Shown here piece by piece: positions 1 to 62,699 of a DNA stretch of 62,699 nt (position 1 is its first letter; each line of letters begins with the position of its first letter). This DNA comes from Thermoplasmata archaeon (GTDB lineage: Archaea > Thermoplasmatota > Thermoplasmata > Lutacidiplasmatales > UBA184): NCBI GenBank assembly GCA_050013595.1, contig JBEKEY010000003.1, positions 1 to 62,699 on the forward strand, read 5' to 3'. Under the pieces are notes generated by a model. The model was not told the origin of the DNA. It saw only the letters and a list, made by a program, of their open reading frames with translations, and searched no databases. Made by a program: the position numbers and the translations under genes.

Positions 1-1236
1 GGAAGGAGTACTCCTCGGGGTCGAGATGCACGATCACGGAGCGGTAGCTCCCGCTCGCTCGGAGGTGGGCGAGAGCGCTCCGAACGTAGGTTCGTTCGCT
101 TTCCTCCCACTCACCGGTGACGGGTATGTCGTAGTGGCGGGCCGGGGGCAGGTCCTCGAGCTCGCGGGGCACGAGCCCGATCGGGGAACTGACGGAGACG
201 AGGTGGACCCGTTCGAGAGGAACGAGGCCCTCGAGAGCGCCCCAGAAACGTCGGTGGCTCCGGGACCGACGGTACGGCTTGGTCTTCGAGCAGGGAACGA
301 GGAGGAGGACCGTTTTCGAGGGCGGGGGCCGGTACCGCTCGAGGAGACGGCTCCGGAAACGGGCCATTTCGGGCCGACGGTGCGACTCGAGGAGAACGTA
401 ATCGCGCGAACCCGAGAACGCGACCGGGGTCCGCTCGTCGAGCAGCTCCCGAAGCTCCCGGTCGGCGTACCGGAGCATTTCGGCGAGGGCGGGTTCCGTG
501 ATGAGACGGGCCTCCACGAGCTCTCGCAGGCGTCCGCTCCGGGCGGCCGCGATGGCTTCGGCCATGGCCCGACGGCAGGCGACCACCGCGTGGGCGGAGA
601 GGGGACCCATGGGGTCGGACGAACAGGACACGCAATCGCACGAACGTTCGAGGCGAGTCGGCGCCGGGGCCCGGGGCCCGAGCACGGGATCGAGGAAAAC
701 GCCTCGCGCTGCCGCGAGCTGAGCCTCCGTGGTATCCACGAGGTCGATCCCGAGGTACGCGAGCAGGGGGATCCGATGCGGGAGCGCGAGTCGGGGCGCC
801 CAGAGCAACGGCGCGGAGCCGAACGCAGTACGCACCTCACGAACGGCGTGCACGAACGCCGCACCGTCCGCCCAGAGAGCTCGCGCATTCCCGAGGACGA
901 TCAACTCCGGTCGCTCCGCTCGAGCGGCGACCGCCGCCTCGGGGAGGAACGGGGCATGGACCAGGAACGCTCGGGCCCCGACCGGGTAGACGCCGGGTCC
1001 CTCACCCCCGACCTCGGGAGCGAGGACCGGGACCTCGATACGGAATCGAGCGGCGGGGTCGGCGATCTCGAGTCCGCGCTTCCCGACGGGCCCCGCGACC
1101 GACCGAACGGAAAGGCCCGGACCGCTTTCCCCTTCGAGCCGGCTCTCGAGGAGCGACGGGGTGGTGATCAGAACAGGCCCGAGGGTGGCCGCCCCCAGCA
1201 GGGAAAGTCCTTCCAATCGTTCCACCGTTCGGGACA
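1..1236 (-). CDS. arcS: archaeosine synthase ArcS-like (TGT-like domain plus DUF5591); 3' end runs off the window
   Basis: Hand translation of the minus strand from the ATG at 1236..1234 stays open to position 1. It contains the CDCVSC (CxCxxC) zinc motif and PCSKTKPYRRSRSH, which matches the ArcS PC-X3-KPY-X2-S-X2-H signature. It is absent from the ORF track because there is no stop in the window. Confidence 0.7.
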
Positions 1237-1278
1237 TGTTCGCGTCACTCGCTCGAGATCGCCCGCGAGCGTTGCGGC

Positions 1279-1629
1279 CTATCCCTCGGCCTTGGACATC
1301 TTGCGCCGGCCCCCGGGGGAGGGGGATGGGGTCGGGAAGAAGCTCTCCCATCTCGTCACCATCGCCTCGCGGCGGTCGGCGCCCGCCTCCGACCTTCCCC
1401 GTCGGCCGAACAGAGGGTCGTGCGTATCGCGGACGTCGCGGAGGAACTCGGCCGGGTCGGCGCTCGCTTTCTCGAACCCGTAGAGGATCAACTGGCGCAG
1501 GAACGACGAGCGGCCTCGCCAGCCGATCCGTCGGCGTACCGCGGGATTCAGGTGACGCTTCGCCAGTCGCCAGACCTCGTTCGTCGTCCGGTAATCGCGG
1601 GCCGATAGGCCGATCATGACCTGGGGCAT
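1279..1629 (-). CDS. hypothetical small protein (MPQVMIGLSARDYRTTNEVWRLAKRH...)
   Basis: C-terminal part of track ORF 1279..2454, starting at the internal ATG 1629. Third codon positions are strongly G/C and the sequence looks protein-like. The upstream part of that ORF overlaps ubiA and is a shadow frame. Confidence 0.4.
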   Translation of the reverse strand: MPQVMIGLSARDYRTTNEVWRLAKRHLNPAVRRRIGWRGRSSFLRQLILYGFEKASADPAEFLRDVRDTHDPLFGRRGRSEAGADRREAMVTRWESFFPTPSPSPGGRRKMSKAEG

Positions 1630-1697
1630 ATCGATCGAAAAGAGGGGACCCCGACGCGCTATTGAGCTCGTTCCCTGCGTCCAACCTACGGTTGGGT

Positions 1698-2588
1698 CTA
1701 GAGAACCCACGCCGGACCGACCGGAACGAACACGGCCAGCGCCACTCCTACCAGATAGAGGGCGCTCAACGTGAAGTGCCGCTGAAACGGCACTCGCGCG
1801 ACCGTGGGGTTCTTCGCGAGGCCCCGGTCCGTGACGGCGACGACGACCGCCATCGCGAGGAGCGCGACGAAGTAGGCGGTCGTGAGGTGGAGTTCGAGCC
1901 CGAAGACCGCGAGAAGGACGAGCGCCGTGGCGTGCAGGACCGGGACGAGACGGACCGACGCCCTCACGCCCCAGCGGACCGGGATCGAGAAGAGACCGAG
2001 CGCGCGGTCGCTCTCCACGTCCCCCAGGCTGTGGATCGTCTCGAACGCCGTTCCCCAGGCGAGCAGGCCCGCGACCGCGAACAGTACGGTGACGGGCAAC
2101 GTGCCGGTGACGGCAATGTACACGGCAGCGGGCGTGATCGCTTGGACCAGGCCGAGGAACGCCGTGGTGAACGATGTCACCCGCTTTGTGTAACTGTACC
2201 CGAGGACGAGGAGAAGAGCGACCGGTGCGAGCACGAACGCGAGGGGATTGAGAAGGTAGGCGGCGACCACGAGGACGGCGGAGTTCGTCGCGCAGAAGCC
2301 GAGCGCGAACGCGGCCGACAGTCGACCCGTCACCAACGCCCGACCTTGCGTCCGGGGGTTCGCCGCGTCCAAGCGGCGGTCCGCCCAGCGGTTGAACGAG
2401 TGGCCGGCGTTGCGGGCCGCCACGAAGGCGATCACGATCAGGAGCAGGGTCCAAAGGTTCGGCTTCCCGTTGGTGGCGAGCAGCAGGAAGGCGAGGGCGA
2501 ACGGGAGGTTGAGGCCGAGGGTCTGGATCTCGAGGAACCGACCGAGCTCTCCGAACGGACCGGGGGGCACCGGAGCGTTCGCCGTCAC
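1698..2588 (-). CDS. ubiA: UbiA-family aromatic prenyltransferase
   Basis: Multi-TM protein with NRWADRRLD (NxxxDxxxD) prenyltransferase motif. 4-nt overlap with upstream ubiD. Confidence 0.85.
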   Translation of the reverse strand: MTANAPVPPGPFGELGRFLEIQTLGLNLPFALAFLLLATNGKPNLWTLLLIVIAFVAARNAGHSFNRWADRRLDAANPRTQGRALVTGRLSAAFALGFCATNSAVLVVAAYLLNPLAFVLAPVALLLVLGYSYTKRVTSFTTAFLGLVQAITPAAVYIAVTGTLPVTVLFAVAGLLAWGTAFETIHSLGDVESDRALGLFSIPVRWGVRASVRLVPVLHATALVLLAVFGLELHLTTAYFVALLAMAVVVAVTDRGLAKNPTVARVPFQRHFTLSALYLVGVALAVFVPVGPAWVL

Positions 2589-4120
2589 GGCTTCGAGCGT
2601 CCGATCAGCCGGGCGAGGACGGGGTCTTCCTTCATCGCCCTCTCCGCCGCGGCCACGGCGGCCGGGTCCGAACGGATCTCCTCCGGCCAGGGTCGCGGGA
2701 AACCGTCCTCGGGTCGCTTGCGGGTCGCGTCGATCCCCACCTTCGCGCCGAGGTTCGGCACCGGGTTCGAGATCGACAGCTGGTCGACGGGTCCGTGCGA
2801 GATCTCGAAATCGCGTCCGGGGTCGGCCTGCAATCCGACCCGGTAGAGCACCTCGGAGAGGTCGTGGACGTTCACGTCCTCGTCGACCACGATGATGTAG
2901 CGCGTGAACATCAGCTGGCCCAGACCCCAGAGGGCGTGCATCACCTTGCGCGGGTGGTCGGGGTACGTCTTTCGGATCGAGACGATCCCGACGTTGATGA
3001 ACAGCCCCTCCATCGGGAGGTTCATGTCGACGATCTCGGGGAGGACCATCCGGACGACGGGCCGGAAGATCCGCTCGACCGCCTTTCCGAGGACCGCGTC
3101 CTCGGTCGGCGGCTTCCCGGTCACCGTCGACAGGTAGACGGGCTTGGTACGGTGCGTCACCCGGGTCACGTGGAAGACGGGGAACGGTTCCGGGGCCGAG
3201 TAGTATCCGGTGTGGTCACCGAAGGGGCCCTCGACCGAGCGCTCGGTCGGGTCGACGTATCCTTCGAGAACGATCTCCGCGTTCGCCGGCACCTCGAGGT
3301 CGACCGAGCGAGCCGGAACGAGCTCCACCGGCTCCGAACGGAGGAAGCCGGCGAACACGAAGTTCGAGATTCCTTCCGGCACCGGGGCGAGCCCCGAGAA
3401 TACCGTGACGGGGTCGGCGCCGATCACCGCGGCGACCGGCATCTTCTCGCCGCGCGCGGCCCACTTGCGGAGATTGTTCGCACCCACCCGGTGTATCTGA
3501 ACGTGCAGGCCGAGCGTATCGGGCCCGTACTGCTGGAGCCGGTAGATCCCGGTATGCGATTCGCCGGTCTCGGGGTCCTTCGTGATCACCACCGGGAACG
3601 TGATCGTGCGGCCACCGTCCTTCGGCCAGCACCGGAGGATCGGAAGGCGGCCCAGGTCCACGGAGCTCTCCTCGACCTCCTGGCAGGGCCCGGAGCGCAC
3701 GCGTTTCGGAGCGAGGGAGCGCAGGGTCGAGAGGGTCTCGATCGTGCCCGAGAGGTCGCGCATCGCTCCGATCACGCCCGCGGGCGGCCGAAGGTGAACC
3801 AGTCGCTCGACCCGTTCCGCCACCTCCTCGACCGTCGCCGCGCCCAACGCGAACGCGATCCTTCGAGGAGAGCCCAGGAGGTTCGTGACCACCGGCATCG
3901 AGGCGCCGGGCACGTTCTCGAAGAGCAGGGCGGGGCCGTCCGCGCGGAGGACCCGTTGGGTGACCTCCGTGATCTCGAGGTCCCTCGAGACCGGCCGGGT
4001 CACACGGACGAGGTCGCCCCGGGATTCGAGGGCGGTCAGGAATTCCCCCAGCGAGCGGAAGGTCACGGCGGCCGTCGAACCGTCCGGGATATTAAGCGAG
4101 GGGGCGGGGTCAAGGTTCAT
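2585..4120 (-). CDS. ubiD: UbiD-family (prenyl-FMN dependent) decarboxylase
   Basis: 511 aa. The N-terminus ...GPALLFENVPGASMPVVTNLLGSPRRIAFALG is typical of UbiD. Confidence 0.9.
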   Translation of the reverse strand: MNLDPAPSLNIPDGSTAAVTFRSLGEFLTALESRGDLVRVTRPVSRDLEITEVTQRVLRADGPALLFENVPGASMPVVTNLLGSPRRIAFALGAATVEEVAERVERLVHLRPPAGVIGAMRDLSGTIETLSTLRSLAPKRVRSGPCQEVEESSVDLGRLPILRCWPKDGGRTITFPVVITKDPETGESHTGIYRLQQYGPDTLGLHVQIHRVGANNLRKWAARGEKMPVAAVIGADPVTVFSGLAPVPEGISNFVFAGFLRSEPVELVPARSVDLEVPANAEIVLEGYVDPTERSVEGPFGDHTGYYSAPEPFPVFHVTRVTHRTKPVYLSTVTGKPPTEDAVLGKAVERIFRPVVRMVLPEIVDMNLPMEGLFINVGIVSIRKTYPDHPRKVMHALWGLGQLMFTRYIIVVDEDVNVHDLSEVLYRVGLQADPGRDFEISHGPVDQLSISNPVPNLGAKVGIDATRKRPEDGFPRPWPEEIRSDPAAVAAAERAMKEDPVLARLIGRSKP

Positions 4121-4146
4121 ATCGAAACCTCGGGTCGACCCCGACG

Positions 4147-4881
4147 ATGCAGACCGTCACCCTCGAGTTCAAGACCGAGGACCTCGCGGTCCTGGGGCTC
4201 ATCCCGGAAGGATTGTTCGAGAAGTACGAGGAGGTCGAGCTCCTCGAGACCCTACGTCTCGAACAGGGCTGGCGACTCCAGCTGGTCCGGGTCCGGCGCC
4301 GCGGCCCGCTCAAGACCGCGTCCGAACTCGAGCGCGAGTCGCGACGGATCCGCACACTCTATGGCCTCGAGAGCTTCGAGCTCGTCGAGCGGCGGCCCCG
4401 CACGCACGACTACATCCTTCTCGTTCGCCAGCGCAACCCCGAACGCCTCCGGCGCCTGCTCTCGCTCGCGAGTGGAGAGATCTCCCCGACCGCTCCGTTC
4501 CGGATCACCGCGGAGAAGGTCATCGCGACGTTCCACGGCCAGGAAGGGGCCCTGCGGCGAGTCCTGAAGCGTCTCGACCGCGAGGAGTTCCCGTACCGGG
4601 TCGTGCGCGCCTCGGGGCGCCCCTACGTGCCCGACGAAGGAGCGACATCGCTCACGCCTCTCCAGTCGACCCTCCTCGCTCGGGCGTGGGTGATGGGATA
4701 CTATGCGGTGCCGCGCCGGATCACCCTCACGCGTCTCGCCCAACAGACCGGACGCAGCGCCCCCGCGCTCGGCAAGATCCTGCGCCGGGCCGAGGGCCGC
4801 ATCGTGGCCCGATGGCTCGCCTCCGAAGGCAGCGTTCCCGAGCCCGAGTCGGCCGACGAGACCCCCCCGCGGGAACCGTAA
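4147..4881 (+). CDS. HTH_10 (bacterio-opsin activator-like) DNA-binding protein
   Basis: C-terminal LTPLQSTLLARAWVMGYYAVPRRITLTRLAQQTGRSAPALGKILRRAE matches the Bat-type HTH. Confidence 0.7.
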   Translation: MQTVTLEFKTEDLAVLGLIPEGLFEKYEEVELLETLRLEQGWRLQLVRVRRRGPLKTASELERESRRIRTLYGLESFELVERRPRTHDYILLVRQRNPERLRRLLSLASGEISPTAPFRITAEKVIATFHGQEGALRRVLKRLDREEFPYRVVRASGRPYVPDEGATSLTPLQSTLLARAWVMGYYAVPRRITLTRLAQQTGRSAPALGKILRRAEGRIVARWLASEGSVPEPESADETPPREP

Positions 4882-4906
4882 AGAGACGAGAACGCTCCCG
4901 AGCCAC

Positions 4907-5350
4907 GTGCCCCGTCGAACGCGCGCGATCCGGGTCGAACGGGTTTCGGGGGTCGACGGGATCGCCCTGCCCGCGCGGGCGACCCGTGGTTCGGCGTGCT
5001 TTGACCTCGCGAGCGCGGAGTCGGTGGACCTCGAACGCGGCCGCATCACTCTCGTGCGGACCGGCCTCAAGATGCGCTGTCCCGCCGGAACGTTTCTCGA
5101 GGTCCGCCCCCGGAGCGGGCTCGGCAGCCGCGGGGTCCTGATGGTGAACGCCCCCGGTACGATCGACTCGGATTACTCCGGAGAGGTCCGCGTGCCCCTC
5201 ACGTACCTGTTCGACGGGAAGTACCGGATCGAGGTCGGCGACCGCATCGGACAGGTCCGCCTCGTTACCGACGAGCCCGCCGAGTTCCGACCGGGAAGGG
5301 TCGGCGCGCTGCGCTCTCGGAACGGAGGCTTCGGCAGCACGGGCCGCTAG
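4907..5350 (+). CDS. dut: dUTP diphosphatase
   Basis: In-frame GTG at 4907 within track ORF 4703..5350. Motifs GSACFDL, RSGLGSRGV and GTIDSDYSGEV. Confidence 0.85.
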   Translation: MPRRTRAIRVERVSGVDGIALPARATRGSACFDLASAESVDLERGRITLVRTGLKMRCPAGTFLEVRPRSGLGSRGVLMVNAPGTIDSDYSGEVRVPLTYLFDGKYRIEVGDRIGQVRLVTDEPAEFRPGRVGALRSRNGGFGSTGR

Positions 5351-6951
5351 CGGAACTCGGAGAGGAGCCGCTGCACCCGTTTTGGCTCCGGCGGTGACGG
5401 TGCACGACCGTGCTCGATCTCCTCCTGGATGTCGACGAGCATTTCGTGCATCCGGCGCTCCCGCGAGAACGCGGAACGATGGAGACCGACGTCCCTCGTC
5501 CCTTCCGCGACCAGGATGATCGCGCGACCGGTCCGGGCCCGCCCGGTCCGTCCCCGTCGCTGGATCGTCCGGATGACATCGGGGACCGGTTCGTAGAACA
5601 CGACGAGGTCGGTCGCGGGGATGTCGAGGCCCTCCTCGGCGACCGAGGTCGCCACGAGGCAATTCAACTCCCCCGAGCGGAACCGGTCGAGGATCGTCCC
5701 CTGCTCGCGCTGCGAGATCCCGATGTCGTCCCCGTGGCTCGCCTGGCCGACGAACCGAGCGGCTCGCACCCCGGGGTCGTTCCGACGACCGATCTCCTCC
5801 ACGATGCGGTCGACCGTGTCGCGGTACTGCGAGAAGACGATCACCCGGGCCTTCGGGTTGCGGTGGAGCTCGTCGTGCACGATCTCGACGGTCTTCGCGA
5901 GCTTCGGATGCTCCACGGTGAGGGTCTCGAGACGACGAACGACCTCCTCGACGTCCGGGTCTCCGAGGAACGCCCGAAGCGCCGGGGTCCATCGTCGTCC
6001 TTCGCCGGGGCGTTGACGAACGAGGTACTCCCGGAACGAATCCACTCCCTGGGTCTCGATGAGCTCGAGCCCGTGCAGGCCCTTCATGGCCGCCGCCTGG
6101 GCCGTCCGGGCCTTCCAGAGGATCCCCGAAGCCGAGCCCGACTGGGTCTCCTCGGCGCGGATCTGCCGTTGCAGACGAGCGCCCACCTCGAGAAGTACCC
6201 GTCGACTCGCCTCTCCTGCCGGCAGGAGGTCGAGCTTGCGAAGGACGTCCACCTGCCGCTGGACCGCGGCGCGGAGCAGGATCGCGAGGTGCCGGACCTC
6301 GGGCGGTACCGGCATCTCCACGGCTTCCACTCCGATCCCATGGATGTACGGTGCGACGTCCGGGCTCAGTTCGGTTCGGTACTCGAACCGCTCGATCCCC
6401 AGGTTCGCCCAGACCTCGCGGATGCGCTGTCGACTCCCTCCGGGGGAGGCGGTCATCGCGAGCACGCGTGCCCGCGGTCCTTCGCGGTTCGCCTTCGCGA
6501 TGGCCACGTAGGGGTAGTCGCCGACCGCTCGATGCGCCTCATCGAATACGATCAGGGAGAAGGTGTCGAGGGGAAACTCTCCCGCCGCGAGGTCGTTGCC
6601 GATCACCTGCGGAGTCGCGACCACGACCTGCGGGGGCCGAAGGAGCGCCGCCCTTCGCTCGGGCGCGATGGCGCCGGTGAGCGTCAGCGGTTCCGGGGCG
6701 AGCAAGGTGCGGGCAACGCTCGTCGCATGCTGCACGACGAGCGGTCGGGTGGGGGCGAGGAACAGAACGGATTCGGTGGGTCGGCGCAGGAGGAATTCGG
6801 CGACGACCCGCAGCGCGATCGCGGTCTTTCCAAGGCCGGTGGGGAGGACCACGAGCGTGTTCCGCTCGACCGCGACGTCGGCGATGCTCTCTTGGTAGAC
6901 GCGGTCTTCGAGGAGGCCGGGACGGACCCGGGGATGTTCGACGGTTGCCAT
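5347..6951 (-). CDS. Hef/FANCM-like SF2 helicase (helicase part only)
   Basis: LPTGLGKT Walker A, DEAH box (FDEAHRAV), QRRGRTGR motif VI. No ERCC4 nuclease domain after residue 534. Confidence 0.8.
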   Translation of the reverse strand: MATVEHPRVRPGLLEDRVYQESIADVAVERNTLVVLPTGLGKTAIALRVVAEFLLRRPTESVLFLAPTRPLVVQHATSVARTLLAPEPLTLTGAIAPERRAALLRPPQVVVATPQVIGNDLAAGEFPLDTFSLIVFDEAHRAVGDYPYVAIAKANREGPRARVLAMTASPGGSRQRIREVWANLGIERFEYRTELSPDVAPYIHGIGVEAVEMPVPPEVRHLAILLRAAVQRQVDVLRKLDLLPAGEASRRVLLEVGARLQRQIRAEETQSGSASGILWKARTAQAAAMKGLHGLELIETQGVDSFREYLVRQRPGEGRRWTPALRAFLGDPDVEEVVRRLETLTVEHPKLAKTVEIVHDELHRNPKARVIVFSQYRDTVDRIVEEIGRRNDPGVRAARFVGQASHGDDIGISQREQGTILDRFRSGELNCLVATSVAEEGLDIPATDLVVFYEPVPDVIRTIQRRGRTGRARTGRAIILVAEGTRDVGLHRSAFSRERRMHEMLVDIQEEIEHGRAPSPPEPKRVQRLLSEFR

Positions 6952-6995
6952 CTAAGGAGAGCTCCCCATCGACACCGGACCCGACCTTATTCGTC

Positions 6996-8478
6996 TTTCA
7001 ATTGAGGACCCTTAGCCGGGGCTTCGCCGCCGTGGGTATCCCTCCCCGTATGAAACGCTCCAGGGTAGGTGCAATGTTCCGGATTCTCCCTCGATACCAC
7101 GATTACACCCACTTTCAGTCGAGGAGGATTTAGCCCCCGTTTCGCGGAGATCGTTTCACGACCTCTCTTGGGGGTTCTTACGTTCGGCACGCCAACAACC
7201 CTGTGACATGGCGGCCATTCGAACGGTCATTCTTCCTTTCACCGCACCCCCTCAGCTCCTCCGTGCCCTCTTCGACGTTCGATCTGCCGTCAATCGAATT
7301 ATTCCCGACTGGAGGAAACACATCGAAGAGTCCCGGTTTGACGCGACCAAGCGTTGGTACCCCGTGCTCCGTCGCGCCTACGGCCATTTGGCTGCTAGCT
7401 GGGCCATAATCTCATGCAACGAGGCATCGGCGACTTTGAACACCTGGGATGGCATCCTCCGCTACACCCGTCAGCGGGATCCAGCGAAGTTCGAGCGGAT
7501 TAGGAATCAACTACCGCGTCGGGTGCGCCTCAAGGCGAGCTTACACAAAGATATCTACCGACTGCGAGGGGGAATCCTTGACATCACCGTTCGCCCGAAA
7601 GGGCACGTTCGTATCGACTTGAGAGGTACGAAGAACCCCCTATTCTGGAGATATCTCGAGGCCTCCGGAGGAACGTTCGGCCTCACCGTAACCGACCGGA
7701 AGCTGGCGTTCAACTTCCGCCTTCCGCTAAGACCTTTGATGGCCCAAGAGAGCGTCGGGGTCGACCTCAACATGCCCTCGGCGGATTTTGCCACGTCGGA
7801 CGGGGAAGTGGGCTCTGTGAGTCTGCGCCTCATCACACAGGTCCAGGGAGCCATGAATCGGAAGAGGCAAAGTATCCAACGAACGATTCCTATAGATCTC
7901 GATGCTCAGCGCAGGGTCCTCAAACGTTACCGGGGACGAGAACGGAACCGGGTTATGCCCATCCTTCACCGGGTCGCGAACGAGTTGTTGGCGAAGGCGG
8001 GGGAGAAGAACATTGTCTTGGAGGATTTGTCTAGAACGACCGAAGGGTGCGAAAGGACCGCGACGAACGGCGAGCAGAGACGAAGGCTTAGCGTGTGGAC
8101 GCACGGGCAGTTCACCCGCATCGTCACCTACAAGGCCCGGACCGCAGTCGTACGTGTGAACCCTCGGGGGACCTCATCAGAGTGTCCCCGATGCGGAGGG
8201 CCGCTGGCCCACCCGGAGTGGCGACGCGCTTCGTGCGGGAACTGCCAGGGCGAGTGGCATCGAGATCGGGGGGCGGCAATCGTCATCCTGGAACGAGGCC
8301 TCATGACCCTACGGGGAGCAACTCTTCCCCCGAGAGCGCGCAACGCGCTCCTTGAGGCGGCGGTCTGGCGTCCGGGATCGGAAACGATCCCCGGCCTCAG
8401 GGCCGAGCCGGTGATGGGAGACGACGCGAAGGTCGGTTGAAGCTGCCACAACAACCGAAAGAGGAGTATTAGGGGCGG
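6996..8478 (+). mobile_element. IS200/IS605-family element carrying only tnpB (IS1341-like)
   Basis: tnpB is flanked by related end motifs: 6996-7021 TTTCAATTGAGGACCCTTAGCCGGGG, 7113-7139 TTTCAGTCGAGGAGGATTTAGCCCCCG and 8461-8478 GAGGAGTATTAGGGGCGG. GC is visibly lower than in neighbours. The element sits in a divergent intergenic region. Exact ends are not determined. Confidence 0.6.
7208..8440 (+). CDS. tnpB: TnpB RNA-guided endonuclease (OrfB_IS605)
   Basis: RuvC-like residues VGVDLN, IVLEDLS and HRDRGAA. Zinc ribbon CPRCGG...CGNC. Confidence 0.85.
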   Translation: MAAIRTVILPFTAPPQLLRALFDVRSAVNRIIPDWRKHIEESRFDATKRWYPVLRRAYGHLAASWAIISCNEASATLNTWDGILRYTRQRDPAKFERIRNQLPRRVRLKASLHKDIYRLRGGILDITVRPKGHVRIDLRGTKNPLFWRYLEASGGTFGLTVTDRKLAFNFRLPLRPLMAQESVGVDLNMPSADFATSDGEVGSVSLRLITQVQGAMNRKRQSIQRTIPIDLDAQRRVLKRYRGRERNRVMPILHRVANELLAKAGEKNIVLEDLSRTTEGCERTATNGEQRRRLSVWTHGQFTRIVTYKARTAVVRVNPRGTSSECPRCGGPLAHPEWRRASCGNCQGEWHRDRGAAIVILERGLMTLRGATLPPRARNALLEAAVWRPGSETIPGLRAEPVMGDDAKVG

Positions 8479-8491
8479 TCTTCTACTGATT

Positions 8492-9637
8492 ATGATCCCT
8501 CTCTGGGCCGAGGTCCTCCTACTCGCCGCCTCGGTCGCCGTTCTCTTGTATCAGGGCCTCGCCCTCCTGCTCGCGGCGCAGATGCCGCGTCTCAACCCCG
8601 CGCCACCCGCCCCCGTCGCCGCCGGTTCGTTCCTCCGAATCAGCGTCGTGATCGCCGCCCGGAACGAGGAACTCGACCTTCCGAGCACGCTCGATGACCT
8701 GCTCGCCCAGGATTACCCGAACCTCGAGGTCCTCGTCGTGGAAGATAGCTCGACCGACCGGACCCGTGAAGTGATCGATGCGCGGGCGCCGCGCGTCCGT
8801 CGGGTTGACCCCCCGCCGTTGCCTGAGGGCTGGGTCGGGAAGAGCTGGGCCTGCTGGAACGGCGCGAAGGCCTCGACTGGCGAGTGGATACTGTTCGAAG
8901 ATGCGGATGTGCGCACCCACCCCGCCGCGGTCCGGACCACGTACGAGTGGGCGACGCGCGAACATGCTGACCTTGCCACGATTGCGCCCTGGGTCGAGAT
9001 GCGCAGCTTCTGGGAACGTCTCGTGCTCCCGTTCTACGTCCAGGTGGTCCTGACGTACTTCCGGACCCCGCACGTGAACCGTCCGGGGTCGAAGGCGGCG
9101 ATGGCCAACGGGCAGTTCTGGCTCACGCCCCGGACGGTCTACTTCGCGATGGGCGGCCACGAGGCCGTCCGGTCCATCGTTCTCGAGGATATCGCGATCG
9201 CCCGCCGATACCGTGCCGCCGGTCGCACCCTGAGGGTCGCCTGGACGCCTCGGCTCGCTCAGACCCGAATGTACCGGAATCGGTCGGAGATGTTCGAAGG
9301 CCTTCTGAAGAACGTCCACGGCACGGAGTTCTCGGCGGCCCGCCTGGTTGGTTCCATCGCGGGCCTCCTCGGGTTGTTCCTGCTCCCGCTCGCGCTCCTC
9401 CCGCTCGGACTCGCGACCGGTACGCTCGGACTGACCCTGATGGGCGGTTTCCTCTACTTCGCCCTCTTCGGAAAGCACATGGTCTTCGCGCGGGCGCTCG
9501 GAGCCCCCGCGGCCTACGGCCTGCTCTATCCGGTCGCGGTGGGGTACTACGTGGTCCTTCTCGTCACGTCGCTCGGTCGCGGGCTCCGACGAAAGCCGGT
9601 CGCCTGGAAGGGACGGTCCTATCCGATGGGTCCGTAA
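8492..9637 (+). CDS. membrane-bound family 2 glycosyltransferase
   Basis: N-terminal TM, ISVVIAARNEE...DYPNLEVLVVEDSSTDRT, C-terminal TM helices. Confidence 0.8.
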   Translation: MIPLWAEVLLLAASVAVLLYQGLALLLAAQMPRLNPAPPAPVAAGSFLRISVVIAARNEELDLPSTLDDLLAQDYPNLEVLVVEDSSTDRTREVIDARAPRVRRVDPPPLPEGWVGKSWACWNGAKASTGEWILFEDADVRTHPAAVRTTYEWATREHADLATIAPWVEMRSFWERLVLPFYVQVVLTYFRTPHVNRPGSKAAMANGQFWLTPRTVYFAMGGHEAVRSIVLEDIAIARRYRAAGRTLRVAWTPRLAQTRMYRNRSEMFEGLLKNVHGTEFSAARLVGSIAGLLGLFLLPLALLPLGLATGTLGLTLMGGFLYFALFGKHMVFARALGAPAAYGLLYPVAVGYYVVLLVTSLGRGLRRKPVAWKGRSYPMGP

Positions 9638-9683
9638 CGCCCCGAACGGCTATGTGGTCGCCCGACCGTGACCGCGAACGACC

Positions 9684-11162
9684 ATGGCGTCGCGCATCGA
9701 CACGAAGTTCGAACTTCTCATCGGCGGTCACGAGATTCCCGGGGCCCGAGGGGAGCACCGACCGGTGCTCGACCCCGCCTCCAACCAGCCGATGGCCGAG
9801 GTCGCGGTCGCCTCGCGGGACGACGCGCGCCACGCGATGGAGGTCGCCGACAAGGCCTTCCGCGAGTCCAACTGGGCGAGCGACGACGGGGCCCGTCGGG
9901 GGAAGGCGCTCTACCGTCTCGCCAACCTCCTCGAAGCTCAGGGAGAGGCGTTCGCCCGTCTCGAGACCCTCAACATGGGAAAGCCCCTGCGCGAGTCGCG
10001 GGGCGATATCGCCTACGTGGTTCGCACGCTCGAGTACTTCGCGGGCGCGGCCGACAAGGTCGAAGGCGAGACGATCCCCGTGCCGGGTCCCCGATTCGAC
10101 TACACGCTGCGCGAACCGCTCGGCGTCACGGTGCACATCGCCCCGTGGAACTATCCGCTGCTCCTCTCGATCCGGTCGGTCGCCCCGGCGCTCGCCGCCG
10201 GCAACGCGGTCGTCCTCAAGCCCGCGAGCCTCACTCCGCTCACCGCGATCGCCCTCGCGCGGCTCGCCCAGGAGGCGGGACTCCCCGACGGGATCCTCAA
10301 CGTGATCTCGGGGAGCGGCGGCGAGGTCGGAGAGGCGCTGATCGAGGACCCGCACTGCGCCTCCGTCACGTTCACCGGCAGCGGTGACGTAGGTCACCGC
10401 ATCGCCGAGCTCGCCGCGCGACGGTTCCTGCCGCTCACGCTCGAGCTCGGTGGGAAGGGCCCCGTGATCGTCTTTCCGGATGCCGACCTCGAGCGCGCGG
10501 CGAAGTCGGTCGGGTACGGGATCTTCGGGAACGCGGGCCAGATGTGCTGGGCGGCCTCCCGGCTCCTCGTCCACGAGAGCATTCGCGCTCCGTTCCTCGA
10601 GAAGATCCGAGGGATCGCGGAGAGCCTGAAGCTCGGACCCGGAGTGCTCGAGGGTGTCGAGATGGGTCCGCTCGTATCGAAGGAACAGGCGGACCGGGTC
10701 CTCGACTACGTCCGGGACGCGCGCGAGAGCGGCGGGACCCTCGTGGCGGGAGGGTCGAAGCCCGACGACCCGGCGCTCGCTCCGGGAAACTTCGTGCGCC
10801 CTACGATCCTCGCCGACGTGCCGGCGAGTTCCCGGGCGGTCCGCGAAGAGATCTTCGGACCGGTCCTCACGGTCTCCTCGTTCTCGGACGCGGACGAGGC
10901 GGTGCGGGTCGCGAACGATACGCCGTACGGTCTCCTCGCCGCGCTTTGGACCCGTGACCTCGCGACCGCCCACTCGGTCGCGCGCCGCCTCGAGAGCGGC
11001 ATGGTCGTCGTGAACGACTCTCCGACCACTTATCCCCAGACCCCCTTCGCCGGGGTCAAGTCGAGCGGGGTGGGGTTCGAGCAGGGAGTTCGCGCCCTGG
11101 ACACGTTCACCCGTCGCAAGAACGTTCTCGTGAACGTCGGCTCCGCCCGCAAGAAAGCGTGA
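9684..11162 (+). CDS. NAD(P)-dependent aldehyde dehydrogenase
   Basis: 492 aa with motifs LELGGKGP, GQMCWAASR and EEIFGPV. Confidence 0.9.
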   Translation: MASRIDTKFELLIGGHEIPGARGEHRPVLDPASNQPMAEVAVASRDDARHAMEVADKAFRESNWASDDGARRGKALYRLANLLEAQGEAFARLETLNMGKPLRESRGDIAYVVRTLEYFAGAADKVEGETIPVPGPRFDYTLREPLGVTVHIAPWNYPLLLSIRSVAPALAAGNAVVLKPASLTPLTAIALARLAQEAGLPDGILNVISGSGGEVGEALIEDPHCASVTFTGSGDVGHRIAELAARRFLPLTLELGGKGPVIVFPDADLERAAKSVGYGIFGNAGQMCWAASRLLVHESIRAPFLEKIRGIAESLKLGPGVLEGVEMGPLVSKEQADRVLDYVRDARESGGTLVAGGSKPDDPALAPGNFVRPTILADVPASSRAVREEIFGPVLTVSSFSDADEAVRVANDTPYGLLAALWTRDLATAHSVARRLESGMVVVNDSPTTYPQTPFAGVKSSGVGFEQGVRALDTFTRRKNVLVNVGSARKKA

Positions 11163-11241
11163 GACCCTGGCGCCTCCGCGGCGAGCGCCGTGGTTCGTAC
11201 GAAACCCCAAAAGGGGGCTGAGGGGGTCGAACCGGCCACCC

Positions 11242-11868
11242 GTGAGCGAAAACGTCCCTCACCCCGACGACTGGGGCATCTGCCGCTTCTGTGGCGTGGC
11301 GGTCGCTCCGGGGGCGACGAACTGCGGGATCTGCGGCGCGGACCATCCGCTCTCGGCCGCCGAGGCGGTGAACCCGCCCCGCAAGGTCCGCCGCTGGCTT
11401 CGGCTCACGGGGGCGTTCCGGATGATCATCATCGTCACGGTGGTCCTCGGGCTCGCCTACGCGATCCTGTCCGCCGAAGTGAGCGGACCGCCCAACCTGA
11501 CGAGCGACCCCCTCACCACCGCGGGCACCTACTCGATCGGTCCGGGTAACTACACCGTCATCTTCGGCGACATCACCGGCGGGGACTACGTGACGGGTAA
11601 CTTCACCGCGGTCGCGCCGGCCGGCGTCAACATCGCCCTCGCGGTCTACAATTCGAGTTCCTGGAACGAGTTCCATGCCGGGGCAGCGCCGACACCGCTC
11701 TACTCGGTGGGTCCGGCCTACAACGCCCAGCTCGTCTACTCGCCGATCGTGACGGACACCTACTACTTCGTCTTCACGAACCCCTACGCGCCGTCGAGCA
11801 ATCTCACGATCGGAGTGTACATCACGACGCTCTACAACGCGAACGTCGCGAACGACGGATTCGCGTAG
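11242..11868 (+). CDS. zinc-ribbon membrane-anchored protein with extracytoplasmic domain
   Basis: CRFCG...CGICG ribbon, one TM helix, and several N-x-S/T sequons (NLT, NYT, NFT, NSS). Confidence 0.6.
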   Translation: MSENVPHPDDWGICRFCGVAVAPGATNCGICGADHPLSAAEAVNPPRKVRRWLRLTGAFRMIIIVTVVLGLAYAILSAEVSGPPNLTSDPLTTAGTYSIGPGNYTVIFGDITGGDYVTGNFTAVAPAGVNIALAVYNSSSWNEFHAGAAPTPLYSVGPAYNAQLVYSPIVTDTYYFVFTNPYAPSSNLTIGVYITTLYNANVANDGFA

Positions 11869-11869
11869 G

Positions 11870-12547
11870 TCACGCGTCGGAGTCGCGTTCCGTCGTGTCG
11901 CCAGAGGTCACGACCGCGGTGGAGCGCTGCAGGTACTCGGGCGGGACCCGGTCGACGAGATAGACCGTCTTCCCGGCCTTCATGATCACGAGGCCGTCGG
12001 CCCGAGCGCGCTTCGCGTCCACTTCGAGGATGACTGGTTGCGGCGTCCGGACCGCTCCCGCCGCATGGGCGTCCCCGGCCGTCTTCGACAGGTGGACCTT
12101 CTTGCGGTCGGACGGCTTCAATCCGACCTCGAGGACGATCGTCGCCTCTTCTTCGGTGACCGGGTAGTACAGTTGGTCGGGGATGTTCTCCGTGGGAAGG
12201 TCGAGCTCCACCTCGACCGTGTGCCCGTAGGTGGCCCGCATCCGGTCGTCCCGGACCTCGTAGCGGCCCTTCGCGTCCGTCTCGGCGATCGCGAGGAGAT
12301 GCTGGGGACGCAGCCAGTGGTAGGCCGGGTGCTTTTGCGAGATCGCCCGGACGATCTGGGGGACCGCGACCCAGCCCTGGGGGTCGATGGGGAGCTGGTA
12401 GCGGTCCGGGAAATGCCGCAGGATCCCCGTCAGGACCCGACCGAGGTGGTCGAGCTCCCGGTCGTTCATCAGGAACCTCCCGGGTTGGCCGCAGACCGGG
12501 CAGTTCTCCGCCCGGAAGTACCCGTGCTGTGCGCACTCCTTCAGCAT
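11870..12547 (-). CDS. kptA: RNA 2'-phosphotransferase (Tpt1/KptA) with extra N-terminal zinc knuckle
   Basis: LGRVLTGILRHFP and KKVHLS motifs. N-terminal C-x2-H-x7-C-x2-C. Confidence 0.8.
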   Translation of the reverse strand: MLKECAQHGYFRAENCPVCGQPGRFLMNDRELDHLGRVLTGILRHFPDRYQLPIDPQGWVAVPQIVRAISQKHPAYHWLRPQHLLAIAETDAKGRYEVRDDRMRATYGHTVEVELDLPTENIPDQLYYPVTEEEATIVLEVGLKPSDRKKVHLSKTAGDAHAAGAVRTPQPVILEVDAKRARADGLVIMKAGKTVYLVDRVPPEYLQRSTAVVTSGDTTERDSDA

Positions 12548-12563
12548 CGCCCCGGCTCGCTCT

Positions 12564-12851
12564 CTAGGCCTTGACCTTGTCCGCTTTCTTCTCGAAGTCG
12601 GTGAGAAGGTCCCCGTAGAGGTCGGTCAGGTCCTTGAGGACCCGCTTCAGGACCTGCTGGGGCTTCTCGCCCTTCGTCTTGAGGTAGAGGGTGGGCTTGT
12701 CGAGGTACGGGTGGCCGAGGTAGTAGCGCGCCTCGACGACCTTCTCCTCCTTCTGGAGCGCCTCGACGAGCGGAATGAGCAGCGTCTCCTCGCCCTTCGG
12801 GAACTCGACCCGGAGGAGGTCGTGCTCCTTCTCCACGACGCGAAGCTCCAT
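12564..12851 (-). CDS. rpoL: DNA-directed RNA polymerase subunit L (Rpo11)
   Basis: MELRVVEKEHDLLRVEFPKGEETLLIPLVEAL...YYLGHPYLDKP. ATG at 12851 inside track ORF 12564..12896. Confidence 0.85.
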   Translation of the reverse strand: MELRVVEKEHDLLRVEFPKGEETLLIPLVEALQKEEKVVEARYYLGHPYLDKPTLYLKTKGEKPQQVLKRVLKDLTDLYGDLLTDFEKKADKVKA

Positions 12852-12981
12852 CGATGGCACCGGAAGCCGGGCCACTTGCGAGCGCTTCTTAAGCATGGCG
12901 GGACGGAAGGGGGCCGTGCCGGCCGGCGACGCGCCGCGCCGACGCCCATATAACTTTCATCGACTCCTCCGACGCGCATCC

Positions 12982-14388
12982 ATGCGATTCCTCGTGGTGG
13001 GCGGGGGTGCCCGTGAACACTCGATCGCCCTCGCGCTCGAACGGGCGGAGGCGAAGGTCGTGGTGGCGAGCGCGAACGCGAACCCGGGGCTCGAGCGGAT
13101 CGCCTCGGCGTCCTCCCGGCTCGACCCGACGAACGCGAGCGCGGTGGTTGCGTTCGCGAAGCAGTCGCACGTCGAATGCGCGGTGATCGGACCGGAAGCT
13201 CCGCTCGCGGCGGGCGTCGCGGACGCCCTGCGCGCCGCGGGCATCGCCACGGTCGGGCCCGACCGCGCGGCTGCCCAGATCGAGAGCTCGAAACTGTTCT
13301 GCCGGGAACTCCTCCAGCGGCACGGGGTCGACGGCCAGCCGCACTTCGCGGCCCCCGCGACCGCGGAGGAAGTCGACCGCGCCGTCGCGGGATTCTCCGG
13401 TCCGTTCGTCGTGAAGCCGAGCGGTCTCACGGCCGGCAAGGGCGTCTGGGTCCAGGGCTCTGACTTTACCGACCCCAAGGAGGGGGCGGCCTACGCGAAA
13501 TCGATCCTGATCCAGGGCCAGCGGGTCCTGCTCGAGGAGAAACTGGAGGGCGAGGAGTTCAGCCAGATGGCCTTCGTGACCGATTCCGGGGTCTATCCGA
13601 TGCCCGCGGTCCAGGACTTCAAGCGAGCGCTCGAGGGCGACCGTGGGGGGAACACCGGCGGCATGGGGTCGTACTCCCAGCGCGACCACCTCCTGCCGTT
13701 CCTCTCCGCAGCGGACCGGGACCGGGCGATCGCGATCCTCGAAAAGACGGCCGCGGCGTTGTGCGTGGAAGGACTCTCCTATCGCGGGATCCTCTACGGC
13801 GGTTTCATGCTCACGGCGAACGGTCCCAAGCTGCTCGAATTCAACGCACGGTTCGGCGACCCCGAGGGGATCAACGCGCTCACGCTCTACGAGGAGGGAG
13901 ACTTCGCCGACCTCCTCTACGGGGTCGCCTCGGGGAAGGTCGACCCGAACCTGGTCCAGTTCCGCCGCCGAGCGACCGTCGTGAAGTACGTCGTCCCCCC
14001 CGGATACGGGGACCGGTCGAGGCCGGGAGGTCTGGTCACGGTCGACGCGGGCGCCATCGAGGCCGCCGGGGTCCACCTCCTGTACGGGAGCGTCGACGCC
14101 GCGGGCCCGGCGACCGTGCGCCTCGGCACGTCCCGCGGGCTCGCTCTGGTCGGCGAGGCGAGCGCGATCCACGAGGCCGGCACGCGGGTCGAGGCCGCCC
14201 TCGCCTTCGTCCAAGGCGAGTACTACGTACGGCACGACATCGGGACGAAGGAGGACCTCGCCCGGCGCTGGGAGCATATGCGGAAGATCCTCGCTCCGAA
14301 TGCCAAAGCCTCGCCGCTTCCGCTGTCCGTCGCTCCGGCCGCGGCCCCGCCGTCGAGCGCCGGCTCCCCCGAGCAGGTCATCGGCTGA
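12982..14388 (+). CDS. purD: phosphoribosylamine-glycine ligase
   Basis: MRFLVVGGGAREH start at ATG 12982, followed by an ATP-grasp body. Ala/Pro-rich C-terminal extension. Confidence 0.9.
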   Translation: MRFLVVGGGAREHSIALALERAEAKVVVASANANPGLERIASASSRLDPTNASAVVAFAKQSHVECAVIGPEAPLAAGVADALRAAGIATVGPDRAAAQIESSKLFCRELLQRHGVDGQPHFAAPATAEEVDRAVAGFSGPFVVKPSGLTAGKGVWVQGSDFTDPKEGAAYAKSILIQGQRVLLEEKLEGEEFSQMAFVTDSGVYPMPAVQDFKRALEGDRGGNTGGMGSYSQRDHLLPFLSAADRDRAIAILEKTAAALCVEGLSYRGILYGGFMLTANGPKLLEFNARFGDPEGINALTLYEEGDFADLLYGVASGKVDPNLVQFRRRATVVKYVVPPGYGDRSRPGGLVTVDAGAIEAAGVHLLYGSVDAAGPATVRLGTSRGLALVGEASAIHEAGTRVEAALAFVQGEYYVRHDIGTKEDLARRWEHMRKILAPNAKASPLPLSVAPAAAPPSSAGSPEQVIG

Positions 14389-14443
14389 GCCGCGGCCGGC
14401 CAAGCGTCAAATACCGCACCACCGCTTTCTGAGACCTCCGGCC

Positions 14444-14755
14444 ATGTTCTGTCCCTCCTGCAAGCGGTTGATGCGCCCCGACCGCCCCGCCGGCGTATGG
14501 CGGTGCTCGGCCTGCGGGAAGGAGGTCCCGCTGGGTCGCGGGGTCGAGGTGCGCCAGACCGACGCGAGCGGCCGCGGCAAGGTCGCGGTCGTCGAGGTCA
14601 AGCACGTCACCCTTCCGAAGGCCGAAGAGACCTGCCCGAAGTGCGAGAACGGGGAAGCGTACTGGGTGCTGCGGCAAACGCGCGGCTCCGACGAACCCGA
14701 GACCCGGATCTTCGAGTGCACGAAGTGCGGTCACAAATGGAGGGAGTACTCGTGA
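14444..14755 (+). CDS. tfs: transcription factor S / RNAP subunit M
   Basis: MFCPSCKRL...CSACG N-terminal ribbon and CPKC...RGSDEPETRIFECTKCGHKW C-terminal ribbon. Confidence 0.85.
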   Translation: MFCPSCKRLMRPDRPAGVWRCSACGKEVPLGRGVEVRQTDASGRGKVAVVEVKHVTLPKAEETCPKCENGEAYWVLRQTRGSDEPETRIFECTKCGHKWREYS

Positions 14756-16056
14756 GCGTTCCCGCGTTCGACTCCGTCGCCCGCGTGTTCGCCCCGGACG
14801 CACTGGGCACCACCGTCCGCCTCCGGGGTTGGGTGTTGCGGACCCGATCGTCGGGAGGGATCCTGTTCATGGTTCTGCGCGACCGCACGGGGGTCGTCCA
14901 GGTGACCGGTCGTCGCGACGCGCTCGGGGAGGAGGCGTTCACGGCCGCTGAGCACGTGCAGATCGAGGGCGCGGTGTCGGTCGAGGGAACCGTCGCCGAG
15001 GACCGGCGAGCCCCGGACGGACGGGAGGTTCGCGCCAGTCGGATCACCGTGATCGATTCCGGCGAGCCGTTCCCCATCTTCTCCGACCAGACCGAGGAGT
15101 TCCTGCTCGACCAGCGTCACCTCGCCATCCGGTCCCAGGAGAACGTGGCGATCTTCCGCGTGAAGGCCGAGCTCCTGCGCGCGTTCCGTGAGTTCCTCGA
15201 CCGGGAGGATGTGCTCGAGATGACCCCGCCGATCATTTCGGGGAACGCCGCGGAGGGAGGTTCGGAGGCGTTCCAGATCGACTACTTCGGCCGCCCCGGC
15301 TATCTCTCCCAGACCGCCCAGCTCTACCTCGAGGCGCTCCTCTTCCCGCACGAGAGGGTCTACGCGCTCACCCCCTCGTTCCGCGCCGAGAAGTCGCGCA
15401 CCCCACGGCACATCACCGAGTTCATGATGCTCGAGGTCGAACTCGCCTGGTGCGACCTCGCGGGCCTCCTCGACTTCACGGAACGGATGCTCGTCTCCGC
15501 CGTTCACGCGGTCGCCGAACGCCGGCCGAAAGAGCTGAAGGCACTCGGTCGGCCGCCCGACGAGCTGCTGCGCATCCGCGCCCCGTTCGAGCGGATCCGT
15601 TACGCGGAAGCGATCGTGCGTCTCGAAAAGCTCGGCTTGCCGGTACATTTCGGCAGCGACCTCGGCACCGCCGAGGAGCGCGCGCTCACCCTCGAGAGCG
15701 CGTCGCCCCTCTTCGTCACGCACTATCCCCGGGAGCTGAAGGCGTTCTACATGCTCCGCTCGTCCGACGACCCGCGCACGGCGGAAGCGGCGGACCTCCT
15801 CGGTCCCGAAGGGTACGGGGAGATCGTGGGCGCCTCCTGCCGGGAGACCGACATCGCGCTCCTGAAGGAACGGATCGTCCAGGTCGGCGCGAAGACCGAG
15901 GAGTACGAGTGGTATCTCGACCTCCGTCGCCACGGCAACGTCCCGCACGCAGGGTTCGGCCTCGGGGTCGAGCGGGTCCTCCGCTGGATGCTCCGTCGCG
16001 AGCACATCCGCGATACGACGCCGTTCCCGCGGACCCCATCCCGACACACGCCGTGA
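14752..16056 (+). CDS. asnS: class IIb aminoacyl-tRNA synthetase, most likely asparaginyl-tRNA synthetase
   Basis: The GTG at 14752 overlaps the tfs stop (GTGA). Motifs FRAEKSRTPRHITEF and GFGLGVERVLRWML. The Asn versus Asp choice is based on the FRAEKS.T.RH signature only. Confidence 0.75.
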   Translation: MSVPAFDSVARVFAPDALGTTVRLRGWVLRTRSSGGILFMVLRDRTGVVQVTGRRDALGEEAFTAAEHVQIEGAVSVEGTVAEDRRAPDGREVRASRITVIDSGEPFPIFSDQTEEFLLDQRHLAIRSQENVAIFRVKAELLRAFREFLDREDVLEMTPPIISGNAAEGGSEAFQIDYFGRPGYLSQTAQLYLEALLFPHERVYALTPSFRAEKSRTPRHITEFMMLEVELAWCDLAGLLDFTERMLVSAVHAVAERRPKELKALGRPPDELLRIRAPFERIRYAEAIVRLEKLGLPVHFGSDLGTAEERALTLESASPLFVTHYPRELKAFYMLRSSDDPRTAEAADLLGPEGYGEIVGASCRETDIALLKERIVQVGAKTEEYEWYLDLRRHGNVPHAGFGLGVERVLRWMLRREHIRDTTPFPRTPSRHTP

Positions 16057-16155
16057 GCGGACGCTCGTCGCCCGCGACGTCCGGCGAAATCGTGAGCAAC
16101 GTTCAAGAGTGGCCGTGCGTCTCCACGGTCAGGCTCACCCGTCGGAGATCATAGA

Positions 16156-16689
16156 GTGGCAACAGAGCAGGTACCGGTTCGGGGCGGCGAACGCTCGGGG
16201 ACCCCGACCGAGAAGACGCCCACCGTGATCTCGGTCGAACGGATCACGCACGAGGACGTGCCGGCGATCTGCGCGCTCTATAAGCGGGTCTGGGACCCGG
16301 CCCCGCCCGGCGTCCCCGCCGACTTCGTGAAGACGTGGCAGCCCTCCGCGCTCGAGTTCACGAGCTGGATGGAAGGCGTGACGTACTTCGCCGCCCGCAA
16401 GGACGGGCGCGTGGTCGGGGTGCTCGGTTGCGAGATCCGCCACGCGAGCTGCCGGATGATGGACCTCGCGGTCGACCCCGAGACCCGTCGCCAGGGCGTG
16501 GCGACCGCGCTCGTCGCGGCCGCGGTCGAATGGGCGAAGAAGTCGAACGCCTCGTCGATCTGGATCGATTCCCTGAGCCGGTTTGCGCCGGCCACTGCGC
16601 TCTTCCAGCACCTCGGGTTCGCACAGGCGGGCCTGCTCCGTAAGCACGAGTGGGGCGAGGACGTCCACCTCTTCGAGCGGGTCCTCTAG
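16156..16689 (+). CDS. GNAT N-acetyltransferase
   Basis: RRQGVATALVAAAVEWAKK acetyl-CoA binding motif. Confidence 0.75.
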   Translation: MATEQVPVRGGERSGTPTEKTPTVISVERITHEDVPAICALYKRVWDPAPPGVPADFVKTWQPSALEFTSWMEGVTYFAARKDGRVVGVLGCEIRHASCRMMDLAVDPETRRQGVATALVAAAVEWAKKSNASSIWIDSLSRFAPATALFQHLGFAQAGLLRKHEWGEDVHLFERVL

Positions 16690-16702
16690 GGCTTCGAACG
16701 TT

Positions 16703-17695
16703 TCACCGGGCGGCGCCGGCCGCCGGCCGGTTCGGCGGGAGACCATGGCTCTGCTGGAGCGCCCGCAGCCGACGGACCCCGTCCTCGGGGCGGCCGCGAA
16801 AGAACTCGCGCGCGCCCCGCGCGAGCTCGATCGCCTCGAGCTCGGTCGCGACCCCGTGTCCCCGCTCGCTCAGGAGGTAGTCGCCGTACTCGGAGATGTA
16901 CTGCGGGAGCCCCGCCTTGAGACGTGTCACGGCCTGGAGGCGGATGGCACGGATCTGCTGCTTCAGCGCGGCGAGCTTTCCGGCCCGGAGCTCGCTCTCG
17001 AGGTCGTCCGCGACCTCGGTGGACTCCTGAGGTGGCTCGATCCCGAGCGCCTGCATATCGTGCAGGAGGGCGATGACCCGTTCGAGCTCCTCGCGAGCCT
17101 GGTCGAGATGTTTCTCCTTGAGCGTCACGACCCGGTCGACCTGCTGGAACGACGAGAGCGCCTGGGCGACGTCGCCCGTTCGGGCGGAATGCAACGCGTC
17201 CTCGATCTGGTCCCGTTCGAGACGACTGTCGACCGAGTAGGCCTCGAGCCGGGTAAGGCGGGCTTTCGTGCGTTTCTCCCACTCCTCGAACGCGGTGATG
17301 ACCCGCTTCTGCGCGATGCGCTCGATCCCGCGGACGACCTCCGCCCACGGCTCGGGGTTCGAGGTGCTCCTCGCGGCCTCCTCGGCCCACGCCGGTAGGC
17401 GCGGAAGCTGAACGCCGAGAGATTGAACCCCTTCCGCCCACTGATTGAGTCGAGCGAGACGACGGGTGAGCTCGGTCGAGAACGGGTTCGGGGGTTCGGG
17501 ACCCGCGGGTCGGCCCGTCCGCGTCGGCGGCGCCCGACGGGTCGAGGGCAGCTCGGTGACCGGGGCAGGGATCCCCGGCGCGGGCAGCGGCAGGTCGTCG
17601 AGGAACGTATGGCATTCGGGGCAGACGAGCGTGTCCGGGGGGATCGTCGCCCCGCACTTCGGGCAGACCACGCCTTCCTCTGCCATGGATCGCAC
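16703..17695 (-). CDS. zinc-ribbon protein with long helical (coiled-coil-like) domain, function unknown
   Basis: CPKCG...CPECH ribbon, a Pro-rich linker, then about 230 aa rich in E/R/L/A. Confidence 0.5.
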   Translation of the reverse strand: MRSMAEEGVVCPKCGATIPPDTLVCPECHTFLDDLPLPAPGIPAPVTELPSTRRAPPTRTGRPAGPEPPNPFSTELTRRLARLNQWAEGVQSLGVQLPRLPAWAEEAARSTSNPEPWAEVVRGIERIAQKRVITAFEEWEKRTKARLTRLEAYSVDSRLERDQIEDALHSARTGDVAQALSSFQQVDRVVTLKEKHLDQAREELERVIALLHDMQALGIEPPQESTEVADDLESELRAGKLAALKQQIRAIRLQAVTRLKAGLPQYISEYGDYLLSERGHGVATELEAIELARGAREFFRGRPEDGVRRLRALQQSHGLPPNRPAAGAAR

Positions 17696-17835
17696 GAGAT
17701 ACAGGTTCGCAGGCTCTTAAAACGCAAGTTGCCCGGGAACCGCCGCCCGTGCGACTCGTTCCGACGGCCCCCCGCAGGGAGACCCGTCCATGGTTTCGTA
17801 TATCTGCCTTCCCCGTTCCCCCGTGAGGGCTCGGG

Positions 17836-18279
17836 TTGACGGCGGTCGATGGTGCTCGAAGGTCCCGGCTCTTCGATCTCCGGACGTGGCACTGGATAGC
17901 ATTCGGAGTCTTCGTAGCGCTGACCGCCATGGTCGTGATGCTGGCGGTCCTCGCCGACCTGGGAACGGCAGGCGCACCGACGATCGCCGGAGGGCTGGCC
18001 CTCCCCGTCGAGGTATTCTTGGCGCTGGGGGCGGTCCTCGGTGTGACCGTGCTGTCCATGGTCATGCTGTACTGGGGATGGCCCTGGGAGAGCGGGGGGC
18101 CATCAGCCCGAGCCGCCGGCCCGGTCCGATGGGGCCGACCCGGAATTGACGACCCCGCGGTGATCCTCGCTCGCGAACGGTTCGCTCGAGGTGAGATCAC
18201 CCAAGAAGAGTACGATCAGACCTTGATCGATCTCGCGCGGCGAGGTCGGGGCCCCGGTGGGCCGCTCTCGGGTTCATGA
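17836..18279 (+). CDS. membrane protein with C-terminal SHOCT domain
   Basis: Two or three TM helices, then ILARERFARGEITQEEYDQTLIDL (SHOCT-like). Confidence 0.6.
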   Translation: MTAVDGARRSRLFDLRTWHWIAFGVFVALTAMVVMLAVLADLGTAGAPTIAGGLALPVEVFLALGAVLGVTVLSMVMLYWGWPWESGGPSARAAGPVRWGRPGIDDPAVILARERFARGEITQEEYDQTLIDLARRGRGPGGPLSGS

Positions 18280-18368
18280 CCCGCCCCATGCCCAGGGCAT
18301 GAGCTCCCGGGCAGGTCGTCCGTCATCGACGAACGAGTCCTAGTAACGCGAGCAGGGCGGAAAGAATG

Positions 18369-18385
18369 AGGTGCAGGGGGTGTGA
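18369..18385. repeat. direct repeat copying the 3' end of tRNA-Leu(GAG) (att-like, left)
   Basis: AGGTGCAGGGGGTG is identical to 28956-28969, and 16 of 17 positions match over 18369-18385 against 28956-28972. With gaps, similarity extends into a decayed T-arm (GGAG..GA..TTCA..CACCCCC). Confidence 0.5.
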
Positions 18386-18528
18386 ATCCTCCTTTGGTTC
18401 AGTTCATCGCACCGCCGGGCAGCAATCCCTCCCCCGGGGCGACCACCCCTTACACAACCCTCTAGTCAGACAAAGGTCAGCGACCCGGGGGAAGGAGCCG
18501 GACCCACACTAGCCGCCCCTTGACGAAA

Positions 18529-18582
18529 GACGCGCGCGGCCGATAATGGGATCGCAATCTGCGCGCGGGACCGGACAAATGG
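18529..18582 (+). repeat. GC-clamped hairpin motif, copy A
   Basis: GACGCGCGCGGCCGATAATGGGATCGCAATCTGCGCGCGGGACCGGACAAATGG. Confidence 0.8.
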
Positions 18583-18726
18583 CATGCGCTATTAGTCGGT
18601 GGATGCGACGTGGTCTCGAAACAGGCGAGATGCGATCCCACGGACTACGGCGTCAACGGGCCGGGTCGTGTCGATTCCGATACCTCAATCGAATCCAGAG
18701 GCTTGGGCATAGACTCTCTTCGTTGC

Positions 18727-18948
18727 TCATGGTTTGACCAATTTCCGCTTGAAAAAATAGGCGATTGCACTGGTCACCCAAGCAATCACCAATCCGATCC
18801 CAATTCCCTTCAGGTAGAGGCTGCCGGTAAGATAGGACAATGAAAGGAAGACCCCGCTCAGAACCAACTCGAACACGATGAGCACCGTATCCAACCTTCT
18901 CAAAAGGGCAACTCGCCATGGTGACCCGAGGATGCTGTTTTTCTCCAT
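18727..18948 (-). CDS. small two-TM membrane protein
   Basis: 73 aa, two hydrophobic helices, low GC. Lies between motif copies A and B. Confidence 0.45.
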   Translation of the reverse strand: MEKNSILGSPWRVALLRRLDTVLIVFELVLSGVFLSLSYLTGSLYLKGIGIGLVIAWVTSAIAYFFKRKLVKP

Positions 18949-19084
18949 GTTTTTCTTCCCCGGTTCTCGTAGGACTTTCGGCTAGGGTGAGCGTTCGAGG
19001 CATGAAACTGCGATGCCTCTTATGCGTGTGTACTCCGGGTCATCGTCCTCGACTGACGCGACATGGAGTGCTGGCTAGATCTGG

Positions 19085-19130
19085 GACGCGCGCGGCCGAT
19101 GGCATGACCGCAATCAGCGCGCGAGGACGG
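19085..19130 (+). repeat. GC-clamped hairpin motif, copy B
   Basis: GACGCGCGCGGCCGATGGCATGACCGCAATCAGCGCGCGAGGACGG. Confidence 0.8.
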
Positions 19131-19204
19131 GATGCGCCCCGGCCCTGCGGATTCATACGAGCCCGCGAGCGGGTAAGCGGTAGTTACACTCTCATTACGA
19201 GGGA

Positions 19205-19627
19205 TTGCCTCGGCACGATGCCATGCGAGGGCAGCTCGACACGTCGGCCGACCTTTCCCAGCGGACGGCGATGGTCCTGCTGGCACTGTTCATAGTCGCG
19301 GTAATTGCTGCGCTGGCGGTCACCCTGTACTCAGCAGCGGCGCCCGTCGGGCTCCTCGCGACCGCCGCTGTGGCCCCAATCATCGTTCTGACCCTGCTCT
19401 TCCTTTACTTCGAGCGTCGGCGTCGGCCCTGGAGCTTTGCCGGGGCCGCTGCCTTGGGGATCTTGGGAGTAACACTCCGTCTGATCGTCAACACTCAACC
19501 GCAACTGGAAGTTGGAGGCGGGTTGCCTCTCTGGGTGACAGTAACCTACGTCACCCTGGGGACCCTAGTGGTTGTGACAAGCCTCTGGGCGTTTCTCTCC
19601 TTGAGGCGGGCCAATCGCCCGGGCTAG
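19205..19627 (+). CDS. four-TM membrane protein, unknown function
   Basis: Hydrophobic profile only. The start may be an internal Met. Confidence 0.5.
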   Translation: MPRHDAMRGQLDTSADLSQRTAMVLLALFIVAVIAALAVTLYSAAAPVGLLATAAVAPIIVLTLLFLYFERRRRPWSFAGAAALGILGVTLRLIVNTQPQLEVGGGLPLWVTVTYVTLGTLVVVTSLWAFLSLRRANRPG

Positions 19628-19687
19628 TGGGGCCGTCCTCCCTCCTCGGCCTAGCAATCGCTACGAGGTCCCTTTGGTCGAACGGTC

Positions 19688-19975
19688 TCACCGCGACGCG
19701 GTCCAAACCACCGCGCCCAGGCCGGTGGTTTCGCAGAGGCCGATCCCAAAAAGGAACGGGGCGAACGAATCCGGAATGATGGGCATGGAAGCGAGGTAGG
19801 AGTAGACGGTCAGGCCGCTTTGGATCACGAAAGCAGCGGCAAAGACGAGCAAAGCAAGGCCGAAGCCGGTTCGTGTCTGGGCATACAATTTGCGATAGAG
19901 GACGAACAGCATCCCCGCGAGAACGATGCTGACCACACCCAGGATGACACTTGCGTCCATGAGCAAGTTGCTCAT
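19688..19975 (-). CDS. three-TM membrane protein coupled to the ArsR-like gene
   Basis: The ATG at 19975 overlaps the stop of the upstream HTH gene by 4 nt. MSNLLMDASVILGVVSIVLAGMLF... Confidence 0.55.
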   Translation of the reverse strand: MSNLLMDASVILGVVSIVLAGMLFVLYRKLYAQTRTGFGLALLVFAAAFVIQSGLTVYSYLASMPIIPDSFAPFLFGIGLCETTGLGAVVWTASR

Positions 19976-20325
19976 CGAACCACCTCGAGCCTGTGCCGAA
20001 GGGGGTGCGCCCCGCGGGAGCTGGGGACCAAGCCTCGGCGATTCCACAGGACCTCCTGCAGGTCCTGGAAGTGCTCCGCCAAGTAGGGCGACAGCTCGTA
20101 CGGCGCCGCATACGCATCACCGACCGGGCGGGCCACGGCTCCGTTCTGCTCGAGGAGTCGAAGGTGGTGCCGTACCGTCCGATAATCCAGCTCGAGGGAC
20201 GAGGAGAGCTGATGCGCGTTCGCGGGGGACTGGCTTAGTTCCTCGAGAATCCTCAGGCGGTTTGGTCCTCCCCGGGTTCCGCAAAGGAGGTACCACATCA
20301 GGGAGCGGAACCCGGGGCTCATCAT
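19972..20325 (-). CDS. ArsR-family winged-helix regulator
   Basis: RLRILEELSQSPANAHQLSSSLELDYRTVRHHLRLLEQNG. Confidence 0.75.
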   Translation of the reverse strand: MMSPGFRSLMWYLLCGTRGGPNRLRILEELSQSPANAHQLSSSLELDYRTVRHHLRLLEQNGAVARPVGDAYAAPYELSPYLAEHFQDLQEVLWNRRGLVPSSRGAHPLRHRLEVVR

Positions 20326-20397
20326 GCGGGGATGGCGAGAGAGACACTCCTTATCAATCGCACCTCCCCCGCAAATCGATCGACATTCTCACCGACC

Positions 20398-21558
20398 TCA
20401 GAACGCAGCCAGACCTTCGGCCGTGGCCGGCAGTCCGAAGACGTCGTACTGGAGGGTCAAGCTCGCGCCCGACCCGACCCCGAACTCCTGGATCTCCCCT
20501 GCCCCTGCGTCGTAGACGAACAACAGTTGGCCGTGAGCACCACCGACGGCCATGTCGGTATCGGCCGGTCCGGTGGAGGCCGCCACGGCCACGAGGAGTG
20601 TGAGAGCTCCGCCGGGGCCGACAGCGTACGTGGAGATTGTGCTGCCGTGCGCGTTCGATGTAAACGCGAACCGCCCACCATCGACGGTCGCCACCCAGCA
20701 AGGGGCCGCCTGCCCATCCGAAAGGGCAGGGGTCTTCACTGTGAGAGTGCCCGAGGACGATACTATGTACGATGTCAGGGCCCCTGACGCCGCGTCGCTT
20801 ACGATCAGGCTACCATCGCGACCGAACGCGAAGCCGTACGGCGTATAGCCGTTCGAGGCTGTGACCGTCGGAGCCGAGGCATATCCTCGGTAATCAACGG
20901 TGTACGTGTCCAACACGCTCGTGTTCTTCTCGGTGACGACCAGAACCGACCCGGAGGGATCGAACGAGATCTGCGCTGGAGCGGTCGACGCGCTGGTGCT
21001 CAGGGGCCGGCTCGACCCGGGCAGCGGGAAGATGACGCCGTGGTCCGCGCGATAGAACCCGAAGATGTTGCCCGGAACGAGGGAGGTTCCCGCGTTCAGC
21101 ACGTAGACGAAGGGGCCGTGGATTGCGATACTCACCGGGAGCACCCCGTGGGAGCTGACCGCATCGATGAACGTAAGCAGGGGTCCGCCTCCCGAGGGCG
21201 AGTTCACGTGGAAGACTGAAATCGTGTTGCTTCCGGCATTCACCCCTAGGAGATACTGGTGGTCGGCCGTCAATGCGACCGAACCCGAATCGGCGAGGCT
21301 GACTCCAGTCCCCTTCCCGTGGGTGGAGAACTGGCCTGCCGGAATGAGTGAGCCACCCGGCCCAATCACATATCCTACGATCGCGTTGCCGCTCGGGGCG
21401 TTGGTCATCGTAAAGACGGCCCCGTGCGTTCCGATGGTCAGGTCGGCACTGATCTCCGAGCTGGACGTCGTCACCGTTCGGGCAGCGGCCCCGCTCGACA
21501 CGACGAACAACACGGCGGCTACTATAGGCAGGACCCAGAGCAATCTCGTTCTCGGCAT
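20398..21558 (-). CDS. secreted lactonase-like 7-bladed beta-propeller protein
   Basis: Signal/TM peptide at the N-terminus. Repeated ...YVLNAG.., ..VVTEKN.., ..LIVSDA.. blades. Confidence 0.65.
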   Translation of the reverse strand: MPRTRLLWVLPIVAAVLFVVSSGAAARTVTTSSSEISADLTIGTHGAVFTMTNAPSGNAIVGYVIGPGGSLIPAGQFSTHGKGTGVSLADSGSVALTADHQYLLGVNAGSNTISVFHVNSPSGGGPLLTFIDAVSSHGVLPVSIAIHGPFVYVLNAGTSLVPGNIFGFYRADHGVIFPLPGSSRPLSTSASTAPAQISFDPSGSVLVVTEKNTSVLDTYTVDYRGYASAPTVTASNGYTPYGFAFGRDGSLIVSDAASGALTSYIVSSSGTLTVKTPALSDGQAAPCWVATVDGGRFAFTSNAHGSTISTYAVGPGGALTLLVAVAASTGPADTDMAVGGAHGQLLFVYDAGAGEIQEFGVGSGASLTLQYDVFGLPATAEGLAAF

Positions 21559-21701
21559 GGTGCTCGGCCAGGCGGACCCCGAGGCATAAGGGAAGAGCAG
21601 TTTCGTACCCCAACCCGGCCCAAATTCATACCGAGTTCGGCCCTAATCAGTTCGACGAAGCTGTCATCCCTGTGTGACCCTAGTCGGCGGAGGCGGGAGC
21701 G

Positions 21702-22328
21702 TTGACCGCGAATCCACTGATCGAAGGAATCGTGATCTTCGCGGTGGTTGCAGTACTGCAACTTCCCGGCAAATCGAACTTCGGCGTCATTACTCTCTCG
21801 ACGCGCCACCCACATCGGGACGTTTTCATCGGGGCGTCCGTCGGCCTGGGAGCGGCGACCGTGGTCTCGGTCACGATCGGATACGGTGCTGAAACCGTTC
21901 TCGGCCCGTACCTCGTTTGGGTGAAGGTGGTCGGGGGGCTAGTTCTTGTCGCGTTCGGACTTCGAGAGATTCTGAGAGTTCCGGTCCCGGTTCACGAGCC
22001 GGGCGAGGGGACTCCAGCGGTAGCACAGACCACGAGACAAGTTCGGACCGTGGCCCTCGGGCTCGCGTTCCTGCTCGAGATGGGCGACAATACGCAGATC
22101 CTAGCCATCCTGTTCGTCGCCTCGACGGGCAACGTGGTGCTCGTATTCGTCTCGGCGACCGCGGCATTGGTGACGATCACGGCGATCTCCTCCCGCGGGG
22201 CAAGTTACCTTCACGAACACGTTCCGGAGGAGCGCCTCCGAGTGGTCTTGGGCGGACTGCTGATCACGGTGGGGTTGCTAACGATTCTCTTCACAGCCCT
22301 TCCCTCCCTTCTTCCGTTCGCTGGTTGA
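21702..22328 (+). CDS. UPF0016 / GDT1 (TMEM165) family cation transporter
   Basis: Six TM helices. The second E-x-G-D-x-T motif is intact (LEMGDNTQ). The first is degenerate (LQLPGKSN). Confidence 0.7.
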   Translation: MTANPLIEGIVIFAVVAVLQLPGKSNFGVITLSTRHPHRDVFIGASVGLGAATVVSVTIGYGAETVLGPYLVWVKVVGGLVLVAFGLREILRVPVPVHEPGEGTPAVAQTTRQVRTVALGLAFLLEMGDNTQILAILFVASTGNVVLVFVSATAALVTITAISSRGASYLHEHVPEERLRVVLGGLLITVGLLTILFTALPSLLPFAG

Positions 22329-22439
22329 TCGGCGACTCGGAAGAGATCGTCAGCTGACCCAAGATACACCCTGTGCGCGACCCATTGCGTTGGCCTGCCA
22401 TAGTACGGTGGAACGCTCAACTCTCGAATCGAACCGGAC

Positions 22440-23120
22440 TTACGGTAGCACCAGCGCGGTGGTGACCCCCGAGTAGTGGTCGGTTCCGAGGGCGACAACG
22501 TAGTTGCCTTGACTCGGGAACCAACTGCCGGTCGGCGTCCCCGTCCCGATGACGATGAACATCGTCGATGTGATTGGGCTCGAGGTGGAGTACCCGGCCC
22601 CGATCGTGAACGTGCTGGTCATTGCGAGACCGGCGTTCGCGACGAACGAATAATACGCTACCGGAACGATGCCCGTTATGGGCATGACGGCGAATCCAGC
22701 GGCGACAGTGTTCTTGAATACGGAACCGGCCGCGGTCTTGACTTCGAGCAGGACATCACCCAAGGTGACCGTCGACGTCTGGATGCTCAGGTTAAAGATT
22801 CGGTTACCGACGGCACCACAAACATGATTCGTGACCCCGGCTGCCCAGCACGTGCCTGGCGCCGGGGTCCCGACCGCGAAGGCGCTGCCGATGGGCTTCG
22901 ATCCCACGGAGCCCGTCAGGCCCGAGATCATAACATACAGAACGGCCGCCAGCACTACCGTGATCGCGACGAGCAATATCGTCGCAATGATTGGCGACAC
23001 TGCTCGGCGTCGACGCCGAAAGCTTCCCGCTGAGACCCTGCTGCGGCTCCACCCGTTTCCGTTCTGCCTCATGGGATCGATCGAGACGCGGGCACCCCTC
23101 TCTCGAGGCGGTGTCCTCAC
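22440..23120 (-). CDS. archaeal type IV pilin-like protein (class III signal peptide, DUF1628-like)
   Basis: RRRRAVSPIIATILLVAITVVLAAVLYV N-terminus. Confidence 0.65.
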   Translation of the reverse strand: MRTPPRERGARVSIDPMRQNGNGWSRSRVSAGSFRRRRRAVSPIIATILLVAITVVLAAVLYVMISGLTGSVGSKPIGSAFAVGTPAPGTCWAAGVTNHVCGAVGNRIFNLSIQTSTVTLGDVLLEVKTAAGSVFKNTVAAGFAVMPITGIVPVAYYSFVANAGLAMTSTFTIGAGYSTSSPITSTMFIVIGTGTPTGSWFPSQGNYVVALGTDHYSGVTTALVLP

Positions 23121-23223
23121 CGGACGTACTGTTTGGCTGTAGGGGTTATTTACCAGTTATCGTCGCACCCGAAACGGATCTGAACTGGCTGGGAACCGAC
23201 GTATACGCGGAGCACGCGAGGAT

Positions 23224-24094
23224 TCACTTCGCGAGTTGCTCACGGATTGATAGCAACTCCTGCCGGTGCTCCTTTGTCGTCTCGGGGTAGGTCAACTTGA
23301 GCCCTTCCAACGTATCGAGGACGATCTGGGACACGATCAGGCGAGCGTTCTCCTTGTCGTCGGCCGGAACGACATACCAAGCGGCTTCCTTCGTGGAGGT
23401 AGCACTCAGGCATTCCCCGAAGGCCTTCATGTAGCGTTTCCAGAATTTCCGTTCCTCGATATCCGCCGGGCTGACCTTCCGGTTCTTGGACGGATCGTCA
23501 ATGCGCTCGAGAAAGCGCTTCCGCTGCTCCTCCTTCGAGAGGTGGAGATAGAACTTGATGATACGGGTGCCATTCTCGTAGAGGTGTCTCTCCAAGTTCG
23601 CGATCGAACGATATCGTTCCTTCCAGACTGTCGCGCCGTCCGGGTGGGCATCCGGGACCCCTTCGCGGCGCAGGTCTTCCGGATGCACCCGGACGACCAG
23701 CACGTCCTCGTAGTAGGACCGGTTGAAGATGCCGATCTGTCCACGCTCGGGTAGGTCTCGAGAAGTCCGCCAGAGGAAGTCGTGCCGTAACTCGGTGGGT
23801 GTAGGCTGCTTGAAGCTGGACACCTGGCAGCCTTGGGGGCTGACCCCGGACATCACGTGGTTGATGGCGCCGTCTTTACCGGCCGCGTCCATGCCCTGGA
23901 AGATCAACAGGACGGCGTACCGGTCGGAGGCGAAGAGCCGCTCCTGCAGCGAACTCAGTTTCCGAATGTGCCGGTCGAGCAGGTGTTGATACCTGTTCCT
24001 TCGACTTGGTGAAGGGCTCGACGGTGGTCGGCCACTTCCGGAGGTCGACTTGAGCGCCCTCGCTGACACGGAAATCCTTTGAACGGATCTTCAT
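23224..24094 (-). pseudogene. ppk2: polyphosphate kinase 2 interrupted by a 1-nt frameshift
   Basis: The N-terminus [34 protein letters not shown] is in the frame of track ORF 23876..24130. The remainder, YQHLLDR...GMDAAGKDG..., is in the frame of 23224..24069. The frames meet at 23989-23995 (sense CAGGTAT). Confidence 0.7.
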
Positions 24095-24136
24095 TTTCTT
24101 TCCCTCGGTGGTCCGGACAGGCAGGGCCACAGCGGT

Positions 24137-26770
24137 TCATCCGGGGAGATTTTCATTCCGGACCTCCCGCTCCGCTTCCAACCAATCTTGATTCGCTTGG
24201 CCCTCCTTGCGGCCTTCGCGCTCATAGAGCTCGTACGCACGAGTGGCGATCTGGGGTGTCAGATCCGACGATGGCTTGGCCTTGGCGGAGCCGGGCTTGC
24301 CCTTTGGCGGATCGATGAAGCGATACGCGAGCAGCTTTAGGCGGTCTGTCGCGAGGAACCAAGCCATGGCGTAGCCCCAAACGAACAACGCGAGGCCCCA
24401 CCCGATCGGTGCCATGAGCACCCCATAGACGGCCAGCAGTATCGCGAGCGCTTGCGCGCCGAAAACGGCCACCACAAGGATTCGCGCGGGACGTAGGGAC
24501 CAGAACGGTCCGTGCGTGCGGGTCAGGAAGATCGTCATGTGTCCGGCCACGCACAGCATCAGGAACATCAGCGTCTCGAGTTGCAAGTGGTTAAGGACGA
24601 AAATGCGGTCCCCAATGTAGAACAGACCGAACGCAGCCACGGGGCCGACGACGCCCAGCACCGTGGCGATCCGGAGGACTTGGCGCATGTTCCAGCCCTC
24701 GGGCCGGTCGGCGGGCAGTACGTTGTCGTAGGCGATGGACAGCATGGCGGTGTCGTTGAGGAGCGCCAAAACCACGATCATGACCGCGGTCACGGGGAAG
24801 AAATTGAAGATCAGGATTGCCAGCGAGATGAACAACAATACACGCAGCGTCTCCGAGATTCGGTAGATCGCGTAGCTTCTCATCCGCTGGATGATCTTTC
24901 GGCTCTCTTTGATCGCGTCAATGATCACCGATAGGCCGGGTGCCATCAGCACGATGGCCGCCGCAGCGCGCGCCGCGTCGGTAGCGTTCGAAACGGCGAT
25001 GCCGCAGTCGGCCTTCTTGAGTGCCGGCGCGTCGTTCACCCCGTCGCCCGTCATGCCCACGATGTGGCCGCGCTGCTGCAGGATATCGACAATGTGGAAC
25101 TTGTGTTCGGGAAACACCTGGGCGAACCCATCCGCGTTCTCGATGGACGCCGCCAGCTGCGGCGAAGCCGGCTGCTTCATGTCGCCGAAGCCGCTCGCAT
25201 CGAGGATGTTGGTGCCCATTCCCAATTTCCGAGCGGTTTCCCGAGCGATCGCCAGTTGATCTCCGGTGACCATCTTGACCGGCACCCCCATATCTCGCGC
25301 GGTCGCGATGGTCGCCTCGGCGTCGTCCCTCGGCGGGTCGAACAGGGGCAGCACGCCCAGGAACTGCCATGGGCCGTCCGCCTCGGCCCGCGCCACTCCC
25401 AGCGAACGAAAACCGCGGGCCGCGAATTCGTCGACCGCCTTCTTCACAGCGGGCTTCACTTGCCCCGCGTTGGCGGTCAGTTCCAGAATCACCTGGGGCG
25501 CGCCTTTCGTCGACTTGAATTCCTTCCCCTCCGGACCTTTGACGGTGGCCTCGGTGCGCTTGTGCACCGGGTCGAATGGCTGGAAATGAACGACCTGGTA
25601 GCCTTTCAGGGCCTGGTCATTCTTCAAGCCGCCCAGAACGGCCAGGTCGATGGTGTCGTTATTCTCCGCGCGCGACGCCAGCGCGGCCGCGAGGATCACT
25701 TGCTCGGCGGGGACATTGTTCACCGTGAACGGATCGCCGAGCGTCAGCTTGTTTTGGGTCAGGGTGCCGGTCTTGTCCGCGCACAGAACATCCGCACCCG
25801 CCAATTCCTCGGTGGCCGCCAAGTGGGTCACGATCGCCTGCTTCTTGCCCAACATGCGCGCGCCGATCGCCATCGTCACCGACAGCACCGTGGGCATCGC
25901 TACGGGGATCGCGGCGACGGTCAGCACCAGGGCGAACTGCGTTGTAGTAAGAATCGGGTTGCCGCGGAAGATTGAGATGACGGTGACGGCCGAAACCAGA
26001 ACCACCGCGAGGATGATCAGGTAATTGCCGATCTTGAGCACCGCGCGCTGAAAGTGGCTCTTTGTGTGCGCTTCCTGGACCAGTTGCGCGGTCTTGCCGA
26101 AGTACGTCTTTGTACCCGTCGCGTAGACCAGGGCGTCGATCTCTCCCTGACGAATGATCGAGCCGGAAAACACCGCCTCGCCGGGCTTGCGCGTGACAGG
26201 CAACGACTCCCCCGTCAGCGCGGACTGGTCCACCTCCACCGGGTCGCCCGTCAGCAAACGTGCATCGGACGGCACGATGTCGCCGAGACGGACACGGATG
26301 ACATCCCCCGGCACCAGCTCCCGTGCTGCCGGTGTGATCCACTTCTCGTCGCGCTTTACCCGGGTCTTGACCGCCAGCGTGGCCTTCAGGGCCGCAATGA
26401 TGTCGCCCGCCTGGTGTTCTTCCCAGAACCCGACGCTCGCGTTGGCCACCAGAAGTAAGAGGATGATCCCGAAGTCGAGCCAATTCCCGGCGACCGCGGA
26501 TAGGATCACGGCGGCTTCAATCATCCACGGGATGGGACCCCAGAAATAGGCGAGGAATTTCCGGAGCGGATTGACCTTTTCTTCTTCGATCTCGTTGGGC
26601 CCGTATTGGGTCAACCGTCTTGTCGCCTCGGCCTGGCTGAGGCCGGCCGGGGACGACCCCAATCTCTTCTCCACCTCTGCTAGGGGCAGGGATTTCAAGT
26701 CGTCCGGCCCATCGGACCTCGAGCCCGGCTTTGATTCGAGGACCTTGGACGGGCCGGAGTTGAGTGTCAT
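24137..26770 (-). CDS. P-type (type IIIA-like) H+-transporting ATPase with DUF2934-like C-terminal tail
   Basis: DKTGTLT, TGDQ and GDGVNDAPALKKA motifs. N-terminus is plasma-membrane H+-ATPase-like. Tail is ATRAYELYEREGRKEGQANQDWLEAEREV. Confidence 0.9.
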   Translation of the reverse strand: MTLNSGPSKVLESKPGSRSDGPDDLKSLPLAEVEKRLGSSPAGLSQAEATRRLTQYGPNEIEEEKVNPLRKFLAYFWGPIPWMIEAAVILSAVAGNWLDFGIILLLLVANASVGFWEEHQAGDIIAALKATLAVKTRVKRDEKWITPAARELVPGDVIRVRLGDIVPSDARLLTGDPVEVDQSALTGESLPVTRKPGEAVFSGSIIRQGEIDALVYATGTKTYFGKTAQLVQEAHTKSHFQRAVLKIGNYLIILAVVLVSAVTVISIFRGNPILTTTQFALVLTVAAIPVAMPTVLSVTMAIGARMLGKKQAIVTHLAATEELAGADVLCADKTGTLTQNKLTLGDPFTVNNVPAEQVILAAALASRAENNDTIDLAVLGGLKNDQALKGYQVVHFQPFDPVHKRTEATVKGPEGKEFKSTKGAPQVILELTANAGQVKPAVKKAVDEFAARGFRSLGVARAEADGPWQFLGVLPLFDPPRDDAEATIATARDMGVPVKMVTGDQLAIARETARKLGMGTNILDASGFGDMKQPASPQLAASIENADGFAQVFPEHKFHIVDILQQRGHIVGMTGDGVNDAPALKKADCGIAVSNATDAARAAAAIVLMAPGLSVIIDAIKESRKIIQRMRSYAIYRISETLRVLLFISLAILIFNFFPVTAVMIVVLALLNDTAMLSIAYDNVLPADRPEGWNMRQVLRIATVLGVVGPVAAFGLFYIGDRIFVLNHLQLETLMFLMLCVAGHMTIFLTRTHGPFWSLRPARILVVAVFGAQALAILLAVYGVLMAPIGWGLALFVWGYAMAWFLATDRLKLLAYRFIDPPKGKPGSAKAKPSSDLTPQIATRAYELYEREGRKEGQANQDWLEAEREVRNENLPG

Positions 26771-26964
26771 GCTAGGAATCCTTCTCCCGTTTGAAATCAG
26801 GGAGGAGTCGTAGTTTGTGACCTACTCGATGTGACTTTTAGACGCTTTCCACGGGGACCTCATACTTCTGAGGCCGCGCTAAGTTTCGGATGCTCCGTCG
26901 ACAAAAGCGCGTCATGTGCCACCCACGCGGGGGCCCTGGCCACCGCCTCGCCGGGTCGTAATGG

Positions 26965-27014
26965 GGGCGCGGCCGATGACGAGACCGCGAGGAGCGCGTG
27001 CCGGGACGAAATCG
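26965..27014 (+). repeat. GC-clamped hairpin motif, copy D (most divergent)
   Basis: GGGCGCGGCCGATGACGAGACCGCGAGGAGCGCGTGCCGGGACGAAATCG. Confidence 0.65.
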
Positions 27015-27148
27015 AACTCGGAGGAATAATAAATGATTGGACCGTCCACCCCGCCTCTCTCGATGGTTACGAGGGAAAGACCCGTCGCGCGTAAGGGCCA
27101 CGCGCACGACGAGTAGCGGAATTCGCTCCGGAATCAACCTTCTGGAAA

Positions 27149-28561
27149 GTGCCTTACGGTGCGGTGGTCACCCGGGACAGGTCCTGGATGACACTTCTGC
27201 ATCTTGCCAGCCTCCCGCTCGCCCTGCTCCTAGTTGGCCTCGCTTTGCTTCTCGGCTTTGGCGCAGACTATCTTGCGGAGCGGTTTCGGATTCCGGACGC
27301 CCTGTGGTTGATGGCCCTTGGGGTTCTGGTCGGTCCAATCCTCGGCCTCATCACGAGCTCCGAGGTGCTCGTCGTCGCGCCGATCCTGGGGACGGCGGTC
27401 CTCGTCATTATTCTGTTCGATGCCGGCCTGGACATGCGGTCACATCTGATCCGGCCGTTCCTCGGCTCCACAGTCGCCTTCGCGGTCGTGACTTTCGTCC
27501 TCAGCGCGACGATGATGTTCGCGGCCGGGTACTGGCTCCTCTTTCCCGGCCACGCCGACCTTGCGCTGTACTTCGGAGCGGCGTTGGGGGCTACCTCGGG
27601 CGCGATCGCAATCCCAATCGCTACCCGCATGGGGCTGGCCCCGCCCCTCCGCGGCTTCATCCACCTCGAGGCCTCGATCGAAGACACGCTCGCCATCATC
27701 TCCGCGACGTTCATCCTCCTCGTGGTGACGCCGGGAGGCGATCTCTCCCGCCTCGACCTCGTTCTCGCGCTCTCCCTCCCCGTGCCGGTCGGAATCGTCG
27801 TCGGATTCCTCGGCGCGGTCGGTTGGTTGCTCCTCTTCTCCCGATGGCAGGAGCGGCAGTACGCGGCCCTCGCCACGCTCGGGTACGTGCTCGTGGTCTA
27901 CGGCGTCGCCGTCTTGTTCGGGGGGTCCGGCATCTTCGCGGCACTGATCTTGGGAATCGTGATCGCCAACTCCTTCGCGCTCCGACGGTTCCTCCCGTGG
28001 ATCCAACCGTTCGAGATGATCCAGAGCGTGCGCGCAGTGCAGACCGAGGTGGCATTCCTCCTTCGGGCCCTCTTCCTGTTCCTCCTCGGTACACTAGTCG
28101 TGCTGGTGAGCCCGGGTCTCGTGCCGCTTCTTGCCATCGTCGTGTTATCGGTCGCGGTCCTGGGGGTTCGGTACTTCACCGCGGAGGCACTGGCTGCGGT
28201 GCACCGGCTCCCGTCGACCTGGTCCGCCTCCTTGGGCGGTCTCGGTGGCCGAGGGTTGACGACCGCCGTCCTGCTCGTTCTCCCCCTCGGAATCATCCCC
28301 GGTGCGGTCCATTTGTTCCTGCCCGGGGTCATCCTGGTGTTCGGGACCGACATCGCGATGACCGTCTGGCTCGCGATCCTGGGACGGCGGGTACCGACGT
28401 CCGGACCTCAGCCCGGTGCAGAGCTGTATGCGCCGGTAGCGGCCCAGCTCCCGCTCCTCGAGCAACTGGCGATGGAGGATACCGGCCGGTGGGTCCCGTC
28501 GTTCCTGTCGCCCGAGGCCGTGAAACCGGCGCGCGGAAAACCGCCGACCCCTCCGCCGTAA
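27149..28561 (+). CDS. monovalent cation/H+ antiporter (CPA1/NhaP-like)
   Basis: 470 aa, about 12 TM helices, Na_H_exchanger-like pattern (ILFDAGLDM, ATSGAIA). Confidence 0.8.
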   Translation: MPYGAVVTRDRSWMTLLHLASLPLALLLVGLALLLGFGADYLAERFRIPDALWLMALGVLVGPILGLITSSEVLVVAPILGTAVLVIILFDAGLDMRSHLIRPFLGSTVAFAVVTFVLSATMMFAAGYWLLFPGHADLALYFGAALGATSGAIAIPIATRMGLAPPLRGFIHLEASIEDTLAIISATFILLVVTPGGDLSRLDLVLALSLPVPVGIVVGFLGAVGWLLLFSRWQERQYAALATLGYVLVVYGVAVLFGGSGIFAALILGIVIANSFALRRFLPWIQPFEMIQSVRAVQTEVAFLLRALFLFLLGTLVVLVSPGLVPLLAIVVLSVAVLGVRYFTAEALAAVHRLPSTWSASLGGLGGRGLTTAVLLVLPLGIIPGAVHLFLPGVILVFGTDIAMTVWLAILGRRVPTSGPQPGAELYAPVAAQLPLLEQLAMEDTGRWVPSFLSPEAVKPARGKPPTPPP

Positions 28562-28620
28562 TTTGAACCGCCCATGTTTTCGAGTACGTCGCGTCTTCGC
28601 GATGGGATTTTCCACGGGGT

Positions 28621-28735
28621 GGGTGCGGGGAGAGGGATTTGAACCCCTCCGGGGAGATGTAGGAGGGGAACACGGCTGAATGGTTCTAGTCCCACGCACG
28701 GTAGTCAACTAGAGACCGACCCCTGTCCGGACGTG
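28621..28735 (-). other. tRNA-like fragment (T-arm plus acceptor-like 3' end) that does not fold as a complete tRNA
   Basis: The minus-sense sequence ...GGAGGGGTTCAAATCCCTCTCCCCGCACCC has a T-loop and acceptor-like tail. I could not build an anticodon arm or a D-arm by hand. Confidence 0.3.
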
Positions 28736-28796
28736 AGAGTGCATTCGGATCCGGGCAAGGTGACGGCGACCGCGTGCCTCTGCGAACCTTACTTGG

Positions 28797-28848
28797 GACG
28801 CGCGCGACCGATGAGCGGACCGCAATCAGCGCGCGGACCGTGAAATGG
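28797..28848 (+). repeat. GC-clamped hairpin motif, copy C
   Basis: GACGCGCGCGACCGATGAGCGGACCGCAATCAGCGCGCGGACCGTGAAATGG. Confidence 0.8.
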
Positions 28849-28955
28849 TTGACGCCATGCCCGTGCACCGTGACGAGCCCCCCATCACGAAACTCACCCC
28901 TTTCCAAACGCTTCGTTGACGGAGGAGCCGAGCGTTTAACGAAGATCGAGAGGAA

Positions 28956-28972
28956 AGGTGCAGGGGGTGAGA
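28956..28972. repeat. direct repeat at the 3' end of tRNA-Leu(GAG) (att-like, right)
   Basis: AGGTGCAGGGGGTGAGA. Partner is at 18369-18385. Confidence 0.5.
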
Positions 28973-29043
28973 TTTGAACTCACGGACTCCTACGAGACTA
29001 GGACCTCAACCTAGCGCCTTTGACCAAGCTGGGCCACCCCTGC
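28959..29043 (-). tRNA. tRNA-Leu (anticodon GAG)
   Basis: Hand fold: GCAGGGG-TG-GCC..GGC-G-CTAGG-TTGAGGT-CCTAG-long variable arm (TCTCGTAGGAGTCC)-GTGAG-TTCAAAT-CTCAC-CCCCTGC-A. Confidence 0.85.
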
Positions 29044-29162
29044 ACGGGCGTTCCGCGCCTACTCGGTTTCCGCGATAACCTTTACGAGCGCGACCCGCCC
29101 CGGCCGGGGGGCGAGACGGGGGCCGAAAAAGGCCTTGTAGCGTGAAGGGGTGCCGCCGTTCC

Positions 29163-29513
29163 ATGACCGACCACGGACCGAGCGGGGCGACCGTGTTTAT
29201 CGGTCAGAAGCCGACCATGACCTACGTCTTCCAGGTCGTGAGCCAGCTCAATTCGGGCGCCGGTCCGGTGGTCGTGAAGGCTAGGGGCAACGCGATCGGC
29301 AAGGCGGTGGACGTGGTCGAGGTGGTCCGCCGCCGCTTCCTCGAGGGCGAGGTGAGCGTGGGCGCGATCTCGATCGACACGGAACGCCTCGTGAACCGCG
29401 AGGGACGTGACGCGAACGTCTCGTCGATCGCGATCCCGCTCAGCCGGATCGGTCCACCGGCGGGGGCGGCGCCCGCGGTGCCGCCTCCGGCCGCGCCACC
29501 GTCGCACCACTAG
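29163..29513 (+). CDS. albA: chromatin protein Alba
   Basis: VFIGQKPTMTYVFQVVSQL...VVVKARGNAIGKAVDVVEVVRRRF. Pro/Ala-rich tail. Confidence 0.85.
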   Translation: MTDHGPSGATVFIGQKPTMTYVFQVVSQLNSGAGPVVVKARGNAIGKAVDVVEVVRRRFLEGEVSVGAISIDTERLVNREGRDANVSSIAIPLSRIGPPAGAAPAVPPPAAPPSHH

Positions 29514-31320
29514 GGACGGACGGCGCCCGCCGAATCACCCAGGTGCCGGCCCAGAGATCTCCGAGGCGCTGGCGCTCGCTCGTCGCGGCGATGAACGCGA
29601 TCGCTCCCGCGCCGAGGAGCGCGATGCCCCCAAGTACGAAGGCGAGCACGCCGACCAACGCGAGGAATCCCGTGGGGAGCGCGACCCCCGCGAGGGTGAG
29701 GGAGGCAGAGGCGCCGCTCTTCAAGCCGAACGCGAGGGCGATGGCGACCCCGATGCCCACCACGGTCAGGAGGGGGAGGACGGTCGAGTTGCGGACGAGG
29801 GCCGAGAGGCCGCTCGGCGACCCGGACAAGCGTTCCCGGACCTCGAGGCCCAGAAGTCGCATGCCGAGGGTCGCTCCCCCGAAGGTCTCGAGGAGCACGA
29901 AGTAGAGGAAGGCGAGCGCGACGAATCCGAAGATGGCCGCGTTGAACCCGATGTTCGAGAGCGCGTCCGTAAGCCCGCCCGGCATCGCGAGGAGGATCGC
30001 GGCCCACAGCGCGACCGCCGGTGCGGTGACGAGCGCGAGGTCGATGAGGAACGCCGCGATCCGTGCTCCGACGGGGGCGAATCGACGTAGACCGATATCG
30101 CGCGCGATCAGGACGAGCCAACGGGCGGTCAGCCACGAACGGAACCCTTCCCGACCGTCCTGGGTGCCGGCCCGGGCAGCGGCGTCGAGATTCGCCTGGT
30201 CCGAGACGATCCAGCCCGGCACCGGTAGGTCCTGCCACGGACGACCGTCCGCGGAAGGACCGAGTCCGAGGAGCTGCCGCGTCTGCTCCGCCGCGGACCG
30301 GCTCGCGGCCGCGGACTCGCTGAGGGAGTCGGAGAGCCGCCCGTCCAGACCCGAGCGGAAGGCGCGCAGGAGGCGCGACAATGGCGACGGAGTTCGAGGG
30401 GGGAGGGGCGGTCCGACGGGAGCGAATCCACCGACCGTGGCTCGGTAGCCGAGATACGCCGCCGCGAAGCCGAGCAGCCCGGAAAGGTACACGAGGTCGA
30501 GCACGCCAGCCCCCCCGATCGTATAGAGGCCGGACGGCCCGCTCCCGTAGAGCGGCGGTTGTCGAAGGAGGTCGGCGCCGAGGAGCACCCCGAACGTGCT
30601 CGCGAGGAACGCGGCTGGGATGGCGAATCCCTCTTCGCCCGGGAAGACCCGGTCGGCGAGCACGGCGGCCACGAGCCCGACAGCCACCGGGGGCACGAGG
30701 AAGAACGGGAACGCCTCCTCGATCCCGAGCCCGGGGATGGCGCTCGAGGCAACGAACGTGAGCACGAGGACGGTGGAGGTCAACGTCACGAGGAACGCCA
30801 CGCGCCGGGCGAGGACATCGCCCGAGGTGAGCGCCCATGTCCCGACCACCGCGCACACGGCCGTGGCACCGAGCAGGACCGCGACCTCATTGCCCACGTA
30901 GTTCGAGACTCCGAGGAGGGTCGCCAGCCCGTTCGAGAATCGCGCGGTCGCGGGAAGGACGAGAAGGAACAGAAGTCCGCCCTCGACGGTGAGCAGGATG
31001 AGGAAGCGGGTCAGCGAACGGGAGCGGGGCGGCGCGGCCCGTCCGAAGGCGAGCAACCCGACGAGGAGAGGGAAGATCGCACCGGCGAAGCTGACGGCGA
31101 CCCAATCGGTCGAGACCGGAGCGAAGGGAAGGATCGCGAAGGAGCCGAGGAGCGCTCCCGGGAGGAGCAGCCAGAACGACCGCCGGCCGAAGCCGATGCT
31201 TTCGGCGAACGGAGCGTGTTCCCACGCGACGAGGAAGAGCGCGGCCCAGAGGAGGCCGGGAAGGGCGAGGGAGATCGAGTCGGAGAGGATGTCGTTCGTG
31301 AGCTGGATGGGGTCGACCAC
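29440..31320 (-). CDS. polytopic membrane protein: DUF1614-like N-terminal domain fused to a C-terminal RDD domain
   Basis: The N-terminal roughly 300 aa is multi-TM with IGGAGVLDLVYLSG. The C-terminal region RIAAFLIDLALV... is RDD-like. The fusion is inferred from one continuous ORF. Confidence 0.55.
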   Translation of the reverse strand: MVDPIQLTNDILSDSISLALPGLLWAALFLVAWEHAPFAESIGFGRRSFWLLLPGALLGSFAILPFAPVSTDWVAVSFAGAIFPLLVGLLAFGRAAPPRSRSLTRFLILLTVEGGLLFLLVLPATARFSNGLATLLGVSNYVGNEVAVLLGATAVCAVVGTWALTSGDVLARRVAFLVTLTSTVLVLTFVASSAIPGLGIEEAFPFFLVPPVAVGLVAAVLADRVFPGEEGFAIPAAFLASTFGVLLGADLLRQPPLYGSGPSGLYTIGGAGVLDLVYLSGLLGFAAAYLGYRATVGGFAPVGPPLPPRTPSPLSRLLRAFRSGLDGRLSDSLSESAAASRSAAEQTRQLLGLGPSADGRPWQDLPVPGWIVSDQANLDAAARAGTQDGREGFRSWLTARWLVLIARDIGLRRFAPVGARIAAFLIDLALVTAPAVALWAAILLAMPGGLTDALSNIGFNAAIFGFVALAFLYFVLLETFGGATLGMRLLGLEVRERLSGSPSGLSALVRNSTVLPLLTVVGIGVAIALAFGLKSGASASLTLAGVALPTGFLALVGVLAFVLGGIALLGAGAIAFIAATSERQRLGDLWAGTWVIRRAPSVPSGATVARPEAAPRAPPPPVDRSG

Positions 31321-31406
31321 GGTGCCGGCTCGGTCCTCTCGGAGAGGAGTGGCGGAGGGACCAGGGAAGCCTAAACGTTTTGTCGCGGCTACCGCATCTC
31401 GGACCC

Positions 31407-32807
31407 ATGGTGCCGGTCCGTCAGGAGAAGGATTCGCTCGGCCCCCGGGACGTTCCCGACTCGGCGTACTGGGGCATCCAAACGCTCCGGGCCCGGGAGA
31501 ACTTCCCGGTGAGCGGTCTCCACTCTTCGCGGCATCTGATCCGGGCCTACGCGCTCCTCAAGCTCGCGTGCGTCCGCGCGAACATCGACAAGGGAGGCCT
31601 GGACGCCGAGCGCGGCCGGGTCATCGCTCAGGCGGCGGAGGAGATGGCGACCGGTCGGTTCGACGCCGAGTTCGTGGTCGACGTGTTCCAGGCAGGGGCC
31701 GGCACCTCATTCCACATGAACGTCAACGAAGTCCTGGCGAACCGGTCCCTCGAGATCCTCGGGAAACCGAGGGGCGAGTACACGTTCATCAGCCCGAACG
31801 ACCACGTCAACCGCGGACAGTCGACGAACGACACCTACCCGAGCGCGGCCCAGGTCGCCGTGCTCCTGGCCCTGCGCGACCTCCGCACGTCGGTCACGAC
31901 GCTCACCGAGAGCCTCCGCCGCAAGGCGGACGAGTTCTCGCGCCTACCGAAGGCCGGACGCACCCATCTCAAGGACGCGATGCCGGTCACGCTCGGCGCC
32001 GAGTTCCGTGCGTACGCGGTCGCGCTCGAGCGGATCCTCGAAACGCTCCCGAGCACCGAGGCGGCCCTCGCCGAGATCCCGCTCGGAGGGAGCGCCGTAG
32101 GGAGCGGTGTGAACTCGGTCGTCGGGTTCCGGAGCCGTTCGGTCGAGGAGTATGCCCGTCTCACCGGCCTTCCTCTGCGCGTCGCCCGCGACCCGTTCGA
32201 GACGATGCAGAGCCGCTGGCCACTCGGCGCCGCGTCCGCCTGGCTGCGCACCCTCGCCCTCGAGCTCGTGCGGGTCGCGAACGACCTTCGATTGCTCTCG
32301 AGCGGACCGGCGACCGGGTTCGACGAGGTCCGCCTTCCCGAGATCCAGCCGGGCTCGTCCATCATGCCCGCGAAGGTGAACCCGTCCGCGGCGGAATGCC
32401 TCGACATGGTCGCGTTCCACGTGGTCGGGGCCGATGCCGCGACCGCGCTCGCGGTCCAGGCCGGCCAGCTCGAGATCAACGTGATGATGCCGCTCGCGGC
32501 CTACGAGGTGCTCTTCGCCGCCGAGATCCTCACGAACTATCTGCCCGTCTTCGCTCGGTCGTGCGTCGACGGCATCACGGCGAACCGCGCGCGCCTCGAC
32601 CGCTATCTGGTCGAGTCGGCCGCGCTCGCGACCGTCCTCACGCCGCGCCTCGGCTACCTCAAGGTCGCGGAGGTCCTGCACGAGGCCGAGCGCACCCAAC
32701 GCCCCGTCAAGGAGCTCCTCGTCGAGCACGGTCTCCTCACTCGGGAGGAGGTCGACGCCCTCCTCGGCGAAGCGGCGCTCCTCAAGCTAACGGAACCGGT
32801 GCGTTAG
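31407..32807 (+). CDS. class II fumarase/aspartase family lyase (aspartate ammonia-lyase or fumarate hydratase)
   Basis: GSSIMPAKVNP signature. DSLGPRDVPDSAYWGIQTLRA N-terminus. Confidence 0.85.
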   Translation: MVPVRQEKDSLGPRDVPDSAYWGIQTLRARENFPVSGLHSSRHLIRAYALLKLACVRANIDKGGLDAERGRVIAQAAEEMATGRFDAEFVVDVFQAGAGTSFHMNVNEVLANRSLEILGKPRGEYTFISPNDHVNRGQSTNDTYPSAAQVAVLLALRDLRTSVTTLTESLRRKADEFSRLPKAGRTHLKDAMPVTLGAEFRAYAVALERILETLPSTEAALAEIPLGGSAVGSGVNSVVGFRSRSVEEYARLTGLPLRVARDPFETMQSRWPLGAASAWLRTLALELVRVANDLRLLSSGPATGFDEVRLPEIQPGSSIMPAKVNPSAAECLDMVAFHVVGADAATALAVQAGQLEINVMMPLAAYEVLFAAEILTNYLPVFARSCVDGITANRARLDRYLVESAALATVLTPRLGYLKVAEVLHEAERTQRPVKELLVEHGLLTREEVDALLGEAALLKLTEPVR

Positions 32808-32863
32808 GCCGCTCCCGCCACCGTCCGGGTTAAGTCCCCCCGCTCCGTCCTCGAGCCCACGCG

Positions 32864-33619
32864 ATGGCGACCATCGAAGAGACGACCGTCGCCCTCGGTA
32901 ACCAGACCTCGGACGAGTTCCGGAAGGCGTCCGAGGTGCTCGGACGTGTCGGCCTGACCCAGTACGAGGCCCGCGCCTACATCGCGCTCGTGGCCCGGGG
33001 TCTCGGCGATGCCGCGACCCTCGCGACCGCGGCCGGGATCCCGCGCACGAGTGCCTACAAGGTTCTCGAGTCGCTCGCGGAGAAAGGATACGCCAAGCCG
33101 ACCGGGGGCAAGCCGATCCTGTTCCGTCCCACGCCTCCGCTCGACGTCGCGGAGACCCTCAAGAACGCGATCCAAGAAGTGTTCGAGAAGCTCGCGATGC
33201 TCCACCGCGTCGTGGCCGAGCACGGAGAACCCCAGCTCGTCTACCTGCTCTCGGGCCGAGAGAAGGTCCTCCAGAAGATCGGAGAGCTGCTCGACCAGTC
33301 GACCGGCGCGTTCATCCTGACGACGCCCCAACTCTCCGAGCTCCGGGACGAGCTCGGAAAGAAGATCCAGCACGCCGTGAAGCGCGGCGTCCGGGTGACG
33401 TTCATCACCCTCCCGCTGCAACGCATTCCCGAGGGTGTGGAATATGTGCCGCGGGAGAACCTCCGCGCGACCGAGGCGCTCTCGGACGGGGCGCACGCTC
33501 TCCTCGCGGCCCCGGGACTCGAAGCGTGCGGATTCACCGACAATCCGATCCTGATCGCCCACCTGAAGCAATTCCTCGAGCTGGTCCTCGAGAAAGGACC
33601 CGACGAACCGGCCCCGTGA
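32864..33619 (+). CDS. trmB: TrmB-family transcriptional regulator
   Basis: LGLTQYEARAYIALVARGLGDAATLATAAGIPRTSAYKVLESLAEKGYA. Confidence 0.8.
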   Translation: MATIEETTVALGNQTSDEFRKASEVLGRVGLTQYEARAYIALVARGLGDAATLATAAGIPRTSAYKVLESLAEKGYAKPTGGKPILFRPTPPLDVAETLKNAIQEVFEKLAMLHRVVAEHGEPQLVYLLSGREKVLQKIGELLDQSTGAFILTTPQLSELRDELGKKIQHAVKRGVRVTFITLPLQRIPEGVEYVPRENLRATEALSDGAHALLAAPGLEACGFTDNPILIAHLKQFLELVLEKGPDEPAP

Positions 33620-34494
33620 CGCAGGCGGCTCGGCCCGGGCGCGGGACCCGTCCCCCCCCGGCGGAACGCGTGCGAAGCCGCCTCGCCGCCGTGGCGGGGG
33701 ACGAGGTCGCTCGGACGATGCCGTCCGGCTACCACCGGCTCGGCCGTGTTCTCGTGATCCAATACCCCGCGACGTTGGCGCCGTACGACACCTTCCTGGG
33801 CGACGCCTGGCGCGAAGAGCTCGGGGTCGAGACCGTCCTCGTGAAATCCGGACCGGTCGAGGGGGAACTTCGAATCCCCCGGGTCCGCTGCGTCGCGGGC
33901 GAGCGAACGGAAACCGAGGTCGTCGAGCATGGGGTGCGCTGGCGGTTCGACGCCGCGCGGGTCATGTTCGCGGCCGGGAACCGGGTCGAGAGGCTGCGGG
34001 CCGGTCGGCTCGTTCGCCCCGGGGAGGTCGTGGCCGACCTCTTCGCTGGGATCGGATATTTCGCGATCCCCGCGGCGCTCGTCGGACGCGCGGACCGGGT
34101 GTGGGCGGTCGAGAAGAATCCGGTCTCGGTCCATTACCTTCGCGAGAACGTGTCCCTGAACGGTGTCGAGGATCGCCTCACCATCGTCCCGGGCGACAAC
34201 CGGACGGTGGACCTTCCCGAGGGGTCGTTCGATCGCGTGTTCCTCGGCTACCTACCGAGCGCCACGCCCTGGATCCCGCGCGCGGTTCCCCTGCTCCGTT
34301 CGGTCGGCGGCTGGCTCCATGTTCACACCGTGGCGGACGTGCGAGAACCCCTCGCCGACTCTGCGGCAGAGGTCGAACGGGCGGTCGAGTCAACCGGGTC
34401 CCCACCGGTCGAGCCGGCGCGGGCTCGCATCGTGAAGCCGTACGGCCCGGGCCGGAACCACATCGTGGTCGATGTGCGGGCGCGGTCGGGCTAG
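33616..34494 (+). CDS. Trm5/Taw2 (Met-10+ like) tRNA methyl/aminocarboxypropyl transferase
   Basis: The GTG at 33616 overlaps the trmB stop (GTGA). SAM motif VADLFAGIGYFAIPAA. An alternative ATG is at 33718. Confidence 0.7.
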   Translation: MTQAARPGRGTRPPPAERVRSRLAAVAGDEVARTMPSGYHRLGRVLVIQYPATLAPYDTFLGDAWREELGVETVLVKSGPVEGELRIPRVRCVAGERTETEVVEHGVRWRFDAARVMFAAGNRVERLRAGRLVRPGEVVADLFAGIGYFAIPAALVGRADRVWAVEKNPVSVHYLRENVSLNGVEDRLTIVPGDNRTVDLPEGSFDRVFLGYLPSATPWIPRAVPLLRSVGGWLHVHTVADVREPLADSAAEVERAVESTGSPPVEPARARIVKPYGPGRNHIVVDVRARSG

Positions 34495-35618
34495 GTGGCC
34501 CGAGCGCTCGGAGATTGCGCACGGAGGGCCTGCATCGTCACGGGGAACGCGTGGGCGAACCGTTCGATGTCGCCCGGGGGGTTCGAGAAGGAGAGGCGGA
34601 CGAACCGTTCTCCGTGGGTCGGGGAAAGATAGTTTCCCGCGCGGACGAAGACGCCGTGCCGACGGAGCATCTCCTCCTGCACCGCTTCCGGGCGAATGCC
34701 GGTCGCCGCGATGTCGATGACCATCATGTTCGCTCGCGAGGGATAGACAGGAAGCGAGGTTCCCGCGACGGCGCTCACGACGTCGCGGATGCGGGCGCCG
34801 TTCGCGCGCGTCTGGCGGACGACGGCGCCGATCCATTGCGGCTTCGTGCGGAGCGCGGCGAGCGCCGCGGCCTGCGACAGGACGTTGACCCCGAGGTCGT
34901 TCGTGTTGAACCGGGAGATCGTCTTCAACCGCTCGGGACGGGCGATCAGACCCCCGAGGCGCATGCCGGCGAGCCCACAGTTCTTCGAAACGGACCAGAC
35001 GGTCACGGTCTCCTCGGGGGCGAACTCCGCCGCGAGGGCGTGTCCGTCCGAGAAGTCACGGTAGGTCACATCGTTCAGGAGGAGGAGGTGGCGGTCGTGG
35101 GCGATCTCCGCGATCGCGCGGACCTCGTCCCGGGGGTACCCCGACCCGAGCGGGTTCAACGGGTCGATGAGGAGGATCATCTTCGTTCGCGGGCCGATGG
35201 CCTCCTGGACCCGGTCGGCGGTGAGGCGGTAGGGTGGGGCGTAGATGTCGAGGTTCTTCGTGACCGCCCCGCTCAGCTCGACGAACCGGTGGATGATGAG
35301 GTAGCTCGGGTCCGAGGCGATCACTTCGTCCCCGGGGGCGAGCAGCGCGCGGGCCGTCATGTACAGGGCCTCCGTGCCGCCGCCCGTCAGGAACGGACTC
35401 TGTCCGGACAACCCGAAGTCCTTCGTGATGGCGTCGAGGAGCTCGGGGTCGCCGGTCGCGAGCGGGTAGCCGATGTACCGCTGCTCGCGGATCGCGGTCT
35501 CGAGGGCGGGACGGATCACCTCCGGAGGGACCAGGTGGTTCGTGTTCTGGCTCAACCACGCGATCTCGTCGTGATGCGCGTGCGCGTAACGGAATGCATC
35601 GGACGCCGGAGTCGACAC
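34491..35618 (-). CDS. class I/II PLP-dependent aminotransferase
   Basis: SVSKNCGLAGMRLGG lysine motif, 375 aa. Confidence 0.85.
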   Translation of the reverse strand: MSTPASDAFRYAHAHHDEIAWLSQNTNHLVPPEVIRPALETAIREQRYIGYPLATGDPELLDAITKDFGLSGQSPFLTGGGTEALYMTARALLAPGDEVIASDPSYLIIHRFVELSGAVTKNLDIYAPPYRLTADRVQEAIGPRTKMILLIDPLNPLGSGYPRDEVRAIAEIAHDRHLLLLNDVTYRDFSDGHALAAEFAPEETVTVWSVSKNCGLAGMRLGGLIARPERLKTISRFNTNDLGVNVLSQAAALAALRTKPQWIGAVVRQTRANGARIRDVVSAVAGTSLPVYPSRANMMVIDIAATGIRPEAVQEEMLRRHGVFVRAGNYLSPTHGERFVRLSFSNPPGDIERFAHAFPVTMQALRAQSPSARAT

Positions 35619-35642
35619 GGAGATACGACGGTCACCCCGGGT

Positions 35643-36464
35643 TTAAGCGCTTTCGTGGAGGCCGTTTCCCGCCTCGGCGAGGAAGGTCGTGACGATGCCC
35701 GCCGACTGGAGGCGCGCTGCGGTGCGCGGAAACCCGTTCTCTGAGAGGAGCGCGAGGAACGCGGCCCGGTCGGGCAGGGAACGGAGCGACTGGGGAAGGT
35801 AGCGATACGGTCCCGCGCTGCCGACCGCCCCACCGAGCCAGGGGACGACGTTGTCGAAGAAGGCGTGGAAGAACCGGTTCATGGTGGGGGAGGCCGGTTC
35901 GGTGATCTCGAGGGTCAGGAAGACCCCCCCGGGTCGGAGCACCCGGCGTACCTCCCGGAACGCGACGGAGAGGTCGGCCAGGTTGCGCGCCACGAAGGCG
36001 TTCGTCACGAGGTCGAACGCGCGGTCCGCGAACGGGAGCTTGAGCGCAGTCGCGCGCGCAAAATCGAGCCGGTCGCGCTCCGGTCGGCCGCTGGAGGAAC
36101 CGAGAGCATTCTCGAGCATCGCCCGGGTGAAGTCGGCCGCCACGACGCGCGAGGCCCCGTAATGCCGGGCGACCAGCCGGGCGAGTTCCCCGGTGCCGCA
36201 ACCGATGTCCAGCACGCGAAGCAGAGGACCCGGTCGGCGGAACCGGTCGAGGTCCCAGATCGCTCTTGGACGCCACAGGAGGTCGTTGCCGAGAGATGCC
36301 ACATGGTCGAACCACTCGTAGCCCTGCGCGATGTGCGTGAACATCCGGCGCACGTCGCGCTCAAAGCTCGGTAACGACCGGTCGGGGAGCGGCGAGCCGT
36401 CCGCCGCGGTCGGCCCTTGCGCCCCTCCCGAGGACATCGGGTCGGCCACCCGAGCGGCCGCCAT
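35643..36464 (-). CDS. UbiE/MenG-like SAM-dependent (demethylmenaquinone) methyltransferase
   Basis: VRRMFTHIAQGYEWFDHVASLGNDLLWR and VLDIGCGTG motifs. The start is placed after the stop of the upstream gene at 36476. Confidence 0.75.
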   Translation of the reverse strand: MAAARVADPMSSGGAQGPTAADGSPLPDRSLPSFERDVRRMFTHIAQGYEWFDHVASLGNDLLWRPRAIWDLDRFRRPGPLLRVLDIGCGTGELARLVARHYGASRVVAADFTRAMLENALGSSSGRPERDRLDFARATALKLPFADRAFDLVTNAFVARNLADLSVAFREVRRVLRPGGVFLTLEITEPASPTMNRFFHAFFDNVVPWLGGAVGSAGPYRYLPQSLRSLPDRAAFLALLSENGFPRTAARLQSAGIVTTFLAEAGNGLHESA

Positions 36465-36475
36465 AACGGTGGGGG

Positions 36476-38902
36476 TTAGCCGCCGGCCACAATCGCCTTC
36501 TCGAGCACGTCGAGGCGCTCCGCGAAATCCGGTCGGAAGTTCGCGAGCCCGCTGGCCCTCGCCTCGGTGAGCCAGCGACGGGCCTCGGGCCACGAGGCCT
36601 GTTCCACGGCCAGGTGCGCCAGCCGGAAGAGCATCTCCGAGGTCTCCGAGGCCGCCCGGAGGTCACGGGCCAACGTCAGGGAGGTCTGGTAGTGCGCGTC
36701 GGCCGCGGCGTAATCGCGCTCAGCCTCTGCGATGATCCCCTCGACCATCGCGATCTGTTGGGTCCCGAGCCGGTCCCCGATCGGCGCGAACACCTGGATG
36801 GCACGGGCCAGCGGAGGCCGGGCGAGATCGGTCTGACCGCGCTCGGCGTGCCACTGGGCGAGGTTGAGGTTGCAGTATCCGATCCAGATCGGGGAGCGCG
36901 AGCGGTCGGCCGCCTCGATCGCTTGCGTCAGGTCGCGGAAGGCGTCGTCCGGCCGGCCGGTGTGGTACTCCATCACGGACTGGTTCATCAGCACCCGAGC
37001 GCGGGCCCCGAAATCGCCGGCGACCTCGAAGAGCTCGGCGGCCCGGCTGTAAAGCTCGAGCGCCGGGTCGATCCTGGCCGCGCCGACCGGTACGAGGGTG
37101 TTCGCGACGTCCACGAGCGCGTGGCCAAGTTCGAGCGGGGTCCCCTCGCGCTCGGCGATCTCGAGCGCAGCCCGTTGGTGTTGTTCGGCCCGAGGGAAAT
37201 CGCCGCGACGCCAGGCAACGACGCCGAGGACCCGGTGGACGGCCATCACGTCGCGCGGCGAACCCGCCTTCTGGAGGCGTTCGAGGGACTCGGTCGCCAA
37301 CGACTCCGCCGACTCGTATTCGCTGCGTTGCGCGCGGGTCTCGGCAAGACCGAGCAGCGCCCGCCCGAGCTCGAGCTCCCCGCCGCCCTGGGTTCGGGCG
37401 AGGTTGACGGCCTCCGTCAGGAGCTCGTCCGAGCGCGGCAATACGCCGAGCTGCTCGAGGAGCCGGCCCTGCTCGGTCAGGAAGCGGATCTCCACGCGGG
37501 GGTCGCGGTTCGGTTTCCGTCGTTCCGCCTCGAGCGCGCGCGCGAGGTGAGAGACGGCCGTCTGGAACGCGAAGTCGCGCGTCGCCGCATTGGCGGCCTT
37601 CAGATTGTACTCGACCGCCTTCGGGTCGTCCCGACCGAGATAGAAGTGCCGGGCGAGTTCGGAATCGCTCGACCCCGGCTTACCTTCGAGAGCCCGACCG
37701 GCCCTCGCATGGAGAAGACGACGACGCGTCTCCGTGAGGCTCGTGTAGATGTCCCGACGGACCGCTTCGCTCACGAACTCGTAGACCTCGCCACCCTTCT
37801 CGCGGACGAGGCCGTCATGGACGAGGCGGTCGAGGCTCTCCGTGACCCTCTCCTCCCCGCTCCCCGCGACCGCCGAGAGGTTGGCGAAATGGAACTCCTT
37901 TCCGAGGACGGCCGCGTAGGTGAGGACGCGACGCTCGCGGTCCCCCAGACGTGCGACCCGTTCGAGGAGGATCTCGGTGACCCCCTGGCCGCCGGTCGGC
38001 GAGCCGCTCGGGGGGGCCGCGTACCCGGTGGCGAGCCGGACGAGCTGCTCGAGGAACAGCGGGTTCCCGTCGGTCTGAGCATGCCAGCGGCGAACGTCGT
38101 CGCGGTCCGCGGCGCGCCCGCCCAGGATCCAGCGAACGAACTCCTCCGTCTCGGGGACGTTCAGGGCGCGGACCGGTATCGTAAGGAAGTTCGGCGCGCC
38201 CGAGAGCGCCTCGATCGCTTCCCGCGTGCGCTCGGGGATGTCGGCCGTCTCAGCGAGGGTGGCCGTGATCGCGATGGAGGCCGTCGGGAGCTCCCGACCG
38301 AACCGCAGGAAGAACTCGAGCGTCGAGGTATCCGCGAAGTGCAGGTAGTCCACGGCGATGAGGAGCGGGCGCTCTTTGGCGCGGTCGAGGAGGTGCCGCT
38401 CGAGGTCCGCGAACAGCTCATCACGGCCCGCCCCGGACCCTTTGGCTGGGGTGAGTCGGATCGGGGCCAAGAGTCGCTCAAAATCGTCGGACGGGGCCTC
38501 GGTCGTGGCGCCTGTCGCTCCGGCGGTGGACACTTCGGCACGTTCCGCCAGCACGGGCATCAGGAGCGGAGGTTGCGAAGGTGTCCACAAGGGGGCCGCG
38601 GCTCGGGCCCCGGACCCGCGGTCCCGGTCCGACCCGAGCAGTTCGCGGAGCAACGAGAACGCGGGCGGCAGTTCCTCGGGGAGAGCCCGCCCCGAGAGGA
38701 CCGTGCAGCCTCGCTTCCCCGCGAGCTCGATGAGCCCGTTCATGATCTGGGTCTTGCCGACCCCGCCGGGGCCGCTCAGGAGGAGGCCCCCGCCCGCTCC
38801 GCCGAGCGTGCGGGAGAGAAGGCGCTCCGCCTCCTCGCGGATCTCTTCGCGACCGAAGATGGGCGGGCGAGGAGCGGACCGGGAACCCCGGATGGCTACC
38901 AC
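36476..38902 (-). CDS. STAND-type ATPase (AAA_16) with winged-helix module and TPR array
   Basis: LLLSGPGGVGKTQ Walker A and LLIAVDYLHFAD Walker B, then a long TPR-like repeat region. No recognisable effector or DNA-binding domain. Confidence 0.75.
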   Translation of the reverse strand: MVAIRGSRSAPRPPIFGREEIREEAERLLSRTLGGAGGGLLLSGPGGVGKTQIMNGLIELAGKRGCTVLSGRALPEELPPAFSLLRELLGSDRDRGSGARAAAPLWTPSQPPLLMPVLAERAEVSTAGATGATTEAPSDDFERLLAPIRLTPAKGSGAGRDELFADLERHLLDRAKERPLLIAVDYLHFADTSTLEFFLRFGRELPTASIAITATLAETADIPERTREAIEALSGAPNFLTIPVRALNVPETEEFVRWILGGRAADRDDVRRWHAQTDGNPLFLEQLVRLATGYAAPPSGSPTGGQGVTEILLERVARLGDRERRVLTYAAVLGKEFHFANLSAVAGSGEERVTESLDRLVHDGLVREKGGEVYEFVSEAVRRDIYTSLTETRRRLLHARAGRALEGKPGSSDSELARHFYLGRDDPKAVEYNLKAANAATRDFAFQTAVSHLARALEAERRKPNRDPRVEIRFLTEQGRLLEQLGVLPRSDELLTEAVNLARTQGGGELELGRALLGLAETRAQRSEYESAESLATESLERLQKAGSPRDVMAVHRVLGVVAWRRGDFPRAEQHQRAALEIAEREGTPLELGHALVDVANTLVPVGAARIDPALELYSRAAELFEVAGDFGARARVLMNQSVMEYHTGRPDDAFRDLTQAIEAADRSRSPIWIGYCNLNLAQWHAERGQTDLARPPLARAIQVFAPIGDRLGTQQIAMVEGIIAEAERDYAAADAHYQTSLTLARDLRAASETSEMLFRLAHLAVEQASWPEARRWLTEARASGLANFRPDFAERLDVLEKAIVAGG

Positions 38903-38926
38903 GGAAGAATCCAGCCCATCCCTAGT

Positions 38927-40537
38927 TTATAATCCTCGTTCGTCGCGCGCCCGAGGCGAGAGGGTGGCTACCGGGGGCCTCGCCCGGACGGGAGTGGGGG
39001 GCGGGAGGCCGAGCTGGTGCCCCAATTCGAGGAACGCCGGCGCGTGTTGCGGGCGCAGCTCCGTGAGATTGAGCTCGACCGCCGTGGCGTAGGCACGTCG
39101 CGCCCCTTCGAGGTCGCGAGTCTTGTAGCGGAGACGCGCGAGATGGAACATCGCCTCCGCCTCGTCACCGGAGAGCTGGAGGCGCCGGCACGTCTCGACC
39201 GCCTTCTCGTAGGCGTGCTCCGCATCCTCCCACTGGCCCCGACGCTCGGCGATCTGGCCACGGTTGACCTCCACTTGTTCGCGCCCGAGCTCATCGGAGA
39301 GGTGTTCGAGGAGCCGCGCGACCTGCTCGTTGTTCCGTTCGGCCTCCTCGAGCTGACCGAGAGCGAGGAGCAGTTCGACGCTCGAGGTCAGCGCGCGCCC
39401 CATTGCCCGGGTATCGTGGCCCCGCTCCGCCGCTTGCTGAGCCTTCTCGAGATAGTCGAGACCGTCCTGCGGGCGCACCTCGCCGGTGAGCACGCCGAGG
39501 TTGTGAAGGCCACGGGAGAGTTCGATCCAATCGCCCACTCGTTCGAGGCGTTCGATGCCGTGCGCGTACCATTCGGTCGCGATGTCGCGGACGTCCGGAC
39601 CGAGCAGCGCGAACGCGTTCCCAATGTCGATCGCGAGGCGGCCGAGGAACGGCTCGACCTCCTCGGTACCGATGAGGTCGAGGGCGCGCTGGCACTCCTC
39701 GAGGGATTCCCGGTATGCCCCCCGCTGGAACGCGACCCGCCCGAGGAGTCGATGCGTTCGGGCGCTCCCGAGCCGGTCACCGACGTCCTCGAAGAGTCGT
39801 TGCGCCTCCGTGCTCCGCTGCACGGCGGTGTCGAGGTCCAGGTTCTCCCGAGCGACCTCGGCGCGGGCGAGCAGGAGACGGGCGCGCACTCGCGGCGTCT
39901 CGGTGCCGAGGCGCTCGAGCGCCTCGGTGAAGCGAAGGTCCGCGCTCGGAAAGTTTCCGAGCGCGTAGTACAGGTCTCCTAGAGCTTCGGCGACCTCGGC
40001 CTGTTCCCCGCGTCGGTTACCGGGAAGGGAGGCCAGGTCGAGGAGGACGCGTTCGAGGTGATGCGCCGCGACCTCGGGTTCGTCCGCGGCTCGTGCCGCC
40101 TCCGCGGCCCGACGGTTGTACTCGTACGATTTCGTCGGGACCTTCCCGAGGAAATAGTGCCGGCCGAGTTCCTGCAGGACGGGGAGCGGAGGTTCCGGGT
40201 ACATCTTCTCGAGCACCTCCGCGATCTTCCGATGGAGCACCCGAAGGCGGCTCTCGGTCAGGGACCGGTAGATCCGCGCCCGGAACTCCTCTTCCGCGAA
40301 CGCGAATCGTTCGCCGCCCGCTCGCTCCACGAGCGCGCCGAGGTGGACGAGCCGCTCGAGTTCCTCCGCGAGCACCTCCTCGTCGATCCCCATCGCCCCG
40401 ACGAGCAGCGAGAAACGGAACTCGGAGCCGATGGCGCTCGCGTACGCGAGGATGCGGTGCTGCTCGGGAGAGAGCGACTCGAGCGACGGGTTCGGGCCGC
40501 TCCCCCGGCCCCGCGCCCCGGTCGCTGGCTCCGCCAT
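38927..40537 (-). CDS. ATPase-less paralog of the STAND protein (winged-helix plus TPR only)
   Basis: HRILAYASAIGSEFRFSLLVGAMG...LERLVHLGALVERAGGERFAFAEEEFRARIYRSLTE parallels RRVLTYAAVLGKEFHFANLSAVAG...LDRLVHDGLVREKGGEVYEFVSEAVRRDIYTSLTE in the neighbour. Confidence 0.7.
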   Translation of the reverse strand: MAEPATGARGRGSGPNPSLESLSPEQHRILAYASAIGSEFRFSLLVGAMGIDEEVLAEELERLVHLGALVERAGGERFAFAEEEFRARIYRSLTESRLRVLHRKIAEVLEKMYPEPPLPVLQELGRHYFLGKVPTKSYEYNRRAAEAARAADEPEVAAHHLERVLLDLASLPGNRRGEQAEVAEALGDLYYALGNFPSADLRFTEALERLGTETPRVRARLLLARAEVARENLDLDTAVQRSTEAQRLFEDVGDRLGSARTHRLLGRVAFQRGAYRESLEECQRALDLIGTEEVEPFLGRLAIDIGNAFALLGPDVRDIATEWYAHGIERLERVGDWIELSRGLHNLGVLTGEVRPQDGLDYLEKAQQAAERGHDTRAMGRALTSSVELLLALGQLEEAERNNEQVARLLEHLSDELGREQVEVNRGQIAERRGQWEDAEHAYEKAVETCRRLQLSGDEAEAMFHLARLRYKTRDLEGARRAYATAVELNLTELRPQHAPAFLELGHQLGLPPPTPVRARPPVATLSPRARDERGL

Positions 40538-40657
40538 GGTCCTCGTATTAGTCGCCGGTCGGAGTTAAAGGACTGCCTTCGGACGGCATCCGGACCGTCA
40601 CCGGCCACCCGCGGTCCCGCAAGGGTTATCTAACGCCTCCCAGGTCGGCGGCGCACC

Positions 40658-40918
40658 ATGGCAACGGCCGACCCGACGGCACACTCTCCCGCGTCTCCCG
40701 GTTACCGGGGGATGTCGATCAACCGAAAGGTCTCCTTCTGGGGGTTCGCGTCCCTCGTGGTGATGGCCGTGGCGTTCTACGTCTGGTGGGGCGTCGCGTT
40801 CGGTGTCTGGATCGATAACGGCGTCTACGCGGTCACCATTGTGTTGCTGCTGTTCGGACTCGCCGGGATGTGGCTCGTCCTTCCAAATCCACCGGCGCCC
40901 GCCCCACCCGCCCCGTAG
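40658..40918 (+). CDS. small two-TM membrane protein
   Basis: Hydrophobic profile only. Confidence 0.4.
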   Translation: MATADPTAHSPASPGYRGMSINRKVSFWGFASLVVMAVAFYVWWGVAFGVWIDNGVYAVTIVLLLFGLAGMWLVLPNPPAPAPPAP

Positions 40919-40931
40919 GCGGGCACGGTTC

Positions 40932-42359
40932 TCACAGCGGGCGACCGGCGAGCGCCCACCGGACGTCGGTGGCCGAGCCGCACGCGACGCACGCGGCGGG
41001 GACTCCCAGCTCGAGGGGTAGATCGCTCTCCGGGCTCCCCAAGAGCCCGCCCTCGACTGCCGTCTCGATGGCGTGGCCGCAGGGTTCCTGGCCGCACCAG
41101 CCCAGGATCGCGACGTGCGTGAACTCCTTCAGCTCGTCCATCGATCGGACGACCCGGAACGCATCCCGGAACTCGCCGAGCGCGCGGTCGTAGAGCGCCC
41201 GGTCGAACTCTTCGAGGAAGGTGTCCACGTCGCGTTCGAGGGTGTCCAGCGAGACCGTTCGCTTGCGGCCCAGCCGGTCGACCGCGGTCGCCGTGCGAGC
41301 GGCCGCCTCGCGCCGCCCGATCTCCAGGCGCACGGGGACCCCCTGGAGCTCCCAGCGGTAGTACTTGGCACCGGGTCGCTCGTCACCGGAATCGAGGTGA
41401 ACCCGGCGGCCGTGCCGGTGAAGACGTTCGACCGCTTGCGTCGCGGTCGCCTCGGGACCCGGCTCGGGCCCGGCGCTCGGGATCGGAACGATGACAACCT
41501 CGTACGGCGCGATCGAGGAGGGGAAGACGGCTCCTTTCGCGTCCCCGTGGACCGCGACAATGGCTCCGAGCAGTCGCTCGGAGAGGCCGAAGGTGGTCTG
41601 GTGGACCAACTTCTGGGCCCCATTCGCATCCTCGTAGCGGATGCCGTACGGCCCCGAGAAGTTCTCGCGGTAATGATGAACGCTGCCGATCTGGAGCGTT
41701 CGTCCGCCGCCCACGGGGATGTCGAAGGCGATCGAGTAGTACGCGCCCGGGAACTTGTCCCACTCCGGCCGGCGGACGGCCACGTAGGGAAGTGCGAACG
41801 ACGCGGCCATCCGCCCGAAGGCGTCTAGGTTGGAGCGGACCCGAAGGTCCGCGGTCGCCACGTCAGTCTGGCAGGTGTGCTCCTCGAAGAAATGGATCTC
41901 TCGGACCCGCAGGAACGGCCGGGTCGTCTTCGTCTCGTAGCGGAACGTGTTCACGATCTGGTAGACGTTGAGCGGCAGGTCCCGGTGCGAACGGACCCAG
42001 AGCGCGAAGATGGGATACATCGCGGTCTCGCTGGTCGGGCGGAGGACGAGAGGGATGTCGAGCTCGGAGAGCCCCCCCTTCGTGACCCAGTAGACCTGGG
42101 CGTCGAACCCTTTGATGTGTTCCTTCTCTTTCGCGAACTCGTTCGCGGGGATGAGCGCGGGGAACTCCACCGGCGCGGAACCCGTGGCCTCGATCTCCCG
42201 GATCATCACCTCGTCAAGGTGGCGGCGGGCGAGGAACCCGTAGGGGGTCCAGACGTTCATGCCCTTCACGCCGTAGCGCTTGTCGGTGAGGTTCGCGGCG
42301 TCCACGACCGCGAGGTACCAATCGATGAACGCGGTCTTCTTGTCGGGGAGCGCGGTCAT
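40932..42359 (-). CDS. proS: prolyl-tRNA synthetase (archaeal type)
   Basis: The internal ATG at 42359 gives MTALPDKKTAFIDWY... Class II motifs and a C-terminal Cys-containing domain. Confidence 0.9.
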   Translation of the reverse strand: MTALPDKKTAFIDWYLAVVDAANLTDKRYGVKGMNVWTPYGFLARRHLDEVMIREIEATGSAPVEFPALIPANEFAKEKEHIKGFDAQVYWVTKGGLSELDIPLVLRPTSETAMYPIFALWVRSHRDLPLNVYQIVNTFRYETKTTRPFLRVREIHFFEEHTCQTDVATADLRVRSNLDAFGRMAASFALPYVAVRRPEWDKFPGAYYSIAFDIPVGGGRTLQIGSVHHYRENFSGPYGIRYEDANGAQKLVHQTTFGLSERLLGAIVAVHGDAKGAVFPSSIAPYEVVIVPIPSAGPEPGPEATATQAVERLHRHGRRVHLDSGDERPGAKYYRWELQGVPVRLEIGRREAAARTATAVDRLGRKRTVSLDTLERDVDTFLEEFDRALYDRALGEFRDAFRVVRSMDELKEFTHVAILGWCGQEPCGHAIETAVEGGLLGSPESDLPLELGVPAACVACGSATDVRWALAGRPL

Positions 42360-42541
42360 GCGAGGCGAGGAAGGGGGGACGCCGGGAGTATTAGGGTATT
42401 CGGCCGAAGGGGCATCCTCCGCCGGGGGGCGCCCGGGTCGGGCGGACGAGCGCCCGAGGCGCGGCGGTCGCTCGGCGGCGTCGGGGTCGAGGGAAGTCGA
42501 CACAAGTTGTTAAGCCAACATTCGACCATGTCACGTGGGCC

Positions 42542-43627
42542 ATGCGCCTCGTCGTCTGCATCGACCGCGACGACGACCTTGGCCGAAAAGCCTCGGTCGC
42601 CGGGCCCGTGGTCGGCCGGAACGCCACCGTGGACGCCGCCGTTCGGCTCGCCACCGTCGACCCGGAAGACTCCGACACGAACGCGATCTTCGCTGCGGTG
42701 AGTCTGCTCGACGAACTGCGCGGCGCGGGCGAGGAGGCCGAGGTCTGCATCCTGACCGGTTCGCCGAAGGTCGGGATCCTGTCCGACCGGCGGGTCGCCG
42801 ACCAGTTCGACCATGTCCTCGCCCAGCTCCACGCGACGTCCGCCTACTTGGTCAGCGACGGGGCAGAGGACGAGTTCCTGTTTCCCATCCTGGCGTCCCG
42901 CGTGCGCGTGGACGGGGTCCGTAGGGTCTACGTCCGACAGAGTGCGAGCATTGAGTCGACGTACTACACGCTTGTGCGGGCGATGAAGGACCCGAAGCTA
43001 CGAGCGAAGACGATCCTTCCGTTCGCGCTCGTCCTTCTCATCCTCGGTATCGCCGCCGCCGGCGGAGTCCTCCTGTGGGGGGTCATCGGGCTCGCGATCG
43101 TCCTCGGGATCTACCTCATCTTCTGGACGTTCGACATCGACGAAGCGATCATCGACTCCGTGCGTTCCGCGTCCACCGACATCCGGACCGGTTCGGTCGC
43201 TTTCGGGTTCGGACTCTTCTCGATCGCCCTCGTGGGCCTCGGGTTCCTGTCCGGCTACAATCTCTACAACTCGAATCTCGCCGAGCCCGACATCATCCGG
43301 ATCCTCCTCTTCCTCCAAGCCGGCCTGTTCTACTGGATCCTCGCCGCCATCGTTTGGGAGACGGGTCGAGCGATCCGACGCGTCCTCGCACGCGGCCGCT
43401 TCCCACGGTCGTTCGCCGTCGCGACCACCTCGATCATCGGGATCGGATGCGTGAGCTACGGGATCGTCTACCTGGTCCGGTATCTTCAGCCGAACACCGT
43501 GTCACCCCAGCTGATCCTCATCATCGCCCTCATCGCGACGGGCTTCGGTCTGATGATCGGCGCCGGCGTCCTGCAGCAGTACTTCAAGGCGGTCGCTCGT
43601 CGGGCCGTACCCGAACCGGTCCCCTAG
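42542..43627 (+). CDS. DUF373-family archaeal membrane protein
   Basis: MRLVVCIDRDDDLGRKA N-terminal soluble domain, then multi-TM. Confidence 0.7.
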   Translation: MRLVVCIDRDDDLGRKASVAGPVVGRNATVDAAVRLATVDPEDSDTNAIFAAVSLLDELRGAGEEAEVCILTGSPKVGILSDRRVADQFDHVLAQLHATSAYLVSDGAEDEFLFPILASRVRVDGVRRVYVRQSASIESTYYTLVRAMKDPKLRAKTILPFALVLLILGIAAAGGVLLWGVIGLAIVLGIYLIFWTFDIDEAIIDSVRSASTDIRTGSVAFGFGLFSIALVGLGFLSGYNLYNSNLAEPDIIRILLFLQAGLFYWILAAIVWETGRAIRRVLARGRFPRSFAVATTSIIGIGCVSYGIVYLVRYLQPNTVSPQLILIIALIATGFGLMIGAGVLQQYFKAVARRAVPEPVP

Positions 43628-43656
43628 GGGCGAGCGCCGACCGTCCGGCTCCGTCA

Positions 43657-44271
43657 CTACCCGATCGGAACGACCTCGGCGATCCGTTCGAGGTCGGCGA
43701 GCGGGACCTCAAGCCCGGAGCGTGTTCGCAGGGTCTCGCGGACCGTGGCCACTCCGCGGCCGTGTTCGGCCGCGCGGGCGGCGAGGCTCGCGAGGTCCTC
43801 CCAGTAGTTCCACGGAAAGACGACCCAGACCCAGGCATCGCGCGGGATCTCCTCGGCGACGTAGGTGGGAACGAACTTCGAGTGCTCGATGTGCAGGAAG
43901 GCCGCGGTCTCGAGCCGAGAGGGGTGCTGCTCCGCGATGTGCGCCGCGGCCAGCTGGAGGCTCTCGCCCGTGTCGGTGATGTCGTCCACGACAAGGACCG
44001 TCTGGCCGCCGACCGGGCCGCTCAGGCCCTCGGTGAGTTTCGCGGTCCCGTCCGGGGTCGCGGTGACGCCCCAATGCTGGGCCCGCAACGAGACCAGGCG
44101 GTGGACCCCGAGCCGGTCGCAGAGGAGCCGACCCGGGACCCAGCCCCCGCGCGTGAGAGCCACGATCGTCTCCGGGACCGCACGCGCCGCGCGGACGCGC
44201 TCGGCGAGCCGGTCGGCCCACCGGTCGACGTCGCTCCACGAGGTGAGGCGACAGCGGGGGAGGTCGGCCAT
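43657..44271 (-). CDS. purine phosphoribosyltransferase
   Basis: VLVVDDITDTGESL PRPP-binding motif. Confidence 0.8.
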   Translation of the reverse strand: MADLPRCRLTSWSDVDRWADRLAERVRAARAVPETIVALTRGGWVPGRLLCDRLGVHRLVSLRAQHWGVTATPDGTAKLTEGLSGPVGGQTVLVVDDITDTGESLQLAAAHIAEQHPSRLETAAFLHIEHSKFVPTYVAEEIPRDAWVWVVFPWNYWEDLASLAARAAEHGRGVATVRETLRTRSGLEVPLADLERIAEVVPIG

Positions 44272-44305
44272 TCGGTAGGTCGACCCCGCCCCGCCCTTTT
44301 CTCAC

Positions 44306-45568
44306 TTACGGGTAGATGCCTCGGATCTTGATCGCGTCGACGACGCGCTGGATCGCGAGGACGTACGCGGCGGTCCGGTTGTGGACCTTGCGATCCACGG
44401 CGACCTTGTGGACGTCGTTGTACGACTGGACCATCACCCGCTCGAGGCGTTGGTTGACCTCGGCGAGGGGCCAGAAGTACCCCTGGATGTCCTGGGCCCA
44501 TTCGAAGTAGCTGACGGTGACGCCGCCCGCGTTCGCGAGGATGTCCGGCAGCACGGTGATCTTCTTCTGGAAGAAGATCGTGTCCGCCTCGGGGAGCGTG
44601 GGGCCGTTCGCCGCCTCGGCGATCAGCTTCGCCTGGACCTTGTCGGCGTTCTTCGGCCCGAGCTGGTTCTCGAGCGCGGCGGGGACGAGGATGTCGACCT
44701 TGAGCTCGAGCAGCTCCTCGTTCGAGATCGACTTCGCGCCGGGGAAACCGACGACGGAGCCGTTCTTCGCCTTGAACTCCTCGACCGCGTGCGGGTTGAA
44801 CCCGTCGGCCTTGTAGATGCCGCCCTTCGAGTCGGAGGCCGCGACGATCTTCGCGCCCTGCTCGTCGTTGAGCAAGTTCGCGCAGACGCTCCCCGCGTTC
44901 CCGAATCCCTGGACCGCGACCGTCCCGTTCTTCACGCGGACACCGGCGTCCTTCGCCGCCTCGCGGATCGTGTAGGCGCATCCGCGGCCGGTCGCTTCCC
45001 CACGGCCCTCGCTGCCGCCGAGGCTGATCGGCTTCCCGGTCACGACGCCCGGCACGGAGTAGCCCTTCAGGCTCGAGTACGTGTCCATGATCCAGGCCAT
45101 CGTCTGGCTGTCGGTGTAGACGTCGGGCGCGGGAATGTCCATCTCGGGCCCGATGATGCCCGCGATCTCGCTCGCGAAGCGACGGGTCATGCGCTCGTTC
45201 TCGCCCTTCGACATGTGCTTCGGGTCGCAGATGATGCCACCCTTCGCGCCGCCGTAGGGGATGTTGACCACGGCGCACTTCCAGGTCATCCACGCCGCGA
45301 GCGCCCGGACCTCGTCCAGCGTCACTTGCGGGTGGTAGCGGATCCCGCCCTTGCAGGGCCCGCGCGCCATGTTGTACTGAACCCGATATCCGGTGAACAC
45401 CTTGTAGCTCGAGTCGTCCATTCGGACCGGGAAATTGACCGTGAGTTCCCGCTTCGGGTGCTTGAGGACCTCGCGCATCCCGCCGTCGAGACCGAGGAGG
45501 TCCGCGACGATGTCGACCTGCTTCTTTGCCGTCTCAAATGGATTGACGTTAGAGCTGCTGTTCACCAT
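44306..45568 (-). CDS. gdhA: glutamate dehydrogenase
   Basis: The internal ATG at 45568 gives MVNSSSNVNPFETAKKQ... Motifs KGGIRYHP, GGAKGG and GFGNAG. Confidence 0.9.
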   Translation of the reverse strand: MVNSSSNVNPFETAKKQVDIVADLLGLDGGMREVLKHPKRELTVNFPVRMDDSSYKVFTGYRVQYNMARGPCKGGIRYHPQVTLDEVRALAAWMTWKCAVVNIPYGGAKGGIICDPKHMSKGENERMTRRFASEIAGIIGPEMDIPAPDVYTDSQTMAWIMDTYSSLKGYSVPGVVTGKPISLGGSEGRGEATGRGCAYTIREAAKDAGVRVKNGTVAVQGFGNAGSVCANLLNDEQGAKIVAASDSKGGIYKADGFNPHAVEEFKAKNGSVVGFPGAKSISNEELLELKVDILVPAALENQLGPKNADKVQAKLIAEAANGPTLPEADTIFFQKKITVLPDILANAGGVTVSYFEWAQDIQGYFWPLAEVNQRLERVMVQSYNDVHKVAVDRKVHNRTAAYVLAIQRVVDAIKIRGIYP

Positions 45569-45675
45569 AACCCGAAACCTCCGGGCAATCGACCGATTCC
45601 GATTCCTGCTACTTGAGGGTAACGTGAAGCCTGCGAGGGTGCCGCACGGTTTCGACAAGAAACGAACCCGACGGC

Positions 45676-46680
45676 TCACCCGAGCCGTGGATTTCGCCGG
45701 GCGAACGGTCGCCAACCGGCCGCGGGCATTGGTCGCATCTTCTCGTCGCGCTGCAACCAGGCTCTCTGTCCGCGCGCCACGCGACCGATCGCGGTGAGAC
45801 GTCCTCCGACCCTACGAACGGCGCGCTGGGCCGCCGGGAACGACCGGGGCGGAAGCGCGACCAGAAGTTCGTAATCGCCGCCGAAGAACGCACGACGGCG
45901 CCGTTCCGAGCTCGAGAGCGTCGGACCTCGAAGTGCGGCCGTGAGAGGGAGCTTCTCTTCGATGAGCTCGACCCGAACCCCGCTCGCACCGGCGAGCAGT
46001 CGGGAGGCCTCGGCGAGCCCGTCGGACGTGTCGAGCATCGCATGCGCCCAGCGAACGAGCACCAATCCTTCCCGAACCCTGGGGTTCACGTCCAACATCG
46101 CGGTGAGAGTCGGTCGGTCGGGGCGGTGGCTCCGACCGAGCCGCGCGGCCGCAACGCCTCCCCGCCCCACGAGGCCAGTCGTCGCGAGCAGGTCTCCGAC
46201 GACCGCGCCCGACCGGGGAGCGAGCTGCCCCTCCCGACCCCAGCCCAGCACGCTGCTCACGACCGTTCGCACCGGTCCCGGCTTCGTGTCGCCTCCCACG
46301 AGCTCCATGCCGAAGCGTGCGGCCGTGCGTTCCGCGCCCCGCGTGACAGATTCGGCCCACGATTGAGGAGTTCCGGCCGGAAGCACGATGGCGAGCAGAA
46401 GGGCCGCGGGCTCGGCTCCTTTCGCGGCCAGGTCCGAGAGACTGACCGCCGCGGCCGCGGCACCGACGCGCTGAGGAGGGGAACGTCGAAGGAAGTGGGT
46501 CCCCTCGACGAGGGTATCGATCGAGAGGACGGCGACCTTGCCCAACGGCGGACGCACGGCGGCGGCATCGTCGCCGAGCGGGAGGATACCGGAGCGTCCG
46601 GCGGGCAATTCCCGGGTCAACCAATCGTGGAACCGTCGCTCATCGATGGCCCCCGAACGCGATGCCCGACGTGCGGCCAT
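45676..46680 (-). CDS. thiL: thiamine-monophosphate kinase
   Basis: LPLGDDAAAV and an AIR-synthase-like fold pattern. Confidence 0.8.
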   Translation of the reverse strand: MAARRASRSGAIDERRFHDWLTRELPAGRSGILPLGDDAAAVRPPLGKVAVLSIDTLVEGTHFLRRSPPQRVGAAAAAVSLSDLAAKGAEPAALLLAIVLPAGTPQSWAESVTRGAERTAARFGMELVGGDTKPGPVRTVVSSVLGWGREGQLAPRSGAVVGDLLATTGLVGRGGVAAARLGRSHRPDRPTLTAMLDVNPRVREGLVLVRWAHAMLDTSDGLAEASRLLAGASGVRVELIEEKLPLTAALRGPTLSSSERRRRAFFGGDYELLVALPPRSFPAAQRAVRRVGGRLTAIGRVARGQRAWLQRDEKMRPMPAAGWRPFARRNPRLG

Positions 46681-46686
46681 CGAGCG

Positions 46687-47877
46687 CTACTTGTACGGAA
46701 GGAACTCCTTTCCGAGGAGCTCCCGACCGAGGATGATGCGCATGATGTTGAGGCCGCCCTCCGCCCCGACGAGGTACGACATGATCCCCCGCAGGCCCAG
46801 CTCCAGCCCGACCTCCTTCGTGTAGCCCGCCGCGCCGTGCCACATCATGACCCGCTTCACGCACTCGAACGCGATCTGGGGGGCTCCGAGCTTCACGGCG
46901 GCGACCGTGCGTTCCACTTCGGAGCGGTGGGAGGTGTCGCCCTTCAGCGTGTAGGTGTCGTGGAGCCAGGCCGCGCGACGGCATTGCCACTTGATTGCCT
47001 CGACCTGGGTCCAGAGGTCGACGAGCTCGAACTGGATCCCTTCGAACTTCCCGAGCGGCTGGCCGAACGCGGGCCGTTCCCGGATGTACGCCATCCCGGT
47101 CTCGAGCGCCCGTTCCGCGGCCCCGATGCAGGCAGCCGCCACGAACGTTCGCGCGAACGAGAAGCCTTCCATGGCAACGCCGAAGCCTTTCCCCTCCGTC
47201 CCGAGGAGATACTTCGCGGGGACCCGGGCATCCGGGTAGGTGAGGCCGCCCGTGGAGATTCCCATGCGGCCCATGTTGTGAAACCGCTGGGTGGCGATGC
47301 CCGGGGTGTTCGTGGGAACATAGAGGAAGTTGAAGCCGCCCGCCGGGTCCTTCGCGAGCGTGAGATGGCCACCGCCCAGGCTCTTCGCCTCCTCCACCCC
47401 CGAGATGAACGACTTCTCGCCGTGCACGACGAACGACCCACCGTCCCGCCGCGCCGTGGTGCGCATCCCGGCCAGGTCGCTGCCTCCCCCGGGTTCCGTG
47501 GTCGCGATCCCGAGGAACGCCTTCCCGGCGCAGACCGCCGGAAGCACCTCCTGCTTCGTCTCCTCGGTGCCGTGGCGCGCTAGGATGTGGCCCCAGCCGG
47601 CCTCGAGGAGGAAGAAGACCGCGGTCGCCATCGAGAAGTCGCCGCGCCCGATCTCCTCGGCGGCGATCTCGGTCAAGACCGCCGAACCTCCCATCCCACC
47701 GTACTCGGTGGGCACGGGCATCGCGAGCAGGCCGAGGTCGGCCATCGCCGCGAGGACGTCGGGCGGGATTCGCCCGTCCGAATCGATCTTCTGTTCGTTC
47801 GCGCGCAGAACCTTGTCGCCGAACCGGCGGACCGCGGCCTGGAACGCCGCTTCCTCGTCGGAGAGACAGAAATCCAT
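46687..47877 (-). CDS. acyl-CoA dehydrogenase
   Basis: 396 aa with ACAD N, middle and C-terminal domain pattern (GIATTEPGGGSD). Confidence 0.9.
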   Translation of the reverse strand: MDFCLSDEEAAFQAAVRRFGDKVLRANEQKIDSDGRIPPDVLAAMADLGLLAMPVPTEYGGMGGSAVLTEIAAEEIGRGDFSMATAVFFLLEAGWGHILARHGTEETKQEVLPAVCAGKAFLGIATTEPGGGSDLAGMRTTARRDGGSFVVHGEKSFISGVEEAKSLGGGHLTLAKDPAGGFNFLYVPTNTPGIATQRFHNMGRMGISTGGLTYPDARVPAKYLLGTEGKGFGVAMEGFSFARTFVAAACIGAAERALETGMAYIRERPAFGQPLGKFEGIQFELVDLWTQVEAIKWQCRRAAWLHDTYTLKGDTSHRSEVERTVAAVKLGAPQIAFECVKRVMMWHGAAGYTKEVGLELGLRGIMSYLVGAEGGLNIMRIILGRELLGKEFLPYK

Positions 47878-47985
47878 GGGAATCGACCCCGGACATTCCC
47901 CTAGGATTTAGGCTAGGCGAGGCCGGGACCGAAACCCTCGCGGAACTCCTTTAAGCCGCCCCCGCTGACTTGCTCTGAGACCACC

Positions 47986-48990
<1,005 letters not shown>

Positions 48991-49885
48991 GTGAGGTTCT
49001 CCAATCCCGAGCTCTCGCTCGACCGCCGGGACCCCCGTGTTCCCTCCCGCGTCTCTCGCTCTCTCCACGAGGAACTCGGGAGAACTCGGGTGGGCCGAAC
49101 GAAGCCCGACGTGCCCGCGCCAGGCGGGGCGGCTGGATCGACACCTTTGATTCCGGGCGAGCCCTAAGGAGGGCGGGAATTCAGCACTTGGCAATGCGTT
49201 CTCCCGTCATAGCGGAGTAATCCTCCGACGACGGAGTTGGACCGGTGACCGCCGTCGAATCTCAATCGATGTGGGGTTGCCCAGTCGGTATCCGATTGCC
49301 CGCGTGAGATCAACAACATGAAAGTGCTCGCTCTGCGAGATCGCGTTCATCGCGCTTACATCGATTACTGGACGCTCTCGCCCTGGTAGATTTCGAAACG
49401 ACCCGCCGCACATCGGCCGACCCTCCCGGTCGTCGTCCCGACCACTCTCATGCATGTCGAGGTGAACCACGTCCGGCTGGCCCGCGCGCCACGGGATGCC
49501 GCCGAGGTCACGGGCACCTTCCGCAAGTCCCCGCGGTTCCGCGACTTCGCCCCCTGGGAACACGTCGACGGTACGCCGCAGGTCATGGAGTACGCCCGGG
49601 ACCGGGGCTCGGCTTCAACGACATTATGGAGAACGTCCTCTGGGAGGAAGGGTTCCGGCTCGACGGCCTGGACGCGTGCTTCTTCCAGGCGATCTATCAG
49701 GGATCGATCGTCGTTCCGGAGAATGTCGACGCGATCCGGGCGGCGCTCGACCTCGAGGCGGACGGCCGCGCGTCGATCGAGAAGACCGACCAGGCGCTCG
49801 GACTGACGAGGGCGTAGAACCCCCCTCCGCGACCGGACCGGTTTATCTCTCCCACGCCGGTGGGAGAGCCGTGCCCCCGCGCCCT

Positions 49886-50812
49886 ATGCAACCGCAGCAA
49901 CGCCGAACCCCGTCCGCGGCCGCCTCGGCCCGGCGTCGGCGCCGCGTCCGCACGAAGTTCGACGCACAGGTCGACCACGAATGGGCACGGTATTCGGGGG
50001 AGGCCTGGAGGGTCCTCGTTCGCGAACTGCGCGACCGGTTCCTTGCGCGCCATCTCCCGAAGGGTCGGGGTTGGGTACTGGAACTCGGTCCCGGACCCGG
50101 CCGATTCACTCCCACCGTCCTCGCCTCCGGCGCTCGGGTGGTCGCGGTCGACCTGAGCCTTCCGATGCTCCACGCGCTTCGGCGGCGCAAGCGGGTTGAG
50201 CAAAGGGCCGGGCGGTTACGCCGGGTGCGCGGGGCGGGAGAGCATCTGCCGTTCCGCGAGGGAGCCTTCCGGGCCGCCGTGGTCTACGGGAACATCCTCG
50301 GCTTCTCGGCGGGCGGCGGCGAGCAACTCCTCTCAGAGCTTGCGCGGGTCGTGAGACGCGGAGGTGTGTTGATCGTGGACGTATCCTCGTCCGTGGCGGC
50401 GATAACCGAGTTTCTCTCCACAGCGGCCCGCCGAAGGTTCCTGCTACGGATCCTTCGGGACCCCGAGTACTTCCTGTTCAGCGTGCACGCGAATATGCGA
50501 AACCGGTCCCACCAGCCGTACGCCCCCGAGCGGTTGGCGTTCTGGGAGTTCGATTTCTACACCGTCGCCGGAGCGGAATCGGCCGTCCGCGACGCGGGAT
50601 TCCGGCCGATCGACCGCATGGCGGTCGGTGCCATTGGCGCTTTCCGAGATCGGATGACGACCATCGCACGACGCGAACGCCGGACGTGGAAGAACCTTCT
50701 CGAGCTCGAGGAGGTCGTCGGGCGTCGCCCTGGGGTCCTTGAGACCGGCCACGGCTTTGTGCTGGCAGCGGTGCGCTCGGGCCGGGCTTCGGGCGCCCGC
50801 TCGAGAGCCTGA
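49886..50812 (+). CDS. class I SAM-dependent methyltransferase
   Basis: VLELGPGPGRFT motif I. ATG at 49886 inside track ORF 49496..50812. Confidence 0.7.
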   Translation: MQPQQRRTPSAAASARRRRRVRTKFDAQVDHEWARYSGEAWRVLVRELRDRFLARHLPKGRGWVLELGPGPGRFTPTVLASGARVVAVDLSLPMLHALRRRKRVEQRAGRLRRVRGAGEHLPFREGAFRAAVVYGNILGFSAGGGEQLLSELARVVRRGGVLIVDVSSSVAAITEFLSTAARRRFLLRILRDPEYFLFSVHANMRNRSHQPYAPERLAFWEFDFYTVAGAESAVRDAGFRPIDRMAVGAIGAFRDRMTTIARRERRTWKNLLELEEVVGRRPGVLETGHGFVLAAVRSGRASGARSRA

Positions 50813-50852
50813 CCCCAAGAATCTTATAGGCCGCCCCGCTCGCGCGCGAGGC

Positions 50853-51527
50853 ATGTACTATCTCGATCACCGACGGGATGTCGTCCGCATCCCGCCCCAG
50901 CGGCTCGGGCCCGAGCTCGCGAACGTGCTCACCGAGCTCGCCCAGCAGCAGTTCGAGGGGAAGCTCGTGGACGGCCAGAGCGTCGCGGTGACGATCCGTG
51001 ACGTGACCCCGGTCGGGGAAGGGCACATCATCCACGGCGACGGCGGCGTCTACCAGGAAGTCGAGTACGAAGCGCTCCTCTTCCGGCCCGAGATCCAGGA
51101 GGTCGTGGAGGGAGCGGTCGTCGAGATCCGAAAGTTCGGAGCGTTCGTCCGGTTCGGTCCGCTCGACGGCCTACTGCACGTTTCGCAGATCATGGACGAC
51201 CGCGTGAACATCGACGAACACAACCAGCGGCTCGTCGGGGTCGAGTCGAAGAAGGACCTCAAGGTCGGCTACAAGGTTCGGGCCCGCGTCGTCTCGCTCT
51301 CCCTCTCCGAGATCTCTCCCCGCGACAGCCGCATCGGGCTCACGATGCGCCAACCGGCGCTCGGACGCCTCGAGTGGATCACGGAGGCTCACAAGAAGAC
51401 CGACGGCGCGGCCAAGAAGGCGGGCGCCGCACCCGCGAAGAAGGGCGCCGCGGCAGCGGCCCCGAAGGCGGCCGCGAAGCCGGCCGCGAAGCAGCCGGCC
51501 GCGAAGGAGCCCGCCTCGGCGAGCTGA
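50853..51527 (+). CDS. rpoE: RNA polymerase subunit E' (Rpo7) with Ala/Lys-rich tail
   Basis: MYYLDHRRDVVRIPP..., S1 domain (GAVVEIRKFGAFVRFGPLDGLLHVSQI). Tail is AAKKAGAAPAKKGAAAAAPKAAAKPAAKQPAAKE. Confidence 0.85.
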   Translation: MYYLDHRRDVVRIPPQRLGPELANVLTELAQQQFEGKLVDGQSVAVTIRDVTPVGEGHIIHGDGGVYQEVEYEALLFRPEIQEVVEGAVVEIRKFGAFVRFGPLDGLLHVSQIMDDRVNIDEHNQRLVGVESKKDLKVGYKVRARVVSLSLSEISPRDSRIGLTMRQPALGRLEWITEAHKKTDGAAKKAGAAPAKKGAAAAAPKAAAKPAAKQPAAKEPASAS

Positions 51528-51531
51528 GACG

Positions 51532-51717
51532 ATGATCAATCTCAAGGCCTGCAAGAGCTGCAGCTCGATCACCGACCAGGCGAAGTGTCCCCGGTGCGGC
51601 GGCGAGGTATCCCGCGAGTGGCAGGGATACTTGGTCGTCATCGACCCGGAGAAGTCGGAGATCGCACGCAAGATGGGGATCCATGCCGCGGGCCGGTACG
51701 CGCTCCGCGTCAAGTGA
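51532..51717 (+). CDS. spt4: transcription elongation factor Spt4 (RpoE'')
   Basis: CKSC...CPRCGG zinc ribbon, 61 aa, conserved position after rpoE. Confidence 0.85.
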   Translation: MINLKACKSCSSITDQAKCPRCGGEVSREWQGYLVVIDPEKSEIARKMGIHAAGRYALRVK

Positions 51718-52240
51718 CGAGCGGGCGTGGGCGGTCCCGGAGTCGCTGCGCGCGACCCTCGGGGAACGCTACGGTCCGGTGTACTCCGGAGCGGAAGCCG
51801 ACCGTCGACTGATCGCGCTCGGGACGTTCGGAGCGTGCGGGGACCGCGTCACGGCGCGGGCGATCGAGCTCGGCCACCCACCGCTCGTCGGGATCGTGGA
51901 CTACAAGACCCGCCGCAACGAAGCGGTCGACCCCGCGGCCTTCCGGTCGCTCGCCCGCCGGAAGCTGGTGCGGGTGGTGAACCCTCCGGGGTTGCTCACG
52001 GAGCGGCTTCGCATCGCCGTTCGTGAGCTGGTCGCGTCGGGGGGAGGGCTCATCGAAGTGGACGGCGAGGAGGACCTCGGGTCGCTCGCGCTCGTCGAAT
52101 CACTGCCCGCCGGGGCCACCGTTATATACGGTATCCCGGGTGCGGGGGTCTCCTTCGTCACCGTTGACGCGGTGGCCAAGGAACACGTGCGGCATCTCAT
52201 CGCCCAAATGGAGCTTCGGAGAATCGACCGTGGAGATTAA
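51683..52240 (+). CDS. DUF359 / archaeal GTP-dependent dephospho-CoA kinase
   Basis: GACGDRVT...VGIVDYKTRR motifs and conserved gene order. The start is uncertain (overlaps the spt4 end). Confidence 0.7.
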   Translation: MPRAGTRSASSDERAWAVPESLRATLGERYGPVYSGAEADRRLIALGTFGACGDRVTARAIELGHPPLVGIVDYKTRRNEAVDPAAFRSLARRKLVRVVNPPGLLTERLRIAVRELVASGGGLIEVDGEEDLGSLALVESLPAGATVIYGIPGAGVSFVTVDAVAKEHVRHLIAQMELRRIDRGD

Positions 52241-52664
52241 GATCCTCGAGGACCGCCCGAACCCGTTGATGAAGCGCCACGAGGTGCGCTTCGAGGTCGC
52301 GCACGCGACCGCGGCGACGCCGAGCCGGGACGCCGTCCGCGGGGAGCTCTCAAAACTCGTGAAGGCCCCGAAGGACCGGGTCATCATCGAGCGGATGAAC
52401 GCCCGCTACGGAACGGCGGTGACCCGCGGGGATGCCATGGTCTACGAGTCGGTCGACGCGGTGAAAGCGACCGTTCGCGATCACATCCTGGTCCGTAATG
52501 GTCTCAAGGAGAAGCCCGCGAAGGGACCGGCCCCTGCCGCCGCGGAGACGCCGGCGCCAGCACCCGCCGCCACCGAGGCGCCGAAGAGCGAGCCGGCCGC
52601 CGCGCCGAAGAGCGAGCCGGCCGCCGCGACTAAGAGCGAGCCGGCCGCCGAGAAGAAGGAGTGA
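52230..52664 (+). CDS. rps24e: ribosomal protein S24e with repeat-containing C-terminal tail
   Basis: The GTG at 52230 gives VEIKILEDRPNPLMKRHEVRFEV... Confidence 0.85.
   Translation: MEIKILEDRPNPLMKRHEVRFEVAHATAATPSRDAVRGELSKLVKAPKDRVIIERMNARYGTAVTRGDAMVYESVDAVKATVRDHILVRNGLKEKPAKGPAPAAAETPAPAPAATEAPKSEPAAAPKSEPAAATKSEPAAEKKE
52578..52649 (+). repeat. 3 x 24-nt tandem repeat inside the S24e tail (APKSEPAA units)
   Basis: GCGCCGAAGAGCGAGCCGGCCGCC occurs twice, then GCGACTAAGAGCGAGCCGGCCGCC. Confidence 0.9.
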
Positions 52665-52862
52665 GCTCCTACGGCGAAAGCGCGGGTCGGCCTCTACGAG
52701 GTCAAGGGAGACGCCCTCACCCGGACCCACAAGTCGTGCCCGAAGTGCGGTGCGGGCATCTTCCTCGCGGACCACAAAGACCGAAGGTCCTGCGGGAAGT
52801 GCGGGTACTCCGAATCGAAGGCCCCGCCCCCTGCGAAGACGAAGACCCCCAAGAATGCGTGA
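52665..52862 (+). CDS. rps27ae: ribosomal protein S27ae; start codon unresolved
   Basis: ...AKARVGLYEVKGDALTRTHKSCPKCGAGIFLADHKDRRSCGKCGYSE. The reading frame begins directly after the S24e TGA, in the same frame. No ATG, GTG or TTG precedes the conserved LYEV. Confidence 0.7.
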   Translation, partial: APTAKARVGLYEVKGDALTRTHKSCPKCGAGIFLADHKDRRSCGKCGYSESKAPPPAKTKTPKNA

Positions 52863-52943
52863 ACCGTCCCGCCGGCGGACCGCCGGTAGCTGGACTCGTT
52901 TGGAACCTCACGGCGCCGACGCGGCGTCGCGAAATGAGGGATC

Positions 52944-53447
52944 CTACGAAGGAGCCTTCCCTCGCATCGTGTCCGGGATCTCGACCGCCACGACCTCGCC
53001 TCGCACGGTGACCTCACCGCCCACGGACACCGTGATCTCAACGACCACTTTGCGCTCGGTGACCGAGCGAACCTGGCCCCGGAGCAGCAGTTCGGGCCCG
53101 AGGGGGGTCGGCCGAAGGTAGTCCACCCGCAGCGAGCCCGTCACGAAACGGTGGGCGGGCAAGGTATCCATCTCCCGGCCCTCGGCGCGGTAGGCCGCGG
53201 CGGCCGCGGTTCCGGTGCCGTGGCAGTCGATGAGCGAAGCGAGCAAGCCACCATTGACCCAGCCGGGGATGGCGATATGATAGGGTTGGGGCGTGAAGCG
53301 GGCTTCGCTCGCTTCACCGACCCAGAAGCTTCGAAGATGGTGACCGTGCTCGTTCCGACGGCCGCAGCCGAAGCAATGAGCGAGCTCGTCCGGGTAGTAA
53401 TCCTGGAATGCCTTCATGGCCGGGAGCGAAGGGGTGCGCTCGGTCAT
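52944..53447 (-). CDS. PaaI-family hotdog thioesterase
   Basis: CFGCGRRNEHGHHL N-terminus and hotdog core GGLLASLIDCHG. Confidence 0.7.
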   Translation of the reverse strand: MTERTPSLPAMKAFQDYYPDELAHCFGCGRRNEHGHHLRSFWVGEASEARFTPQPYHIAIPGWVNGGLLASLIDCHGTGTAAAAAYRAEGREMDTLPAHRFVTGSLRVDYLRPTPLGPELLLRGQVRSVTERKVVVEITVSVGGEVTVRGEVVAVEIPDTMRGKAPS

Positions 53448-53547
53448 GAGCTGTTCGCGCTCCCGTCACACTTCGCTTCCGTGGCCGGACGGATCCTTTG
53501 CGACGCTAGAGGTAAGCCGACCCGGAGCATGTCCGGAAGGGGGTCGC

Positions 53548-53991
53548 ATGGCGGAGCCCGCGTGCCGTACTATCCTCGTCGTGAACGGCCGCGTTCATGA
53601 GATCCCGGCCCGTCGTTCCAGCGACCGCGTCCGTGCGGAGGGTTCGGTCACCTGGTGGGAGTCCCTCGCGCTCTTCGGAGGATCGCTCGTGATCCTGGGA
53701 TTGTTCGTTGGTGCCGACCTCGGCTTCGGCGCCGCGATCGGGGGTGTCGCACTGTTTCTCGCAACGGCGATCCTCGCGGGGGAGGGGCGCTACGAGTTCA
53801 CGACCGCTGTCGGGACATCGGCGATGGTCTGGACGTCGTCGGGGATCGCGGTCGTTCTCGGGACCGACCCGTCGTTGATCGGCTCTCTCTTTTGCTTCGT
53901 GTTCGTCGGCGTCGCGGCGCTGGCACTCGGATTGCTCGGAAGGTCACGTGCACGGTCCCGAGGGTCCGAGGGCTTCGCTCCGGCGGCCTGA
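53548..53991 (+). CDS. membrane protein, unknown function
   Basis: ATG at 53548. Four hydrophobic helices. Confidence 0.4.
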   Translation: MAEPACRTILVVNGRVHEIPARRSSDRVRAEGSVTWWESLALFGGSLVILGLFVGADLGFGAAIGGVALFLATAILAGEGRYEFTTAVGTSAMVWTSSGIAVVLGTDPSLIGSLFCFVFVGVAALALGLLGRSRARSRGSEGFAPAA

Positions 53992-54226
53992 AGCATCTCG
54001 GTCGGCCCCGCTTACCGAGATGGGCTGGATCGTTCGGCGCGGGCTCGCGGTGTTGTCGAACGGGGGAGCCGTCGATTCCGCGGAAGGGTGAAACCGACCT
54101 AACGACCGCTTCTTAGCCGCGAACCCCCACGCTGTCCGCGGGAGATCGGGCGGTCGCCGTCGGCCCTACGGGTCCGCGGCGAGCTTCGAACAGTGCGACC
54201 GATCGGACCGTAGGGAGGTCGCGAGC

Positions 54227-55990
54227 TTGGAATACAAGTGGACGGTCCTCTCGAACACCACGCTGGGCGCCCTGATGGCGTCCATCAACGGAACGATCAT
54301 TCTGATCTCGCTGCCCGTCATCTTCCGGGGCCTGAACGTTAACCCGTTCCTGCCGAGCAATTTCACCCTCCTCATCTGGCTCCTCTTGGGCTACGGGGTC
54401 GTAACGGCGACGCTCCTCGTCACGTTCGGTCGGCTCTCCGACATGTGGGGCCGGGCCCGGATGTACAACCTCGGTTTCGCCATCTTCGCCGCCGGCTCCG
54501 TGATGCTGTTCCTGGTCCCGAACAGTGGAGCCACCGGTGCCTGGGAGCTGGTCGGCTTTCGGATCGTTCAGGGGATCGGAGGCGCGTTCCTGTTCGCCAA
54601 CTCGGCCGCGCTCATCACCGATGCCTTCCCGCCCTCCGAACGAGGAAAGGCACTCGGCTTCAACATGGTCGCGGCGATGGGCGGGTCGGTGCTCGGACTG
54701 GTCCTAGGGGGCCTCCTCGCCGGTTTGAGCGACATTCACCTGGGGTCGTTGGTCCTTCCGGCCTGGCGGGTGATCTTCCTGGCCAGTGTCCCGTTCTCGG
54801 TCGGCGGCACCGTCTGGGCCTACCTCAAGCTCCACGACATCTCCGCGATCCGAGCCGGTCAGCGGGTCGACTATCTCGGCAACGCCACCTTCGGCATCGG
54901 TCTTACTCTGCTCCTGGTCGCGCTGACCTACGGGCTCCTACCCTACGGAGGCCAGACCATGGGCTGGTCGAGTCCCTGGGTCTGGTCCGGCATCGGGGTA
55001 GGCCTCGCGCTCCTCGTCGCGTTCCCGTTCATCGAGACCCGGGTCGGGGACCCGATGTTCCGGCTCCATCTCTTCCGGATACGGGCGTTCGCCGCGGGGA
55101 ACCTTGCGGCGTTTCTGGGATCGATCGCGCGCGGGGGAATGATGTTCATGATGGTCATCTGGTTCCAGGGAGTCTGGCTTCCCCTCCACGGCTACTCGTT
55201 CGCGCAGACGCCGTTCTGGGCCGGCATCTACATGCTGCCCATGGTGGGCGGTTTCTTGGTGATGGGACCGCTCTGCGGCTGGGTGTCCGACCGCTTCGGT
55301 GCCCGGTACCTCGCGAGTGCGGGAATGGCGATCAGCTCGGCGTCGTTCGTGTTCCTCCTGTTCCTGCCATACAACTTCGTGTACTGGCAGATGGGGCTGC
55401 TTCTTTTCGCGCAGGGCGCCGGCATGGGGATGTTCGCCGCTCCGAACATGGCGGCGATCATGAATTCGGTTCCCAGCGAGAACCGCGGAGCGGCTTCGGG
55501 AATGACCGCGACGCTCCAGAACACCGGTATGCAACTCTCCATGGCGATATTCTTCACGATCGTGCTCGTGGGACTCGCGAACGGCCTCTCGGGGTCGGTG
55601 TCCGGCGCTCTCAGCTCGGCGGGAGCGACGGGACCGGCTGCGACGGCGCTCTCGAGCGTCGTCGCGTCCAACCCGACGGGCGCCCTCTTCGGGGCGTTCC
55701 TCGGACAGAACCCGATGGGATTGTACATCACGTCCCTTCCCGTGGCGCTCCAGGGCCAGATCCCTCCGTCGGTCGTGGCGACGCTCACCTCGAAACAGTT
55801 CTTCCCGAACGCCGTCGGTCCGGCCTTCCTCAAAGGGATGGATTTCGCTTTCCTCCTATCCGCCGTCCTGACGGCGGCGGCGGCCGTGGTCTCCCTGCTG
55901 CGCGGCCGCCGGTACGTCCACGAACTCGAGGTGGGGGTGGCGCGCCCGGCAGGCCCGGCCGAAGCTACGCGCGTCCCCGCCCGGAACTGA
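54227..55990 (+). CDS. MFS transporter (14-TM, DHA2/EmrB-like)
   Basis: TTG start, 587 aa. Motifs GRLSDMWGR and LVGFRIVQGIGGA. Confidence 0.85.
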   Translation: MEYKWTVLSNTTLGALMASINGTIILISLPVIFRGLNVNPFLPSNFTLLIWLLLGYGVVTATLLVTFGRLSDMWGRARMYNLGFAIFAAGSVMLFLVPNSGATGAWELVGFRIVQGIGGAFLFANSAALITDAFPPSERGKALGFNMVAAMGGSVLGLVLGGLLAGLSDIHLGSLVLPAWRVIFLASVPFSVGGTVWAYLKLHDISAIRAGQRVDYLGNATFGIGLTLLLVALTYGLLPYGGQTMGWSSPWVWSGIGVGLALLVAFPFIETRVGDPMFRLHLFRIRAFAAGNLAAFLGSIARGGMMFMMVIWFQGVWLPLHGYSFAQTPFWAGIYMLPMVGGFLVMGPLCGWVSDRFGARYLASAGMAISSASFVFLLFLPYNFVYWQMGLLLFAQGAGMGMFAAPNMAAIMNSVPSENRGAASGMTATLQNTGMQLSMAIFFTIVLVGLANGLSGSVSGALSSAGATGPAATALSSVVASNPTGALFGAFLGQNPMGLYITSLPVALQGQIPPSVVATLTSKQFFPNAVGPAFLKGMDFAFLLSAVLTAAAAVVSLLRGRRYVHELEVGVARPAGPAEATRVPARN

Positions 55991-56025
55991 CGGCACGCTC
56001 GCGCCCGCCGGTTCCGAGCAAGCAC

Positions 56026-56033
56026 CTAAATAC
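56026..56033 (+). promoter_or_regulatory. TATA-box-like element upstream of tRNA-Arg
   Basis: CTAAATAC lies 25-32 nt upstream of the tRNA 5' end. Confidence 0.35.
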
Positions 56034-56057
56034 GGTCCGGCGTCGAATGCGCCGCGC

Positions 56058-56131
56058 GGGCCCGTAGTATAGCTTGGATATCACGGAGGCCTCCGGAGCC
56101 TCAAACCCGGGTTCGAATCCCGGCGGGCCCG
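56058..56131 (+). tRNA. tRNA-Arg (anticodon CCG)
   Basis: Hand fold: GGGCCCG acceptor, GAGGC-CTCCGGA-GCCTC anticodon arm, CCGGG-TTCGAAT-CCCGG T-arm, CGGGCCC-G. The D-stem has two mismatches. Confidence 0.75.
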
Positions 56132-56150
56132 TCACGCCTCGGACCGGTGC

Positions 56151-57035
56151 GTGCCGACGTTTCATGTATCAAGGCCGGATGGGGTCGGAGCCGCCATGAA
56201 GAGGACCCCGTCCCCGAGGGCTGTGGACCCGGAAGGATACTCCGGCCCCATCGTGGACGCTCACACGCACCCCCGACTGGCCGGATTCCCTCCGGTCCGG
56301 AAGAAGCCGCATCGGCCGACCGATTACCTCCGCGAAGCACGCGGACTGGATGTTCGATACGCCGCGGCGTTGGTCATGGCGCCCCGCGCTCAGCCCGAAC
56401 GCACGCGACGAATGAACGACCGGGCTCTCGCGCTGACCGGTCGGGGACCGACGCGATTCTTTCCGGTCTGTTCCGTGCATCCGGCGGACGGGCCATCGGC
56501 CCTCGCGGAGGTGGACCGGGTCGCCCGACGGGGGGCTCGCGGGCTCAAACTGCATCCGAACACCCAGCAGTTCGACGTGGCCGACCGTGCGGTGCACGAC
56601 GTCGTGGCTCGCGCCACGGATCATGGCCTTCCGGTGCTGTTCGACGCGTACTCCCCCTTTGATGCCGACCAACCCGGCAAATTCGTTCGGCTCGCGATGG
56701 AGGTCCCGAAGTCCCGACTCATCCTGGCCCACGCCCACGGGCCTCGTTTCCCGGACCTCCTCGTCTACGAGATCCTCTCCCGCTACGACTGGTGGGGACG
56801 AAACGTCTGGATCGACCTCTCGGCGACCGGCCCGCTGCTCGCGAAGAGCCCGTTCCGGAATCAATTCGTGTGGGTCCTCCGCCAGGTCGGCATCGACCGG
56901 CTCGTCTTCGGCAGCGACTACCCGTTGGACGAACCGCGGAGCGCGGTTCGAGCGATCGCCGGGATGGGCTTCTCGCCTCGAGAACTATCTCGGATCTTCT
57001 ACGCCAACGCCGTGAGCCTGTTCGGTCTCGACTGA
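56151..57035 (+). CDS. amidohydrolase-2 family metal-dependent hydrolase
   Basis: IVDAHTHP metal motif and TIM-barrel hydrolase pattern. The start is either GTG 56151 or ATG 56196. Confidence 0.7.
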   Translation: MPTFHVSRPDGVGAAMKRTPSPRAVDPEGYSGPIVDAHTHPRLAGFPPVRKKPHRPTDYLREARGLDVRYAAALVMAPRAQPERTRRMNDRALALTGRGPTRFFPVCSVHPADGPSALAEVDRVARRGARGLKLHPNTQQFDVADRAVHDVVARATDHGLPVLFDAYSPFDADQPGKFVRLAMEVPKSRLILAHAHGPRFPDLLVYEILSRYDWWGRNVWIDLSATGPLLAKSPFRNQFVWVLRQVGIDRLVFGSDYPLDEPRSAVRAIAGMGFSPRELSRIFYANAVSLFGLD

Positions 57036-57086
57036 TTCGCGCAGCGCGGGCACGTCCGGCTCTCCGCCAACAACGTTCAAGTAAGC

Positions 57087-57509
57087 GTGGTCGGGTCCGG
57101 GGTTCGTCCCATGCCAGCCGAGAAAGGAGGGATTCGCGACCCGGAGCCCGACGGCCCGGAGTCCGAGGATGCGGTCCATCTCGTCGAACGGATCGAGGAA
57201 GAGCTCGACCTGCTGGCCCGGAACGTCGACATTCTCGAGAAGCTCGCGAAGAGCCCTCCGATCGGGATCATCCGTCTCAGCGAGGCGCTCCACCTGCCCA
57301 TCCACAAGACCCGGTACTCGCTCCATCTCCTCGAGCGCGAGGGCGTCATCCAACCGTCCGCGGACGGCGCGGTGATCACCGACAAGTCGAAGGAGTTCTG
57401 GGCGAACCTGAACCAATCCCTCGACCGGATGACGGCGCTCATCCAACACCTCAAGAGCCGGTCGGTCGAGCACGAGAGTCGGCCGCCCTCGAGCCGGAAA
57501 GGCTTTTAG
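57087..57509 (+). CDS. winged-helix transcriptional regulator
   Basis: IGIIRLSEALHLPIHKTRYSLHLLEREGVI. Confidence 0.6.
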   Translation: MVGSGVRPMPAEKGGIRDPEPDGPESEDAVHLVERIEEELDLLARNVDILEKLAKSPPIGIIRLSEALHLPIHKTRYSLHLLEREGVIQPSADGAVITDKSKEFWANLNQSLDRMTALIQHLKSRSVEHESRPPSSRKGF

Positions 57510-57510
57510 C
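57503..57510 (+). promoter_or_regulatory. TATA-box-like element upstream of tRNA-Asn/tRNA-Met pair
   Basis: CTTTTAGC lies 26-33 nt upstream of 57536. Confidence 0.35.
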
Positions 57511-57535
57511 GCGATGCCCGCTCCGACGCTCCGGT

Positions 57536-57639
57536 GCCGCCGTAGCTCAGCGGCAGAGCGATCGGCTGTTAACCGAAAGGTCAGCGGTTCGAAAGGGCGG
57601 CGGCAACTTCCCGCCGCCCCTAAACTCCGCTCGGCGGCG
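57536..57639 (+). tRNA. tRNA-Asn (anticodon GTT) with a 32-nt insert (putative intron) in the T-loop
   Basis: GCCGCCG-TA-GCTC-AGCGGCA-GAGC-G-ATCGG-CTGTTAA-CCGAA-AGGTC-AGCGG-TTCGAA[57594-57625]T-CCGCT-CGGCGGC-G. T-arm and acceptor are perfect only if the insert is removed. Confidence 0.75.
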
Positions 57640-57658
57640 CCTCCGCATCCTTCCTGCT

Positions 57659-57733
57659 GGGCCCGTAGCTTAGCCCGATTAGAGCGACCGGCTCATAACC
57701 GGTCGGTCGGCGGTTCAAATCCGCCCGGGCCCA
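57659..57733 (+). tRNA. tRNA with CAT anticodon (elongator Met or Ile2)
   Basis: GGGCCCG-TA-GCTT..AGAGC-G-ACCGG-CTCATAA-CCGGT-CGGTC-GGCGG-TTCAAAT-CCGCC-CGGGCCC-A. Lies 19 nt after tRNA-Asn. Confidence 0.85.
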
Positions 57734-57806
57734 TTCACGCTCGGCTCGTCTCGCGCCCGAGCCTCACGGACCGAAACTTTACGGTCGGACGGCAATCGCC
57801 TCGTCC

Positions 57807-58175
57807 ATGAACCGCATTGACGTCGTGTCGCGCCACGCCGTCGGGTCGCTCGATCGACCGGAGTTCGGCCGCACGCCGGCCTTTGAGACCGACTCCGTGC
57901 GAGTCGGCGAGACCCACGTCGCAGCGGGGTCCACGTCGCCCTGGCATCATCACGGTCGCCGGACCGTCTACGCGTTCGTGGTGTCGGGCGAGCTCATCCT
58001 GGAGTTCGGCCCTCACGGGCGCGAGAAGGTCCGAGTTTCCGACGGCGACTTCTTTCGGATCCCCGCCGGCCTCGTGCATCGCGACGTGAACCCGACCCCG
58101 AAAGAAACGAAGATCGTGAACCTGATGGTGGGGGATGGACCGGCGACGACCGATGTCGGGGGTCCCGACCCATGA
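57807..58175 (+). CDS. cupin-domain protein
   Basis: GSTSPWHHHGRRTVYAFVVSGE...FFRIPAGLVHRDVN. Confidence 0.7.
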   Translation: MNRIDVVSRHAVGSLDRPEFGRTPAFETDSVRVGETHVAAGSTSPWHHHGRRTVYAFVVSGELILEFGPHGREKVRVSDGDFFRIPAGLVHRDVNPTPKETKIVNLMVGDGPATTDVGGPDP

Positions 58176-58741
58176 CCCGAGCACGGACCTCTCGATCGGT
58201 CCGAGTGACGTATCGAAGAACGACAGTTGCCGACCTCGACCTCCTCACCGACCATCGGCACCGTATGTGGACGGCGATCGGCCACCGGACCGAGGCGGAG
58301 ATCACCGAGCACGACGCCCGTTATCGGCGGTGGATCCGCCCGCGCCTCGCGTCGGAGGAGCTCGTCGGGTTCGCTGCCCGATCGCCCGAAGGCACGCCGG
58401 TCGGCAGCGGTCTCGTCTGGTTCCGCTCCGACCAGCCACGGCCCAAGATACCGACCCTCACCATCCCCTACATCCTCTCGATGTGGACCGCGGAGGACTG
58501 GCGGGGCAAGGGCATCGCGTCCGGGATCGTTCGACGCCTGGTCACGGCGTGTCGTGCCCGAGGGTTTCCGAGCGTCGTACTGCACGCCTCCGAACAGGGC
58601 CGTTCGGTCTACCGCCACCTCGGGTTCGAGAGGACGTGGGAGATGCGTTACTGGATCGACCCGCGCCTACGTCGACGGCGAGCGCGGCTCGCCCCAAAGG
58701 TTCGGAGAAGAAAGAAGAAAGGGTTGGACCGGGGGCGTTAA
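58172..58741 (+). CDS. GNAT N-acetyltransferase
   Basis: WRGKGIASGIVRRLVTACRARG. 4-nt overlap with the cupin gene. Confidence 0.75.
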   Translation: MTRARTSRSVRVTYRRTTVADLDLLTDHRHRMWTAIGHRTEAEITEHDARYRRWIRPRLASEELVGFAARSPEGTPVGSGLVWFRSDQPRPKIPTLTIPYILSMWTAEDWRGKGIASGIVRRLVTACRARGFPSVVLHASEQGRSVYRHLGFERTWEMRYWIDPRLRRRRARLAPKVRRRKKKGLDRGR

Positions 58742-59184
58742 CCGCTCCCGCACCCGCCGGACCCGCACCCACAGCCGCCCGCTTCCGCCCCGTGCTCGTC
58801 GACGGAGGGGGTTGGCGCGTTCGGCGGGATGATCTTGAATCCGGAGACGTTCAGATCCTGGACGTAGTCGATCCGGGCCCCGTTCAACATGTCGGCCGAG
58901 AGGTCGTCGACGACGATCGAGAATCCGTCGACCTGGACGACGCGATCCCCGTTGCGGGGCTTGTCGAACGCCATCCCGAACGAGGGTCCTGCGCTGCCGC
59001 CTTCTCCGCCGCTGCCGCACCCTCCGCCCGAACCGCAGCTGCAACCGCTTCCGCAGCCGCCGCCACCGCCGCCGGACTGAAGGTAGACACGGACCGCCAT
59101 TCCAGGCTTCTGACTCTTCATCAGGCCCCGGACCTGGTCCTGCGCCTCTTTCGTGACTTCCAACTTGATTCCACTATCGCTCAT
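58738..59184 (-). CDS. HesB/IscA-like protein with Gly/Cys-rich insertion and tail
   Basis: IscA-like frame (VRVYLQSGGG...FGMAFD...IDYVQDLNVSGFKI). It carries GGGGGGCGSGCSCGSGGGCGSGGEGGSAG in place of GGGCSG and ends GGCGCGSGGCGSG. Confidence 0.65.
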   Translation of the reverse strand: MSDSGIKLEVTKEAQDQVRGLMKSQKPGMAVRVYLQSGGGGGGCGSGCSCGSGGGCGSGGEGGSAGPSFGMAFDKPRNGDRVVQVDGFSIVVDDLSADMLNGARIDYVQDLNVSGFKIIPPNAPTPSVDEHGAEAGGCGCGSGGCGSG

Positions 59185-59260
59185 GCCTGGGGCCCTCCTC
59201 GATTCCCCGATGAACCACCAATTGCATCGTATAAAAGTCCGGTGTCGCGGCCGAAGGGAC

Positions 59261-59590
59261 TCATGCGGAGAACGACTTGCCGCACGAGCAGGTCTCCTTC
59301 GCGTTCGGGTTGAAGATCTTGAAGCCTGACGACTCGAGGCCCAGAAGGAAATCGACCTTGACGCCCTCGAGCAGAGGGGCGCTCGCGTGGTCGACCACGA
59401 CGAGCAGTCCCTGCTCGCGGAACGCGACCTCGTCGCCCGTCTCCTGCTTGTCGAACGACATGCCGTAGGTGAGGCCCGAGCACCCGCCTCCCTGGACGTA
59501 GAGCCGCAGGGCGGAGCCGGGCTTCCCCTGCTTTTCCATGATCTTGAGCACCTGGTCCCGCGCGGCGGGAGTGACTTCGACCGCTACCAT
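59261..59590 (-). CDS. iscA: iron-sulfur cluster insertion protein IscA/ErpA
   Basis: ATG at 59590. Motifs LRLYVQGGGCSGLTYGMSFD and CSCGKSF. Confidence 0.85.
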   Translation of the reverse strand: MVAVEVTPAARDQVLKIMEKQGKPGSALRLYVQGGGCSGLTYGMSFDKQETGDEVAFREQGLLVVVDHASAPLLEGVKVDFLLGLESSGFKIFNPNAKETCSCGKSFSA

Positions 59591-59705
59591 CCTCGACTTT
59601 CCGAATATAGCAACACCAATGTGTCTAAAAAGGGTTGCTGGCGGCCAGGAAAGCTGCGGATGTCGCGGCGGACGCTTATCTAGAGGTCCGGCGTGCTCGT
59701 GGTCG

Positions 59706-60572
59706 ATGTGCAGACTTCTGGGTGTTTTGTCGGTCCAGGCGGACACAGCGGAACCATGGCTCGTGCGTTCCGACCGCTCGCTGCTCGCCCAATCGAACGT
59801 GAGCCCCGATCGCGCCCAGAAGGAGGGCTGGGGGATCGGCTGGTTCACGGATGGTGGACGGACCCGGGTCGAGAAGGGCACGCGGGGTGCGTTCGTCGAA
59901 GGAGAGCGCGAGCGCTACCTCCGTGCGGCCGCCGATGCGCGCAGCTCGCTCGTCGTCGGTCACCTTCGCCACGCGAGCAATCCCCTCAAGCTCCCGTACG
60001 AGCAGCTGATCGCGCTCGAGAACTCCCAGCCGTTCGAGAATCACACCAGCCTCTTCGCGCACAACGGTGCGATCAACTTCCCGACCGAAACCCGCCCGTT
60101 CCTCGGCGTTCATGAGTCGAAAGTGCGGGGCGTGAACGACAGCGAGGTGCTCTTCTGGTTGCTCTTCCGGAACACGGAGGAGACGGGGGACCCGCTGGTG
60201 GGCTACATGCACACCGTCGAGGACCTGGTCCGGGTCTGGGAAGGGCTTCGGAAACCCGCCATCCCTCCCTTTTCGGGGTTGAACGTGATCTTCACCCGCG
60301 GGCCGGACGAGCTCTGGGCGTTCGCGCTCTGGACGGGCGACCACGGGACGGGCCTCATCGACGCCCACCGACGGTACTACGAGATGACCTACCAGACCGC
60401 GGCGCACCGCGTCATCGTCGGCTCGGAGCCGTTCGACGGGGAGCCCGGCGTCTGGAAGTCGATGCCGAGCGGTACCTATCTGGTCGCGCGCCGGGGCGAC
60501 CACCGCGTGGACGTTACCGTGGGAAAGATCCCCCTCCCTACTGCGCTCGAGATCCGCCCGCCGCCGAGCTGA
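59706..60572 (+). CDS. class II (Ntn) glutamine amidotransferase, YafJ-like
   Basis: MCRLLGV N-terminal Cys nucleophile. GWGIGWF. Confidence 0.75.
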   Translation: MCRLLGVLSVQADTAEPWLVRSDRSLLAQSNVSPDRAQKEGWGIGWFTDGGRTRVEKGTRGAFVEGERERYLRAAADARSSLVVGHLRHASNPLKLPYEQLIALENSQPFENHTSLFAHNGAINFPTETRPFLGVHESKVRGVNDSEVLFWLLFRNTEETGDPLVGYMHTVEDLVRVWEGLRKPAIPPFSGLNVIFTRGPDELWAFALWTGDHGTGLIDAHRRYYEMTYQTAAHRVIVGSEPFDGEPGVWKSMPSGTYLVARRGDHRVDVTVGKIPLPTALEIRPPPS

Positions 60573-60613
60573 CCGGCGCGGTCCGCGAGACTCGCCGACG
60601 GGGTCGGACGGCC

Positions 60614-61525
60614 ATGACGAGCGAGCTTCTCTCGGGACCGGACCTGGGAGCGGGCTACCTCCATCAACTGTCGATCGACCGGGACGACGAGCGCACGACG
60701 TTCACCTACCACGCCCAGGACGGGGGCGCGGACGCGAACGGACCGCCGAAAGGCCCGCTTGACGTCCTCGGCTTCGTTCACCCCCCGATGGCGTGCATGT
60801 TCGGCGGCCCCCGCTGCTGGCACCGCCGGTTCCTGCTCCCTTTCTCCGAGACGTCCCGAGTCCGGCATGCGTACAACCGAAGTCGCTTCGTCCTCCAGGC
60901 TGTGCTCGACCAGGAGTACGACGGCGTGCCCGCGGCCGTCGGTGTGGCCCTCAAGGAAGTGGTCGAGCGGGTCTCGGCCCCGCTGGCGCGGGACCGGGTC
61001 GAGTGGTACGTGGGAGGCTCGACCGCGGCCTGGCTGCTCGGAGCGTCGCTGGTTCCGGGCGACATCGACCTCGCGACCACGCGCGAGGGTGTGGACCGCG
61101 TCGCCTCCCTCCTCAGCGAATACCTCATCGAACCGCTCGCCACCACGGACTGGCCGAGCGCCGGGATCGTGCGCGGCGCCCGCGCCTTCGTCGGAACGTT
61201 CCAGGAAGGAGCGCGAGTCGAGTGGGGTATTCCCCTCGAACCCCGGAGCCCGTTGCCGTTCGATGAGTGGAACCCCGGCGCCCACGGAGTTCGGCTCGTT
61301 ACCACGGACTTTCACGGTCACCCGATCCGGGTCACGCGGCCCGAATACGCGCTCGTCCGAGCCTACGCGAGCCACCGCGCGAGCGTCGCGGAGGCGATCG
61401 CCGTGGTCGTGCGACGGCTGAAGCCCGACGGCGAGCTCCTCGACGCGCTCCTCGAACGATCGAGCCTGCCGGGCGCCGAGCGGAAGGCGATCCGCCGGCA
61501 GGTCTTGGGCGAGTTCCTCGGGTGA
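60614..61525 (+). CDS. nucleotidyltransferase-fold protein with unknown N-terminal domain
   Basis: WYVGGSTAAWLLGASLVPGDIDLAT (G-S ... D-x-D) in the C-terminal half. The first roughly 130 aa are unrecognised. Confidence 0.5.
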   Translation: MTSELLSGPDLGAGYLHQLSIDRDDERTTFTYHAQDGGADANGPPKGPLDVLGFVHPPMACMFGGPRCWHRRFLLPFSETSRVRHAYNRSRFVLQAVLDQEYDGVPAAVGVALKEVVERVSAPLARDRVEWYVGGSTAAWLLGASLVPGDIDLATTREGVDRVASLLSEYLIEPLATTDWPSAGIVRGARAFVGTFQEGARVEWGIPLEPRSPLPFDEWNPGAHGVRLVTTDFHGHPIRVTRPEYALVRAYASHRASVAEAIAVVVRRLKPDGELLDALLERSSLPGAERKAIRRQVLGEFLG

Positions 61526-61595
61526 TCCTGGCCGGGCGTTTTCCCGCTTCGCGTGAAAGCGCACCTTCATAGACCTCGGGCCCGAGCCCCGAGGG

Positions 61596-62396
61596 ATGTT
61601 GGCCCCTCTCGCGATACCGACCGCCGAGCACCTCACTCCGCATGACCTCGTCACCTACTTCCGCTGCCCGCACGAGATGGAGCTCGTCCGCGCGCTGCAC
61701 GTGCAGCGGACGACCGGCACGCTCGGCCCCGTCCGCACGCCGCTCGATGTCGTTCCCCTCCGCCAGTCGCCGCTCTTCTCACCTCCGATCGGAAAGCTCG
61801 TCGTGAACGAGGGCCGCCTCGACCTCTTCGACGGGGACCGCCTCGTCTACGAGGACCCGGGCGAGGACGACCTCCCGATGCTGTTCCCGCCCGAGCGGGT
61901 CCAGATCGACCCCAAGTTCACGAACGGCCACACCACGATGGTGGACGCCGCCTGGGGCTTCGCGGGCCGGCCGGACATGGTCATCCGCCGTGAGGACGGA
62001 GGGTTCTACCCGGTCGAGTACAAGGAGACCCATCTGTTCGGCGGCTACCACGAGGCGCACGTCCGCCTCTTCGATACGATCCAGGCGATCGCGGAATGCC
62101 GTCTCGTCGAGGTCACGTTCGGTCGTCGCCCGGCGTTCGGGGTCGTCCTCTACGGCGACGAATCCGGCGGCGGAGAGCACGAAGGCTGGGTTCGGGTCCC
62201 GTACGAGGAGGCCGAAGTGCACTGGCTCGAGTACGCCCTCCGCCAGGTCCGCGAGGACCGCGTACGAGCCCCCGTCCCTGCCGAGCGCAACTGTGCGAGC
62301 TGCTCGCCGAACGCGGAAGGGCACTGCCGGTTCGCGGCCGCCCGCCCGACCGGCCACGAGTCGGGGTTCCACGGAACGCACTGGATTCGCCCGTAG
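61596..62396 (+). CDS. Cas4-like PD-(D/E)XK nuclease with Fe-S cysteines (solo, no CRISPR context)
   Basis: N-terminal YFRCPHE, RPDMVIRREDGGFYPVEYKE (D...ExK), C-terminal C-x2-C-x7-C (CASCSPNAEGHC). Confidence 0.65.
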   Translation: MLAPLAIPTAEHLTPHDLVTYFRCPHEMELVRALHVQRTTGTLGPVRTPLDVVPLRQSPLFSPPIGKLVVNEGRLDLFDGDRLVYEDPGEDDLPMLFPPERVQIDPKFTNGHTTMVDAAWGFAGRPDMVIRREDGGFYPVEYKETHLFGGYHEAHVRLFDTIQAIAECRLVEVTFGRRPAFGVVLYGDESGGGEHEGWVRVPYEEAEVHWLEYALRQVREDRVRAPVPAERNCASCSPNAEGHCRFAAARPTGHESGFHGTHWIRP

Positions 62397-62453
62397 CCGG
62401 GCCCGTACGACGGGGCTACCCGGGTTCCGTGAGCGGGCCGTCCCTTCGCAGGG

Positions 62454-62461
62454 ATTAAATA
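62454..62461 (+). promoter_or_regulatory. TATA box of the 23S rRNA promoter
   Basis: ATTAAATA lies about 170 nt upstream of the 23S 5' region. Confidence 0.4.
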
Positions 62462-62630
62462 GCGCCCCCTAATCCCACCCGAGCCGCGCCACGGCGCAGC
62501 TGTTCGGTCGGCACGTGCACCCGCAGAGGCTCTGGCCTCTCCGGGGAAGGGCGAGGGTCTCTCGCCATTGCCGGCGAGGGACCGATGACGCCGATCACAC
62601 GCGTTCTGGACGCTTGTCAAGCGTAATCAG

Positions 62631-62699
62631 TGTAGCTGACTCCTGTCAGTTGGGGAATGGCTAGGCTCGGGCGCCGATGAAGGTCGTGCCAAGCTGCGA
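62631..62699 (+). rRNA. 23S rRNA, 5' end (partial, continues beyond window)
   Basis: ...GGCTAGGCTCGGGCGCCGATGAAGGTCGTGCCAAGCTGCGA matches the universally conserved 23S domain I start (..GATGAAGGACGTGCCAAGCTGCGATAAG). The exact 5' end is approximate. Confidence 0.8.

Follow-up and report, generated by a model that had tools for sequence, protein, structure and literature searches.

Sequence comparison indicates that sites of about 60 bases, four of which lie in the stretch of DNA analysed here (62,699 nt, the window), are a previously undescribed family in the Thermoplasmata of soil and peat. The motif is, on balance, probably the boundary and recombination site of an integron-like, non-homologous system of gene-cassette arrays in high-GC members of this group. 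A first-pass annotation of the window had offered a reading of this kind, with attC-like, co-oriented cassette sites. Its essence survives in the co-oriented arrays, the roughly one gene per interval, the platform gene and the homology that ends at the motif; the sites lack the attC core boxes, and no integron recombinase is linked to the arrays.

Four sites in a tRNA-Leu island

The sequence GCGCGRCCGATNNNNNGAYCGC has exact matches in the window at 18534, 19090, 26967 and 28802. When up to two mismatches are allowed there are six matches against 0.58 expected, and none of 100 shuffles reaches six. A profile built from the copies of relatives gives the four sites E-values of 1e-14 to 1e-8, and the next-best match in the window has E ~0.4-0.5; there are therefore exactly four window copies, all inside a 10.6-kb island at tRNA-Leu. 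The same search finds no copy in the 52 kb of the window outside the island, which is low in GC (~0.62 vs ~0.69 outside). The features are as follows.

18369-18385, + strand: 17-nt direct repeat (AGGTGCAGGGGGTGTGA) of the 3' end of tRNA-Leu, marking the left edge of the island; repeat family D13; GC falls from here
18519-18582, + strand: site copy A (E 7e-12), with degenerate box CTTGACGAAAG, 5' GC arm, CCGATAATGGGA, TCGC, AATCT and 3' GC arm
18583-19074, no strand: interval A-B, a one-gene module with the 73-aa membrane ORF (18727-18948, - strand)
19075-19130, + strand: site copy B (E 2e-14), of the four the nearest to the family consensus (GATGGCATGACCGCAATCAGCGCGCG)
19131-26951, no strand: interval B-D, a 7.8-kb multi-gene block (134-aa ORF, DUF8036, ArsR-type HTH, lactonase, GDT1, pilin, PPK2, P-type ATPase)
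26952-27014, + strand: site copy D (E 1e-8), GAGGA subtype, with 5' arm and box degenerate
27015-28786, no strand: interval D-C, a one-gene module with the Na+/H+ exchanger (27188-28561, + strand)
28787-28848, + strand: site copy C (E 7e-13), AATCA subtype
28956-29043, - strand: tRNA-Leu(GAG), whose 3' end (28956-28972) serves as the right-hand repeat of the island

All four copies are found on the + strand where the first-pass annotation had put them, and independent JGI gene calls on identical contigs confirm that they are intergenic. Copy A is flanked by a SHOCT gene (17836-18279) and the 73-aa ORF, B by that ORF and the 134-aa ORF (19223-19627), D by the P-type ATPase (24137-26770, - strand) and the Na+/H+ exchanger, and C by the exchanger and tRNA-Leu (28957-29043, - strand). 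As had been proposed, A and B thus bracket the 73-aa membrane ORF, which the gene calls put alone between them, and D and C bracket the antiporter, the sole gene of their interval. The distances of A and C from the tRNA-derived repeats (143 and 107 nt inside them) are also as first given. A and C are not the most similar pair, as had been thought; A-C, A-B and B-C are about equal, at 0.77-0.81 over the core. Within the window the motif is indeed confined to the island; beyond the window it is a widespread family. Interval A-B has a size typical of that family. The profile search finds no degenerate copy inside interval B-D, and a comparable interval of 7.6 kb has been observed at another locus (L134).

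The site family and its arrays

More than 200 copies at more than 60 loci have been detected by exact pattern scan and profile search, in at least 25 species-level Thermoplasmata genomes and in peat and soil metagenomes. In the exact scan, with one genome per species, the motif with shared long flanks is found only in Thermoplasmata MAGs (about 25 genomes); bacterial matches share no flanks, and viral contigs have no match. An Rfam scan, a check proposed with the first description of the motif, finds no matching family, with nothing on the window at the gathering score or E<=10 and nothing at E<=0.1 on seven loci holding about 45 copies.

The consensus, from 199 distinct copies, describes a full site of about 60 nt. 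An AT-richer box (CTTSATGWRGG) is followed by a GC arm (rCGCGCGCGG), CCGATGAC-nn-GA, CCGC, a 5-nt subtype block (AATCA, GATGA, GAGGA or GACAA) and a second GC arm. Compared with the architecture first described, conservation extends further 5', where relatives have the box, so that the copies start about 10 nt earlier than first given. Two other parts of that description do not hold in the wider family: the loop keeps GATGAC, with just two freely varying positions in place of five, and the 3' tail GGAC..AAAUG is common to window copies A, C and D only. Almost every copy keeps the two GA dinucleotides (185-194 of 199). The GAGGA subtype recurs among relatives, subtype in one half of the site goes with subtype in the other (mutual information 0.34 for columns 17 vs 36), and individual arrays carry their own loop signatures. 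Tandem and partial copies exist. In at least nine loci an insert of 57-60 nt sits exactly at the apex and is self-pairing; it consists of two hairpins, the second of which keeps its stem and varies in loop length. ORFs that open at the ATG of the motif are short and unconserved, and half of the copies have no start codon there. Two side observations concern the same parts of the site: some junctions show distinct 'left' (boxed AATCA) and 'right' (GAGGA) types, and the loop resembles a 5-nt duplication (ATGAC followed by ATGAC).

Two or more copies are present at 49 independent loci (182 copies in total). In 41 of the 49 they occupy a single strand, and neighbouring sites point the same way in 125 of 133 pairs; of the eight other pairs, seven owe their opposed orientation to an inverted short copy at the start of the head gene. 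Intervals between sites have a median of 705 nt (108 intervals, range 0.3-8 kb), and 60 of the 108 contain one called gene, the calls being in most loci the author's rough GC-frame calls. NCBI and JGI calls agree on one gene per interval at L133, which has 11 sites in 9 kb, and at L082. Genes show little preference for the strand of the sites (~55:45): 74 are on the same strand and 54 on the opposite one over all intervals, 33 and 27 in single-gene intervals, and 24 and 30 for the gene downstream of a site. This roughly even orientation is also borne out by the NCBI and JGI calls. The cargo includes small proteins without Pfam matches and glyoxalases.

At the head of the arrays is a conserved protein family of 170-315 aa, here called "MTAISA". 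Arrays begin about 150 nt upstream of the head gene and diverge from it, and its first codons, in the start codon region, repeat the site core in short, inverted form. The family occurs in 13 of 44 genome loci selected by the motif. Of 26 metagenome loci chosen by the gene alone, 18 have an opposite-strand site no more than about 175 nt upstream of it; a downstream position is seen only in L127/L129, two contigs of the same sequence. No conserved neighbour has been found on the other side of the gene, and a genome can have several such platforms. The head protein has no Pfam, PHROG or NCBIfam match, no sequence match in the PDB and no fold match at E<=0.001; its Foldseek list has weak, non-significant Cas2 matches among other small alpha/beta proteins. 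It combines a small alpha/beta domain with a helical one and has no known relatives. The family comprises at least 500 clusters, none annotated.

No known recombinase is linked to the arrays; integrases and transposases are sporadic and kilobases away, for example a single Phage_integrase gene 9 kb from the array in one locus. Gene and domain calls show no Phage_integrase or IntI in the window island, and precomputed Pfam calls for about 100 kb around arrays, a partial screen of the ~0.6 Mb of context, show no Y1 or TnpB. The earlier statement that IntI and Y1 transposase are missing is correct for the window, and the array-adjacent gene of relatives is not a known recombinase.

Homology breakpoints and their explanation

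Segments of homology between loci (at least 88% identity over at least 300 nt) tend to end at the sites. Of their internal ends, 17 of 33 are within 60 nt of a site, where 5.2% of positions lie, about ten times chance. Three segments have a site at each end (L073/L077, 1650 nt, 92%; L041/L061, 2287 nt, 96%; L029/L066, 382 nt, 91%). Platforms about 90% identical (L092, L093, L115 and L121; L100/L113) bear unrelated arrays past the first site. At higher resolution, L064 and L033 are 99-100% identical as far as the 3' arm and unrelated beyond, and L041 and L061 are identical through CCGATGA and then diverge. The exchange points are spread over box, apex and 3' arm with no single fixed base, a scatter that also fits ordinary homologous recombination between ~50-nt repeats. 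The linked site halves and the array-specific loop signatures mean that free central exchange is not the whole story. Among all flank pairs there is no 'empty' junction in which the two flanks are kept but the motif is missing, and near-identical contigs (the window locus, identical in three metagenomes, and L082-84) show no excision or insertion polymorphism.

For the cassette-boundary reading a mechanism may be suggested. Recombination at the site would add, remove and swap modules, the exchange falling in or beside the GATGAC apex and the 3' arm, and the constant orientation would be the outcome of a site-specific reaction with a fixed direction. Sites may act as folded single strands, since a self-pairing insert of 57-60 nt is tolerated exactly at the apex; the 58-nt insertion variant hints at such a form. 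Candidate catalysts are the array-head protein and a recombinase acting in trans. The four sites of the window form a head-less cluster, carried on the island inserted at tRNA-Leu. A stronger version remains tentative and rather less than probable: integron-independent gene capture by a new single-strand-folded site with a variable apex and a new enzyme (MTAISA or a recruited partner), in which co-oriented, self-expressed one-gene modules are moved between species.

It is unlikely that the motif is instead a DNA operator or promoter module and that modules are swapped only by ordinary homologous recombination. The box would then be an archaeal TATA element with a start about 29 nt downstream, near the nn of GAC-nn-GACC, and GACCGCAATCAGCGCG a shared leader or a binding site of the head protein, which would also bind its own start region. 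The box does resemble likely TATA boxes in the same genomes (CTTAAG, CTTAATC), and 29-30 nt downstream of it stands a conserved C with a purine after it (columns 24/25); the overlap of site core and head gene start codon would suit autoregulation by a DNA-binding protein, and conservation is in primary sequence, without covariation. However, site orientation is unrelated to genes by the counts given above for downstream genes and single-gene intervals, so that about half of the transcripts would be antisense or would meet a convergent gene head-on. The short, unconserved ORFs and the frequent lack of a start codon also speak against this reading, and both the one-strand arrays and the tolerance of a 58-nt insert between box and leader are left unexplained.

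The chance is smaller again that the copies are small selfish elements of REP, MITE or PATE type, served by a single-strand DNA transposase in trans and oriented by replication. The orientation bias of IS608 and ISDra2, which in the IS200/IS605 group follows replication direction, predicts same-strand copies, and the copies here are intergenic, palindromic and same-strand, in places tandem or partial, with the apparent 5-nt duplication in the loop. But they are arrayed behind one gene family and not dispersed, with none in the rest of the window; homology is lost to one side of the motif and not around a simple indel, junctions with kept flanks and a missing motif are not seen, and the partial screen for Y1 and TnpB was negative.

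The first-pass annotation had also seen the signature of a selected hairpin, which the wider sample does not bear out. Over 199 distinct copies the proposed pairs are no more frequent than independent columns predict (pair 16-29, 139 observed vs 139.1 expected, mutual information ~0), and no compensatory pairs occur in the 199 standard or nine expanded copies. The GC arms, which are closed in MFE folds, owe their pairing solely to an invariant alternating GC sequence, and fold energies are no better than those of shuffles (z from -1.4 to 0). Pair 16-29 is non-canonical in 60 of 199 copies without compensation; if it forms, the bulge is of 2 nt, not 3. The K-loop closing pair is missing in ~28% of copies. 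With orientation unrelated to neighbours and nothing in Rfam, the suggestion of a K-loop RNA bound by L7Ae gains no support either. A structured small RNA, with GC-clamped hairpin, GA..GA K-loop and variable apical domain, is very improbable, for although the near-invariant GA dinucleotides, the two-hairpin apical insert and the closed arms would suit it, fold energies, covariation, bulge and Rfam oppose it and it leaves arrays, head gene and homology breakpoints unaccounted for.

Relation to known systems

Cassette arrays built by site-specific recombination are, to our knowledge, known essentially from integrons, with one recombinase family and one site architecture. The same genomic logic (sites in one orientation, modules of one gene, a conserved gene at the head, clusters without a head and modules common to different species) is found here, yet neither the site nor the uncharacterised head gene is related to its integron counterpart. 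If recombination is confirmed, this would be a second, independently evolved platform for gene capture, a route of gene flow in abundant uncultured archaea of soil and peat, and a function for the unannotated head protein family. The motif is also a practical annotation marker of variable regions in these genomes. In the window it bounds modules with the ion-homeostasis genes of the island (Na+/H+ exchanger, P-type ATPase, GDT1, PPK2), on an element at tRNA-Leu.

K-turn and K-loop RNAs (box C/D, H/ACA, RNase P; L7Ae) share the GAUGA...nnGA apex and the G+C closing helix. They differ in the bulge, the closing pair and covariation, the sites have no guide, D-box or ACA elements, and at the DNA level, in arrays and breakpoints, they do not behave like an RNA gene.

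CRISPR arrays likewise have co-oriented, partly palindromic repeats of similar length beside a conserved 'leader' and gene, with array-specific repeat variants, a pattern compatible with site duplication at each insertion. CRISPR itself is rejected: the intervals of 0.3-8 kb bear genes, vs short spacers (~20-70 nt), and no cas domains are present in the array context tables.

IS200/IS605 ends, PATEs and REP/BIME with RAYT are also short intergenic repeats, same-strand and hairpin-capable, and the 'left' and 'right' site types recall LE/RE ends. In contrast to these, unique cargo and not a repeated element body lies between the sites, which are arrayed and not dispersed; among flank pairs no empty site was found, and the screened context around the arrays shows no Y1/TnpB.

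Canonical integrons have been reported in Archaea (Ghaly et al. 2022, PMC9668308); the main text of that paper does not mention Thermoplasmata. An integron proper is rejected here, the array-head gene being no tyrosine recombinase (no IntI) and having no known domain. The attC architecture is R''-L''-loop-L'-R', with core sites RYYYAAC / GTTRRRY. Compared by eye with the published attC consensus, the 199-copy consensus has no AAC...GTT core pair, and its arms are alternating GC. Unlike those of integron cassettes, the genes between the sites face either way and do not follow a Pc promoter; the head gene has an inverted mini-site at its own start, and genomes have several platforms each.

The likeness to integrons, sedentary chromosomal ones and CALINs included, is in organisation. 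In both, one-orientation sites of ~60 nt with palindromic potential part mostly single-gene modules, and a divergent conserved gene heads the array. Clusters of attC without an integrase gene are known as CALINs, and the head-less clusters, as in the window, correspond to these. In Vibrio cholerae the attC repeats of the chromosomal integron, known as VCRs, are homogeneous, and the sites here are similarly so per array or lineage. The apex varies in length like the variable terminal structure of attC, the cargo is small and mostly of unknown function, and homologous cassettes are found in differing contexts, with their homology ending at the sites.

The site family and its four copies in the window

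The motif is a repeat of about 60 nt in which an AT-richer box is followed by a 5′ GC arm, an apex or loop, a 5-nt subtype block and a 3′ GC arm. When one genome per prokaryotic species was scanned for the exact pattern, 81 loci were found. In the bacterial matches among these, similarity is confined to the pattern itself; in the ~44 loci that belong to some 25 Thermoplasmata MAGs (from soil, peat and acidic sites) it extends far past the pattern, and these loci have the consensus ..gCTTcATGaAGGaCGCGCGCGGCCGATGACnnGACCGCAATCAGCGCGCGgga in common. A 54-nt core profile detects 159 copies in the Thermoplasmata genome loci and 215 when metagenome loci are added (all carry L-numbers here). Zero matches were found in IMG/VR viral contigs, and a full-text search of the literature gave no description of the motif, its arrays or the protein family found at their start. 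Subtypes are told apart by the box (CATGAAGG, GATGTGGG, CAAGAAGG, TATCAGCG) and by the 5-nt block preceding the 3′ arm (AATCA, GATGA, GAGGA, GACAA), and loop signatures are array-specific.

Four copies (A, B, D and C, in order) were confirmed on the + strand of the window where the first-pass annotation had placed them, and its description of all four as intergenic is upheld by genes that JGI called independently on metagenome contigs of identical sequence. Exact matches to GCGCGRCCGATNNNNNGAYCGC are at 18534, 19090, 26967 and 28802; allowing two mismatches gives 6 matches against 0.58 expected from shuffles, and 0 of 100 shuffles reached 6. Scored with a profile made from the relatives, the copies have E values of 1e-14 to 1e-8, and nothing else in the 62.7-kb window beats E ~0.4. 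The same annotation had suggested an Rfam scan; run on the window, it gave no match to the motif, whether cut at the gathering score or relaxed to E ≤ 10.

The copies are held in a 10.6-kb island with a GC content of ~0.62 (0.69 outside), bracketed as follows.

Direct repeat bracketing the island
18369-18385 and 28956-28972: 17-nt direct repeat of the 3′ end of tRNA-Leu(GAG)
18386-28955: island between the repeats

Copy A lies 143 nt and copy C 107 nt inside its respective repeat, so that the entire cluster can be taken as DNA inserted at the tRNA gene. Gene and domain calls place no integrase gene in the island. The head gene, which elsewhere marks the array start, is absent from the window by tblastn, and the four sites are a head-less cluster. 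Interval A-B contains a 73-aa membrane ORF, D-C a Na+/H+ exchanger, and B-D a 7.8-kb block of 8 genes within which a profile search found no degenerate site; a long interval resembling B-D is also present in locus L134. The arrangement is identical in three metagenomes, with no variants among them; a JGI contig of 256 kb, Ga0453630_0000045, contains the window.

Most of the island cargo serves ion and phosphate homeostasis (GDT1, a P-type ATPase bearing a C-terminal DUF2934, the Na+/H+ exchanger, PPK2 and an ArsR-type regulator). At 28610-28650 (- strand sense), gggtgcggggagagggatttgaacccctcc resembles the T-arm and acceptor 3′ end of another tRNA; neither ARAGORN nor Rfam calls a full tRNA gene there, and the stretch could be what is left of an attachment site used in an earlier insertion within the island. 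Outside it, Rfam places a fourth tRNA at 57536-57605 (+, 41.8 bits), not reported by ARAGORN, directly upstream of tRNA-Met at 57658-57734.

Arrays and the head gene

The sites form co-oriented arrays. Two or more copies occur in 49 independent loci (182 copies in total); in 41 of these loci all copies are on one strand, and 125 of 133 adjacent site pairs are co-oriented; seven of the eight orientation exceptions are an inverted short copy at the start of the head gene. Sites are separated by a median of 705 nt (interquartile range 535-1377). Rough GC-frame gene calls assign a single gene to 60 of the 108 intervals and, overall, put 74 genes in the same direction as the sites and 54 opposite. 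In public annotation, the 9 kb of L133 that contain 11 sites have a single gene between neighbouring sites, with genes on both strands, and L082 has three one-gene intervals.

Some junctions are tandem doubles (L029 2644/2713 and 6680/6748; L033 6306/6237 and 5297). In these a box-less GAGGA-type site is followed, after ~15 nt, by a boxed AATCA-type site, and elsewhere a site is followed by a lone GACCGCGAGGAGCGCGCG half. Such tandem and half sites have the look of scars left by repeated events, or of module ends that come in separate 'right' and 'left' types.

Arrays start at the head gene, which is divergent from the first site and ~150 nt from it. Clustering of flanking ORFs recovered this as one recurrent family, with the N-terminus MTA(I/M)SA. 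The gene opens with the codons ATGACCGCAATCAGCGC, which correspond to the 3′ half of the motif inverted and 5 nt shorter (CCGATGACCGC). When loci were selected by the protein alone, a site was present at most ~175 nt upstream on the opposite strand in 18 of the 26 with enough upstream sequence. Leading away from the gene, arrays contain as many as 8-11 sites; its downstream side has sites in L127/L129 only, a pair of contigs sharing one sequence. No recombinase is conserved beside the head gene, nor is any gene conserved on the side away from the array, and apart from large beta-propeller surface proteins no neighbour recurs.

Features associated with the head gene
L002 6441-6554, L075 1411-1514, L028, L097, L012, L094: conserved leader between head gene and first site
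L097 7593-8257 and 10001-10606, L064, L041, L034: tandem head genes
L089/L090, L099, L108 (three copies), L109, L114, L117, L133: large beta-propeller proteins, a few kb from the head gene on the non-array side

Conservation of the ~150-nt leader from one genome to another is 80-95%. Two direct GCCCGAGGGCGACC-like boxes lie in it, together with a second AT-richer box (CATCATGAGG / CTCTTGATGTT), and these boxes recall the accessory repeats of attI, the integron platform site. At the tandem loci two or three head-gene copies or fragments each have their own short array; platforms themselves thus seem to duplicate or insert side by side. The beta-propeller proteins (~900-1100 aa) have YNCE/NHL-type repeats and are almost without Pfam annotation.

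The head family comprises 475 proteins at E ≤ 0.001 in a first search and 514 cluster representatives at 50% identity in an exhaustive profile search. All are labelled 'hypothetical' or nameless, and some genomes have several copies. Searches of Pfam, PHROGs, NCBIfam and PDB sequences were empty, and the longest relatives from the profile search show no informative fusions to Pfam domains. An AlphaFold2 model from a 40-sequence alignment (mean pLDDT 75) shows a disordered linker, rich in proline, that joins a confident small alpha/beta domain (residues ~21-84) to a confident helical domain (139-216); many family members are the C-terminal domain alone. Foldseek comparison of the model with the PDB gave nothing at E ≤ 0.001, the top matches, all above that value, being small alpha/beta proteins such as UreE, RRM domains and Cas2. 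A conserved H-A-W-H was considered as an HUH motif and ruled out by its spacing.

Homology breaks at the sites

Modules are shared between genomes with their boundaries at sites. In an all-loci pairwise megablast (segments of at least 88% identity and at least 300 nt), 17 of 33 internal segment ends are within 60 nt of a site, versus 5.2% of positions. Three segments shared between genomes of different species are site-bounded at both ends (1650 nt, 92%; 2287 nt, 96%; 382 nt, 91%). Where head genes are ~90% identical, the arrays are unrelated beginning at the first site. At single-base resolution, L064 and L033 show identity through the motif and no relation directly past the 3′ arm, L041 and L061 show identity as far as CCGATGA and have different 3′ halves thereafter, and L097 and L052, unrelated upstream, reach 98% identity once the motif begins.

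These patterns are read, with moderate confidence, as those of recombination sites bounding mobile one-gene modules in an integron-like, non-homologous array system. Such a system would use a directional, site-specific reaction at the sites, perhaps with the site in a folded single-stranded form, and a presumed catalyst.

Exchange points occur in three parts of the site, namely box, apex and 3′ arm. A single crossover base cannot be fixed, with breaks at several places and a conserved motif that lengthens alignments, and no locus pair has an 'empty' junction in which both flanks are kept and the motif is absent. In CRISPR arrays the repeat is duplicated at insertion. The spread of exchange points and the array-specific loops leave room for a site duplication of this kind or for homologous recombination. 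A promoter or operator module swapped through ordinary homologous recombination would fit that spread, and is an unlikely account of site-bounded modules in arrays. A REP- or PATE-like selfish repeat, its orientation biased by replication, would give co-orientation; as the origin of arrays with a head gene and shared modules it is quite improbable, about as much so as something else not considered here.

Folding of the site and known systems

The first-pass annotation saw in the motif a selected hairpin, a reading that covariation in the larger alignment does not support. Among 199 distinct copies aligned with MAFFT, observed pairing equals the independent-column expectation for every pair of the proposed structure and of the alternative register (e.g., 139 versus 139.1 and 120 versus 120.8; mutual information <0.06). 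The closing position of the inner helix is variable (G140/A27/T23/C9) and never compensated, and the folds of single sequences do not improve on shuffles. The columns most strongly coupled are those linked by subtype, such as 5′ GGTC with 3′ GATGA. The K-loop also proposed there is opposed by both its bulge length and its closing pair and has no other support. A structured small RNA is the least probable of the explanations considered.

Three further candidates were rejected. For a box C/D sRNA, the motif lacks a correctly ordered D or D′ box. For a riboswitch or 5′-UTR regulator of ion transporters, site orientation is independent of downstream genes and the cargo of relatives is diverse and unrelated. 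Leaderless ORFs from ATGACCGCAATC (MTAISAR...) are short and unconserved, with the start codon missing in half of the copies.

An expanded form of the site is present in at least nine loci.

Loci with expanded sites
L002: two copies, 2944 and 4958 (- strand read)
L015, L019, L033, L036, L064, L068, L079: expanded site

The usual 5′ half to CCGA is followed by 57-60 nt and then by the usual 3′ half, GACnnGACCGCAATCAGCGCGCG. The insert, GTCGGGGAGGC-loop-GCCTCC-rCGAGC-GGACGAA-loop-TTCGTCC-AGA (across loci, GTCGGGGAGGC..GCCTCC..GGACGAA..TTCGTCCAGA), takes the place of one apex base and forms two hairpins, of which the second stem is retained with a loop of 7 to 13 nt. It has no Rfam match, and RNAalifold on nine similar expanded copies showed no compensatory change. 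The insertion point coincides with several homology breaks (CGAT|GA). Since a 58-bp insert would split a duplex binding site and not the tip of a folded strand, this architecture hints that folding of the site may still matter. The apical insert parallels the variable terminal structure of attC, the integron cassette site, where a tip of variable length is a feature.

That these sites might belong to a mechanistically new capture system is a tentative proposal. The archaeal integrons of Ghaly et al. are canonical IntI/attC systems, and Thermoplasmata are unmentioned in the main text of that paper (PMC9668308). Unlike an integron, the system described here has no IntI integrase next to its arrays, no attC core sequences and no uniform cassette orientation. 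What it has in common with one is the plan of cassette arrays, which here too would be bounded by recombination sites.
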